From: Neisseria shayeganii 871
Lineage (GTDB): Bacteria; Pseudomonadota; Gammaproteobacteria; Burkholderiales; Neisseriaceae
Length of the DNA stretch: 32,000 nucleotides
NCBI RefSeq assembly: GCF_000226875.1
Contig: NZ_JH164926.1
Location: 2,290,135-2,322,134 of the forward strand
Direction of reading: 5' to 3'
In this document: positions 1 to 32,000 of the stretch, one piece after another
How positions within the stretch are numbered: the stretch's first letter is position 1
Layout of the letters: each line of letters begins with the position of its first letter
Position numbers and translations under genes: made by a program
The notes under the pieces: generated by a model
Told to the model about the DNA's origin: nothing
Databases searched by the model: none
The model's input: the letters and a program-made list of their open reading frames with translations, nothing else

Positions 1-156
1 GACGCCTAGGGTAATGGTTAAAGGCTGCTTACGGGATAAACTGGAATCAAATTGGCTGCCGTCGGTCAACCAGCCGGTGTAATGAACGGTAATGTCTTTC
101 CCTTTCACCGCTTCTTTGCCGCTACCGGTTTGCAAATCTTCAATAATCAAATCCAT
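1..156 (-). CDS. FKBP-type peptidyl-prolyl cis-trans isomerase (N-terminal 52 codons only; gene runs off the window start)
   Basis: Not in the ORF track because it is truncated. Reverse-strand ATG at 154-156 with GGAGA 5 nt upstream. Hand translation MDLIIEDLQTGSGKEAVKGKDITVHYTGWLTDGSQFDSSLSRKQPLTITLGV is a canonical FKBP N-terminus (VHYTGWL..G..FDSS). Confidence 0.85.
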   Translation of the reverse strand, partial: MDLIIEDLQTGSGKEAVKGKDITVHYTGWLTDGSQFDSSLSRKQPLTITLGV

Positions 157-239
157 CTGATTTCTCCAAACAATGATTTACCAAATGGCGGCGATTATAA
201 ACCGAAACCGGCCCGGCTGCCGAATCTGTTCATACCGGC

Positions 240-515
240 TCAATTACCCACGCATTGGTGCAAGGGGAAACGATGCTTCTCCGCTTGTGCCAGCTGTTCT
301 TTTTTGCCGAAACGCTGCCAGGCTTTTTCATGAAAATAGAACACCACCGTATTGGCCAAGGGTTCGATTAAAGCAACAGCACTGGAGATGCCGATGCTGC
401 CGGTTAAAACATAAGCAATGGTAAACGCCACACCGAAATGCAAAACCGCGAAGGTTAAAGTTTTCAACATAAATTGATTATCCGAATGATTGCTTTCATA
501 ATTTACGGCCGCCAT
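240..515 (-). CDS. DUF2061-type small membrane protein
   Basis: 91-aa ORF with ATG at 513-515. Two hydrophobic helices and the ...LTGS..IS..VALIEPLANTVVFYFHEKAW... pattern typical of DUF2061 proteins. Confidence 0.7.
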   Translation of the reverse strand: MAAVNYESNHSDNQFMLKTLTFAVLHFGVAFTIAYVLTGSIGISSAVALIEPLANTVVFYFHEKAWQRFGKKEQLAQAEKHRFPLHQCVGN

Positions 516-611
516 GATGCCGTCTTCGCCACCGGCAATACAGTTGGAATTTTCTATTCTTTGTTTTAATAAATCTATCAGAAATAAAATTTAAATAGTC
601 AAAGGAAATTT

Positions 612-1565
612 ATGCAGACGCTGACCGTGGTGTCTTTGGATCAAGACACCTTAATCAACCAAGATTACCATCTTGATTTTCCTCATCAATTGGTGCTACA
701 TGCCAGCACTTCTCCAGAACAAACCGACGCCCACTTAGCCGGCGCCCACATCGCCATCAGCAATAAAGTCAGCATCACCGCCGAACACATGGCGGCCAAT
801 CCGCAATTGAAACTGATTGCGGTAGCCGCTACCGGCTACGACCACATCGACATCCAAGCCGCCCGCGAACGGGGCATCACGGTATGCAATATCCGAGGTT
901 ACGGTAACGATTCGGTAGCCGAGCACGCTTTCATGCTGATGATTGCCCTGATGCGTCAATTGCCTGCCTACCAGCGCGACGTGGCCGCCGGACTGTGGGC
1001 TTCCTCACCCCATGCCTTTTACTTCGGCGCGCCCATGCGCGATTTAAACGGAAAAACTTTGGGCATATTCGGGCGCGGCGGCATCGGCCGGGCTTTGGCC
1101 CAACGCGCCGAAGCATTCGGTATGCGGGTGATTTTTGGCGATCACAAACATGCGGGCGCCATCCGGCCGGACTACCTGAAATTTGAAGAAGTTTTGGCAC
1201 AAGCGGACGTGCTTTCCCTGCATTGTCCGCTCAACGAAGATACCCGCCATATGATTGGGGAAACCGAACTGAAAATGATGAAACCGCAGGCCATACTGAT
1301 TAACGTCGGCCGCGGCGGTTTGGTGGACGAACAGGCTTTGGTGGCGGCGCTCAAATACGGCCAACTGGGCGGCGCCGGCTTCGATGTTTTGAGCGAAGAG
1401 CCTCCTAAAAACGGCAATCCGCTGCTGAACACCCGTCTGCCGAATCTAATCGTTACCCCACATATGGCTTGGGGCAGCCAAGAAGCCATGCAGCGTTTGT
1501 TCGAAATGCTCAACGACAATATCCGGGCTTTTGTGCGCGGAGAAGCACAAAACATCGTGGTGTAA
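612..1565 (+). CDS. D-isomer-specific 2-hydroxyacid dehydrogenase (glycerate/hydroxypyruvate reductase-like)
   Basis: 317 aa. Has the NAD-binding GIFGRGGIGRALA glycine-rich loop, INVGRGGLVDE and TPHMAW catalytic-His motifs. AAAGGAAA RBS sits before the ATG at 612. Confidence 0.88.
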   Translation: MQTLTVVSLDQDTLINQDYHLDFPHQLVLHASTSPEQTDAHLAGAHIAISNKVSITAEHMAANPQLKLIAVAATGYDHIDIQAARERGITVCNIRGYGNDSVAEHAFMLMIALMRQLPAYQRDVAAGLWASSPHAFYFGAPMRDLNGKTLGIFGRGGIGRALAQRAEAFGMRVIFGDHKHAGAIRPDYLKFEEVLAQADVLSLHCPLNEDTRHMIGETELKMMKPQAILINVGRGGLVDEQALVAALKYGQLGGAGFDVLSEEPPKNGNPLLNTRLPNLIVTPHMAWGSQEAMQRLFEMLNDNIRAFVRGEAQNIVV

Positions 1566-1591
1566 ACAAAGCTTGGAAAATTCCGCTATTC

Positions 1592-1603
1592 AGGCTACCT
1601 GAA
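1592..1603 (+). repeat. DUS (AGGCTACCTGAA), single
   Basis: Exact 12-mer, 27 nt after the dehydrogenase stop. Confidence 0.85.
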
Positions 1604-1893
1604 CAGGAAAAGCAGACGATTCACTGTTTACGAAAGCCGGGTTATCCCCGGTTTTTGGCAAAGCAGAAAACTTATCCACAATTTTCCACCTTTTAAACAG
1701 AAGGTTTGCACAGTTTATTTTTTCAATAAGACGCTTATTTACATTAAGAAAATGAACTTATCTGCCAATATCCGGCCTGCTTATTATTATTATCCCTAAA
1801 ATTTTTCTTATTATTTTTATTTGAATTTTCTTTTTGTCGTACAATCCATCGGCCTGCCTCCATCTGATCCTATAAAACAAGAAAGGAAATTTG

Positions 1894-2643
1894 ATGACCA
1901 CAGAACATCGTTTGCCTTATATCAGCCGTACACTCGCTTATACCGCTCAGGACGGTACTGTGCTGAAAAGCCGTCTGTGTTTGCCCCAACATGCGGTGAG
2001 CGGTTTATCGGCCGTATTGGTTTTTCCTGAGTGGTGGGGCATGAGCGAACATGCCAAGCATAGTGCAGAGCGTTTGGCCCAAGCAGGTTACGCAGCCATG
2101 ACGGTGGATTTATACGGTGAGGCTTTATTGACTGACGATGCCGCCGTAGCCAATGAAAATAGGAATGCTTTATTGGCCGATCCGCTTACTTTGATTGAAC
2201 GCACCAATTTGGCTCTGCAAGCGGTAAAAAACCTAGCCGAAGTGAATGAAAACCGTATTGCCGCCATCGGCTTTTGTTTCGGCGGCAAAGTGGCTTTAGA
2301 CATGGCCAGACGCGGTGCAGACCTCAAAGCGGTATGCAGCTTCCACGGCAACCTGACCCCGGCTATTCCCGCCATGCCCGGCATGGTGAAAGCCCAAGTG
2401 TTGGTTCAGCACGGCGGCCAAGACAGCATGGTGAGTATGGAAAGTTTGGACGCTTTCCGTGAAGAAATGGATGCTGCCGAAGTCATCTATCAAATAGATG
2501 TTTTCCCAGATGCCAAACACGGTTTCACCAATCCGCAAGCCACTGCCAACGGTGAAAAAAACGGCGTAGATTTGGCTTATCACGAAACCGCCGCCATTAA
2601 AGCTTGGCAAAATATGTTGGATTGGTTGGCAAAAAACATTTAA
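1894..2643 (+). CDS. Dienelactone hydrolase family protein
   Basis: The track ORF starts at TTG 1891. ATG 1894 follows GAAAGGAAA. Has the alpha/beta-hydrolase nucleophile elbow GFCFGG and a C-terminal DAKHGF motif typical of DLH proteins. Confidence 0.85.
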   Translation: MTTEHRLPYISRTLAYTAQDGTVLKSRLCLPQHAVSGLSAVLVFPEWWGMSEHAKHSAERLAQAGYAAMTVDLYGEALLTDDAAVANENRNALLADPLTLIERTNLALQAVKNLAEVNENRIAAIGFCFGGKVALDMARRGADLKAVCSFHGNLTPAIPAMPGMVKAQVLVQHGGQDSMVSMESLDAFREEMDAAEVIYQIDVFPDAKHGFTNPQATANGEKNGVDLAYHETAAIKAWQNMLDWLAKNI

Positions 2644-2653
2644 AAGCAAGCAA

Positions 2654-2695
2654 AACAGCAGGCTACCTGAATATGTTTTCAGGTAGCCTGCTGTT
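2654..2695. terminator. DUS inverted pair; bidirectional terminator between the dienelactone hydrolase gene and lpxC
   Basis: AACAGCAGGCTACCTGAA-tatgtt-TTCAGGTAGCCTGCTGTT, an 18-bp perfect stem between convergent genes. Confidence 0.8.
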
Positions 2696-2711
2696 TGTTC
2701 AAATCCAATCC

Positions 2712-3629
2712 TTAAGCCGCCTTAGGCAGGGCATGGAAAGCATCGGGCAAACCTTCGTTATGCGGGAAAGTGACCCATTCATGACTGCCTTCATCGGCCA
2801 ATACCGCCCGCAATAGGGCATTATTGATGGCATGGCCCGATTTGTAGCCTTCAAAAGCGCCGATGATCGGCGCGCCGACAATATACAAATCGCCGATGGC
2901 ATCCAAAATTTTATGGCGCACGAACTCATCGGGATAACGCAAACCTTCCGGGTTCAATACATCATGATCGTCGATCACCACCGCATTATTCAAATTACCG
3001 CCTAAGCCCAAACCGTGCGCACGCATCATTTCCACTTCCTGCATAAAACCAAACGTGCGCGCACGGGCGATTTCATCGATATAAGAAGCACCAGCAAAAT
3101 CGATTTCAAAAGTGGGATGGCTGCGGTTAAACACCGGATGGTCGAATTCAATCGTCAAACTCAGTTTGAAACCGTTGTATGGCGAAAAACGCACCCACTT
3201 GCCGGTTTCTTTCACTTCCACCGGCTTGAGAATCCGTAAAAAGCGTTTTTCGGCTTTTTGATTGACGATGCCGGCATCCTGCAGCAAATAGATAAACGGC
3301 AGGCTCGAGCCGTCCATAATCGGAATTTCCGGCGCATTCAACTCAATCAATACATTGTCGATGCCGTAAGCCGCCAGAGCCGACATAATGTGTTCGATGG
3401 TGCCCACCCTCACACCCCGTTCGGTTACCACGGTAGAAGACAAACGGGTATCGTTGATCAGATAAGGATTGAGGGCAATCACCTCTGCCTGCTCGCCGGA
3501 CAAATCGTTGCGGCGGAAAGCAATGCCGCTGTTTTCCGCTGCCGGATAAAGCGTTAAAGCCACCCGCTCTCCGGAATGCAAACCGACACCGGTAACGCTG
3601 ACCGGTTTGGCTAAAGTGCGTTGTTGCAT
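2712..3629 (-). CDS. lpxC: UDP-3-O-acyl-N-acetylglucosamine deacetylase
   Basis: 305 aa. N-terminus MQQRTLAKPVSVTGVGLHSGERV, plus TIEHIMSAL, FVRHKILDAIGDL and SGHAINN, which are canonical LpxC blocks. Confidence 0.95.
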   Translation of the reverse strand: MQQRTLAKPVSVTGVGLHSGERVALTLYPAAENSGIAFRRNDLSGEQAEVIALNPYLINDTRLSSTVVTERGVRVGTIEHIMSALAAYGIDNVLIELNAPEIPIMDGSSLPFIYLLQDAGIVNQKAEKRFLRILKPVEVKETGKWVRFSPYNGFKLSLTIEFDHPVFNRSHPTFEIDFAGASYIDEIARARTFGFMQEVEMMRAHGLGLGGNLNNAVVIDDHDVLNPEGLRYPDEFVRHKILDAIGDLYIVGAPIIGAFEGYKSGHAINNALLRAVLADEGSHEWVTFPHNEGLPDAFHALPKAA

Positions 3630-3718
3630 CGTTATTTTTCCTGCATAACTTTAATCTCGCCGAATCATACGTGAAAAGCTTCCGGCTTGCCTGAGGGTTT
3701 GATTAAATTTACCTATGA

Positions 3719-3730
3719 TTCAGGTAGCCT
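3719..3730 (-). repeat. DUS, single (reverse orientation)
   Basis: Exact TTCAGGTAGCCT in the lpxC/waaC intergenic region. Confidence 0.85.
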
Positions 3731-3996
3731 AGCGATCGGTTTGCTAGCGCGATGTGTTTTAGCGGGCAATTGTCCACATCCCGTTAAACGCTTTACTGAT
3801 TTATCTACCGGTTTCCACTTCAATACTTCTGGTTTTCCCAAACAAAATCACAGGTTTTAAATCAATAAATATATTTTTAAACATAATCTTATGTGAATAA
3901 TCCACAGATTTCCCTGCTCTTATCATTAAATTCATCATTTTTATTTCTTAAATAAAACTATAATTTTGCGTTTGGAAAACTGATTTTATCTGCTAT

Positions 3997-4968
3997 ATGA
4001 AAATTCTGTTGGTCCGTTTGTCCAGTATGGGCGATTTGATTCATACCTTGCCTGCAATACAGGATTTGTCCCTACATCAGCCTGAAATTGAATTACATTG
4101 GCTGACGGAAACTGCTTTTGCAGATATTCCCCGTTTACATCCCTTTGTACGGAAAACGATTCCGATGGGTTGGCGGATGTGGCGGAAAAATCTGTTTGAC
4201 CGAGCGGTTCGCCGAGAAATTTACGCTTTAAAGCAAATATTGGAAACGAATGCCTACGATTTTGTTTTAGACAGCCAAGGCTTATTGAAAAGCGCTTTGT
4301 TTGCCCGCATGGCGAAGGCACCCGTAAAAGGGTTTGATCAACACAGCGCTCGGGAAGGAATAACGGCTTGGTTTTACCGACAAGGTTTTCAGGTAGCCAA
4401 AGGTCGCGATGCGGTTTGGCGCAACAGGGAATTGTTCGCCAAGGTTTTTTCCTATTCTTTCGATAAAGCAGTCAATTTCGGCATAAAATTGCCGTCTGAT
4501 GCCATTGTTTCCGAATTGCCGCAACATTTCCGCGTGGCCCTGCACGCCACCAGCCGAGACAGTAAACTTTGGCCCGAAGAACATTGGATTGCGTTGTTGA
4601 AAAAATTGCATGAGCAAGACGGCGCAGGTGTTTGGCTGCCTTGGGGAAACGAGGGAGAACGCCAGCGGGCACTGCGTTTGGCAGGCAAAATTCCCGGCGC
4701 CTGGGTAAGCGGGCGTTTGGATTTATTGCAAACGGCTTATGTTTTGCAGCAGTCGGCCGGTGTCGTTGGTGTGGATACCGGATTGCTGCATTTGGCCAAT
4801 GGTTTGGACAAACCCTTAATCGGGATTTACACCGATACCGATCCCGCAAAAACCGGCGTCCAAACTTCACCTTGGGCTTTTAATTTGGGCGGTATTGGAA
4901 AAATTCCGGCTGTTAATGAGGTTTTTTCAGCTTTGTCTGAGGCGGAAAAAACGCGCGGGGCTACCTGA
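3997..4968 (+). CDS. waaC: Lipopolysaccharide heptosyltransferase I (GT9 family)
   Basis: 323 aa. MKILLVRLSSMGDLIHTLPA N-terminus and C-terminal VGVDTGLLHLA motif of GT9 heptosyltransferases. The choice of type I over type II is a judgement from the N-terminal pattern. Confidence 0.8.
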   Translation: MKILLVRLSSMGDLIHTLPAIQDLSLHQPEIELHWLTETAFADIPRLHPFVRKTIPMGWRMWRKNLFDRAVRREIYALKQILETNAYDFVLDSQGLLKSALFARMAKAPVKGFDQHSAREGITAWFYRQGFQVAKGRDAVWRNRELFAKVFSYSFDKAVNFGIKLPSDAIVSELPQHFRVALHATSRDSKLWPEEHWIALLKKLHEQDGAGVWLPWGNEGERQRALRLAGKIPGAWVSGRLDLLQTAYVLQQSAGVVGVDTGLLHLANGLDKPLIGIYTDTDPAKTGVQTSPWAFNLGGIGKIPAVNEVFSALSEAEKTRGAT

Positions 4969-5093
4969 AAGCGTTTTGGCGGTCGACGTTTACATTTTCA
5001 TGAGGCAAACTTGCATTATCTTTCAGGAGTGGGCAAAATAGAGCGCTGTTACCGTATTGGTTTTACTTTCCATTCAACAAATAAGGAGAAGGC

Positions 5094-5843
5094 ATGAAAG
5101 CACTGGTTGCCGTAAAACGCGTGGTTGATTTCAATGTCAAAGTGCGTGTGAAAGCCGATGGTTCCGATGTGGACATCGGCAATGTCAAAATGTCCATGAA
5201 CCCGTTTGACGAAATCGCCGTAGAAGAAGCCGTGCGTTTGAAAGAAGCCGGTAAAGTCAGCGAAATCGTGGTGGTGTCTTTGGGCGTGAAGCAATGCGAA
5301 GAAACCCTGCGTACCGCATTGGCAATGGGTGCCGACCGTGCTGTCCATGTAGAAACCGACGCCAAATTGGAGCCTTTGGCCGTAGCCAAATGCCTGAAGG
5401 CCGTGGCGGATAAAGAACAGCCGCAGCTGCTGATTTTGGGCAAACAGGCGATTGATGACGATGCCAACCAAACGGCACAAATGTTGGCTGCCCTTTTGAA
5501 TGCGCCGCAAGGTACGTTTGCCAGCAAAGTGGAAGTGGGCGACGGCGAAGTGTCGGTTACCCGCGAAATCGACGGCGGTTTGGAAACCGTGGCTTTGAAA
5601 CTGCCGGCGGTGATCAGCACCGATTTGCGTTTGAACGAGCCGCGTTATGTGAAGCTGCCCAATATCATGGCGGCAAAGAAAAAACCTTTGGAAAAAATCG
5701 CCTTGGCCGATTTGGGCGTGGATGCCGCTCCCCGTTTGAATCAGGTGAAAGTAGCCGAACCCAAAGCCCGCAGTGCCGGCATTAAAGTGGAAAGTGTGGC
5801 CGAATTGGTGGCCAAGTTGAAAAACGAAGCCAAGGTTATTTAA
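5094..5843 (+). CDS. etfB: Electron transfer flavoprotein beta subunit
   Basis: 249 aa. [20 protein letters not shown] start, [14 protein letters not shown] and [11 protein letters not shown] motifs. AAGGAGAAGG RBS upstream. Confidence 0.95.
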
Positions 5844-5853
5844 GGAGAAAGCC

Positions 5854-6783
5854 ATGACCGTATTGATTATTGCCGAACACGACAACGCAAAACTCAATCC
5901 CGCCACCCTGCACGCGGTTACTGCGGCGCAAAAATTGGGTGAGGTACATGTATTGGTGGCCGGCAACGGCGCTGCCGCCGTGGCCGACCAGGCCAAGCAG
6001 GTAGCCGGCGTGGCCAAAGTATTGCTGGCGGATGCCGCCCACTATGCCGAAAGTTTGCCGGAAGAAGTGGCACCCTTGGTGGTGAAGCTGGCCGGCGACT
6101 ATAGCCATATCGGCGCCACTGCCACCGCTTTCGGCAAAAACCTGCTGCCGCGTGTGGCCGCGTTATTGGATTGCTCGCAAGTATCCGATTTGACCGAAGT
6201 GGTGGATGCCCAAACTTTTGTCCGCCCCATTTATGCCGGCAATGCGTTCGCTACCGTGAACAGCAGCGAATCCAAACTGGTGCTGACTTTCCGTGCCACT
6301 GCTTTTGATGCGGCGGCTACCGCAGGCGGCAATGCTGCGGTGGAAACCGTAGAAGCGACCGCTCAACAAGGTTTGAGCCGTTTTGTGGGCCGTGAACTGA
6401 CCAAATCCGACCGTCCTGAGCTTACCCAAGCCAAAATCATTGTTTCCGGCGGCCGTGCATTGGCCAATGCCGAGCAATTCAACAGTGTGCTTACCCCCTT
6501 GGCCGACAAATTGGGTGCTGCGATCGGTGCTTCCCGTGCGGCAGTGGATGCCGGCTATGCGCCGAACGATTACCAAGTCGGCCAAACCGGTAAAGTGGTG
6601 GCGCCCGAGCTGTATATTGCCGTGGGCATTTCCGGTGCCATCCAGCACATCGCCGGCATGCAAGACAGCAAAGTGATTGTGGCCATCAATAAAGACCCGG
6701 AAGCGCCGATTTTCAATGTTGCCGATTATGGTTTGGTAGCCGATTTGTTTACTGCGGTGCCTGAATTGGTAGAAGCGCTGTAA
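5854..6783 (+). CDS. etfA: Electron transfer flavoprotein alpha subunit
   Basis: 309 aa, starting 10 nt after etfB. FAD-binding C-terminal block [26 protein letters not shown]. Confidence 0.95.
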
Positions 6784-6810
6784 AAATGTTTCATGTGAAA
6801 CCATCAAATG

Positions 6811-6836
6811 AAAAGCCGGGATTTCCCGGCTTTTTG
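6811..6836. terminator. Intrinsic terminator after etfA
   Basis: AAAAGCCGGG-attt-CCCGGCTTTTT, a GC stem flanked by an A-run and a T-run. Confidence 0.7.
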
Positions 6837-6917
6837 TATCAGTTATTTGCGGAGCGGTTTTGGGTGAGAAAAATCTGGTAATGTTTTCTGACTATATACC
6901 CTAAGCAAAAACAGGCT

Positions 6918-7060
6918 GAGACCTTTGCAAAACCCCCATCTGCGGCGCATTTCTGCGTTGTGCGCTGCTCACTCACTTGCCTATCTGCATGATATGTCTG
7001 CGTTCGCTGCGCTGCTACGCCTTGAACTGCATCCACATCTGGGGGTTTTGCAAAGGTCTC
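6918..7060. repeat. MITE-like repeat, copy A (short variant, both termini present)
   Basis: Terminal inverted repeats GAGACCTTTGCAAAACCCCCA ... TGGGGGTTTTGCAAAGGTCTC. The interior is shared with copies B to D. Confidence 0.8.
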
Positions 7061-7087
7061 AGGCTACCTGAAATTTTCAGGTAGCCT
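7061..7087. terminator. DUS inverted pair downstream of dnaJ
   Basis: AGGCTACCTGAA-att-TTCAGGTAGCCT, 30 nt beyond the dnaJ stop and directly abutting MITE copy A. Confidence 0.7.
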
Positions 7088-7117
7088 GTTTCAGCAAGCA
7101 ATTGATTGGAAAGCCGA

Positions 7118-8245
7118 TCAATCAAATAAATCGCGCAGCTTGTCCATAAACGATTTTTGGCGCGGTGTTTGTGCGCGGTCCAAACCGGTGGAGATTTTTT
7201 CAAATTCTTCCAACAGCTCTTTTTGGCGGTCGGTGAGGTTGACCGGCGTTTCTACCACAATATGGCAATAGAGATCGCCGGTTGCGGAAGAGCGCAGCGA
7301 TTTCATGCCTTTGCCTTTTACCCGCATGCGGCGGCCGGTTTGGGTTTCTTTGGGGATGTTGAGCTTGACGCGGCCGTCTAAAGTGGGCACTTCCACTTCG
7401 CCGCCCAAAGCAGCGGTGGTGAAGCTGATCGGCAGCTCGCAATGCAGATCCATGCCGTCGCGCTCGAATATATCGTGGCGGCGGATGTGCACCACTACGT
7501 ATAAGTCACCGGAAGGCGCGCCGTGGGTGCCGGGTTCGCCTTCGCCGGCCAAACGGATGCGTTGCTCGTCGTCGATGCCGGCCGGAATGTTTACTTCCAG
7601 CGTTTTGCGTGTTTTCACCAAGCCTGCGCCGTGGCATTTGACGCAAGGGTCTTTGATTTGTTTACCGGTGCCGTGACAGGTGGGGCAGGTTTGTTGCAGT
7701 TGGAAAATGGCTTGGCGCACGTGCACCACGCCGCTGCCGCCGCAAGTGGAGCAGGTGGTGGCCGATGTGCCCGGCTTGGCGCCGCTGCCATGGCACAAAT
7801 CGCATTCTTCATGTGTGGGAATGGTGATTTTTTTCTTGGCGCCGGCTGCGGCTTCTTCCAAGGTAATTTCGATGTCGTAGCGCAAATCGGCGCCCTGGAA
7901 ATTTTGTTGGCGGCCGCCACCGCCCGCGGTACCGCCGAACATTTGACTGAAAATGTCGCCGAAATCAAAGCCGCCCGCGCCACCAAAACCGCCAAATCCA
8001 CCGCCGCCGCCCATATTCGGATCAACGCCCGCATGGCCGAATTGGTCGTAGCGGGCCCGTTTTTCAGGATCGGACAAAATATCGTAGGCTTTTTGTACTT
8101 CTTTAAACTTTTCTTCGGCCTCTTTATTGTCGGGATTGCGGTCCGGGTGGTACTGCATGGCCAGTTTGCGGTAGGCCTTTTTGATGTCGCTGTCGCTGGC
8201 TCCTTTGGCCACGCCCAGCACTTGGTAGTAGTCTTGATTGCTCAT
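7118..8245 (-). CDS. dnaJ: Molecular chaperone DnaJ
   Basis: 375 aa. J domain (DYYQVLGV...HPDRNP), G/F-rich linker and four CxxCxGxG zinc-finger repeats. Confidence 0.97.
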
Positions 8246-8319
8246 GGTTTTTTCGCTTGAAAACGGATTTGCGCCGCAAATAAGGGCGAAAACGGGAAAA
8301 ACAAGACGTCGCCGTTTTT

Positions 8320-8331
8320 TTCAGGTAGCCT
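8320..8331 (-). repeat. DUS, single (reverse orientation)
   Basis: Exact TTCAGGTAGCCT between the divergent dnaJ and maf genes. Confidence 0.85.
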
Positions 8332-8355
8332 TGGCGATTTTTGGAAGATGTGACC

Positions 8356-9018
8356 ATGTCTGCTTTGCTTTATCTGGCTTCCGGCAGCCCGCGGCGGCGG
8401 GAAATTTTGTTGTCTTTGGGGTTTGAAGTGTTGCGGGTGGCGGCTGAAATCGATGAAACGCCTTACTCTGATGAAGCCCCCGGCCCATATGCTTTGCGCT
8501 TGGCACAGGCAAAAAACCGGGCGGCACAAATTGTAGCGCGACAGCAAGGTTTGGATGATTCCGTTCCTTTGCTGACCGCAGACACCACCGTGGCTTTGAA
8601 CGGTCGGATTTTGGGCAAGCCCGAATCATGGGAAGATGCACGGGCCATGCTGCAGGCTTTATCCGGTACGGTGCATCAGGTCTTTACCGCAGTATGTGTG
8701 AGCCGGCAGGGAAAAATGCAGTCGGTGCTGCAACAGAGTGATGTGCATTTTAAAACCCTGACAGCGGCGGAAATCGAAGCGTATTTGGCCAGCGGCGAGC
8801 CGATGGATAAAGCAGGTGCTTACGGCATTCAAGGTTTGGGCGGTGTGTTCGTCCGGCATTTGGCCGGTAGCTTTACCGGCGTGATGGGGCTGCCGGTGTT
8901 TGAAACCACTGCTTTGCTGGCCGATTTAGGGGTCAGTCTGCCTGCTTTGGCGAGCGGCCGATATTCTGAGACCTTTGTCAAGACAAAATCCCAGGTGTGG
9001 ATGCCGTTCAAGGCATAG
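8356..9018 (+). CDS. maf: Maf-like nucleoside-triphosphate pyrophosphatase (septum formation inhibitor family)
   Basis: The track ORF begins at TTG 8341. ATG 8356 gives MSALLYLASGSPRRREIL, the Maf signature, and GAYGIQG lies near the C-terminus. The last ~16 codons lie inside a MITE-like repeat (from 8968). Confidence 0.88.
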   Translation: MSALLYLASGSPRRREILLSLGFEVLRVAAEIDETPYSDEAPGPYALRLAQAKNRAAQIVARQQGLDDSVPLLTADTTVALNGRILGKPESWEDARAMLQALSGTVHQVFTAVCVSRQGKMQSVLQQSDVHFKTLTAAEIEAYLASGEPMDKAGAYGIQGLGGVFVRHLAGSFTGVMGLPVFETTALLADLGVSLPALASGRYSETFVKTKSQVWMPFKA

Positions 9019-9127
9019 CAGCGCAGCGAGTGTGAACGCTAGGAATCCCCGTGGGACAAACATATCAATAAGTAGTTAAGCGAGAGTGAGCAGTATGCCC
9101 TAAAGCATAAACGCACAATGCAGAAAT
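8968..9127. repeat. MITE-like repeat, copy B (one terminus missing)
   Basis: Starts GAGACCTTTG. Positions 8992-9127 are the exact reverse complement of 9506-9641. It forms the 3' end of maf. Confidence 0.85.
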
Positions 9128-9162
9128 GCACCTACTGTTTGATTTAAGCAGCATGTTACGTT

Positions 9163-9363
9163 TTATTGGGCACGAAGCCACCGCCAAACAAGGAATGCCA
9201 TAATCACAGTCAATAGGTTCGCCAACCACACTTTACCCCAACCAGCAGCAGTTGGTCGCGGGCGGGCGGTTTTGCGGAGACGGACATAAAAAAACGGACT
9301 GAGCAACATGGACATCGACAGCGCTAAAGCAAGGCCTAGATAATAGATTTTTTCAATTTGCAT
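9163..9363 (-). CDS. Hypothetical small membrane protein (66 aa, two predicted TM helices)
   Basis: ATG at 9361-9363. Two hydrophobic stretches flank a basic loop (RLRKTARPRP). It lies in the 378-bp spacer between two perfect 136-bp inverted repeats. No recognisable family, so coding status is uncertain. Confidence 0.35.
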   Translation of the reverse strand: MQIEKIYYLGLALALSMSMLLSPFFYVRLRKTARPRPTAAGWGKVWLANLLTVIMAFLVWRWLRAQ

Positions 9364-9476
9364 GATGTCAGTAATGTTCTATCGCAATATTTGGGATGAT
9401 GAGCAGAGACCCTCAAAGTCCACTCAATCTTTAAAATTTCCAACAATACCAATCTCAAATAATTTATTGACAGGAT

Positions 9477-9660
9477 GAGACCTTTGCAAAACCTCCATCT
9501 GCGGTATTTCTGCATTGTGCGTTTATGCTTTAGGGCATACTGCTCACTCTCGCTTAACTACTTATTGATATGTTTGTCCCACGGGGATTCCTAGCGTTCA
9601 CACTCGCTGCGCTGCTATGCCTTGAACGGCATCCACACCTGAGGATTTTGCAAAGGTTTC
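9477..9660. repeat. MITE-like repeat, copy C (long variant, both termini present)
   Basis: GAGACCTTTGCAAAACCTCCA ... GAGGATTTTGCAAAGGTTTC. In inverted orientation relative to copy B. Confidence 0.85.
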
Positions 9661-9800
9661 AGGCTGTCAAATCGGCCGCCAATCGATCATTTGGTGCGGT
9701 TTCAACAGGGAAAATCGGCCAATGCGTTTGGCAATCATCGGTGGTGTAGTTTGTCGGAAGAAAATGCTCATGTGAACCCACTAAATGTCCGGATGGCAAT

Positions 9801-11495
9801 TTAGGGCATATGGGGATATTTTGCAAAAGTCTCAGGATGTGTTGTTGGTGTTGTTTCATGCCTGTGGCAAGCACGGTAATAGGCAATCAGCGCGGCGGTG
9901 GAGGCATCGTGCGGACCGCCCGCTGTTCCGCCCAACTCCGGCAGGATATGCTTGGCCAACACCTTGCCGTATTCCACCCCCCATTGATCAAAAGAATTGA
10001 TGCCCCAGACCGCGCCTTGTACGAACACCTTGTGCTCATACAGCGCCAACAGCATGCCCAAATAATACGGGTTGATCCGCTCAACGGCAAAGAGGTTGCT
10101 CGGGCGGTTGCCGGGAAACGTCTGCTGCTTCGCCAAGCAGCTTTTTTCTGCTTCCGACAAACCGCAGCCGTCCAGCGCCGCCAAGGCTTCGGCCTCAGTT
10201 TTGCCGCACATCAAGGCTTCGGCCTGCGCCAAGGCGTTGGCCACCAGCGCGGCATGGTGGCCCTCCAGCGGCGAATCGCCGTGCATGGGCACAATAAAGT
10301 CCAAAGGAATCAGGTCGCTACCCTGATGCACCAGCTGCATGAAGGCATGCTGGCAGTTCACCCCTTCCTCACCCCACACCACCACGCCGGTGCGGCAGCC
10401 GGCCGCGTCGCCGCTGCGGCAGCGCGCTTTACCGTTGCTTTCCATGTCGAGCTGCTGCAAATGGGCGGGGAAACGGCGCAAACCGTGATGGTAGGGAATC
10501 ACCGCATGGCTGGCCGCGCCGTGGAAGTTCTGCTGCCAGATGCCGATCAGGGCGGCCAATACGGGCATATTGTGCCGCCACGGGGTATGGAAAAAATGCG
10601 TGTCCATGCGGTGTGCGCCGCGCAGGAAATCGCGGAAATGGTCGCTGCCCACGGCACACATCAAGGGCAGGCCGATGGAAGACCATACGGAATAGCGTCC
10701 GCCTACCCAATCGAACATGGCAAACACGCGCTCGGCATCTATGCCGAAGGCTTGCGCGGCGGGCACATTGGCGGAAACGGCAGCAAAATGGCGGGCGATA
10801 TCGCCCTCGCTCCGACCTTGGCTCAGAAACCAACGGCGGGCGGCCTGCGCGTTGAGCAGGGTATCCTGGGTGCCGAACGATTTGCTCGCCACGATAAATA
10901 GCGTGCTTTCCGCATCCAAGCTGGCCAGGGTTTGACACAAATCCGCGCCGTCGATATTGGCGACAAAATGGACATTGAGTGCCTGCCGGTAGGGCTGCAA
11001 GGCCAGCACGGCCATGCGCGGGCCGAGATCCGAGCCGCCCACGCCGATGTTGACCACATCGGTTATCCGCTTGCCGGTGCAGCCCAGATAGCGGCCTTGG
11101 TTCAGGCTGTCGGCAAATGCCAGCGCGCGCCGCAGTTCGCGGTGCACCAGCGGCACGATGTTTTCGCCGTCCACGCAAACCGGCTCGGCGTTTTCAGGTA
11201 GCCTCAACGCGGTGTGCAAAACGGCACGCCGCTCGCTCTCGTTGATTTTATCGCCGCGGCGCATGGCATCGCGCTGCCCGGCCAAGCCGCATTCGTCGGC
11301 CAGACGGCACAGCAGGGCCAGCGTGTCTTCACCGATGCGGTTTTTGCTGTAATCAAACAACAGGCCGTCCAAACGCTCGTGCAGACGCTCGAAGCGGTCG
11401 GGTTCGGCAGCGAAACGGTCGCGCAGATGCAGGTGGCGGGTGGCCTGAAAATGTTCGTTCAGAGCCTGCCAGGCAGGAAGGCGGGTCGGGTTCAT
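9801..11495 (-). CDS. pgi: Glucose-6-phosphate isomerase
   Basis: 564 aa. Has DWVGGRYSVWSSIGL, the QQLDMESNGK-type block (LQQLDMESNGK) and WGINSFDQWGVEYGK, all diagnostic PGI motifs. The C-terminal tail overlaps a repeat-terminus remnant (9811-9833). Confidence 0.95.
   Translation of the reverse strand: MNPTRLPAWQALNEHFQATRHLHLRDRFAAEPDRFERLHERLDGLLFDYSKNRIGEDTLALLCRLADECGLAGQRDAMRRGDKINESERRAVLHTALRLPENAEPVCVDGENIVPLVHRELRRALAFADSLNQGRYLGCTGKRITDVVNIGVGGSDLGPRMAVLALQPYRQALNVHFVANIDGADLCQTLASLDAESTLFIVASKSFGTQDTLLNAQAARRWFLSQGRSEGDIARHFAAVSANVPAAQAFGIDAERVFAMFDWVGGRYSVWSSIGLPLMCAVGSDHFRDFLRGAHRMDTHFFHTPWRHNMPVLAALIGIWQQNFHGAASHAVIPYHHGLRRFPAHLQQLDMESNGKARCRSGDAAGCRTGVVVWGEEGVNCQHAFMQLVHQGSDLIPLDFIVPMHGDSPLEGHHAALVANALAQAEALMCGKTEAEALAALDGCGLSEAEKSCLAKQQTFPGNRPSNLFAVERINPYYLGMLLALYEHKVFVQGAVWGINSFDQWGVEYGKVLAKHILPELGGTAGGPHDASTAALIAYYRACHRHETTPTTHPETFAKYPHMP
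9811..9833. repeat. Solo terminus remnant of the MITE-like repeat
   Basis: TGGGGATATTTTGCAAAAGTCTC resembles the right terminus TGGGGGTTTTGCAAAGGTCTC. It overlaps the last codons of pgi. Confidence 0.5.
11193..11204 (-). repeat. DUS inside the pgi coding sequence
   Basis: Exact TTCAGGTAGCCT. Confidence 0.85.
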
Positions 11496-11523
11496 GGCTC
11501 AATATTAGGAAGATATGGAAAGC

Positions 11524-11552
11524 AGGCTACCTGAAACCGTTTCAGGTAGCCT
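11524..11552. terminator. DUS inverted pair downstream of orn
   Basis: AGGCTACCTGAA-accgt-TTCAGGTAGCCT, between the orn stop (11565) and the pgi start (11495). Confidence 0.75.
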
Positions 11553-11564
11553 GCCGCAAGCGGT

Positions 11565-12131
11565 TTACTCGGCGGGCGCAGCCGGCTCGGGCAGGCGGAT
11601 AAAGTGGGTGCGGTAATGGCGCAGCTCTTCGATGCTTTCCAAAATATCGTCCAGCGCTTTGTGCGAGCCTTTTTTGACCACGCTTTTATACACTTGCGGA
11701 TGCCAGCGGCGGGCCAGCTCTTTCAGGGTGGAGACATCGAGATTGCGGTAGTGGAACCACGCTTCCAGCTGCGGCATGTGGCGGGCCATGAAGCGACGGT
11801 CTTGGTGGATGGTGTTGCCGCACATCGGCGTGCTGTTCTGCGGAATCCAAGCCGACAAAAACGCCAACAGCCGCCGCTCCACTTCCTGCTCGCTGAAAGA
11901 CGAGTCTTTCACCCGCTGGGTGAGACCGGTGCGGGCGTGGGTGGCGGTGTTCCAAGCGTCCATATTGTCCAGCACTTCATCGCTTTGATGGATGGCATAC
12001 ACGTCCGACTGCGCCAGCACATTCAGTTCGCTGTCGGTAATGATCATCGCCACTTCGATGATTTTGTCGCGGTCGGGGTCGAGGCCGGTCATTTCCATGT
12101 CCAGCCAACACAGATGATTGGGGTTCTGCAC
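11565..12131 (-). CDS. orn: Oligoribonuclease
   Basis: 188 aa. GTG start at 12129-12131 preceded by [27 protein letters not shown] DEDDh exonuclease motif I, and H..LDDI near the C-terminus. Confidence 0.92.
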
Positions 12132-12140
12132 GCAATTTCC

Positions 12141-12488
12141 TTATTCTGATTCTGTTTGGGTGGTCATCAGCATCACCGTCAGCTGTTGCGGCTGGCGGCC
12201 GAAGGTCTGCTGCACGGCAGTGCGCACGGCGGCATCCACTTCGCCTACCGTGCGTCCGGCAACCTGTCCCGGCTCCAATACCACCATCACCTGCATCAGC
12301 TCGCCGTTCAACATATTCACCACCACCGAAGCATCGGCGCCGAGCGAGGCCTTGAGCGCTTCGGCCACCTTCTCGCCCTGCTCGCCGGATGCCAGCACCT
12401 GCTGCTGCAACTGCTCCACTTGGCCGCAGCCGGCCGGCAACACAGCCAGCAACAGCGCACCGCCGAGGGCGGCAAAAGCATTCTTCAT
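12141..12488 (-). CDS. Hypothetical lipoprotein (115 aa)
   Basis: The internal ATG at 12486-12488 gives MKNAFAALGGALLLAVLPAGC, a signal peptide plus lipobox-like cysteine. The longer track ORF (to 12617) has no signal-like N-terminus. Sits 10 nt upstream of orn on the same strand. Confidence 0.6.
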   Translation of the reverse strand: MKNAFAALGGALLLAVLPAGCGQVEQLQQQVLASGEQGEKVAEALKASLGADASVVVNMLNGELMQVMVVLEPGQVAGRTVGEVDAAVRTAVQQTFGRQPQQLTVMLMTTQTESE

Positions 12489-12623
12489 CGCGGATTCCGC
12501 CAAACAAAAGAGCGCATTGTAGCCGATAAGCGCGGGCAGGTCTAAACACCGCCGCCCGCCGGCTTTACCTTTCGCGGCAGACAGGCCACAATTCGGGCTA
12601 CCTGAAACACCGAACACACTGCC

Positions 12624-13256
12624 ATGGCCTTACATATCGAAATCCTGCCCGTCACCCCCTTCCTGCAAAACTGCGCCCTCTTATGGGACGACGAAAGCCG
12701 CGAAGCCGTGCTGACCGACGTCGGCGGCGAAGCCGACCGCCTGCTGGCCGAAGCGGCCAAACGCCAATTGGTTCTGAAGGGCGTCTGGCTCACCCACGGC
12801 CATGTCGATCACGTCGGCGGCGTGGCCGACCTCACCGCCAAAGTTCCCTTGCCCGTATCCGGCCCGCACATCGACGACACCTTCTGGCTGGACGGCTTGC
12901 CCGAGGCCACCGCCGCTTACCGCTTTCCCCATTCCCCCGCCATCCGCCCCGACAGCTGGCTCAACGAAGGCGACGAGCTGAGCGTGGGCCGCTACCGCTT
13001 CCAAGTGCTGCACATTCCCGGCCACACGCCCGGGCATGTGGTGTTTTATTGCGCCGAAGAAAAACTGCTGATTGCCGGCGACGTGCTGTTTTACGAATCC
13101 ATCGGCCGCACCGATTTCCCGCGCGGCAACCACGCCGACCTCATCCGCAACATCCGCGAAAAACTGCTGGTCTTGCCCGAAGACGTACGCGTGCTGCCCG
13201 GTCACGGCGCGATGACCACCATCGGCCACGAGAAACGGCACAACCCCTTTCTGTAA
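12624..13256 (+). CDS. MBL-fold metallo-hydrolase (glyoxalase II / YcbL-like)
   Basis: 210 aa. THGHVDHVGG (HxHxDH) zinc motif, HIPGHTPGH, and GDVLF...GRTDFP. Confidence 0.88.
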   Translation: MALHIEILPVTPFLQNCALLWDDESREAVLTDVGGEADRLLAEAAKRQLVLKGVWLTHGHVDHVGGVADLTAKVPLPVSGPHIDDTFWLDGLPEATAAYRFPHSPAIRPDSWLNEGDELSVGRYRFQVLHIPGHTPGHVVFYCAEEKLLIAGDVLFYESIGRTDFPRGNHADLIRNIREKLLVLPEDVRVLPGHGAMTTIGHEKRHNPFL

Positions 13257-13444
13257 AATTTAAGCGGGCAACTGTGAAAAAACGGCCGGCTTGTCACAGC
13301 AAAGCCGCCGCAGGGGGTAAATTCCGGTTAAATGGCCTTTCGCTGCACCGGCGCCTGCATTAGCATGGCCCGCCATGAACTCGGCGCCCCTTCAACACAT
13401 CCTGGGGCGTTGAGACTTTTTCCACACCCAACAGGAGTGTTTAC

Positions 13445-13840
13445 ATGAACATGAAAACTTTGATTCTGCCCGCTTCCCTGGCTTTGGTATTGGCTGCTTG
13501 CGGTACCACTTACCACGGCAACCAGGGCCATCAAGGCCACCAAGGCCATCACCACGGCCACGCCCACCAAGGTCAAGCCGGCCAAGCCGAAAACTTCAGC
13601 TGCCGCAACGGCCTGTCCGTTACCGTACGCCACCTCGGCAATGACCGCGTTGAGCTGCGCTTGGACGACAAACAAACCGTGATGAGCGCCGCCGTTTCCG
13701 GCTCCGGCGAACGCTATGTTTCCACCAGCGGCCTGTTTGGCAGCGGTGCCGAATGGCATCAAAAAGGCGGCGATGCGGCCTTCAGCTTTAAAGATCCTTA
13801 CGGCAACGCCGTGGACACCACTTGCAGCCGCCGTCGATAA
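13445..13840 (+). CDS. mliC: MliC-family lipoprotein (C-type lysozyme inhibitor-like) with a His/Gln/Gly-rich linker
   Basis: 131 aa. Lipoprotein signal LALVLAAC. MliC-like core: FSCRNG..V.V....DRVELRL......M.AAVSGSGERYVS....GSGAEWHQKG..A.F........VDTTC. AGGAG RBS before ATG 13445. Confidence 0.7.
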   Translation: MNMKTLILPASLALVLAACGTTYHGNQGHQGHQGHHHGHAHQGQAGQAENFSCRNGLSVTVRHLGNDRVELRLDDKQTVMSAAVSGSGERYVSTSGLFGSGAEWHQKGGDAAFSFKDPYGNAVDTTCSRRR

Positions 13841-13869
13841 ACGATAAACCGGCCGGCCGGTCTTCAAAA

Positions 13870-13899
13870 AGGCTACCTGAAAACACTTTCAGGTAGCCT
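13870..13899. terminator. DUS inverted pair; bidirectional terminator between mliC-like gene and fxsA
   Basis: AGGCTACCTGAA-aacact-TTCAGGTAGCCT, flanked by an A-run and a T-run, between convergent genes. Confidence 0.8.
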
Positions 13900-13921
13900 T
13901 TTACCTAAAAAGCACAGGCGG

Positions 13922-14386
13922 TCAGCGGGTTTTGTCTTCCAAAGCGTTCTGCTCTTCCGTCTGCGTTTGCTGCTGCGGGCGCACGGTTTGGAAATCGCCG
14001 TCAATCACATCATCCGGCTGATGGCCAAAACGGCGGTCGAAACCGCGCCCGGTTTGTACCGCCGCCGGGCCGCCTTTGATCGGCAGCAGCAGCACCAAAG
14101 CCACAACCGTGGAGGCAAAACCCGGCGACATCAGCATCAATGCCGCCACAATGTAACGCAGCGGCCACAGCAATTGGTAAAACGACACCTTGCCCTGCCG
14201 GCCGAACAAAGAGCCGGCCAGCATCACCGAAGAAAAACCGAGATTGCGCAACATCAACAGGCCGGCCGCAAACGATAAAGCCATCAGCAGCAAGGTGGGC
14301 AGCCCGCCCAACCAGTCGGCCATCAACACGATGGAAGCCACTTCCGCCAGCAACAGCGCCAGCAAAGCAAGTCCGAAATACGGCAT
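13922..14386 (-). CDS. fxsA: FxsA family membrane protein
   Basis: 154 aa. N-terminal pattern LLLAEVASIVLMADWLG..PTLLL...SFAAGLLMLR, three hydrophobic helices and a charged tail, as in FxsA/UPF0716 proteins. Confidence 0.8.
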   Translation of the reverse strand: MPYFGLALLALLLAEVASIVLMADWLGGLPTLLLMALSFAAGLLMLRNLGFSSVMLAGSLFGRQGKVSFYQLLWPLRYIVAALMLMSPGFASTVVALVLLLPIKGGPAAVQTGRGFDRRFGHQPDDVIDGDFQTVRPQQQTQTEEQNALEDKTR

Positions 14387-14749
14387 GGAGTTTCTTTCTT
14401 TGAGGATTCAGGGCGCTACTATAAGCGCAAACCGGCAAATTTCAAGCGTTCTCGCCGTTGCGTGGGTAGAAAATACCGCTGCGTATAGTATGATTCGGTC
14501 TGCCCCTTCCGGCAGACCGAGCAACTGCCGAACAGGCGGATAGCCCAGGCCTTCCTTTCTTGCGCAGCGGTTTTCCGAGACAACACCGCCGATACCCGGC
14601 GCAAATGCGCGCAAGACGGAACATCAGGGGCCAGGCATCAGATGCCATTGCTGGCCGAATGCCGCCGCCGAGAGATCAAACAGGTTCTGAAACCTATGCA
14701 ACCTCCTCCCGCCGCGGAGCACACAGCAACCAGACTACGGAGTACCTTA

Positions 14750-15430
14750 ATGAATTTTTTCCGCAACCTTGTCAGCGGCCTCTCCTGCGCCGCCCTATTG
14801 GCGGCTTGTGCCGGCACGCCGGCGCCCGGCGGCAGCGGCGCCGTACCCGAAGGCCATTACCGTGTCCAACGCGGCGACACCCTCTACCGCATCGGCCAGC
14901 GCTTCGGCCAATCCGCCGCCACGCTGGCGGCTTGGAACCAGCTGCGCGATCCGTCGCAAATCGAAGTCGGTCAGATTTTGCGCGTGCGCCCACAAGGCCG
15001 CAGCAGCAGCAACACCGCCCGCAGCGGCAATGTCAGCGTCAGCCGCCCGACCAGCCGCACCGCCGCCCCCAGCCGTTTGCAATGGCCGGTGCGCGGCGAC
15101 ATTCTCTCCCGCTTCAACGGCACCTCCAATAAAGGCATCGACATCGGCGGCCAAGCCGGCACGCCGGTGCAGGCCGCGGCCGCCGGTCGGGTGAGTTATG
15201 CCGGCGAAGGCCTGCGCGGCTACGGCAAACTGATTCTGATCAATCATGGCGGCGGCATGCTGACCGCTTACGCCCACAACCAAAGCCTGCAGGTGCGCGA
15301 AGGCGAGCAGGTGTCCGCCGGACAAACCATCGCGCGCATGGGCGACACCGGCACCGACCGCGTCAAACTGCACTTTGAAGTGCGCCTCAACAACCGCGCC
15401 GTCAACCCATTGGACTACCTGCCCAATTAA
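14750..15430 (+). CDS. nlpD: LysM-domain M23 peptidase lipoprotein (NlpD-like)
   Basis: The internal ATG 14750 gives MNFFRNLVSGLSCAALLAAC (lipoprotein signal). Has a LysM domain (YRVQRGDTLYRIGQRFGQS...LAAWNQL) and an M23 domain (GIDIGG..GTPV.AAAAG.V..AG....GYGKLILINHG....TAYAHN). Confidence 0.9.
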   Translation: MNFFRNLVSGLSCAALLAACAGTPAPGGSGAVPEGHYRVQRGDTLYRIGQRFGQSAATLAAWNQLRDPSQIEVGQILRVRPQGRSSSNTARSGNVSVSRPTSRTAAPSRLQWPVRGDILSRFNGTSNKGIDIGGQAGTPVQAAAAGRVSYAGEGLRGYGKLILINHGGGMLTAYAHNQSLQVREGEQVSAGQTIARMGDTGTDRVKLHFEVRLNNRAVNPLDYLPN

Positions 15431-15453
15431 ATTTGGCCATTTGCCGTAGCGCT

Positions 15454-15465
15454 TTCAGGTAGCCT
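15454..15465 (-). repeat. DUS, single, downstream of nlpD
   Basis: Exact TTCAGGTAGCCT, 24 nt after the nlpD stop. Confidence 0.85.
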
Positions 15466-15492
15466 GCCGACCATCCCGTTTTCCGACTCAGG

Positions 15493-15668
15493 GAAACCTT
15501 TGCAAAACCGCCAGATGTGGATGCCGTTCAAGGGGGAGCAGCGCAGCGGGCGTAAACGCCAGGAATCCCTGTAGGACAAACATATCGCACGATAGACAAC
15601 GAACAGTACCCCTAAGGGCATAAACGCACAACGCAGAAATCCGCCGCAGACGGGGGCTTATCAAGGTC
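15493..15668. repeat. MITE-like repeat, copy D (diverged)
   Basis: GAAACCTTTGCAAAACCGCCAGATGTGGATGCCGTTCAAGG... aligns with copy B along its length with scattered substitutions. The distal terminus is degenerate. Confidence 0.75.
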
Positions 15669-15670
15669 AA

Positions 15671-15682
15671 AGGCTACCTGAA
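15671..15682 (+). repeat. DUS, single, abutting MITE copy D
   Basis: Exact AGGCTACCTGAA. Confidence 0.85.
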
Positions 15683-15742
15683 AGCCCCGCCGCTGATATA
15701 TGATGGCGCCGTTTTGTTTTCATCCGACTGGGAGCCGACCCC

Positions 15743-16246
15743 ATGCCCGCCTGGACCCCCCCCGATTTCGAACAAAAAATCTGCCCGCCCGACGAACTGG
15801 CGGCCCGACTTGCCCGTCTGCCGCGCCCGCTGGTGATGACCAACGGCTGCTTCGACATCCTACACCGCGGCCACGCCACCTATCTGGCTCAAGCCCGGGC
15901 CTTGGGCGCGTGCTTGGTGCTGGCCTTGAACACCGACGCCTCGGTGCGCCGCCTGGGCAAAGGCAGCGACCGCCCCATCAATACCCTGGCCGACCGTGCC
16001 GCCGTGGCCGCCGCATTGGCCAGCGTCGATTTGGTGACTTGGTTCGACGACGACACCCCCGCCGCCCTCATCGAAACCGTCCGCCCCGATATTTTGGTCA
16101 AAGGCGGCGACTGGCTACCTGAAAACATCGTCGGCGCCGCGGAAACCCTAGCCCGCGGCGGCCAAGTTCACTCCATCCCCTTCCTGCACCCCACCTCCAC
16201 CACCCAAACCCTGGCCAAAATCCGCGCCTCGGAGCAGGCATCATGA
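15743..16246 (+). CDS. hldC: D-glycero-beta-D-manno-heptose 1-phosphate adenylyltransferase (RfaE domain II type)
   Basis: 167 aa. MTNGCFDILHRGH cytidylyltransferase motif and LNTDASVRRLKG-like block. Its stop overlaps the next start (ATGA at 16243-16246). Confidence 0.9.
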   Translation: MPAWTPPDFEQKICPPDELAARLARLPRPLVMTNGCFDILHRGHATYLAQARALGACLVLALNTDASVRRLGKGSDRPINTLADRAAVAAALASVDLVTWFDDDTPAALIETVRPDILVKGGDWLPENIVGAAETLARGGQVHSIPFLHPTSTTQTLAKIRASEQAS

Positions 16247-17976
16247 TGCAGGCCGCACACTGGCAGCTGCTGGCCGAGCTGGCCGACGGCACCTCCCACC
16301 ACGTGACCGAGCTGGCCAAGCGCCTAGGGGTCAAGCCGCCGCAGCTCAACGGCTTCTGGCAGCAGATGCCGCCGCACATCCGCGGCCTGCTGCGCCAGCA
16401 AGACGGCCGCTGGCGGCTGGTGCGCAGCCTCGCCATTTGGGACGCCAAACGGCTTCAGCAGCAGGCATTGCAGCACGGCTGGCAAGCCGAGCTGCTGCAT
16501 GAGCATCCCTCCAGCAACACTTACCTGATGGAGCAAGCCAAAAGGCTACCTGAAAGCATCCACCGCCAAGCGGTGTTCGTCCACCGCCAAACCCACGGCC
16601 GCGGGCGACAGGGCAAAAGCTGGGAAAGCCGCTTGGGCGAATGCCTCACCTTCAGCATCGGCTGGTATTTCGACTGCCCGCAAACCGCTTTGGGCGGGTT
16701 GGCGCTGGTGACCGCACTGGCCTGCTGCCGCGCCCTGCAAAAAGCCGGCGTGGCGGCGCAAATCAAGTGGCCGAACGACCTGGTGGTCGGCGGCGAAAAA
16801 CTCGGCGGCATCCTCATCGAAACCGTCGCCCACCAAGGGCGCACCGCCGCCGTGGTGGGCATCGGCATCAATTTCGTGCAGCCCAAAACCGTGGCGGCGG
16901 CCTCGGCGGTGCAAACCCAGTCCCAGCAAACCGGCGCCCACCATTTGGCCGACCAGCTGCTCGCCGAACTGGCCGCCATTTTCCCCCGTTTCGAACAACA
17001 CGGTTTACAACCCTTTTTGGACGACTACCACGCCCTGCACCGCGACCAAAACCGCCCGGTGCGCCTGTTGCACAACGGCGAGGCAGTGCTTGAAGGCACT
17101 GCCTTGGGCGTGGATGGCGGCGGCGCACTGCACATCCGCGACGCAGCCGGCAAAGAACACACCGTGGTCAGCGGCGAAATCAGCCTGCGGCCGCTGCACG
17201 AAGGCGAACCAAGCGCGCACACGCCCCCGGCCGGCAAATGCCTGCTTTTGGATGCCGGCAACAGCAAGCTGAAATGGGCCTGGCTGGAAAACGGCCGCTT
17301 GGGGGCGGCCAATAAAGCCCCGTATTGGGATTTATCGGCCTTAGCCGAAAGCTGGCGCCAGCACGGCGGCGAAACAGTGCGCATTGTCGGCTCCGCCGTT
17401 TGCGGCTCAGTCAAAAAAGCCGCCGTCGCCGAAGCACTGGGGCAAACGCCCGAATGGCAAACCTCCATGTCTGCTGCCTTGGACATCCGCAACCATTACC
17501 GCCATGTAGAGGAACACGGCGCCGACCGCTGGTTCAACATACTGGGCAGCCGCCTGTTCAGCCAACATGCCTGCGTGGTGGTGAGCTGCGGCACGGCGGT
17601 CACCATCGACGCCCTCAGCGCCGACAACCATTACCTAGGCGGCAACATCATGCCCGGCTTCAACCTGATGAAAGAAGCCATGGCCCTGCATACCGCCAAC
17701 CTCAACCGCCCCATCGGCCGACCTTATCCTTTCGGCACCACCACCGCCAACGCGCTGGCCGGCGGCATGTCGGATGCCGTTTGCGGCGCCGTCATGCTGA
17801 TGCACCGCCGCCTGCAACAGAAACACCCCGGCCAGACGGTGGACATCATCATCACCGGCGGCGGCGCAAACAAGGTAAAACAAGGATTACCCGAAGACTT
17901 TGCTTTGGACAACCCTATTCAAATTGTGGATAATCTCGTGCTTTACGGATTACTCAACTGGGTGAATCAGGCATGA
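16243..17976 (+). CDS. birA: Fusion protein: biotin-[acetyl-CoA-carboxylase] ligase BirA (with N-terminal HTH) plus type III pantothenate kinase CoaX
   Basis: 577 aa. The N-terminal half has the BirA motif QTHGRGRQGKSWES and KWPNDLV. The C-terminal ~250 aa starts LLLDAGNSKLKWAW and ends with GGGA, which are type III PanK (Baf) motifs. Confidence 0.88.
   Translation: MMQAAHWQLLAELADGTSHHVTELAKRLGVKPPQLNGFWQQMPPHIRGLLRQQDGRWRLVRSLAIWDAKRLQQQALQHGWQAELLHEHPSSNTYLMEQAKRLPESIHRQAVFVHRQTHGRGRQGKSWESRLGECLTFSIGWYFDCPQTALGGLALVTALACCRALQKAGVAAQIKWPNDLVVGGEKLGGILIETVAHQGRTAAVVGIGINFVQPKTVAAASAVQTQSQQTGAHHLADQLLAELAAIFPRFEQHGLQPFLDDYHALHRDQNRPVRLLHNGEAVLEGTALGVDGGGALHIRDAAGKEHTVVSGEISLRPLHEGEPSAHTPPAGKCLLLDAGNSKLKWAWLENGRLGAANKAPYWDLSALAESWRQHGGETVRIVGSAVCGSVKKAAVAEALGQTPEWQTSMSAALDIRNHYRHVEEHGADRWFNILGSRLFSQHACVVVSCGTAVTIDALSADNHYLGGNIMPGFNLMKEAMALHTANLNRPIGRPYPFGTTTANALAGGMSDAVCGAVMLMHRRLQQKHPGQTVDIIITGGGANKVKQGLPEDFALDNPIQIVDNLVLYGLLNWVNQA
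16543..16554 (+). repeat. DUS inside the birA/coaX coding sequence
   Basis: Exact AGGCTACCTGAA. One-mismatch copies also occur at 4958-4969, 12595-12606 and 16112-16123. Confidence 0.85.
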
Positions 17977-18761
17977 AATGGCTGTTTGCCATCTTGGTGG
18001 CTTTGAATATCATTGTTTTCGGGGGCATGCTGTTCAGCCGCATGGGCGCACCGCAACAGCAGCAGGCCGCCGCACCGCCAGCCGCTCCCGCCCAGCCGAC
18101 CGTGGTACAGATTCACACCGGCGCCCAACCAGCGGCCCCCGCGCCACAAGCGCCCGCCCAACCCGCCGCTCCCACAAGCGCCCAAACAACGCCGCGCACA
18201 CCGGCATCCGCGCCCCGCCGCGCCAACGAAACCGCCGGCAAACCGGCCGAACCCGCCGCACCGAAACAAAACGACAGCGGCATCCGTGCCCCAGCCACCG
18301 CCTGCACCGCCACCGCCGTGATGCCCGAAGACGATTACCACCGCATCAAAGGCCTGCTCAGCCGCTGGCCGCATTCCGCCACCCGCGTGGTCGAGCGGCG
18401 CAACGACAGCCGCCAGGCCGCCGCCCGCTACCAAGTCAGCGTGGCGGTTGACGGCGACCAGCAGGAAACCGCCGCCAAACTCAAATCGCTGGGCCTAAAC
18501 GCCACGCCCGCCGGCGGCCGCCTCAACATCGGCACCTTCAACAACGAGCAGCAAGCAGAGCGTGCCGCCGCCCGCGCCCGCCAGGTCGGCCTGGTGCCGC
18601 AAATCAACCGCACAGGCTCCGGCGGCAGCGAGCAATCCGCCGCCTTGGGCGAATCCAAAATGCAGCTGACCTTTATTAATGTGGACGATGCCGCCGCCGC
18701 CGGCATCAGCGGCGTCATCGGCCGCTATGCTTCCCTGCGTCGGGCACCGTGCCGCCGCTGA
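17973..18761 (+). CDS. SPOR domain-containing membrane protein
   Basis: 262 aa. ATGA overlap with birA/coaX. N-terminal TM (WLFAILVALNIIVFGGMLF), a long Pro/Ala-rich linker, then a SPOR-like repeat (YQVSVAV.....A.KLKSLGL.A....GRLNIGTFNNEQQAERAAARARQVG). Confidence 0.75.
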   Translation: MKWLFAILVALNIIVFGGMLFSRMGAPQQQQAAAPPAAPAQPTVVQIHTGAQPAAPAPQAPAQPAAPTSAQTTPRTPASAPRRANETAGKPAEPAAPKQNDSGIRAPATACTATAVMPEDDYHRIKGLLSRWPHSATRVVERRNDSRQAAARYQVSVAVDGDQQETAAKLKSLGLNATPAGGRLNIGTFNNEQQAERAAARARQVGLVPQINRTGSGGSEQSAALGESKMQLTFINVDDAAAAGISGVIGRYASLRRAPCRR

Positions 18762-18813
18762 CGGCCTCCCCCAACCGACCGCTTCCCCTTTTCCACCGTG
18801 TGAGTGCGCCACC

Positions 18814-19290
18814 ATGGATACCCCTCTGATTCAGCAAGTGACCGAACGGCTGGCCGAACGCGGCGAAACCGTTACCTGCGCCGAGTCTTGCACCGGTGGC
18901 CTGTTGGCTGCCGAAATGACCCGCCTGCCCGGCAGCTCGGCGTGGTTTGAAACCGGCTTCGTGACCTACAGCGACCAAGCCAAACAACAGCTCTTGGGCG
19001 TGAATGCCGCCACCCTGCGCCACTACGGCGCGGTGAGCGAACAAACCGTGCGCGAAATGGCCTTGGGCGCCTTGATTGCGGCCAAAGCAGACTACGCCTT
19101 GAGCATTTCCGGTATCGCCGGGCCCGACGGCGGCAGCGAGGAAAAACCGGTTGGCACCGTTTGGTTCGGCTTGGCCACCAAACAGCGGATTTGGGCCAAG
19201 CAACACCAATTCTCGGGCGACCGCCAAGCCGTGCGCAGCCAATCGGTGCAGTTTGCCCTGCTCATGCTCAAGCGCTATTTGGAACGCTGA
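18814..19290 (+). CDS. pncC: CinA C-terminal domain protein / nicotinamide-nucleotide amidohydrolase
   Basis: The internal ATG 18814 gives MDTPLIQQV...TCAESCTGGLLAA...ISGIAGPDGG..EKPVGTVWF, the PncC/CinA-C signature. The upstream part of the track ORF overlaps the SPOR gene. Confidence 0.88.
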   Translation: MDTPLIQQVTERLAERGETVTCAESCTGGLLAAEMTRLPGSSAWFETGFVTYSDQAKQQLLGVNAATLRHYGAVSEQTVREMALGALIAAKADYALSISGIAGPDGGSEEKPVGTVWFGLATKQRIWAKQHQFSGDRQAVRSQSVQFALLMLKRYLER

Positions 19291-19342
19291 TCCCGCAACC
19301 CATCGTCATTCGGTTGAGTCAAATTTCGTTATTTTTCTTTAA

Positions 19343-19399
19343 ACGCAGGCCAGCTGAAACCGCCTTATTTGCAAGATGCGGTTTTCAGGTAGCCTGCGT
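19343..19399. terminator. Hairpin made of a degenerate DUS plus a perfect DUS, downstream of pncC
   Basis: ACGCAGGCCAGCTGAAACCGC ... GCGGTTTTCAGGTAGCCTGCGT. The left arm differs from the DUS at 2 positions. Confidence 0.55.
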
Positions 19400-19479
19400 C
19401 TGCATGATTGGATAGGGATTTCGCGACCGCCCGATCCGATCGCCCCAAGCGGGGCAGACCGCCATCATCCGCCAATAGC

Positions 19480-19508
19480 TTGAAAATAGAAATAGTTCGT
19501 ATTAGAAT
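19480..19508 (+). promoter_or_regulatory. Candidate sigma70 promoter of tonB-exbBD with an overlapping AT-rich Fur-box-like stretch
   Basis: TTGAAA (19480-19485), a 17-nt spacer, then TAGAAT (19503-19508). The spacer AATAGAAATAGTTCGTA is loosely Fur-box-like. The -10 ends only 9 nt before the tonB ATG, implying a near-leaderless mRNA. By-eye prediction only. Confidence 0.3.
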
Positions 19509-19517
19509 GCGCGGACT

Positions 19518-20441
19518 ATGCAAAACGATGACCGTTCTCTTTCCCTAACCGTACTGCTGTGCGTGATTGCTGCGCACATTGCAGTTTTTTTTGGCATCGC
19601 CCTGTTCAAAACGCCCGAGCCGCCATTGGAGCCGCCCGGGCTGAGTTTCGTGGATTTGGGCATGGCCGGCGGCGGGTCAGGCGGCGAAGGGGGCGGCGCA
19701 CCGGGTGGAGACAGTGCACCGCCGGCCGAACCGGAGCCGCCCAAACCGCAACCCAAGCCCGAACCGCGCAAACCCCAACCTCGGGCCACGCCCAAACCGC
19801 AAGAGCGTATCCAACCGGTTATCCGCCGCGACGACCGGCCGGCCGATGTGGTGCAAACCAAGCCCGAACCCAAACCGGAGCCTAAGCCCGAACCGAAGGT
19901 CGACCCCGCGCGTCAGGAATCCTCGCGCCCGAACAATAACCAGCCCGCCAATAACCGCAACACGCAAAATGCCGCTTCACAAAACCCATCCGGCAGCGGA
20001 GAAGGCAACAGCGCCGGTTCCGGCAGCGGCGGCAGCGGTGCATCAGGTTCCGGCAGCGGCCAAGGCCAAGGCAGCGGTGACGGCACCGGCAACGGCCCGG
20101 GTAGCGGCGGCGGCAGTGGCGGCGGTTCCGGAAACGGGGGCGGCGGTGGCGGCGACGTAACCTTACCCTCCCACACCGGCGGCTTCCTGAACAACCCCCG
20201 CCCGCCCTATCCGAAACAATTGGAAGAAGACGGCGTCAGCGGCACGGTGCGCCTGCGCGTGATGGTGGAAGCCAACGGCAAACCCTCCAGCGTGGAAGTG
20301 GTGAGCGCTACCCACCCCCTGTTTGCCCGCAGCGCCAAAGAAACCGTGGCCAATGCCTACACCTTCCGCCCGGCCACCCGCAACGGCCAGCCCGTCCGCC
20401 ACCCCTACACCTTTACCATCCGTTTCCGGGCGCCCAACTGA
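19518..20441 (+). CDS. tonB: Energy transducer TonB
   Basis: 307 aa. N-terminal TM with His at residue 20, a Pro-rich rigid rod (EPEPPKPQPKPEPRKPQP, KPEPKPEPKPEPK), and a C-terminal TonB domain (YPKQLEEDGVSGTVRLRVMVEANGKPSSVEVVSATHPLFARSAKETV). Has an extra Gly/Ser-rich insert. Confidence 0.92.
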   Translation: MQNDDRSLSLTVLLCVIAAHIAVFFGIALFKTPEPPLEPPGLSFVDLGMAGGGSGGEGGGAPGGDSAPPAEPEPPKPQPKPEPRKPQPRATPKPQERIQPVIRRDDRPADVVQTKPEPKPEPKPEPKVDPARQESSRPNNNQPANNRNTQNAASQNPSGSGEGNSAGSGSGGSGASGSGSGQGQGSGDGTGNGPGSGGGSGGGSGNGGGGGGDVTLPSHTGGFLNNPRPPYPKQLEEDGVSGTVRLRVMVEANGKPSSVEVVSATHPLFARSAKETVANAYTFRPATRNGQPVRHPYTFTIRFRAPN

Positions 20442-20483
20442 GCCTCCCCATTTCCAACTTGATTGCCATACATAGGAACATCC

Positions 20484-21140
20484 ATGGATTTATTACAAGT
20501 CTTCAAACACGGCGACGCCGTCTTGATTGCCGTTTTCCTGATTTTGGTGCTGATGAGCATCGTCACTTGGTGGATCATCATCATGCGCGCCATCAAGCTG
20601 CATAAAATCAAACATGCCTGCCGCGGCACCGTGGAAGCCGTGGCCACTTCAAACAATGTTGAGGACATGCTGCGCAAGGCCAAAGCCCATCCGTCCCCAC
20701 TGAGCGAGCTGACCGAATCGGCCGTGGCCGCCGCCCGCCAATACCGCGCCTGCAGCGGCATCCCGCTGACCACCATTCCGCTGGCCGACTATCTGGTGCA
20801 GCACATCCGCAACCAGCTCACCACCATCAAACGCCCGCTGAACGGCGGCCTCACCATCCTCGCCTCCGTCGGCGCCACCGCCCCGTTTATCGGCCTGCTC
20901 GGCACCGTTTGGGGCATTTACCGCGCCCTGCACAACATCAGCCTGCAGGGCCAAGTGAACATCGCCACCGTGGCCGGTCCCATCGGCGAAGCGCTGGTGG
21001 CCACCGCCATCGGCCTGTTCGCCGCCATTCCCGCCGTATTGGCCTACAACTTCATCGTGCACCACAACAAAAAAGTGGCACAGGTATTGGACACCTACGC
21101 CTACGACCTGCACGTCAAGCTGATGAACGACAAGGAGTAA
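20484..21140 (+). CDS. exbB: TonB-system proton channel ExbB (MotA/TolQ/ExbB family)
   Basis: The track start 20463 is TTG. ATG 20484 follows AGGAACA. Has the LASVGATAPFIGLLGTVWGI...GPIGEALVATAIGLFAAIPAVLAYN signature. Confidence 0.93.
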   Translation: MDLLQVFKHGDAVLIAVFLILVLMSIVTWWIIIMRAIKLHKIKHACRGTVEAVATSNNVEDMLRKAKAHPSPLSELTESAVAAARQYRACSGIPLTTIPLADYLVQHIRNQLTTIKRPLNGGLTILASVGATAPFIGLLGTVWGIYRALHNISLQGQVNIATVAGPIGEALVATAIGLFAAIPAVLAYNFIVHHNKKVAQVLDTYAYDLHVKLMNDKE

Positions 21141-21144
21141 AGCC

Positions 21145-21579
21145 ATGGCTTTCGGTTCGATGAACGAGGGCGACGACGCCCCGATGGCCGACATCAACGT
21201 CACCCCGCTGGTGGACGTGATGCTGGTGCTGCTGATCGTTTTCATGATCACCATGCCGGTGATGACCCACTCCGTGCCCCTACAGCTGCCCACCGCCTCG
21301 GAAAAACAGCAGCAGGAAAACCAGCCGCAGCCCAAAGACCCGCTGCGCATCAGCATCAATGCCGACGGCCAATACCACCTGGCCGAAGGCGAAGCGCTGC
21401 TCTTTAAAGATTTGGAAGCGCGCCTGCTGCAAATCGGCAAGGAAAACCCCGATACCGTGATTGCGATTGCCGCCGACAAAAACGTGCCTTTCGAACGGGT
21501 GGAAGACGCCCTAAGCGCCGTGCGAGACGCCGGCCTGAGCAAAGTGGGTTTTGTCACCCAAGAAGCGGACAGCCGCTAA
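21145..21579 (+). CDS. exbD: TonB-system transport protein ExbD
   Basis: 144 aa. AAGGAG RBS. INVTPLVDVMLVLLIVFMIT motif typical of ExbD/TolR. Confidence 0.93.
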   Translation: MAFGSMNEGDDAPMADINVTPLVDVMLVLLIVFMITMPVMTHSVPLQLPTASEKQQQENQPQPKDPLRISINADGQYHLAEGEALLFKDLEARLLQIGKENPDTVIAIAADKNVPFERVEDALSAVRDAGLSKVGFVTQEADSR

Positions 21580-21598
21580 CACCTACCTCCGGCTCAAA

Positions 21599-21660
21599 AA
21601 CAGGCTACCTGAAAACCAGCCACGCAAGTTTCTGCGTAGTTTGTTTTCAGGTAGCCTGTT
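21599..21660. terminator. DUS inverted pair with a long loop; between exbD and the baeRF-like gene
   Basis: AACAGGCTACCTGAAAAC-(26 nt)-GTTTTCAGGTAGCCTGTT, between convergent genes. Confidence 0.65.
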
Positions 21661-21706
21661 GGATTGCTGCCGGATGGTTTTCCGGCAGCCGCCTCATTTC
21701 TTTAAA

Positions 21707-22795
21707 TCAATAACGGGTAACCGCCACCACGCCGTGCTCGGCCTGTTGCGCGGCCAAGCGGCCGTTATCGACAAATTTCACTTGGCCGCCGGCGGCCAGC
21801 ACTTTCTCAATCATCTCGTCCACGATGTCTTCATAAGTGCGCTCGGATGCGGTGAAACCTTCCGGCAACAGCGTGAGTTGGCGGCCGTCTTCGCTGACCT
21901 CGGCAGCCAGGCTGCTGTCTTCTTCCACCACCAGCATTTCCGCCCGGCCGTCGATGGCGGCCTGCCACACCTCGTTGAGGCTGTCGACAAAGCGGTGGTT
22001 GCTCTTGGCCGCTTCCAAATCGGCAAACACTTTTTCGCGCTCCTGGCTCAGGGCTTCTTTCACCTGCGGCCAAATATGCTGTGCCAGCTGATGCTCGCTT
22101 TCTTCGTTGTGGCCGCTGTGGATATACAGCATTACCTCGTCGCTGTTGCGCGCGCCTTCGCGGAAGTGGCCGATGTTGCGGTCCACGCCCACCACCACGA
22201 TGGGGGCGGGAATCTGTTTTTGCGCTTCGGCCAAAGCATCGCCGATTTCACGCATATTGTCGGCCACAATCTGGTCGCGCACATGGCTGATGTCCTGGCT
22301 GGGGCTGGCGCTGGCCACGGTGTTGGCCAGGCTGAAAGGGAAGCCGTAGGCGTGCACTTCGTTGAGCAGGTCTTTGCGGCCGACAAACAGGCGTGAGCCA
22401 TGCTCGCTCAATACGGTGAGCAAATACAGCGGGCTGCGGTTCATGGCATACACCAGATCGCGGGTAACGAAGTTGTCTTCAATGCTCACGCGCTCGGGCA
22501 CGCGGAAGGGCAGCTTGAACGACTCGCTGTATTCGGCGCTGGCAAAAATCACCAAGCCGTCGAGATTGTGCTCATGGTCCACCTCATCGGCCAAACGATG
22601 GATAGCGGCGGCGATATCCGCCGTTTCGCGTTTGCCGAACTCCTCTTCCAAGCGGGCAACCGCTTCGCTCACCAAGTTTTTCAGCCGAATGGGGTCTTTG
22701 TCGTTGTCGGGGGAAGTGCGGTAGGTCGGCAGGGTGATGGTCACACTCGGGTAAGCCTGCTTGCTTTGGATGTCTTTGATGGTGGCCAGATTCAT
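21707..22795 (-). CDS. eRF1-like protein of the bacterial archaeo-eukaryotic release factor (baeRF) type; function unknown
   Basis: 362 aa. The N-terminus (PSVTITLPTYRTSPDNDKDPIRLKNLVSEAVARL) matches, from memory, the ...vSiYlPThr.....qDpIrLKNLl.eA... opening of baeRF-family proteins. The C-terminus ends GVVAVTRY, like the G.aAiLRY end of eRF1/Pelota domain 3. Bracketed by DUS terminators. Confidence 0.6.
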   Translation of the reverse strand: MNLATIKDIQSKQAYPSVTITLPTYRTSPDNDKDPIRLKNLVSEAVARLEEEFGKRETADIAAAIHRLADEVDHEHNLDGLVIFASAEYSESFKLPFRVPERVSIEDNFVTRDLVYAMNRSPLYLLTVLSEHGSRLFVGRKDLLNEVHAYGFPFSLANTVASASPSQDISHVRDQIVADNMREIGDALAEAQKQIPAPIVVVGVDRNIGHFREGARNSDEVMLYIHSGHNEESEHQLAQHIWPQVKEALSQEREKVFADLEAAKSNHRFVDSLNEVWQAAIDGRAEMLVVEEDSSLAAEVSEDGRQLTLLPEGFTASERTYEDIVDEMIEKVLAAGGQVKFVDNGRLAAQQAEHGVVAVTRY

Positions 22796-23014
22796 GGCTT
22801 TCCTTTCATATCAATCAATGGAGCCTGAAACTCAGGCACTCGGCTCAGATCAGCTTCAACCGCGCCCAATGTCGTGCGCGATAGCGTCAAATCATTTCTT
22901 ATCACCGCAATTGGCAGCAAATGCCCATTTTTCAAACCAAAACCTTTATTTTTAACGCGAACTAACCACTTGCGCACAAAGCCTTACTTTCAGATCGGCT
23001 CCAGCAAAGCAAAC

Positions 23015-23036
23015 AGGCTACCTGAACACGTTTCAG
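23015..23036. repeat. Interrupted DUS inverted pair (full left half, right half cut after TTCAG)
   Basis: AGGCTACCTGAA-cacgt-TTCAG then ATAATATC... Every other pair in the window continues GTAGCCT at this point. Confidence 0.85.
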
Positions 23037-23193
23037 ATAATATCTTAGCCGGTCAATGTAAAAATTTTGTGATTTATGCAATTTGCTGATTTTTATAGTT
23101 AAATTGTGTTACGCTTTTGCATTGGCAATAGCTTACCCGCCGCTTCCGTATTGATGGAGGCGGTTTTTTTATGGGTGCATGGCGTTGCGCCGC

Positions 23194-24162
23194 CTATGCG
23201 GTTTTGGACGGAAGGCCGTATCTGGACGGATCGAAATCTTGACCGTTGTGCCAGAGATTCCAGGCGATGGCGGCCAGTTTGCGCATGAGTGCGACGAGAA
23301 TAACCTTTGTGGGCTTGCCTTTGGCTTTCAGCCTATCAACAAATTTGGCGAAAAAGCCGAAGCGATAGGCGACCAAAGCTGGCATATAGAGTTCGCCTTT
23401 CAAGATGCGGTTTCCGTATTTTGACAGGCGCTCTTTTCTGTTTACCGATGTACCGGATTTTTGCCATTGCGGAGCTAATCCGGCAAAGGCAATGAATTTG
23501 TTTTCGGTGTCAAAGCGGTACATGGTCAGATAATGTGCGAGAACTGAAGCGGTGGTTTGGCCAATGCCGGGAATGGTTTGCAGTTTGGCCGCTGCCTGCC
23601 TAGATTCCGCCTGCTCAGTCAAAGTAGCCAATTGCTCTTTGACTGCTTCAATGTGGTTTTTGAATTCTTCGGCCTGCTTGGCCAAGATGGTTTTTACAAA
23701 CGGATCTTTGGCCGTTTTGATGCGATTTTTGATGCCGGTTAAATCGCCCCTAAGCTGGCGGAACAGAGTAATGGCGCGACGCATGGCATACTGATCTGCG
23801 CTTGGCTTGACGTAATCTGGCTTTGGCTTCAAATCGCGACAATATTCCGCAATCAGCTTGGCATCTTGTTTGTCTGTTTTGGTGCGCTGAAAGCGGCTTT
23901 TGGCAAAAGATTTAATTTTCAGCGGGTTCACAACGCTTACAGGATAACCTTGTTCAACCATGAAATCGGCCAATCCTTCGTAGTAGACGCCGGTGGCTTC
24001 CATGCAGATATGCGGCTGGATTCCGAGCTCTTCGATCGCTGCCTGCGCTTTCAGGTAGCCTGAACGGTTATTACTGATCTGTAAATAGTGCTGTTTGTTT
24101 TCCAGCAACAAAAAGCATAAGTCAATTTTATCTTTTGAGACATCACAGCCAAGTATTGTCAT
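23194..24162 (-). CDS. IS110-family (DEDD RuvC-like plus Ser Tnp domain) transposase/recombinase
   Basis: 322 aa. Has ILGCDVSKDKID (first D), CMEATGVYY (E), KTDKQDA (D..D), a central coiled-coil region, IPGIGQTTA and AGLAPQWQKSGTS (conserved Ser). This is the classic IS110/IS1111 layout. AAGGAAAA RBS upstream. Confidence 0.9.
   Translation of the reverse strand: MTILGCDVSKDKIDLCFLLLENKQHYLQISNNRSGYLKAQAAIEELGIQPHICMEATGVYYEGLADFMVEQGYPVSVVNPLKIKSFAKSRFQRTKTDKQDAKLIAEYCRDLKPKPDYVKPSADQYAMRRAITLFRQLRGDLTGIKNRIKTAKDPFVKTILAKQAEEFKNHIEAVKEQLATLTEQAESRQAAAKLQTIPGIGQTTASVLAHYLTMYRFDTENKFIAFAGLAPQWQKSGTSVNRKERLSKYGNRILKGELYMPALVAYRFGFFAKFVDRLKAKGKPTKVILVALMRKLAAIAWNLWHNGQDFDPSRYGLPSKTA
24050..24061 (-). 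repeat. DUS inside the IS110-family recombinase coding sequence
   Basis: Exact TTCAGGTAGCCT (codons SGYLK on the minus strand). It is the only perfect DUS to the right of 23037. Confidence 0.85.
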
Positions 24163-24361
24163 ATGGAATTTTCCTTATATTCAGCTTTGTAGCTATTGAT
24201 AATATCCAATCTTAATGATTCCGGCGTCCAATCTGAAACCCAGCCTGAAGGCTTGGTGGCTTTACGGACTTGTGCCGGTCTTGCCGCGCAAGGCAAGGTA
24301 GCTGATAGTAGCAAGCAATTGCTGATAATTTAAAGGTTTTTTGGGCGTTCCCTTCGGGCAT

Positions 24362-24466
24362 GGCGGTGCGTTCTCGCCTGCGGTTATTTCAAACGATGGT
24401 TTACGTTTGAAAAACCTCCGACAACCGAACGCATTTTCCGCTGGATACATGCCCTGCGGGGCGGGC
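24362..24466 (+). repeat. Structured ~105-nt repeat, copy R1
   Basis: GGCGG box, a 9-bp stem TTTCAAACG/CGTTTGAAA (24387-24395/24404-24412) with an 8-nt loop, an AAAACCTCCGACAACCG box, and a second CCGC/GCGG hairpin. Confidence 0.75.
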
Positions 24467-24583
24467 TAAAATTCTGTAATTTCTCATGCTTGCAAAAACA
24501 GAACGGAGCCTGGGTCTCCGCCTCTTCAGGTCTATATCCCTAACGCATCTATTCCCACCCCGAGCAGCGGCCGCAGCGGCAAA

Positions 24584-24688
24584 GGCGGCATGCCCTCGCC
24601 TATGGTTATTTCAGGTGATAGTTTGCACCTGAAAAACCTCCGGCAACCGAGCATGATTTCCGCTGGTCTTTACCACTGCGGCCGCCGC
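24584..24688 (+). repeat. Structured ~105-nt repeat, copy R2
   Basis: Same architecture as R1. Stem TTTCAGGTG/CACCTGAAA (24609-24617/24626-24634). A gap-free hand alignment to R1 gives 70/104 identical positions. Confidence 0.75.
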
Positions 24689-24756
24689 TCACCACCCCAT
24701 TTTTTTTTATTTCTACAGGCCGGCAGGCGTTTGTGGGAGCAAGCCGCTACGTTAAT

Positions 24757-24950
24757 TTTTAAAGCATCAGTCCGGCTATCGGGTCTATGGGGCTGGTGCG
24801 ATTGAAGCATCCATAAAAAAGCAGTCAATACGGTATTCATAAAGAAATTCGTTGAATTTCTTTACAAAGCTTCCGTATTGACTGCTTTTTTATTCCTGCT
24901 TTTTCAATCGCGCCCCATACGACTCCGATAGCCGGACTGATGCTTTAAAA
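24757..24950. repeat. 194-nt nested imperfect palindrome (candidate packaging signal / minus-strand origin / bidirectional terminator)
   Basis: Outer arms are TTTTAAAGCATCAGTCCGGCTATCGG...CGATTGAA (24757-24806) and TTCAATCG...CCGATAGCCGGACTGATGCTTTAAAA (24903-24950). Inside is a perfect 19-bp IR, AAAAAAGCAGTCAATACGG (24815-24833) / CCGTATTGACTGCTTTTTT (24873-24891). The innermost IR is AAAGAAATT/AATTTCTTT (24841-24849/24855-24863). Confidence 0.8.
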
Positions 24951-25031
24951 AAAAACTTCGCTAACCGTTTTGCCCCTCCAACCCCTCCTACCGTCCTGAG
25001 GCGGGGAAAACCCAACCTGAAAGGAAAAGAC

Positions 25032-25376
25032 ATGGAAATCATCATCAAAGAAACCAACACCCGTGAAACCTTGTCAATTATTGACCACAAAACAGGCTGC
25101 AACTTTATCGCCGATTTTATTGGAAACACCGGCGCTCTAGATGATGGACAGTTTGAATGGAATGAAGAACAAAATGCCTATATCTGCAACCAAGAAACCT
25201 TCGACTGGTGGGAAAAGGTTATAAGCGACAATCAAGCGCTAGAAAATCGCATCGCCGAATTAATTGAGGAACACGGCTCAGATGCCGTCTATAAAGTCGT
25301 GGCCGATGCCGCCTACGGCGACCTAGAAGACCACGCAGCAATTATAAATTCTGAACTTGATGAAAATTTCAAATAA
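25032..25376 (+). CDS. Hypothetical very acidic small protein (114 aa; 26 D/E vs 7 K/R)
   Basis: ATG 25032 preceded by CCTGAAAGGAAAAGA. Low GC relative to the chromosome. Encoded on the strand opposite to all the phage structural genes. No family recognised. Confidence 0.6.
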   Translation: MEIIIKETNTRETLSIIDHKTGCNFIADFIGNTGALDDGQFEWNEEQNAYICNQETFDWWEKVISDNQALENRIAELIEEHGSDAVYKVVADAAYGDLEDHAAIINSELDENFK

Positions 25377-25398
25377 AAAAGCCCTGAAAGGAAAAGAT

Positions 25399-25665
25399 AT
25401 GAAAATTCTATACTTCTTAAGCCACGATGGAGACAACTATTTCATCACGAAAAGTTACAAAGAAGCAGTAAATTGGCAAGAAAGCCAAGAACTGAATTTT
25501 GCAACGGAGATTTGCTATGATGAAGATTTCAGAATCACACATATAGACCGGAACGAGATAGATTGGTTCGCAGAAAGCATATCCGATGAAATAGGAAGCC
25601 CCCAGTTCCAAGAGGCGAAAGAGATGCTAAACAAAGAATACGAATTCCCCGAAGAATTGAAGTAA
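25399..25665 (+). CDS. Hypothetical very acidic small protein (88 aa; 21 D/E vs 8 K/R)
   Basis: The internal ATG 25399 is preceded by the same CCTGAAAGGAAAAGA box as the upstream ORF. Followed by an intrinsic terminator at 25669-25690. No family recognised. Confidence 0.55.
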   Translation: MKILYFLSHDGDNYFITKSYKEAVNWQESQELNFATEICYDEDFRITHIDRNEIDWFAESISDEIGSPQFQEAKEMLNKEYEFPEELK

Positions 25666-25668
25666 CAC

Positions 25669-25690
25669 AGCCCCGGAAGGGGCTTTTCTT
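25669..25690 (+). terminator. Intrinsic terminator after the second acidic ORF
   Basis: AGCCCC-ggaa-GGGGCT followed by TTTCTT, 4 nt after the stop codon. Confidence 0.7.
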
Positions 25691-25742
25691 ATGAACCGTT
25701 ACCGTGACGGTAGCGGTTACCCACCCTGCCACACTCAAAAAA

Positions 25743-25846
25743 GGCGGAAGCCCTCGACTGCGGTTCTTTCAAGTGATGGCAGGCACTTGAAAAACCTTCG
25801 CCAACCGGACTTGTTCCGCATGGTCTTTTTCGAATGCGGCTTCCCA
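25743..25846 (+). repeat. Structured ~105-nt repeat, copy R3
   Basis: Same architecture as R1. Stem TTTCAAGTG/CACTTGAAA (25767-25775/25784-25792), with box AAAACCTTCGCCAACCG. Confidence 0.75.
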
Positions 25847-25924
25847 CCCGATATTATTTCTTTCTTAAATAACGAAAAATTTCACTAATAATCTGGGAGA
25901 TAATACGACGGATGATGTAGTTTT

Positions 25925-26986
25925 TCATGATTCGGGAGCCTTAATTGGCGTTACAGCCTGTCGTTCAGGCTCTTTGTAGGGATTGAACGGCAGGCCGTTT
26001 TCGGTATAGCTGATGCATAATTCGGTACTGATTTCGGCCAATTGCGTGCCTTGATCGCTGTAGCAGTTGCAGGAACTGCCGGAGGCGATGCAGCCGGCGA
26101 CGCGCTCGAAGGTGCGGACCTGGCGGACATTATTGTAAATAGGCTTGGATTCGGGCTTTTCGGCCAGCGTAGGGACGAAATCAGCAGGGCTTAGATTTTG
26201 GCTTTGTGCGGCGGTAAAGCCTTCCTGAGCCGTAGGCACATTGCCGCCATAGGCGGCTGTGGCCAGCGGCTCAGAAGCAGATTCAGCCACTGCTGCCGCT
26301 TCGCTGCCGCCGGTGGCGCCGGAATATGCGCCGTAGACGCCCCAAGCTTTCCAGCCGATGAAGGCGAGTATGGCGGCAAATGCCCAAACGACCAACGGCA
26401 CACGTTTTTTGAATTTTTGATGTTTGCTGGCTGATTTGTAGTATTTGAATGCTGCCTTTGGCGGCTTCCAAGATGCGGATTCCGTGCCGGACAGGCCGGC
26501 AGGATTATCAAGCGTGGTAACGCATTTGTACCACCAATACTGCTTCATGCCGACGGATTTTCGCTCAAGATGGATATGCTTTGAAACCAAATTACGCACG
26601 AATATATCCAATTGACTTGGATGCTGTGTCATGAGGATTAAGGTGAATCCGTCATGCCGCAGTTCGGAAAGTTTCTGCACATAGGGCGGCACGGCTTTGG
26701 CGGCGGAGCGAACGGGATACGTCCAATGCGCTTCATCAACAATTAAAACGGCACCGGTCGGCAGAATTTCATCCAGCGGGGCGGACTGAATTTCTTCCTT
26801 AGTCAATTCGTGGGCATGGAATTTGGCGGCATCCAAGCCGTCTATATGGCAGAAATATAAGGGGCGGTCTATTGGCGTGCCGTCTTCCGCGGTGGTTTTA
26901 AATAGGCCGTCTTCATTGGTCAGAATCATATTGACAGCACGACTGGTTTTGCCGGTGCCCATATTGCCGGTTATCAGGTAAATCAT
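25925..26986 (-). CDS. Zot-like / pI-type inovirus assembly ATPase
   Basis: 353 aa. N-terminal Walker A (ITGNMGTGKTS), Walker B-like LIVDEAH, and a central TM (VPLVVWAFAAILAFIGWKAWGVYG), which together give the Zot/pI architecture. Sits directly after the pVI-like gene. Confidence 0.85.
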   Translation of the reverse strand: MIYLITGNMGTGKTSRAVNMILTNEDGLFKTTAEDGTPIDRPLYFCHIDGLDAAKFHAHELTKEEIQSAPLDEILPTGAVLIVDEAHWTYPVRSAAKAVPPYVQKLSELRHDGFTLILMTQHPSQLDIFVRNLVSKHIHLERKSVGMKQYWWYKCVTTLDNPAGLSGTESASWKPPKAAFKYYKSASKHQKFKKRVPLVVWAFAAILAFIGWKAWGVYGAYSGATGGSEAAAVAESASEPLATAAYGGNVPTAQEGFTAAQSQNLSPADFVPTLAEKPESKPIYNNVRQVRTFERVAGCIASGSSCNCYSDQGTQLAEISTELCISYTENGLPFNPYKEPERQAVTPIKAPES

Positions 26987-27015
26987 ACGTCTTACACTCC
27001 GTATTCAGTTTGCCG

Positions 27016-27312
27016 TTATCTAGGCATGACAAAAGTAAGTTTGTTTAATGTGGTCATACTGATTCTGAAGGCAAAAGCACCGAACAGGTAGCCCAAGCCT
27101 TGACCGAATCCGCCAATCATTAACAGATTGAAGATATCGGCAGGCATGGAATTGGCGGCGTCAAGAATATAGGCTTTGAATTTGCCCAAAGCCAAAATGT
27201 AACCGCCGTAGGTGACGAAGGTCAGACCGGTGGCAATGATGATGCGGACAATCAGCAGTTTGAGCAGGATACCGATTAAAGGTATCAATGCGGCAGCAGC
27301 GGGCAGAGCCAT
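27016..27312 (-). CDS. Inovirus minor coat protein, pVI-like (DUF2523-type)
   Basis: 98 aa and almost entirely hydrophobic with 3 TM segments. Sits between the pIII-like and Zot genes, where pVI lies in Ff/CTX-type genomes. Confidence 0.6.
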   Translation of the reverse strand: MALPAAAALIPLIGILLKLLIVRIIIATGLTFVTYGGYILALGKFKAYILDAANSMPADIFNLLMIGGFGQGLGYLFGAFAFRISMTTLNKLTFVMPR

Positions 27313-27316
27313 GGCG

Positions 27317-28762
27317 TTATCCTTGTTTTAGACCGCCGAAAGAAATGTATGCGGCAGAGACGATGAAGCAGATCAGGACAATGAAACGGATGGTTTCCAT
27401 GAAGGAGCAGAGCGGCTGATACGATACCGATACGGGCTTGCCCATGACGTGAAAGGTTTTGGGTGCAGGACAAACGCCGGTTGACGGCAAGAACAAGTCT
27501 TCCTGCCATGTGCGGTTATCGACGTGAACGGGTATTTTGATATCGTCAAACTGGCCGGGATCGGGCTGCCCCATTTGCTGGCAGGCGAGTATTTCGGGAT
27601 GCTCTTTGCACAGGTCAAACGGGGGCGGTTGTTCAGTGCCGGTTTGATTGCCGGACTGGCTGCCGGATTGGCCGCCCGTGCCGGGCACAGTATCGCTGCC
27701 GTTGGCCGGCGGATTATCAGGAGCCGGAGCTTCTGGGCTGTTGGGCTGAAGATCGGGACGATCAATTAAGGTTTCCTGAACGCAAGATTGGCCGTCATCA
27801 CAATCGTAGAATTGCCAACGCGCCTGCTTGGCTTTGCCGTCTTTGGAATCGGTGTAGGGCTGGCTATTGACGATGGTGCCGGGCAGAACGTGGACTTTTG
27901 GCTGCGACCATTCGGAATCCGGCAACTGGGCGGCTTCGAGGATGGCTTCCGGGCGCTGCTGGAGGAGCGGGGAGACAATGCGCTCATATTCGGCGGGCGT
28001 GAGCAGACGATTCGGATTCCTGACGACATCCCAACTGTAAAAATTACGCTCATCATTACCGAGGGCGACAACGCAAGACCCAGTCTCAACGCCATCATAC
28101 CTGAGATATCTGTATCGCTGATAATTAGGCAACGATGGTTTGATAATATCCCAAGCATCACGGCACAGCTGATCGACAACAACACCGTAGTTAGATATGC
28201 CGAGATTGGACACCATGCCGCGCTGTTTGACGAGATGGATTTTACCCGCATTGCCAATGGTATACACACGGACCAAATACTCGGAGGACGACAAAAATTC
28301 ACCGCTGGCGTCGTCATATTGATAGCCGTCGTCTTCGAGCATAGTCAGGATTTCGCCGAGGATGAGGCCGCCGACAAGGCCTTGCGGTGTGAGACGGGCG
28401 AGCTTGGTGCGGCTCAGGAGATTGCGGAGAACGGTGGCTTTGGGGACGGTACGGGAGATGGTGGCGGGGACTTTGGCGCTAGAGACTGCGCCAGAGGTGG
28501 CAGAGCGGAGACTTAAAGATTCAGCAGTGCCATGAACATAATTACCACCGATAACCTTAGCTGTGATAATACCATTAGGGCGAGAACTAATAACACCTGC
28601 TAAACGAACGTGACCATCAGGAGTTTTAATTAGCCCTAATTCAGCAAATGCTTTAGATGGGAATAGACATAAAATAACCATCGGCAGGACGAAATATATT
28701 AATTTCACTCTTTCCGATAATAAACGAAGAGCGGTCAGAAAATAGAATTTCAAAAGTCCCAT
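27317..28762 (-). CDS. Inovirus adsorption/minor coat protein, pIII-like
   Basis: The largest structural ORF. Has an N-terminal signal-like segment (KLIYFVLPMVILCLFPSKAFA), a Pro/Gly/Ser/Gln linker (PEAPAPDNPPANGSDTVPGTGGQSGSQSGNQTGTEQPPP) and a C-terminal membrane anchor (IRFIVLICFIVSAAYISFGG). The start is uncertain: ATG 28828, ATG 28762 (used here), GTG 28708 and ATG 28681 are all possible. Confidence 0.6.
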   Translation of the reverse strand: MGLLKFYFLTALRLLSERVKLIYFVLPMVILCLFPSKAFAELGLIKTPDGHVRLAGVISSRPNGIITAKVIGGNYVHGTAESLSLRSATSGAVSSAKVPATISRTVPKATVLRNLLSRTKLARLTPQGLVGGLILGEILTMLEDDGYQYDDASGEFLSSSEYLVRVYTIGNAGKIHLVKQRGMVSNLGISNYGVVVDQLCRDAWDIIKPSLPNYQRYRYLRYDGVETGSCVVALGNDERNFYSWDVVRNPNRLLTPAEYERIVSPLLQQRPEAILEAAQLPDSEWSQPKVHVLPGTIVNSQPYTDSKDGKAKQARWQFYDCDDGQSCVQETLIDRPDLQPNSPEAPAPDNPPANGSDTVPGTGGQSGSQSGNQTGTEQPPPFDLCKEHPEILACQQMGQPDPGQFDDIKIPVHVDNRTWQEDLFLPSTGVCPAPKTFHVMGKPVSVSYQPLCSFMETIRFIVLICFIVSAAYISFGGLKQG

Positions 28763-28949
28763 ATTTATCCGACACTTTACTATAAAAATTATGCACTTTT
28801 TCAAGCTCAAAAATAGAGCCTGTTTCAAAAGTCAAATAAACAACCTGATAAAACACCCACGCCAGCGGCTTACCCTGAAACTGCGGCTCAAACGAGCGGT
28901 GCATCAATTCGTCTTCGCTGATGTAGAAATAACCTTCTTCGGGGAACAT
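28653..28949 (-). CDS. Hypothetical phage protein (98 aa)
   Basis: ORF with ATG at 28947-28949. Its 3' half runs into an AT-rich patch and overlaps the possible 5' end of the pIII-like ORF. No family recognised. Confidence 0.4.
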   Translation of the reverse strand: MFPEEGYFYISEDELMHRSFEPQFQGKPLAWVFYQVVYLTFETGSIFELEKVHNFYSKVSDKYGTFEILFSDRSSFIIGKSEINIFRPADGYFMSIPI

Positions 28950-28999
28950 GGTTCATCCTTTCGTTAATTGTTAAGAAACGTCAGGAATGTACCACAGTT

Positions 29000-29071
29000 T
29001 CAATCTTTGAACAGCATCACGCCGATCATGGCGACGAAGGCGAAGCCGACGAGAAAGTAAAAGTCAATCAC
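29000..29071 (-). CDS. Candidate 23-aa hydrophobic peptide (pVII/pIX-like minor coat candidate)
   Basis: Not in the ORF track because it is too short. GTG at 29069-29071 lies 3 nt after the preceding stop and is preceded by GAGG. Hand translation is VIDFYFLVGFAFVAMIGVMLFKD. Size, position and hydrophobicity resemble the tiny inovirus tip proteins. Confidence 0.3.
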   Translation of the reverse strand: MIDFYFLVGFAFVAMIGVMLFKD

Positions 29072-29074
29072 GGC

Positions 29075-29353
29075 CTACCTCATTTGTTTGCGAAGCAAGG
29101 TAAAAACGTACATGGCCGCCATGGCACCGAAGAACAGCCAGCCGAGTTCCGTTCCGTCTTTGAAGTTTTGTGCCGGATCGCATTCGGGCAGCTTGGCTTG
29201 AAGTATCTGGCCGTTTAGCTGCCAATGCTGGCCGGTATATTCCGGCTGGATGATTTTGCCGTCCGTGGTGACGACAGGGGCTACCAAGCTGTAATAATGG
29301 TTTTCAGCCTGTTGTTTGTCTGTAAAACATTGATTACCGACCTGGTAGCCCAT
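29075..29353 (-). CDS. Hypothetical inovirus minor coat/membrane protein (92 aa)
   Basis: Lies immediately downstream of the major coat gene. Has a C-terminal TM plus basic tail (LGWLFFGAMAAMYVFTLLRKQMR). Confidence 0.5.
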   Translation of the reverse strand: MGYQVGNQCFTDKQQAENHYYSLVAPVVTTDGKIIQPEYTGQHWQLNGQILQAKLPECDPAQNFKDGTELGWLFFGAMAAMYVFTLLRKQMR

Positions 29354-29370
29354 GACGACACCTTAGCGCA

Positions 29371-29586
29371 TTACTTCATCACGCGACGGATCAGGCCGAT
29401 CACAAAGATGGCCGCTAATACACCAATCACCAGCCAGCCAGCTTCGAGGCCGTCTGCTTTGGCACCTTCCAAAGCGGTTTTCACACCGTCAGGCAAAGCG
29501 GCCATAGCCATTGCCGGCAGGGCCATTACACCGCCAAAGGCGGCCATTTTTGCGCCGTAGCGCTTCGCAACGTTCATTGCTTTCAT
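29371..29586 (-). CDS. Inovirus major coat protein (pVIII-like)
   Basis: The internal ATG 29584-29586 follows AAGGAAAA. The 71-aa product has a signal peptide ending AMAMA, a mature part with an acidic N-terminus (LPDGVKTALEGAKADGLE), a hydrophobic core (AGWLVIGVLAAIFVIGLI) and a basic C-terminus (RRVMK). Confidence 0.8.
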   Translation of the reverse strand: MKAMNVAKRYGAKMAAFGGVMALPAMAMAALPDGVKTALEGAKADGLEAGWLVIGVLAAIFVIGLIRRVMK

Positions 29587-29665
29587 AGCATTTTCCTTTT
29601 TCGTAAATTGTTTTGGGCGGCTGTGTGTAAGGGATTTGATGCCGCCGCCCGAAGCACCAATCTGC

Positions 29666-29872
29666 TTAACTTTCCACCGCTTCCCAAAAGGCGAAGACGG
29701 CAAACTGTTCTCCGATCTCATCCATGCCGGCGGTTAAGGCGTCATCACGAGTTTCGAACTTGCCGGCCAATTTGATATAAGGCGTCAATCCGATATCGCC
29801 TGCCGGATCGGGGTAAAGGAATTCGAAGCTTTCCAAATCCTGCACGATGTAGCGCATTTCAAAGTTCGGCAT
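29666..29872 (-). CDS. Hypothetical phage protein (68 aa)
   Basis: ATG at 29870-29872 lies 4 nt after the upstream stop, while the longer track start at 29905 would overlap the upstream gene. Acidic, with no family recognised. Confidence 0.45.
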   Translation of the reverse strand: MPNFEMRYIVQDLESFEFLYPDPAGDIGLTPYIKLAGKFETRDDALTAGMDEIGEQFAVFAFWEAVES

Positions 29873-29876
29873 GGCG

Positions 29877-30200
29877 TCAGCCTTTCTTTTGTCCTTCCGG
29901 TACACGGAAATCTTTAATCACGACGGTTTCTTTACCGCTGCCGTTGGTGACGCGGGCAAGCTGGATTTCCAACTCGCAAGGGAAAACCAAGCCGCGGAAG
30001 CGTTCGAAATTGCTGCTGTCGCCGAAACGGACTTTGGCGAGACCCAAGCCGAGGGCGTTGCCGGAAGCGTCATTGAACGGTGCGGCTTTGAAAACGGTGC
30101 AACTGTCGATGATGTTGCCTTCGATTTCGCCCTTAAATTTGGTTACGCCCATGACAATGGCGCGTTCGAATACGGGCTGTTGGAGCATGTCAAAATTCAT
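29877..30200 (-). CDS. Candidate ssDNA-binding protein (pV-like, by position and size)
   Basis: 107 aa. Its start overlaps the Rep stop (ATGA-type overlap at 30197-30200). This is the same position and size as gene V/ORF2 in Ff- and Nf-type inoviruses. No motif-level confirmation. Confidence 0.45.
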   Translation of the reverse strand: MNFDMLQQPVFERAIVMGVTKFKGEIEGNIIDSCTVFKAAPFNDASGNALGLGLAKVRFGDSSNFERFRGLVFPCELEIQLARVTNGSGKETVVIKDFRVPEGQKKG

Positions 30201-31639
30201 GATGGATTCCTTTCTAGAGAGACAATTTCAGGTTCTGGGATATAGGTGGGATACTCTTGTTTCCGAATCAGCGATTCGGCAATATGGCCGGCCTGCTGAA
30301 GGCGTTTGCGAGCTTCGATTTCTTCATACAGTGCATGGCATTCAGCATCGGTGGGCATGTATTCATCAATCGTCATGCGGAATTCGTCCAAATCGAAGGG
30401 CGCAAAACCGTCATGGTGCAAATAGTGAACCCTGATGGCATCGCAGTTATATTCGGACGGATCCAGCCCTTTCGGGTATTTGCCTTCATCGGCCACCAGA
30501 CGGCGGACGATTTCCGAATCGGGGAAACCGGCATCCACGAGAAAACGGACAAAGCGGCCGACTTGGTTTCTGGCATGGAATTCCCGCTGTTCGAAAGTGA
30601 GGTTCACCACATTGGCTTTAGTTTCAATACGATTGGCCGCTACCTGAAACAGTTCTTCACCGATCGGGAAAGCACCCGTCAAATACTGACCCGGCTTAAT
30701 CAAAATATCGTGCGGTATCACACAATCATGTTTGCGGAACTCGACTTCGAAGCGAACCCACGGGCTGGACTTGTCGCCGAACTTTTTGCCTTTCTCGTAA
30801 ATGCGCGCTAGCTTGGACGAGCCTTTGCGACCGATGTAAAGCGTTTTGCCGGAACCATCTTCAATATTCCAGGCAGTGCCGCGGCATTCGGCTTTAGGTG
30901 TAACGTTATGGTTGTCGTAACGGCCTTTTTTGTGATCAACCAAAGCCTGATCAGGCGTGTATTCGCCGTTGAAAAAATCATGGGCCACATCGCAACGGGT
31001 AATGCGCGGTTTGATCGCCTGTTGCAGGAACTCATACAAACGGCCTTCCCAACCGGGCAGGGCGGCTTGGCAGCCGACGGCATTTAAATCAATCAATACG
31101 GTGTTACGTTGACCGCCGTGATGAAGCGTGCCGTATGCCGCGTTATCGGGGCCGATTTGGTAATAAGCCTGATAGAAGAACTTGCCTTTACCAAGCATTT
31201 TTTTGGTAATGCCGAAACCGAAGATTTTTTCGAGTGATTCGCTACAGGCGGAAATAAAATCGTTTTGGCCGACCAGACGGTTTTGCAGGTAGTGAAAAAT
31301 GGTGTCTTCGTGAAAAGTGAAGGTGAGGTAGTCAATCAGCGCACCGTCTTCACGGCCTTTACGCAAGGGAATTTCAAGAAGGTTGCCTTTGGCGTCGGTA
31401 ACGTAGGTTTGGAAATATTCGGTGGTTTGAATATTGGCCCAGTCGATTTGCTCCCCCGCTGAAGGTTTTTGGGTTTCTTGCTCCCCCCCTGTTAGCCTAG
31501 GGGGGGCATCTGCCGCCGCTGCCGCGTCAGCCGCCGCTAAGCGGCTGTCTGCCGCGTCATCTGGCGGCAGATACTTTGATGCGGCAATGACAACATCAAT
31601 TTCGGCGGCATCCGGTAAGGTGTTTCTTGTGCGAGACAT
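30197..31639 (-). CDS. Rolling-circle replication initiator (RstA / Rep_trans-like)
   Basis: 480 aa. Has RCDVAHDF, YIGRKGSSKLARIYEKGKKFG and WVRFEVEFRK blocks typical of the replication-initiation-factor family used by CTX/Nf-type inoviruses. The N-terminal ~60 aa are low-complexity and Ala/Asp-rich. Confidence 0.75.
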   Translation of the reverse strand: MSRTRNTLPDAAEIDVVIAASKYLPPDDAADSRLAAADAAAAADAPPRLTGGEQETQKPSAGEQIDWANIQTTEYFQTYVTDAKGNLLEIPLRKGREDGALIDYLTFTFHEDTIFHYLQNRLVGQNDFISACSESLEKIFGFGITKKMLGKGKFFYQAYYQIGPDNAAYGTLHHGGQRNTVLIDLNAVGCQAALPGWEGRLYEFLQQAIKPRITRCDVAHDFFNGEYTPDQALVDHKKGRYDNHNVTPKAECRGTAWNIEDGSGKTLYIGRKGSSKLARIYEKGKKFGDKSSPWVRFEVEFRKHDCVIPHDILIKPGQYLTGAFPIGEELFQVAANRIETKANVVNLTFEQREFHARNQVGRFVRFLVDAGFPDSEIVRRLVADEGKYPKGLDPSEYNCDAIRVHYLHHDGFAPFDLDEFRMTIDEYMPTDAECHALYEEIEARKRLQQAGHIAESLIRKQEYPTYIPEPEIVSLERNPS

Positions 31640-31649
31640 GGATCACACC

Positions 31650-31955
31650 TCAAGCTGCGAACAAATCGACTTGGTACAGACGCAGGTTTAAATCGACCTC
31701 GTCATAAAACGGCACGTCCAAATCATGAGCGATACGCTCAGCTTTGTTGCGGGCGAAATTTTGGACAAATTCGGCGGTAGAACCGACGTCATCAAAGGAA
31801 AAGGTGTCCACGCAGGCGCTATGCTGTTGGCTGAGTGATACGAAGATGCACATGCGCGACCCCTGAAAAGCTAAGGTTACGCATGGGTAAATTTGATTGT
31901 TGTATTGATACACAGGCAGCCCCTTACACTTGGCAATAAAAATCCCCGAATCCAA
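31650..31955 (-). CDS. Hypothetical phage protein (101 aa)
   Basis: ORF directly upstream of rep on the same strand. No family recognised. Confidence 0.4.
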   Translation of the reverse strand: MDSGIFIAKCKGLPVYQYNNQIYPCVTLAFQGSRMCIFVSLSQQHSACVDTFSFDDVGSTAEFVQNFARNKAERIAHDLDVPFYDEVDLNLRLYQVDLFAA

Positions 31956-32000
31956 AATCTTGAACTTGTCAAGACCCTGAAAACGGGGGTCAATATATAA

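What the first reader, a model, noticed from the sequence alone, without database searches (positions are those of the whole stretch)
23015..24206. IS110/IS1111-family recombinase unit sits exactly inside a DNA-uptake-sequence inverted pair
Every intact DUS pair in this window reads AGGCTACCTGAA, N3-6 (32 nt in the 21602 pair), TTCAGGTAGCCT (2660, 7061, 11524, 13870, 21602). At 23015 the pair reads AGGCTACCTGAA-cacgt-TTCAG and then breaks at 23036/23037 into AT-rich DNA. After another 1152 bp, just past the recombinase start, the sequence resumes GTAGCT (24189-24194). Deleting 23037-24188 would therefore rebuild TTCAG|GTAGCt.

The unit has 26 nt upstream and 157 nt downstream of a 322-aa DEDD/Ser recombinase gene. 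That is the layout of the IS1111 subgroup, where the element-encoded guide (bridge/seek) RNA lies 3' of the gene.

Three further details support a guided insertion:
- AGCTATTG in the 3' non-coding end (reverse complement of 23126-23133) is identical to the flank at 24191-24198.
- TTCAG is directly repeated at 23032-23036 and 24180-24184.
- GATAATATC is directly repeated at 23036-23044 and 24198-24206.

An alternative reading is that the recombinase is the integration module of the adjoining inovirus. Neisseria Nf/MDA phages carry an IS110-type pivNM/irg gene and land in dRS3 repeats. In that case the missing GTAGCCT half would lie at the far prophage end, outside this window.

Either way, a mobile element appears to use the species' own uptake signal/terminator hairpin as a landing site. 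That would give it hundreds to thousands of targets per genome, and each insertion would destroy a DUS pair.
Basis: partly seen in the sequence, partly recalled or inferred. Interest (0 to 1): 0.78.

Follow-up and report, generated by a model that had tools for sequence, protein, structure and literature searches.

The report
Filamentous phage lands in uptake-signal hairpin
A 9-kb filamentous prophage, not a small insertion sequence, has split one of the host's DNA-uptake-sequence hairpins. It was apparently steered there by a short guide ("bridge") RNA encoded just upstream of its IS110-type recombinase, and related phages aim the same machinery at other hosts' uptake sequences.

Summary
Five phage-free alleles of the same locus from other samples carry the intact pair AGGCTACCTGAA-acgtg-TTCAGGTAGCCT.

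The inserted element is not the proposed 1,152-bp IS. It is the whole Nf/MDA-type inovirus prophage, 23037-31999 (about 8.96 kb), and the window stops one base into its far-end CT core.

GTAGCT (24189), GATAATATC (24198) and TTCAG (24180) are not a DUS remnant. They lie in the donor-binding part of a structured ~140-nt RNA gene (24163-24301, minus strand) directly 5' of the recombinase. This is the IS110/IS621 layout, not the IS1111 layout.

The RNA is found once, in that position, in 80 of 81 related phage loci. Its stems covary and its loops match the flanks with the polarity described for bridge RNAs.

Six independent insertions of this clade lie in eikDUS pairs. Other lineages hit king-, AG- and muc-type DUS, dRS3 or CRISPR repeats.

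This is a new variant of known kinds (bridge recombinase, Nf prophage). RNA guidance itself is inferred, not shown.

The parts
23015..23026 (+). Intact DUS (AGGCTACCTGAA), the surviving partner of the split inverted pair
   Evidence: present in the same place in the empty alleles
23027..23036 (+). Pair spacer (cacgt) plus TTCAG, the remnant of the split DUS. The AG at 23035-23036 is the right-end copy of the CT crossover core
   Evidence: Comparison of the window with empty alleles L100, L101, L103, L104 and L105. The same -CT- junction is seen in L003, L013, L095, L097 and L098
23037..23193 (-). Right end (RE) of the prophage: 157 nt of non-coding DNA ending ...TTGACC(23051-23056)GGCTAAGATATTAT. 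It contains a hairpin plus T-run that reads as a terminator on the + strand (23139-23164)
   Evidence: The -35-like TTGAC box 15-18 nt from the end is conserved in relatives. The RE-CT-LE junction in L067 forms TTGACT-17-TATATT
23194..24162 (-). IS110-family DEDD/Ser recombinase, 322 aa
   Evidence: Pfam PF01548 + PF02371. NCBIfam NF033542 'IS110 family RNA-guided transposase', 215.6 bits against a cut-off of 140. PDB matches to ISCro4 (E 6e-53) and IS621 (E 3e-50) over the full length. D7, E55, D97, D100, S236 and S239 are invariant in 18 homologues
24163..24301 (-). Candidate bridge RNA gene. It has a 5' stem-loop (24297-24280), a target loop and a donor loop whose 3' side overlaps the recombinase ribosome-binding site
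   Evidence: The covariance model finds one hit here and one directly 5' of the recombinase in 80 of 81 related loci. Of all cells, 93.5% are paired against 67.7% in shuffles, and 18 of 20 pairs show compensatory change. The MFE fold reproduces the helices, z = -2.1
24255..24263 (-). Left target guide AAAGCCACC (5' side of loop 1), same sense as the target CAGGCTAC-C (6 of 8 positions match)
   Evidence: L003 has AAAGCTACC against its own flank AAAGCTAC-C (9/9)
24233..24241 (-). Right target guide GGGTTTCAG (3' side of loop 1), the reverse complement of CT-GAAACCC. The observed right flank is CT-GAAACGT
   Evidence: It covaries with the flank across lineages, for example L098 GCCTTTCAG against CT-GAAAGGT
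24198..24206 (-).
   Evidence: It covaries with the element's own right end: L013 AATATTATC, L003 ATGGTATC
24173..24194 (-).
   Evidence: The stem covaries: AGCT/AGCT, AGCC/GGCT, AGG/CCT.
24302..25031 (-). Non-coding phage region with a long conserved hairpin (24746-24960)
   Evidence: 85% identical to L013 and L093. The Rfam hit 'MIR841' is only a long-hairpin look-alike, 50 bits against a gathering score of 200
25032..25665 (+). Two small ORFs antisense to the phage structural genes (114 aa, and 102 aa as an ORF, called as 88 aa in Logan contigs). No family match
25925..28681 (-). Phage assembly and adsorption genes: Zot (25925-26986), DUF2523 (27016-27312) and TspB-like (27317-28681 as called)
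29371..31916 (-). Coat protein B (29371-29586), a 107-aa ORF (29877-30200), the Rep_trans initiator (30197-31639) and a small leader ORF (31650-31916)
31944..31999 (-). Left end (LE) of the prophage: TATATATTGACCCCCG... with a hairpin plus T-run (31944-31988)
   Evidence: Homologous to L013 and L093 positions 10-52 and to the L003 left junction. TATATATT is the universal left-end start in the family
32000..32000 (-). T of the left-end copy of the CT core. The window ends here. The predicted continuation on the + strand is GGTAGCCTGTTTGGCAATCAGAGCCC...
   Evidence: Inference

Best explanation
**What it is.** Window positions 23037-31999 are one Nf/MDA-type filamentous (inovirus) prophage. It integrated as a whole into one DUS of an inverted DUS pair, which is the terminator-like hairpin 3' of a fructose-bisphosphate aldolase gene. 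The site is AGGCTAC|CT|GAAACGTG.

**The integrase.** It is the phage's own IS110-family DEDD/Ser recombinase (23194-24162, minus strand).

**The guide RNA.** Directly 5' of that gene the phage encodes a ~140-nt structured RNA built like an IS621-type bridge RNA: a 5' stem-loop, then two internal loops.
- In loop 1, the 5' side (AAAGCCACC) has the sense of the left target plus core. The 3' side (GGGTTTCAG) is complementary to core plus right target.
- In loop 2, the 5' side (GATATTATC) equals the phage right end plus core. The 3' side (AATATAAGG) is complementary to core plus left end.

**Proposed mechanism.** The circular replicative form carries an RE-CT-LE donor junction. There the -35 box of the right end and the TATATT of the left end form a promoter. 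The recombinase-RNA complex pairs loop 2 with this junction and loop 1 with the DUS, and exchanges strands at the CT. The prophage ends up flanked by CT. One DUS of the pair is destroyed and the other is kept.

**Shown:**
- the element's extent and the empty site;
- the CT-flanked junctions (in this window the right-end one only; both ends in the relatives L013 and L003);
- the recombinase family;
- the conserved, covarying RNA structure;
- the guide/flank covariation.

**Inferred:**
- that the RNA is made and actually guides the reaction;
- the junction promoter;
- the far junction of this particular copy.
For: **Extent of the element**
- Inovirus genes (Rep_trans, coat B, TspB, DUF2523, Zot) fill 25925-31639 on the recombinase strand.
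- The same gene order, ending in a homologous recombinase, is seen in Paralysiella L003, Kingella L106, Conchiformibius L109 and 80 IMG/VR inovirus loci.
- The window's ends are collinear with L013 and L093.

**Empty site**
- L100, L101, L103, L104 and L105 carry the intact pair exactly where the window has the phage right end.

**Junctions**
- L013/L093: AAGGCTAC-CT-TATATATTGACC.
- L094: ATATTAT-CT-GAAACTTTTCAGGTAGCCT.
- L095, L097 and L098 also have right-end junctions in eikDUS pairs.

**Recombinase**
-.

**RNA**
- Model R2 finds exactly one copy 5' of the recombinase in 80 of 81 loci. In 750 kb it finds no others except two inverted copies.
- 93.5% of cells are paired against 67.7% in shuffles, slid controls give 20-43%, and 18 of 20 pairs show compensatory change.
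- The fold of the window copy agrees.

**Guides**
- The right target predicted from loop 1 matches the observed flank at 4.84 of 7 positions against 2.03 of 7 for non-cognate pairs (25 pairs, permutation p<1e-4).
- The left target matches at 5.70 of 8 against 4.37 of 8 (20 pairs, p<1e-4).
- The polarity is the one described for IS621: loop 1 is the target loop and loop 2 the donor loop, the 5' side pairs the bottom strand, the 3' side pairs the top strand, and the core is included (Durrant 2024, PMC11208160).

**Junction promoter**
- L067 carries RE-CT-LE reading TTGACT-17-TATATT.
Against: - There are no expression or biochemical data.
- No consensus-strength promoter is found upstream of the RNA gene.
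- In all five eikDUS-clade members read, the left target guide (AGCCAC-C) has the same two mismatches to the DUS (GGCTAC-C). Recognition of the left half may therefore be looser than simple pairing, or the register may differ.
- The left junction of this copy lies outside the window and is inferred.
- Alignment A6 was fitted to the model's structure, which inflates pair counts. The compared loci are also phylogenetically related.
- Locating right-end junctions used the donor guide, so the donor-guide/right-end match is circular except where empty alleles or contig ends define the junction independently (window, L013).
- Rfam 15 gave no bridge-RNA hit.
Confidence: 0.85

Rival explanations
1. 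Positions 23037-24188 are an autonomous ~1.15-kb IS1111-type insertion sequence that landed inside the DUS pair, lies next to an unrelated prophage, and has its guide (seek) RNA in the 157-nt 3' end.
For: - TTCAG|...|GTAGCT would nearly rebuild a DUS half.
- The 3' non-coding end (157 nt) is longer than the 26 nt assigned to the 5' end.
- An 8-nt match (AGCTATTG) links the 3' end with 24191-24198.
Against: - Empty alleles continue GTAGCCTGTTTGGCAATC after TTCAG, not GTAGCTATTGATAAT.
- Positions 24163-24301 are a conserved phage RNA gene.
- The exact recombinase sequence and its 55-87% identical relatives were never seen as a standalone 1.2-kb unit: wherever enough upstream sequence was held they lie at the end of an inovirus genome, and the shorter contigs (L095-L099) still carry the phage-type RNA gene and right end.
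- The model of the 5' RNA gave no hit in the 3' end; no seekRNA model was available to test it directly. The nearest solved relatives are IS110-group enzymes.
Confidence: 0.02
2. Protein-only site recognition. The phage integrase recognises the CT-containing sites by itself, as was assumed for Piv/MooV-type enzymes. On this view the conserved upstream element is a regulatory leader or a set of pseudo-recombination sites rather than a guide RNA.
For: - There are no RNA data.
- The left target guide is mismatched at two positions.
- The DNA of the donor loop can itself act as a recombination site, with inverted or broken copies in L034, L043 and L044.
Against: - Four helices are kept by compensatory changes.
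- Loop sequences covary with both flanks and both element ends, with the strand polarity of IS621.
- There is full-length homology to two experimentally solved bridge recombinases.
- The target changes between lineages track changes in loop 1 while the protein family stays the same.
Confidence: 0.08
3. The DUS is hit only incidentally. The element's real specificity is a short motif (about AC-CT-GAAA). In eikDUS hosts nearly all copies of that motif are DUS, so the association reflects abundance and tolerated (intergenic) sites rather than adaptation to the uptake signal.
For: - L003 sits in AAAGCTAC-CT-GAAG, which is not the Paralysiella DUS (AGGCTGCCTGAA).
- L094 shows a left end joined to AAACC-CT inside a phage Rep gene.
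- The guide has two mismatches to the DUS.
- Some lineages use non-DUS sites (L109, the L061 type).
Against: - Six of six insertions of the eikDUS clade are in DUS, and in inverted pairs.
- Three further lineages independently target their own hosts' dialects, with guides changed accordingly: AG-DUS L048/L053, mucDUS L031/L055/L075/L092, and king-type L106.
- This rival disputes 'why', not 'what'.
Confidence: 0.25

Closest known systems
IS621 / ISCro4 bridge recombinase with bridge RNA (IS110 group; Durrant et al. 2024, PMC11208160; PDB 8wt6, 9t56)
   Same: - The recombinase has the DEDD + Ser architecture and aligns over its full length (E 3e-50 and 6e-53).
- The RNA is encoded 5' of the gene and has two internal loops, the first for the target and the second for the donor.
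- The 5' sides have the sense of the left halves plus core, and the 3' sides are complementary to the core plus right halves.
- The core is the dinucleotide CT.
- A promoter is split across the circle junction.
   Different: - The mobile unit is a ~9-kb replicating, virion-forming phage, not a 1.2-1.5-kb IS.
- About 7.7 kb of phage genes separate the left terminus from the RNA gene, so the RNA is not in the 'left end'.
- The right end is 157 nt long.
- The junction promoter would drive the phage replication module rather than the RNA and recombinase.
- The right donor guide overlaps the ribosome-binding site.
- Nothing here has been tested biochemically.
Nf1/MDA-phi and Nf2-4 filamentous prophages of Neisseria meningitidis and N. 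gonorrhoeae, with their IS110-type (pivNM/irg) transposase (Kawai 2005; Bille 2005; summarised in PMC7058167)
   Same: - The gene order is the same: Rep, coat, TspB, Zot, transposase.
- Recombinase identity is 43-47%.
- Integration is at a repeat containing a CT motif.
- The upstream RNA and the TATATATT left end are the same.
   Different: - The target is the DNA uptake sequence (eikDUS inverted pair) instead of dRS3.
- The host belongs to the Eikenella/N. shayeganii group.
- In the papers found, integration is ascribed to the protein alone. No paper in the searched library links dRS3 or Nf phages with bridge RNA or seekRNA.
IS1111-group elements with seekRNA / 3' bridge RNA, and IS110-family elements that target host repeats (REP sequences, attC, Tn21 inverted repeats; cited in PMC11208160; ISPpu9, PMC12288879)
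   Same: It is an IS110-family recombinase that lands in an abundant, conserved, hairpin-forming genomic repeat.
   Different: - The RNA here is 5' of the gene, not 3'.
- No long subterminal inverted repeats were seen by eye in the two ends (not searched for formally).
- The protein is closest to IS110-group enzymes.
- The cargo is a phage.
CTX-phi-type inoviruses integrated by host XerCD at dif
   Same: It is an integrative filamentous phage with Rep and Zot modules.
   Different: It uses its own recombinase and a (presumed) RNA guide. It has many possible sites per genome instead of one dif site.

Membership tests
IS110-family bridge recombinase system (IS110/IS621 group) | Recombinase with an N-terminal RuvC-like DEDD domain and a C-terminal Tnp domain carrying the catalytic Ser | tested here: met
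   PF01548 + PF02371. NF033542 scores above its cut-off. D7, E55, D97, D100, S236 and S239 are invariant. Full-length PDB matches to IS621 and ISCro4
IS110-family bridge recombinase system (IS110/IS621 group) | Structured non-coding RNA encoded 5' of the recombinase, with two internal loops | tested here: met
   One hit per locus, always directly upstream of the gene. Helices are supported by compensatory changes
IS110-family bridge recombinase system (IS110/IS621 group) | Loop 1 matches the target and loop 2 the donor. The 5' sides pair the bottom strand (8-9 nt), the 3' sides pair the top strand (4-7 nt), and the core is included | tested here: met
   (definition). In the window the left donor guide matches 9/9, the right donor guide 7/7 including the core, the right target guide 5/7 plus the core, and the left target guide 6/8
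IS110-family bridge recombinase system (IS110/IS621 group) | Element flanked by a duplicated core dinucleotide (CT) | tested here: inconclusive
   Met at the right end of the window and in the empty allele, and at both ends in L013 and L003. The left junction of this copy is cut off by the window end
IS110-family bridge recombinase system (IS110/IS621 group) | Minimal IS (~1.2-1.6 kb) with a long left end holding the RNA next to the terminus, and a short right end | tested here: not met
   The element is 8.96 kb. The RNA gene lies about 7.7 kb from the left terminus. The right end is 157 nt
IS110-family bridge recombinase system (IS110/IS621 group) | RNA-dependent, reprogrammable recombination | not testable with these tools
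   This needs expression data and a recombination assay
IS1111 subgroup (seekRNA / 3' bridge RNA) | Guide RNA in a long right end 3' of the gene, and long subterminal inverted repeats | tested here: not met
   The conserved RNA is 5' of the gene. The right end has hairpins but no guide segments conserved across relatives. The ends share only a short ATA/TAT-type symmetry
Nf/MDA-type integrative inovirus | Inovirus gene set (Rep_trans, coat B, TspB, pVI-like DUF2523, Zot) followed by an IS110-type transposase | tested here: met
Nf/MDA-type integrative inovirus | Integration into dRS3 repeats (ATTCCCNNNNNNNNGGGAAT) at a CT | tested here: not met
   The CT core is kept, but the site is the eikDUS pair. 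dRS3 junctions are seen only in the L014-type and L080-type loci

The most novel reading that the evidence does not exclude
Nf-type filamentous phages across the Neisseriaceae carry a reprogrammable bridge RNA. This RNA has repeatedly been retargeted to whichever short repeat is most abundant and most strongly conserved in the current host:
- the host's own DUS dialect, namely eikDUS (window, L013, L095, L097, L098), the AG-DUS and mucDUS terminator pairs (L048, L053, L075, L092) and the king-type DUS (L106);
- dRS3 in the pathogenic Neisseria;
- the repeats of the type II-C CRISPR array (L035, L036, L038, L039).

On this reading, guide reprogramming is part of host adaptation for these phages. 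The competence signal that protects the species' gene pool doubles as a phage attachment site that the host cannot easily mutate away.
Probability: 0.55. Interest if true: 0.85.

Novelty: new variant of a known kind. Interest (0 to 1): 0.72.

Why it matters
DUS are the commonest and most strongly selected short repeats in Neisseriaceae genomes (2,245 eikDUS in N. shayeganii 871 and 3,269 in E. corrodens; PMC3630211). In inverted pairs they are associated with transcription terminators.

A phage that uses them as attachment sites has hundreds to thousands of mostly intergenic landing sites. The host cannot discard these sites without harming its own transformation.

If the upstream RNA really is the guide, three things follow:
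- These phages are natural bridge-recombinase systems that move a ~9-kb replicating cargo.
- The long-known dRS3 specificity of the meningococcal disease-associated phage would have a simple RNA-based explanation.
- The different targets in different hosts (DUS dialects, dRS3, CRISPR repeats) would be a natural series of guide reprogramming events that can be tested directly.

I found no paper in the searchable library that connects Nf phages, DUS and bridge RNAs. That library lacks most subscription journals.

Tried and rejected
- **Source genome for the far end.** Exact-protein look-ups of the recombinase, of Rep and of the leader ORF returned only three short Logan contigs, or nothing. One search repeated and was wasted.
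- **Genome-contig scan with the single recombinase.** No relative was found. The second and last scan used ExbB. The baeRF gene and the site are not syntenic in other Eikenella species, and the closest contig (L004) ends in ExbD, so this gave no empty site. The empty site was finally found through the exact baeRF protein.
- **Viral-contig searches.** The single protein and the 26-mer left-end pattern both found nothing. The alignment-based scan worked.
- **Rfam at E up to 10.** Only chance look-alikes were returned, and no bridge-RNA family.
- **RNAalifold on MAFFT alignments of divergent members.** It recovered only the outer helices, so I specified the structure by hand and iterated covariance models. 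Model R1, built from three sequences, was too narrow. Model R2 worked.
- **My first regex for the donor guide.** It picked the wrong TTG in most loci and was replaced by model-aligned columns.
- **Right-end flanks of L094-L099 against the window and the Eikenella loci.** Only DUS-length matches were found, so none of those sites is present as an empty site in the sequence held.
- **The AGCTATTG inverted match between the right end and the donor loop.** It is kept in close relatives, and L098 has a similar 7-of-8 match with a changed central base, but it is absent in L003 and the Nf types. I leave it unexplained.
- **XerCD/dif-type integration.** I considered this and dropped it because the phage carries its own recombinase; I did not search the junctions for a dif-like site.
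Full report
**1. The observation**

- AGGCTACCTGAA at 23015-23026, cacgt, then TTCAG at 23032-23036 followed by AT-rich DNA.
- TTCAG at 24180-24184, GTAGCT at 24189-24194, and GATAATATC at 23036-23044 and 24198-24206.
- A 322-aa ORF at 23194-24162 on the minus strand.

The 12-mer occurs 24 times (at most 1 mismatch) against 0.06 expected. There are 20 perfect copies, 10 of them in five inverted pairs with spacers of 6, 3, 5, 6 and 32 nt.

This is the AG-eikDUS dialect described for Eikenella corrodens and Neisseria shayeganii. Inverted DUS pairs are known to be associated with terminators (PMC3630211). The recombinase is 100% identical to a protein that NCBI labels N. shayeganii.

**2. What the inserted element is**

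The ORF is an IS110-family recombinase.
- It has PF01548 + PF02371.
- It matches NF033542 'IS110 family RNA-guided transposase' at 215.6 bits, above the cut-off of 140.
- It aligns over its full length with the solved bridge recombinases ISCro4 (E 6e-53) and IS621 (E 3e-50).
- The DEDD and Ser positions are invariant in 18 homologues.

To its right, all on the same strand, lie Zot, DUF2523, TspB, coat B and Rep_trans. This is an Nf/MDA-type inovirus.

The exact protein was seen only next to these phage genes. Its relatives also close an inovirus gene set:
- Paralysiella testudinis (55% identity, L003);
- Kingella negevensis (L106) and Conchiformibius kuhniae (L109);
- all 80 IMG/VR loci retrieved, which sit at the end of 7-10-kb inovirus contigs.

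The window's ends are collinear with L013 and L093. Positions 32000-31958 correspond to locus positions 10-52. Positions 24293-23030 correspond to the RNA, the recombinase and the right end.

**3. The junctions and the empty site**

All sequences here are read on the recombinase strand.
- The window's right end is ...TTGACCGGCTAAGATATTAT-CT-GAAACGTGTTCAGGTAGCCTGTTTGC.
- The window's last bases are T-TATATATTGACCCCCG.
- L013 and L093 begin AAGGCTAC-CT-TATATATTGACCCCCG. L013 ends AAATATTAT-CT-GAAACTTT.
- L003 has AAAGCTAC-CT-TATATATTAGCCCCC and CATGGTAT-CT-GAAGTCATG.

The element is therefore flanked by a duplicated CT, and the window stops one base into the left copy.

A look-up of the exact neighbouring baeRF protein returned five contigs from other samples that lack the phage (L100, L101, L103, L104, L105). 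All read ...TGATTGCCAAAC AGGCTACCTGAA ACGTG TTCAGGTAGCCT GTTTGCTTTGCTGGAGCC... immediately 3' of a fructose-bisphosphate aldolase gene.

The phage lies in AGGCTAC|CT|GAAACGTG, and prophage-specific DNA is 23037-31999 (8,963 bp).

The empty allele continues GTAGCCTGTTTGGCAATC after TTCAG. The GTAGCT at 24189 is therefore not the missing half, and the 1,152-bp unit is rejected.

**4. The RNA**

The ~140 nt upstream of the start codon are conserved in L013 and L003, with compensatory changes in every helix.

A covariance model, iterated once, finds exactly one copy directly 5' of the recombinase in 80 of 81 loci. In 750 kb the only other hits are two inverted copies, in L034 and L043.

On the resulting alignment:
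- 93.5% of cells are standard pairs, against 67.7% in shuffles and 20-43% when partners are slid;
- 18 of 20 pairs have changes on both sides.

One caveat applies: the alignment is fitted to the model.

The window copy folds into the same helices on its own, with z = -2.1. Rfam has no matching family.

**5. The loops**

Durrant et al. describe the polarity for IS621 (PMC11208160). The first internal loop binds the target and the second the donor. [quoted passage not shown]

The window RNA has the same arrangement (coordinates):
- **Loop 1, 5' side:** AAAGCCACC (24255-24263) against the left target CAGGCTAC-C (6 of 8 match).
- **Loop 1, 3' side:** GGGTTTCAG (24233-24241), the reverse complement of CT-GAAACCC, against the observed CT-GAAACGT (5 of 7 plus the core).
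- **Loop 2, 5' side:** GATATTATC (24198-24206), equal to the right end plus C (9 of 9).
- **Loop 2, 3' side:** AATATAAGG (24173-24181), the reverse complement of CT-TATAT at the left end.

These segments covary with the flanks across lineages.
- The right target predicted from loop 1 matches at 4.84 of 7 positions, against 2.03 of 7 for non-cognate pairs (25 distinct pairs).
- The left target matches at 5.70 of 8, against 4.37 of 8 (20 pairs).
- Both tests give permutation p<1e-4.

Examples:
- L098: GCCTTTCAG against CT-GAAAGGT.
- L014 type: GATGACGAG against CT-CGTCATT, a dRS3 half.
- L048: GAGACGGCCT against CAGACGGC-CT.

That stem covaries as AGCT/AGCT, AGCC/GGCT and AGG/CCT.

The weak point is the left target guide. 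It carries the same two mismatches to the DUS in all five members of the eikDUS clade that could be read.

**6. The landing site**

Independent right-end junctions of this clade all lie in eikDUS inverted pairs:
- window: GAAACGTGTTCAGGTAGCCT;
- L095 (87% identity): GAAACGGTTTTCAGGTAGCCT;
- L097 (68%): GAAACTATTTTCAGGTAGCCT;
- L094/L013: GAAACTTTTCAGGTAGCCT;
- L098/L099 (61%): GAAAGGTTTTCAGGTAGCCT.

Each insertion destroys one DUS and the hairpin, and keeps the partner DUS.

Other lineages behave similarly.
- L106 (K. negevensis) sits in AAGCAGC|CT|GAAAA, the host's king-type DUS, within a pair.
- L048 and L053 sit at the AG edge of AG-DUS (...AGGCCGTCTGAAtattTTTCAGACGGC|CT|TTTCT).
- L031, L055, L057, L059, L075, L079 and L092 sit at the same position of mucDUS.

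Not all lineages use a DUS. dRS3 (the L014 and L080 types), a non-DUS site in Conchiformibius (L109) and CRISPR repeats are also used.

L003 sits in a DUS-like but non-cognate site. DUS use is therefore recurrent rather than universal, and a short-motif explanation remains a partial rival.

**7. Mechanism proposed**

The circular replicative form carries an RE-CT-LE donor junction. A related contig shows this junction, reading TTGACT-17 nt-TATATT (L067). The window's ends would give TTGACC-18-TATATT. This is a split promoter like that of IS110-family circles, here pointing into the replication genes.

The recombinase-RNA complex would pair loop 2 with this junction and loop 1 with the DUS, and exchange strands at the CT.

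Shown:
- the element's extent and the empty site;
- the CT-flanked junctions (for this copy the right-end one; both ends in L013 and L003);
- the recombinase family;
- the RNA structure;
- the covariation of guides with flanks.

Inferred:
- transcription of the RNA (no strong promoter was found);
- guidance by the RNA;
- the junction promoter;
- this copy's left flank.

**8. Comparison with what is known**

Nf1-4/MDA phages are known to integrate through an IS110-type transposase at dRS3 with a CT motif. Filamentous prophages have been noted in N. shayeganii (PMC7058167).

IS110-family elements are known to use bridge RNAs or seekRNAs and to target host repeats such as REP (PMC11208160; PMC12288879).

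In this library I found nothing that links Nf phages to bridge RNAs, or phage integration to DUS or to Neisseria CRISPR repeats.

I therefore file this as a new variant of known kinds. The recombinase and RNA are those of an IS621-type system. The vehicle is an Nf-type phage. The target (a DUS pair) and the architecture (the RNA internal to a 9-kb element) differ from both.

**9. Verdict**

Its alternative and its general idea are supported.
- Confidence that this is a whole inovirus integrated in a DUS pair is about 0.95.
- Confidence that a bridge RNA guides the integration is about 0.8-0.85.
- Interest is 0.72.

Noticed in passing
L035 (LE junction 208, RE junction 8072), L039 (334, 8174), L036 (329, 8156), L038 (RE 7388): A related inovirus lineage (46% recombinase identity) is inserted inside type II-C CRISPR arrays. 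The repeat is split as GTTGTAGCTCC|CT|TTCTCATTTCGCAGTGCTACAAT. Full repeats occur every 66 nt on both sides (3 upstream and 23 downstream in L035), and the neighbouring spacers differ between loci. Loop 1 of its RNA (AAGTTCCC / GGGAGAAAG) fits this repeat. That this is the Neisseria Cas9 repeat is from my own memory of the sequence. No report was found.
   Followed up: partly
L048 (LE 3038), L053, L055, L031, L057, L059, L075, L079, L092: Inoviruses from IMG/VR contigs (hosts not identified here; the flanks carry AG-DUS or mucDUS) are inserted at the AG edge of AG-DUS or AG-mucDUS: TTCAGACG[G/A]C|CT|TTTC. In L048, L075 and L079 this is the second copy of an inverted pair, i.e. the 3' foot of a terminator hairpin followed by its T-tract. 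The left target guides read ..ACGGCCT or ..ACGACC accordingly.
   Followed up: partly
L106:2518 and L106:~11215 (Kingella negevensis CP123447): A complete prophage with both junctions in the host's king-type DUS (AAGCAGC|CT|GAAAA), within an inverted pair. A second partial left-end copy lies at 2729.
   Followed up: partly
L034:1198-1342 (minus), L043:4718-4866 (minus), L044 upstream of its recombinase, L058: The DNA that encodes the 3' side of the donor loop carries, on its opposite strand, a copy of CT-TATAT(A). It seems to act as a pseudo-donor site. In L034 the right end is joined to the inverted RNA gene (AGTAGTAT-CT-TATATATTCAGAATC...). In L044 host-like DNA abuts ...CATATAAGGGTAATCCCATG. 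This could underlie the inversions and rearrangements reported around irg/piv genes.
   Followed up: no
L094 (reverse complement) positions ~40-75: A phage left end is joined to GAAAAAGAAACC-CT. This sequence lies inside the Rep gene of the same phage type (L013 ~700-735, AAACC-CT-GAACAAG). The phage has apparently inserted into another copy of itself at a target look-alike, or the contig is a chimeric assembly.
   Followed up: no
window 24050-24061 (minus strand, inside the recombinase gene): The only DUS in the 9-kb prophage lies on the sense strand of the recombinase gene (AGGCTAC-CT-GAAAGCG). The adjoining 23 kb of host DNA has 22 copies (at most 1 mismatch). This DUS is also a near-perfect target for the phage's own system. 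It is kept in L013 and L097 and degenerate in L095 (GGTTACCTGAA).
   Followed up: partly
window 23126-23133 and 24191-24198: The 8-nt inverted match (AGCTATTG / CAATAGCT) between the right end and the donor-loop stem region is kept in L095. It persists in L013 and L097 (GCTATTG), and L098 has a similar 7-of-8 match with a changed central base (AGCTTTTG / CAAAAGCC). It is absent in L003 and the Nf types. It may be pairing between the 3' UTR and the donor loop, or chance.
   Followed up: partly
window 24746-24960: A ~215-nt near-perfect hairpin in the phage intergenic region, 85% conserved in L013 and L093. Rfam reports it as plant MIR841 at 50 bits against a gathering score of 200, a spurious long-hairpin match. 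It is probably the phage origin or packaging signal.
   Followed up: no
window 31484-31512: A C7...G7 inverted tract (GCTCCCCCCCTGTTAGCCTAGGGGGGGCAT) lies in the 5' part of the Rep gene. Nf-type loci have the same kind of tract (CCCCC-CT-TATCTAACAGGGGGGG).
   Followed up: no
window 21707-22795; L005-L009; L100 against L101: The baeRF-family gene next to the insertion site is absent downstream of tonB-exbB-exbD in other Eikenella species, where synteny ends at the 21602 DUS pair. In L100 it has an AraC/EamA neighbour instead of exbD. The phage therefore sits at the edge of a variable region.
   Followed up: no

Follow-up and report, generated by a model that had tools for sequence, protein, structure and literature searches.

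The window analysed here, a stretch of 32,000 nucleotides, contains a filamentous prophage of N. shayeganii, and the Pfam families of its genes confirmed that it is an Nf-type inovirus, as a sequence-only reading of the same DNA had proposed. The inovirus core genes (Rep_trans, coat B, TspB, DUF2523 and Zot, assigned by Pfam) occupy positions 25925-31639 of the minus strand. The phage integrase, an IS110-family DEDD recombinase (PF01548 and PF02371) that is 100% identical to a Neisseria shayeganii protein, is encoded on the same strand at 23194-24162 and is preceded by a leader (24163-24335, minus strand) that is conserved in all Nf-type loci and constitutes a candidate bridge RNA, separate from the hairpin modules described below. 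The right non-coding end of the prophage (23030-23193, minus strand) finishes with ...TATCTGAAAC at 23030, where homology between loci stops, and abuts a host DUS at 23015-23026. The left end (attL, attP) was not recovered because exact-protein look-ups returned the same locus only and the look-up with Rep returned nothing. Three diverged copies of a hairpin module of about 100 bases, designated R1, R2 and R3, are found in the non-coding region of the prophage. Between R2 and two small plus-strand ORFs lies a 215-nt palindrome (24746-24961, inverted repeats I1 and I2), which is present in loci L020, L021 and L107 and is conserved even in Nf-type phages that have no module. The two ORFs (25032-25376 and 25399-25665, from the ORF list) run antisense to the phage operon, are bracketed by R2 and R3, gave no Pfam match and are called as genes in locus L018.

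Alignment confirmed the presence of three direct copies, at 24359-24427, 24581-24649 and 25739-25807 (repeat family D1), and the 20-nt box TGAAAAACCTYCGNCAACCG was found to occur three times, as against 0.02 times expected. R1 and R2 are 73-74% identical, near the value first counted by hand. The 9-bp stem with an 8-nt loop was also recovered in the modules, and its central pairs show double substitutions between copies (AAACG/CGTTT, AGGTG/CACCT and AAGTG/CACTT), as had been described. The initial description of a GGCGG box followed by a separate second hairpin was not upheld, as the box pairs with the CCGC half to form one long closing helix; each module is thus a single long imperfect hairpin, of about 99 nt in R1, 129 nt in R2 and 108 nt in R3. 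The local CCGC...GCGG hairpin appeared only in the minimum-energy fold of R3 and not in the copies of four inovirus contigs (L186-L189) that also carry the module. All three copies lie on the minus strand. R1 (24356-24454; covariance-model core 24360-24445, 100-106 bits) gave a DNA fold z-score of -5.9. R2 (24562-24690) consists of a core at 24582-24667 with a 23-bp G+C-rich outer stem, and its RNA fold reached -85.6 kcal/mol (z-score -9.8). R3 (25742-25849; core 25740-25824, 83 bits with the covariance model) folds as both RNA and DNA, is located 76 nt downstream of the zot stop codon and, as read from the sequence, is followed immediately on the minus strand by a run of six T residues (25737-25742). 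R3 and this T6 run together have the shape of an intrinsic terminator for the zot operon. The module loops read YAAACMAT, CCTGCCAT or CAGACCRT (alignment A7), the internal loops of 2-3 nt are conserved, and so is the internal sequence AGRUUUUUCA/UGAAAGAAYC.

That selection acts on a folded single strand had been argued from the three copies in the window. When nine more copies from related phages were added, giving a set of 12, the compensatory changes persisted. Pairing was maintained in 97.4% of 342 cells (81.5% in shuffles), both sides had changed in 15 of 29 pairs, and the covariation score was 0.493, compared with at most 0.109 in the control in which the partners were slid. With the five closest copies alone, 16 of 40 pairs were compensatory. 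Each copy of the module has kept its fold through compensatory substitutions after duplication. The plus-strand orientation in which the modules were first read had to be reversed, as the better fold is that of the window minus strand, which is the coding and packaged strand of the phage: RNA folding z-scores for R1, R2 and R3 were -4.3, -9.8 and -2.8 on the minus strand versus -1.4, -6.7 and -2.0 on the plus strand. This sense strand is the better folder in 11 of the 12 copies and the gene strand in all of them, and across the set it has 19 G·U cells and no A·C cells, with an invariant U·G pair at alignment columns 23/72. As the Nf1 relative MDA is secreted as positive-strand ssDNA (PMC2212043), the coding strand was taken to be the packaged one. 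The module thus has the non-coding position, the packaged-strand fold and the fixed orientation required of an inovirus intergenic single-strand signal.

The non-coding nature of the modules was supported by a lack of codon periodicity across the copies (variable columns at codon positions 1, 2 and 3 were 19/28, 16/29 and 17/29) and by indels, some of which are not multiples of three. An antisense frame (..S.D.L.LKNLR..) that is open in 12 of 12 cores was rejected as a micro-ORF on both grounds and also because it has no common start codon and no Pfam match. Consistent with the earlier failure to recognise a named RNA family, no Rfam 15 entry matched at the gathering threshold, and searches at E-values up to 10 returned only spurious miRNA-like and weak matches. 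The proposed likeness to the DUS was real in so far as R2 shares seven nucleotides with it (ACCTGAA/TTCAGGT), but the match falls short of the full 12-mer; AG-eikDUS AGGCTACCTGAA has 24 matches in the window with no more than one mismatch, none of them inside a module. A sigma-70 consensus promoter scan gave matches at chance level only and detected no separate small-RNA promoter. A promoter within the hairpin was also considered and rejected, since the candidate TTGNCG-17-AACMAT faces the loop and the outward arm, read by eye, has no -10 element.

Searches with a strict 20-mer of the box gave no match in IMG/VR and, among 185,579 species genomes, no match in Neisseriaceae; the 17 single matches obtained there came from unrelated MAGs, with about nine expected by chance. 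A blastn search of INPHARED phages with the 1.76-kb non-coding region gave no match, and a single-protein search of viral contigs found none. Related viral contigs were recovered instead through an alignment-based search, and the module matches in IMG/VR were inovirus contigs only. The module is always non-coding, downstream of zot and in the same sense as zot. L186-L189 carry it at 80-83 bits and, by tblastn, have no IS110 gene; the Rep of L189 belongs to PF23343, and phages of this type have a dif-like arm or site. The window Rep, by comparison, belongs to PF02486, and no tblastn match links it to the Rep of L189. The module is therefore independent both of IS110 and of Rep family and, as it occurs with PF02486 Rep plus IS110 and also with PF23343 Rep in the absence of IS110, the roles left to it are those that depend on the host or on morphogenesis.

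The flanks of R1 are orthologous to those of L107 copy 1 and of the lone copy that L186-L189 carry. They include a conserved intergenic block directly upstream (24455-24561, minus strand) that comprises GGGGTGGGAATAGATGCGTTAGGGATAT, a small hairpin at 24502-24522 and ACAGAATTTTAGCCCGCCCCGC, and that is also present in L107 and L186-L189. Compared with L189, the window shows 75% identity over the block together with R1 and 66% nucleotide identity over zot, and R1 keeps its position even among phages with Zot proteins of only 48% identity. These comparisons indicate that R1 is the ancestral copy, and that R2, R3 and one of the L107 copies are lineage-specific paralogues; within the block, which follows zot in one clade of Neisseriaceae Nf-like inoviruses, the module is normally single-copy, at the R1 position. 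The R2 site is filled in L023 and empty in L020, L107 and L186-L189, the empty site reading GGGTGGT and then TGGGTGGGA, and the unit inserted or deleted there is the whole 131-nt hairpin. Conversely, the window has an empty site at the position of L107 copy 2. Several copies have GGGTGG(G/T) motifs next to them, which were considered as a target duplication and rejected, as the empty site already has both. Copy number thus ranges from 0 to 3, with variable positions, among close relatives, and the module is absent from L020, L021, L024, L104, L106 and about 150 other Nf loci, although every one of these retains the large palindrome.

The reading that we favour, although it is held tentatively and falls short of being probable, is that the module is an ssDNA initiation signal read by the host, that is, an origin of complementary (minus) strand synthesis, with R3 serving also as the zot terminator. 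The module would act in cis, as a folded single strand of the phage coding/packaged (+) strand, and, once the ssDNA has entered the cell or been newly synthesised, its hairpin would attract the priming machinery of the host. In the N. shayeganii lineage, the module at the R1 position would have been copied twice more to give R2 and R3, the extra copies being harmless or helpful, and R3, followed by T6, would additionally terminate zot transcription. We infer both the action as ssDNA rather than RNA and the priming activity. Direct multiplication should be tolerable for a priming site, whereas a plus-strand origin would split the genome. Minus-strand origins (sso cassettes) are interchangeable, and the absence of the module from many Nf loci, where it would be dispensable or redundant, fits this property.

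The intergenic hairpins of Ff phages (f1/M13) offer one precedent, hairpin A being the packaging signal and hairpins B and C the minus-strand origin. As in those phages, the hairpin is long and imperfect and occupies non-coding sequence that follows the morphogenesis genes; the Ff hairpins work in a single orientation and on the packaged (+) strand alone, and it is on this strand that the module folds better. Unlike the Ff hairpins, the module is missing from many related phages and triplicated here, and it has no sequence similarity to them. The module also resembles the single-strand origins of rolling-circle plasmids (ssoA, ssoU and others) and Frpo, the ssDNA promoter of the F plasmid, in being a strand-specific structured cassette, of the order of 100-200 nt, in which fold is conserved over sequence. 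Such cassettes are read by the host, dispensable, sometimes duplicated and common to replicons with different Rep proteins. An ssoA-type origin, however, has a conserved RSB region and CS-6 (TAGCGT) in its terminal loop, and no module loop contains TAGCG (alignment A7), the loop YAAACMAT included; nor is there a convincing outward -35/-10 arrangement, such as that of Frpo and ssoA, on the arms as read by eye. The G·U pairs, with the invariant U·G among them, are a feature of RNA hairpins more than of DNA ones and also count against a priming role, as does the fact that close relatives manage without the module. R3 lies where a terminator would be expected, and an RNA role would be equally natural there.

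We know of no cis-acting replication or packaging signals in Nf/MDA-type phages, a group that includes a meningococcal virulence-associated phage. In the module there is now a defined candidate signal, about 86-130 nt long, with covariation behind it and its folding strand determined, which can be deleted, transplanted or assayed in vitro. The sharing of the intergenic block between phages that use IS110 and phages that use a dif-like site should help to dissect replication, packaging and integration in Nf-type prophages.

A possible alternative, though a rather improbable one, is that the element works at the RNA level on sense transcripts, where it would terminate transcription, stabilise 3' ends, present an RNase III site or form a small structured RNA. 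In that case the zot operon would end at R3, and R1 and R2 would insulate or process the leader of the integrase and candidate bridge-RNA region. The sense strand is the mRNA strand too, the frequent G·U pairs would be at home in RNA, and the RNA folding z-scores are as low as -9.8. In addition, R3 with its U6 run is placed between convergent genes, as is the single copy of L189. A consensus terminator scan left R3 unflagged owing to its long loop-and-stem layout. Against an RNA role, neither R1 and R2 nor the L186-L189 copies are followed by a U-run, the searches for a small-RNA promoter and for an Rfam family were negative, as described above, and the conservation of AGRUUUUUCA/UGAAAGAAYC exceeds what a terminator needs.

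It is unlikely that the module instead corresponds to Ff hairpin A as a signal for packaging (morphogenesis), one that the assembly proteins would read and that would mark the filament end that is extruded first. Such a signal would be expected to take the form seen here, a long imperfect packaged-strand hairpin in one orientation directly downstream of the last morphogenesis gene, and to be inherited with zot, as the identities of block and zot between the window and L189 suggest. A packaging signal is essential, however, yet L020, L024, L104, L106 and some 150 other Nf-type loci are without the module; as a candidate, the large palindrome has the wider conservation, and three such signals in one genome would have no obvious use.

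Less likely still is a selfish hairpin repeat of the MITE or ERIC kind, multiplying in the intergenic DNA of inoviruses, for example by template switching during rolling-circle replication, with a fold kept only because its own copying requires it. The variable copy number and positions, the reciprocal empty sites of the window and L107, and the gain or loss of the entire hairpin at the R2 site would be explained in this way. As with Correia, ERIC and NIME/dRS3 elements, the module is an intergenic imperfect palindrome of about 100-130 nt that varies in copy number, and its apical inverted repeat, like that of dRS3, has an 8-nt spacer. Unlike these elements, it has no conserved termini, comparison of the filled and empty R2 sites revealed no target-site duplication, and it is not dispersed in host genomes, as judged with the strict 20-mer. 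Its sequence is unrelated to the dRS3 motif ATTCCC-N8-GGGAAT. Furthermore, its outer stems are the least conserved part and its interior the most, the reverse of a MITE, and the R1 position has remained stable while Zot diverged. Just as doubtful is the idea of a portable ssDNA cassette (a single-strand origin or ssDNA promoter), read by the host, that belongs to Neisseriaceae inoviruses, moves between phages whose replication and integration modules are unrelated, and multiplies within a genome. If this were true, R1 and R2 could also launch antisense transcripts or primers in the direction of the two plus-strand ORFs, with the incoming ssDNA itself as template and no need to wait for a double-stranded one.

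The sequence-only reading had also proposed a Rep nicking or termination site (plus-strand origin), from which same-sense copies could release sub-genomic ssDNA circles; this is now very improbable. In its favour, the strand expected to be nicked by Rep carries the copies as direct repeats, and in assemblies of this phage a contig break falls at the 5' edge of R3, perhaps as the mark of a variant junction. A plus-strand origin is tied to one initiator family, however, and the module is common to phages with the unrelated initiators PF02486 and PF23343. It is also missing from most phages with a Rep_trans protein and IS110, and three active origins would fragment the genome. The second contig break falls at a G7/C7 hairpin in rep, and both breaks may be coverage artefacts; as evidence of a sub-genomic circle, the break at R3 was set aside as a probable assembly artefact.

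Least credible of all is a guide or recognition element for the IS110-type recombinase, such as a bridge-RNA loop or attachment-site mimic: R1 and R2 do precede the IS110 gene and share its sense, and the R2 apical stem has the seven nucleotides in common with the DUS at the phage insertion, but the module is present in the IS110-less L186-L189 and absent from about 155 IS110-bearing Nf loci, and its supposed guide bases are stem partners of one another and differ freely between copies. IS110 bridge RNAs and IS1111 seekRNAs are structured, non-coding and encoded upstream of the recombinase in the same sense (PMC11208160), features that the module shares; unlike them it lacks covarying guide loops. 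The comparison draws a clear line between the module and the candidate bridge RNA of the integrase: covariation with the right end of the element was seen for a guide-like segment in the adjacent leader (24163-24335), outside the modules. The leader 8-mer, which is ATATTATC in the window, recurs at the right end of the element, as do five other 8-mer variants, in all 78 of the 78 loci tested.

The hairpin modules of the prophage non-coding region were confirmed to be real; they make up a family of structured hairpins, undescribed and lineage-restricted, in Neisseriaceae inoviruses. As claimed from the sequence alone, a unit of about 100 nt was present in three direct copies, at 24359-24466 (R1), 24581-24688 (R2) and 25739-25846 (R3), with pairwise identities of 73-75%, and the box TGAAAAACCTYCGNCAACCG occurred three times against 0.02 expected. 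The 9-bp stem with its 8-nt loop and double substitutions was as first described. The separate second CCGC/GCGG hairpin was not upheld, however, as the 'CCGC' half instead pairs with the 'GGCGG box' and each module forms one long hairpin, the whole structure being closed by variable outer stems. The argument that compensatory changes mark a selected fold held in an alignment of 12 copies (those of the window and nine from related phages), where 97.4% of cells were paired compared with 81.5% in shuffles, both sides had changed in 15/29 pairs, and the covariation score was 0.493 against no more than 0.109 with partners slid by 1-3 columns, although this alignment was fitted to the covariance model and is thereby biased in favour of structure. 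The same helices emerged from RNAalifold on a MAFFT alignment of five copies, with compensatory pairs at 16/40, and the apical stem alone showed at least five different paired states among copies. The original plus-strand reading had to be reversed, as the minus strand folds better, with RNA folding z-scores for R1, R2 and R3 of -4.3, -9.8 and -2.8 (plus strand: -1.4, -6.7 and -2.0) and, for R2 with DNA parameters, -46.8 kcal/mol versus -38.8 on the plus strand. Pair cells over the 12 copies comprised 314 Watson-Crick, 19 G·U and 0 A·C; the sense strand of the module is therefore the window minus strand, that of the phage genes. MDA, a related phage, leaves the cell as positive-strand ssDNA (PMC2212043), which puts the hairpins on the strand that is packaged and that also serves as mRNA strand.

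By Pfam, the prophage is an Nf/MDA-type inovirus on the minus strand, with Rep_trans (30197-31639, -), coat B, TspB and DUF2523 (-), Zot (25925-26986, -) and an IS110-family recombinase (23194-24162, -) identical to a Neisseria shayeganii protein; two small plus-strand ORFs are flanked by R3 on one side and a 215-nt palindrome on the other. A strict motif scan of IMG/VR and 185,579 species genomes returned nothing relevant. Among 160 Nf-type loci fetched via the IS110 protein, for which two covariance models were built, the module was found only in the window, L022, L023, L107 and L105, and the models detected none in L020, L021, L024, L104, L106 and about 150 other Nf-type loci. L022 and L023, with IS110 87% identical, carry orthologues of R1 and R2, L107 has two copies and L105 one. 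In the metagenome contig L105 (1-1640), a Rep-like coding region runs straight into the module 5' flank (..GCAAGCCCCTTATGGGTGGGAAAAAAG..); this arrangement is unlike that of L107, and the prophage may have undergone deletion or rearrangement. Scanned with a relaxed pattern, IMG/VR yielded four further inovirus contigs (L186-L189, 80-83 bits) with a Zot about 48% identical to that of the window, a PF23343 Rep versus PF02486 in the window, and no IS110 found. Each holds one module in the sense of zot, 400-500 nt downstream of it, within a conserved block (GGGTGGTTGGGTGGGATTAGAAGCGTTAGGGATAT ... ACAGAATTTTAGCCCGACCCGCC, module, GGGGAACGCCC) that is 75% identical to the window's, compared with 66% nucleotide identity for zot. 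Because this block around a single copy has its orthologue in the sequence flanking R1 (and L107 copy 1), R1 is the ancestral copy. At R2, 131 nt are inserted into a site that L020, L107 and L186-L189 have in its empty form, and the target is not duplicated. R3 and L107 copy 2 are further paralogues. About 90 nt beyond the module, the four contigs contain ACATTATGCGAACT (L189 reverse strand, about 6290-6310), which we take to be the reverse complement of the Neisseria dif XerC arm. They diverge immediately past it, suggesting that an XerCD-type integration module was exchanged for the IS110 module around a common intergenic block.

A coding region was considered and rejected: although an antisense frame (..S.D.L.LKNLR..) was open in 12/12 cores, variable columns were spread evenly over codon positions (19/28, 16/29 and 17/29), some indels were not multiples of three, the ORFs had no common start codon, and no Pfam match was found. 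Nor is the module a MITE, because its interior is conserved and its ends vary, with no duplication and, in the species-genome and IMG/VR scans, no dispersal. Two of the three roles first proposed required correction. Guidance or recognition for IS110 was discounted because the module occurs without IS110 (L186-L189) and most phages that do carry IS110 lack it; a Rep-specific origin was discounted because the module is found alongside Reps of two unrelated families (PF02486 and PF23343). By elimination, the remaining role is that of an element read by host or morphogenesis machinery as a single strand of fixed polarity. The module may instead be a signal for packaging or a hairpin that copies itself. 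The G·U pairs, like the location of R3, fit an RNA element just as well as they do the minus-strand origin favoured here; the sequence-only reading had recognised no named RNA family, which was borne out by Rfam, where no family matched. R3 probably also terminates zot transcription, since T6 follows it and the site lies between convergent genes. As a minus-strand origin, the module would act as a single-strand initiation signal. Signals of this kind are structured and strand-specific, can be exchanged among replicons or dispensed with, and do no harm if duplicated; we favour this role because these properties match the patchy distribution and triplication.

For an essential signal, the palindrome (24746-24961, core GAAGCTTTGTAAAG...CTTTATGAATAC) is a better candidate than the module, because Nf-type loci without modules still conserve it; a shorter form occurs in L186-L189, and part of one arm (CATAAAAAA..CAATACGGAAGC) is repeated immediately past the IS110 stop (23140-23175). 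The IS110 leader (24163-24335, -) was conserved in all loci, and its 8-mer (ATATTATC in the window, ATGGTATC in L021) is repeated at the element's far right end (window 23030-23060, -). For five other variants, GTAGTATC, GTAGCATC, ATATCATC, CTATCATC and ATACTATC, leader and right-end 8-mers were the same in 78/78 loci tested. The donor guide of a bridge RNA should recur in this way at the element end (PMC11208160), and the pattern looks like guide-donor covariation of a candidate phage bridge RNA. Some 20 nt from the right end is a -35-like TTGACC, resembling the layout of IS110 junction promoters. The window has 24 occurrences of the host DNA uptake sequence AGGCTACCTGAA (AG-eikDUS), and the final host copy (23015-23026) touches the prophage right end ...TATCTGAAAC. 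As this junction (window 23015-23056) is shared by L020, L022, L105 and L106, this sub-clade seems to insert beside the DUS and not into dRS3, its target probably being inverted DUS pairs. The first host gene past the prophage (21707-22795, -) codes for an eRF1-like protein of the bacterial type (baeRF family 3, PF18845). Independent Logan assemblies of this phage (L018, L184 and L019 ends) break at window 31455 and 25850, namely at a G7/C7 hairpin within rep and at the exact 5' edge of R3, with contigs overlapping by 30 nt, which may be an artefact of coverage or else reflect a variant junction.
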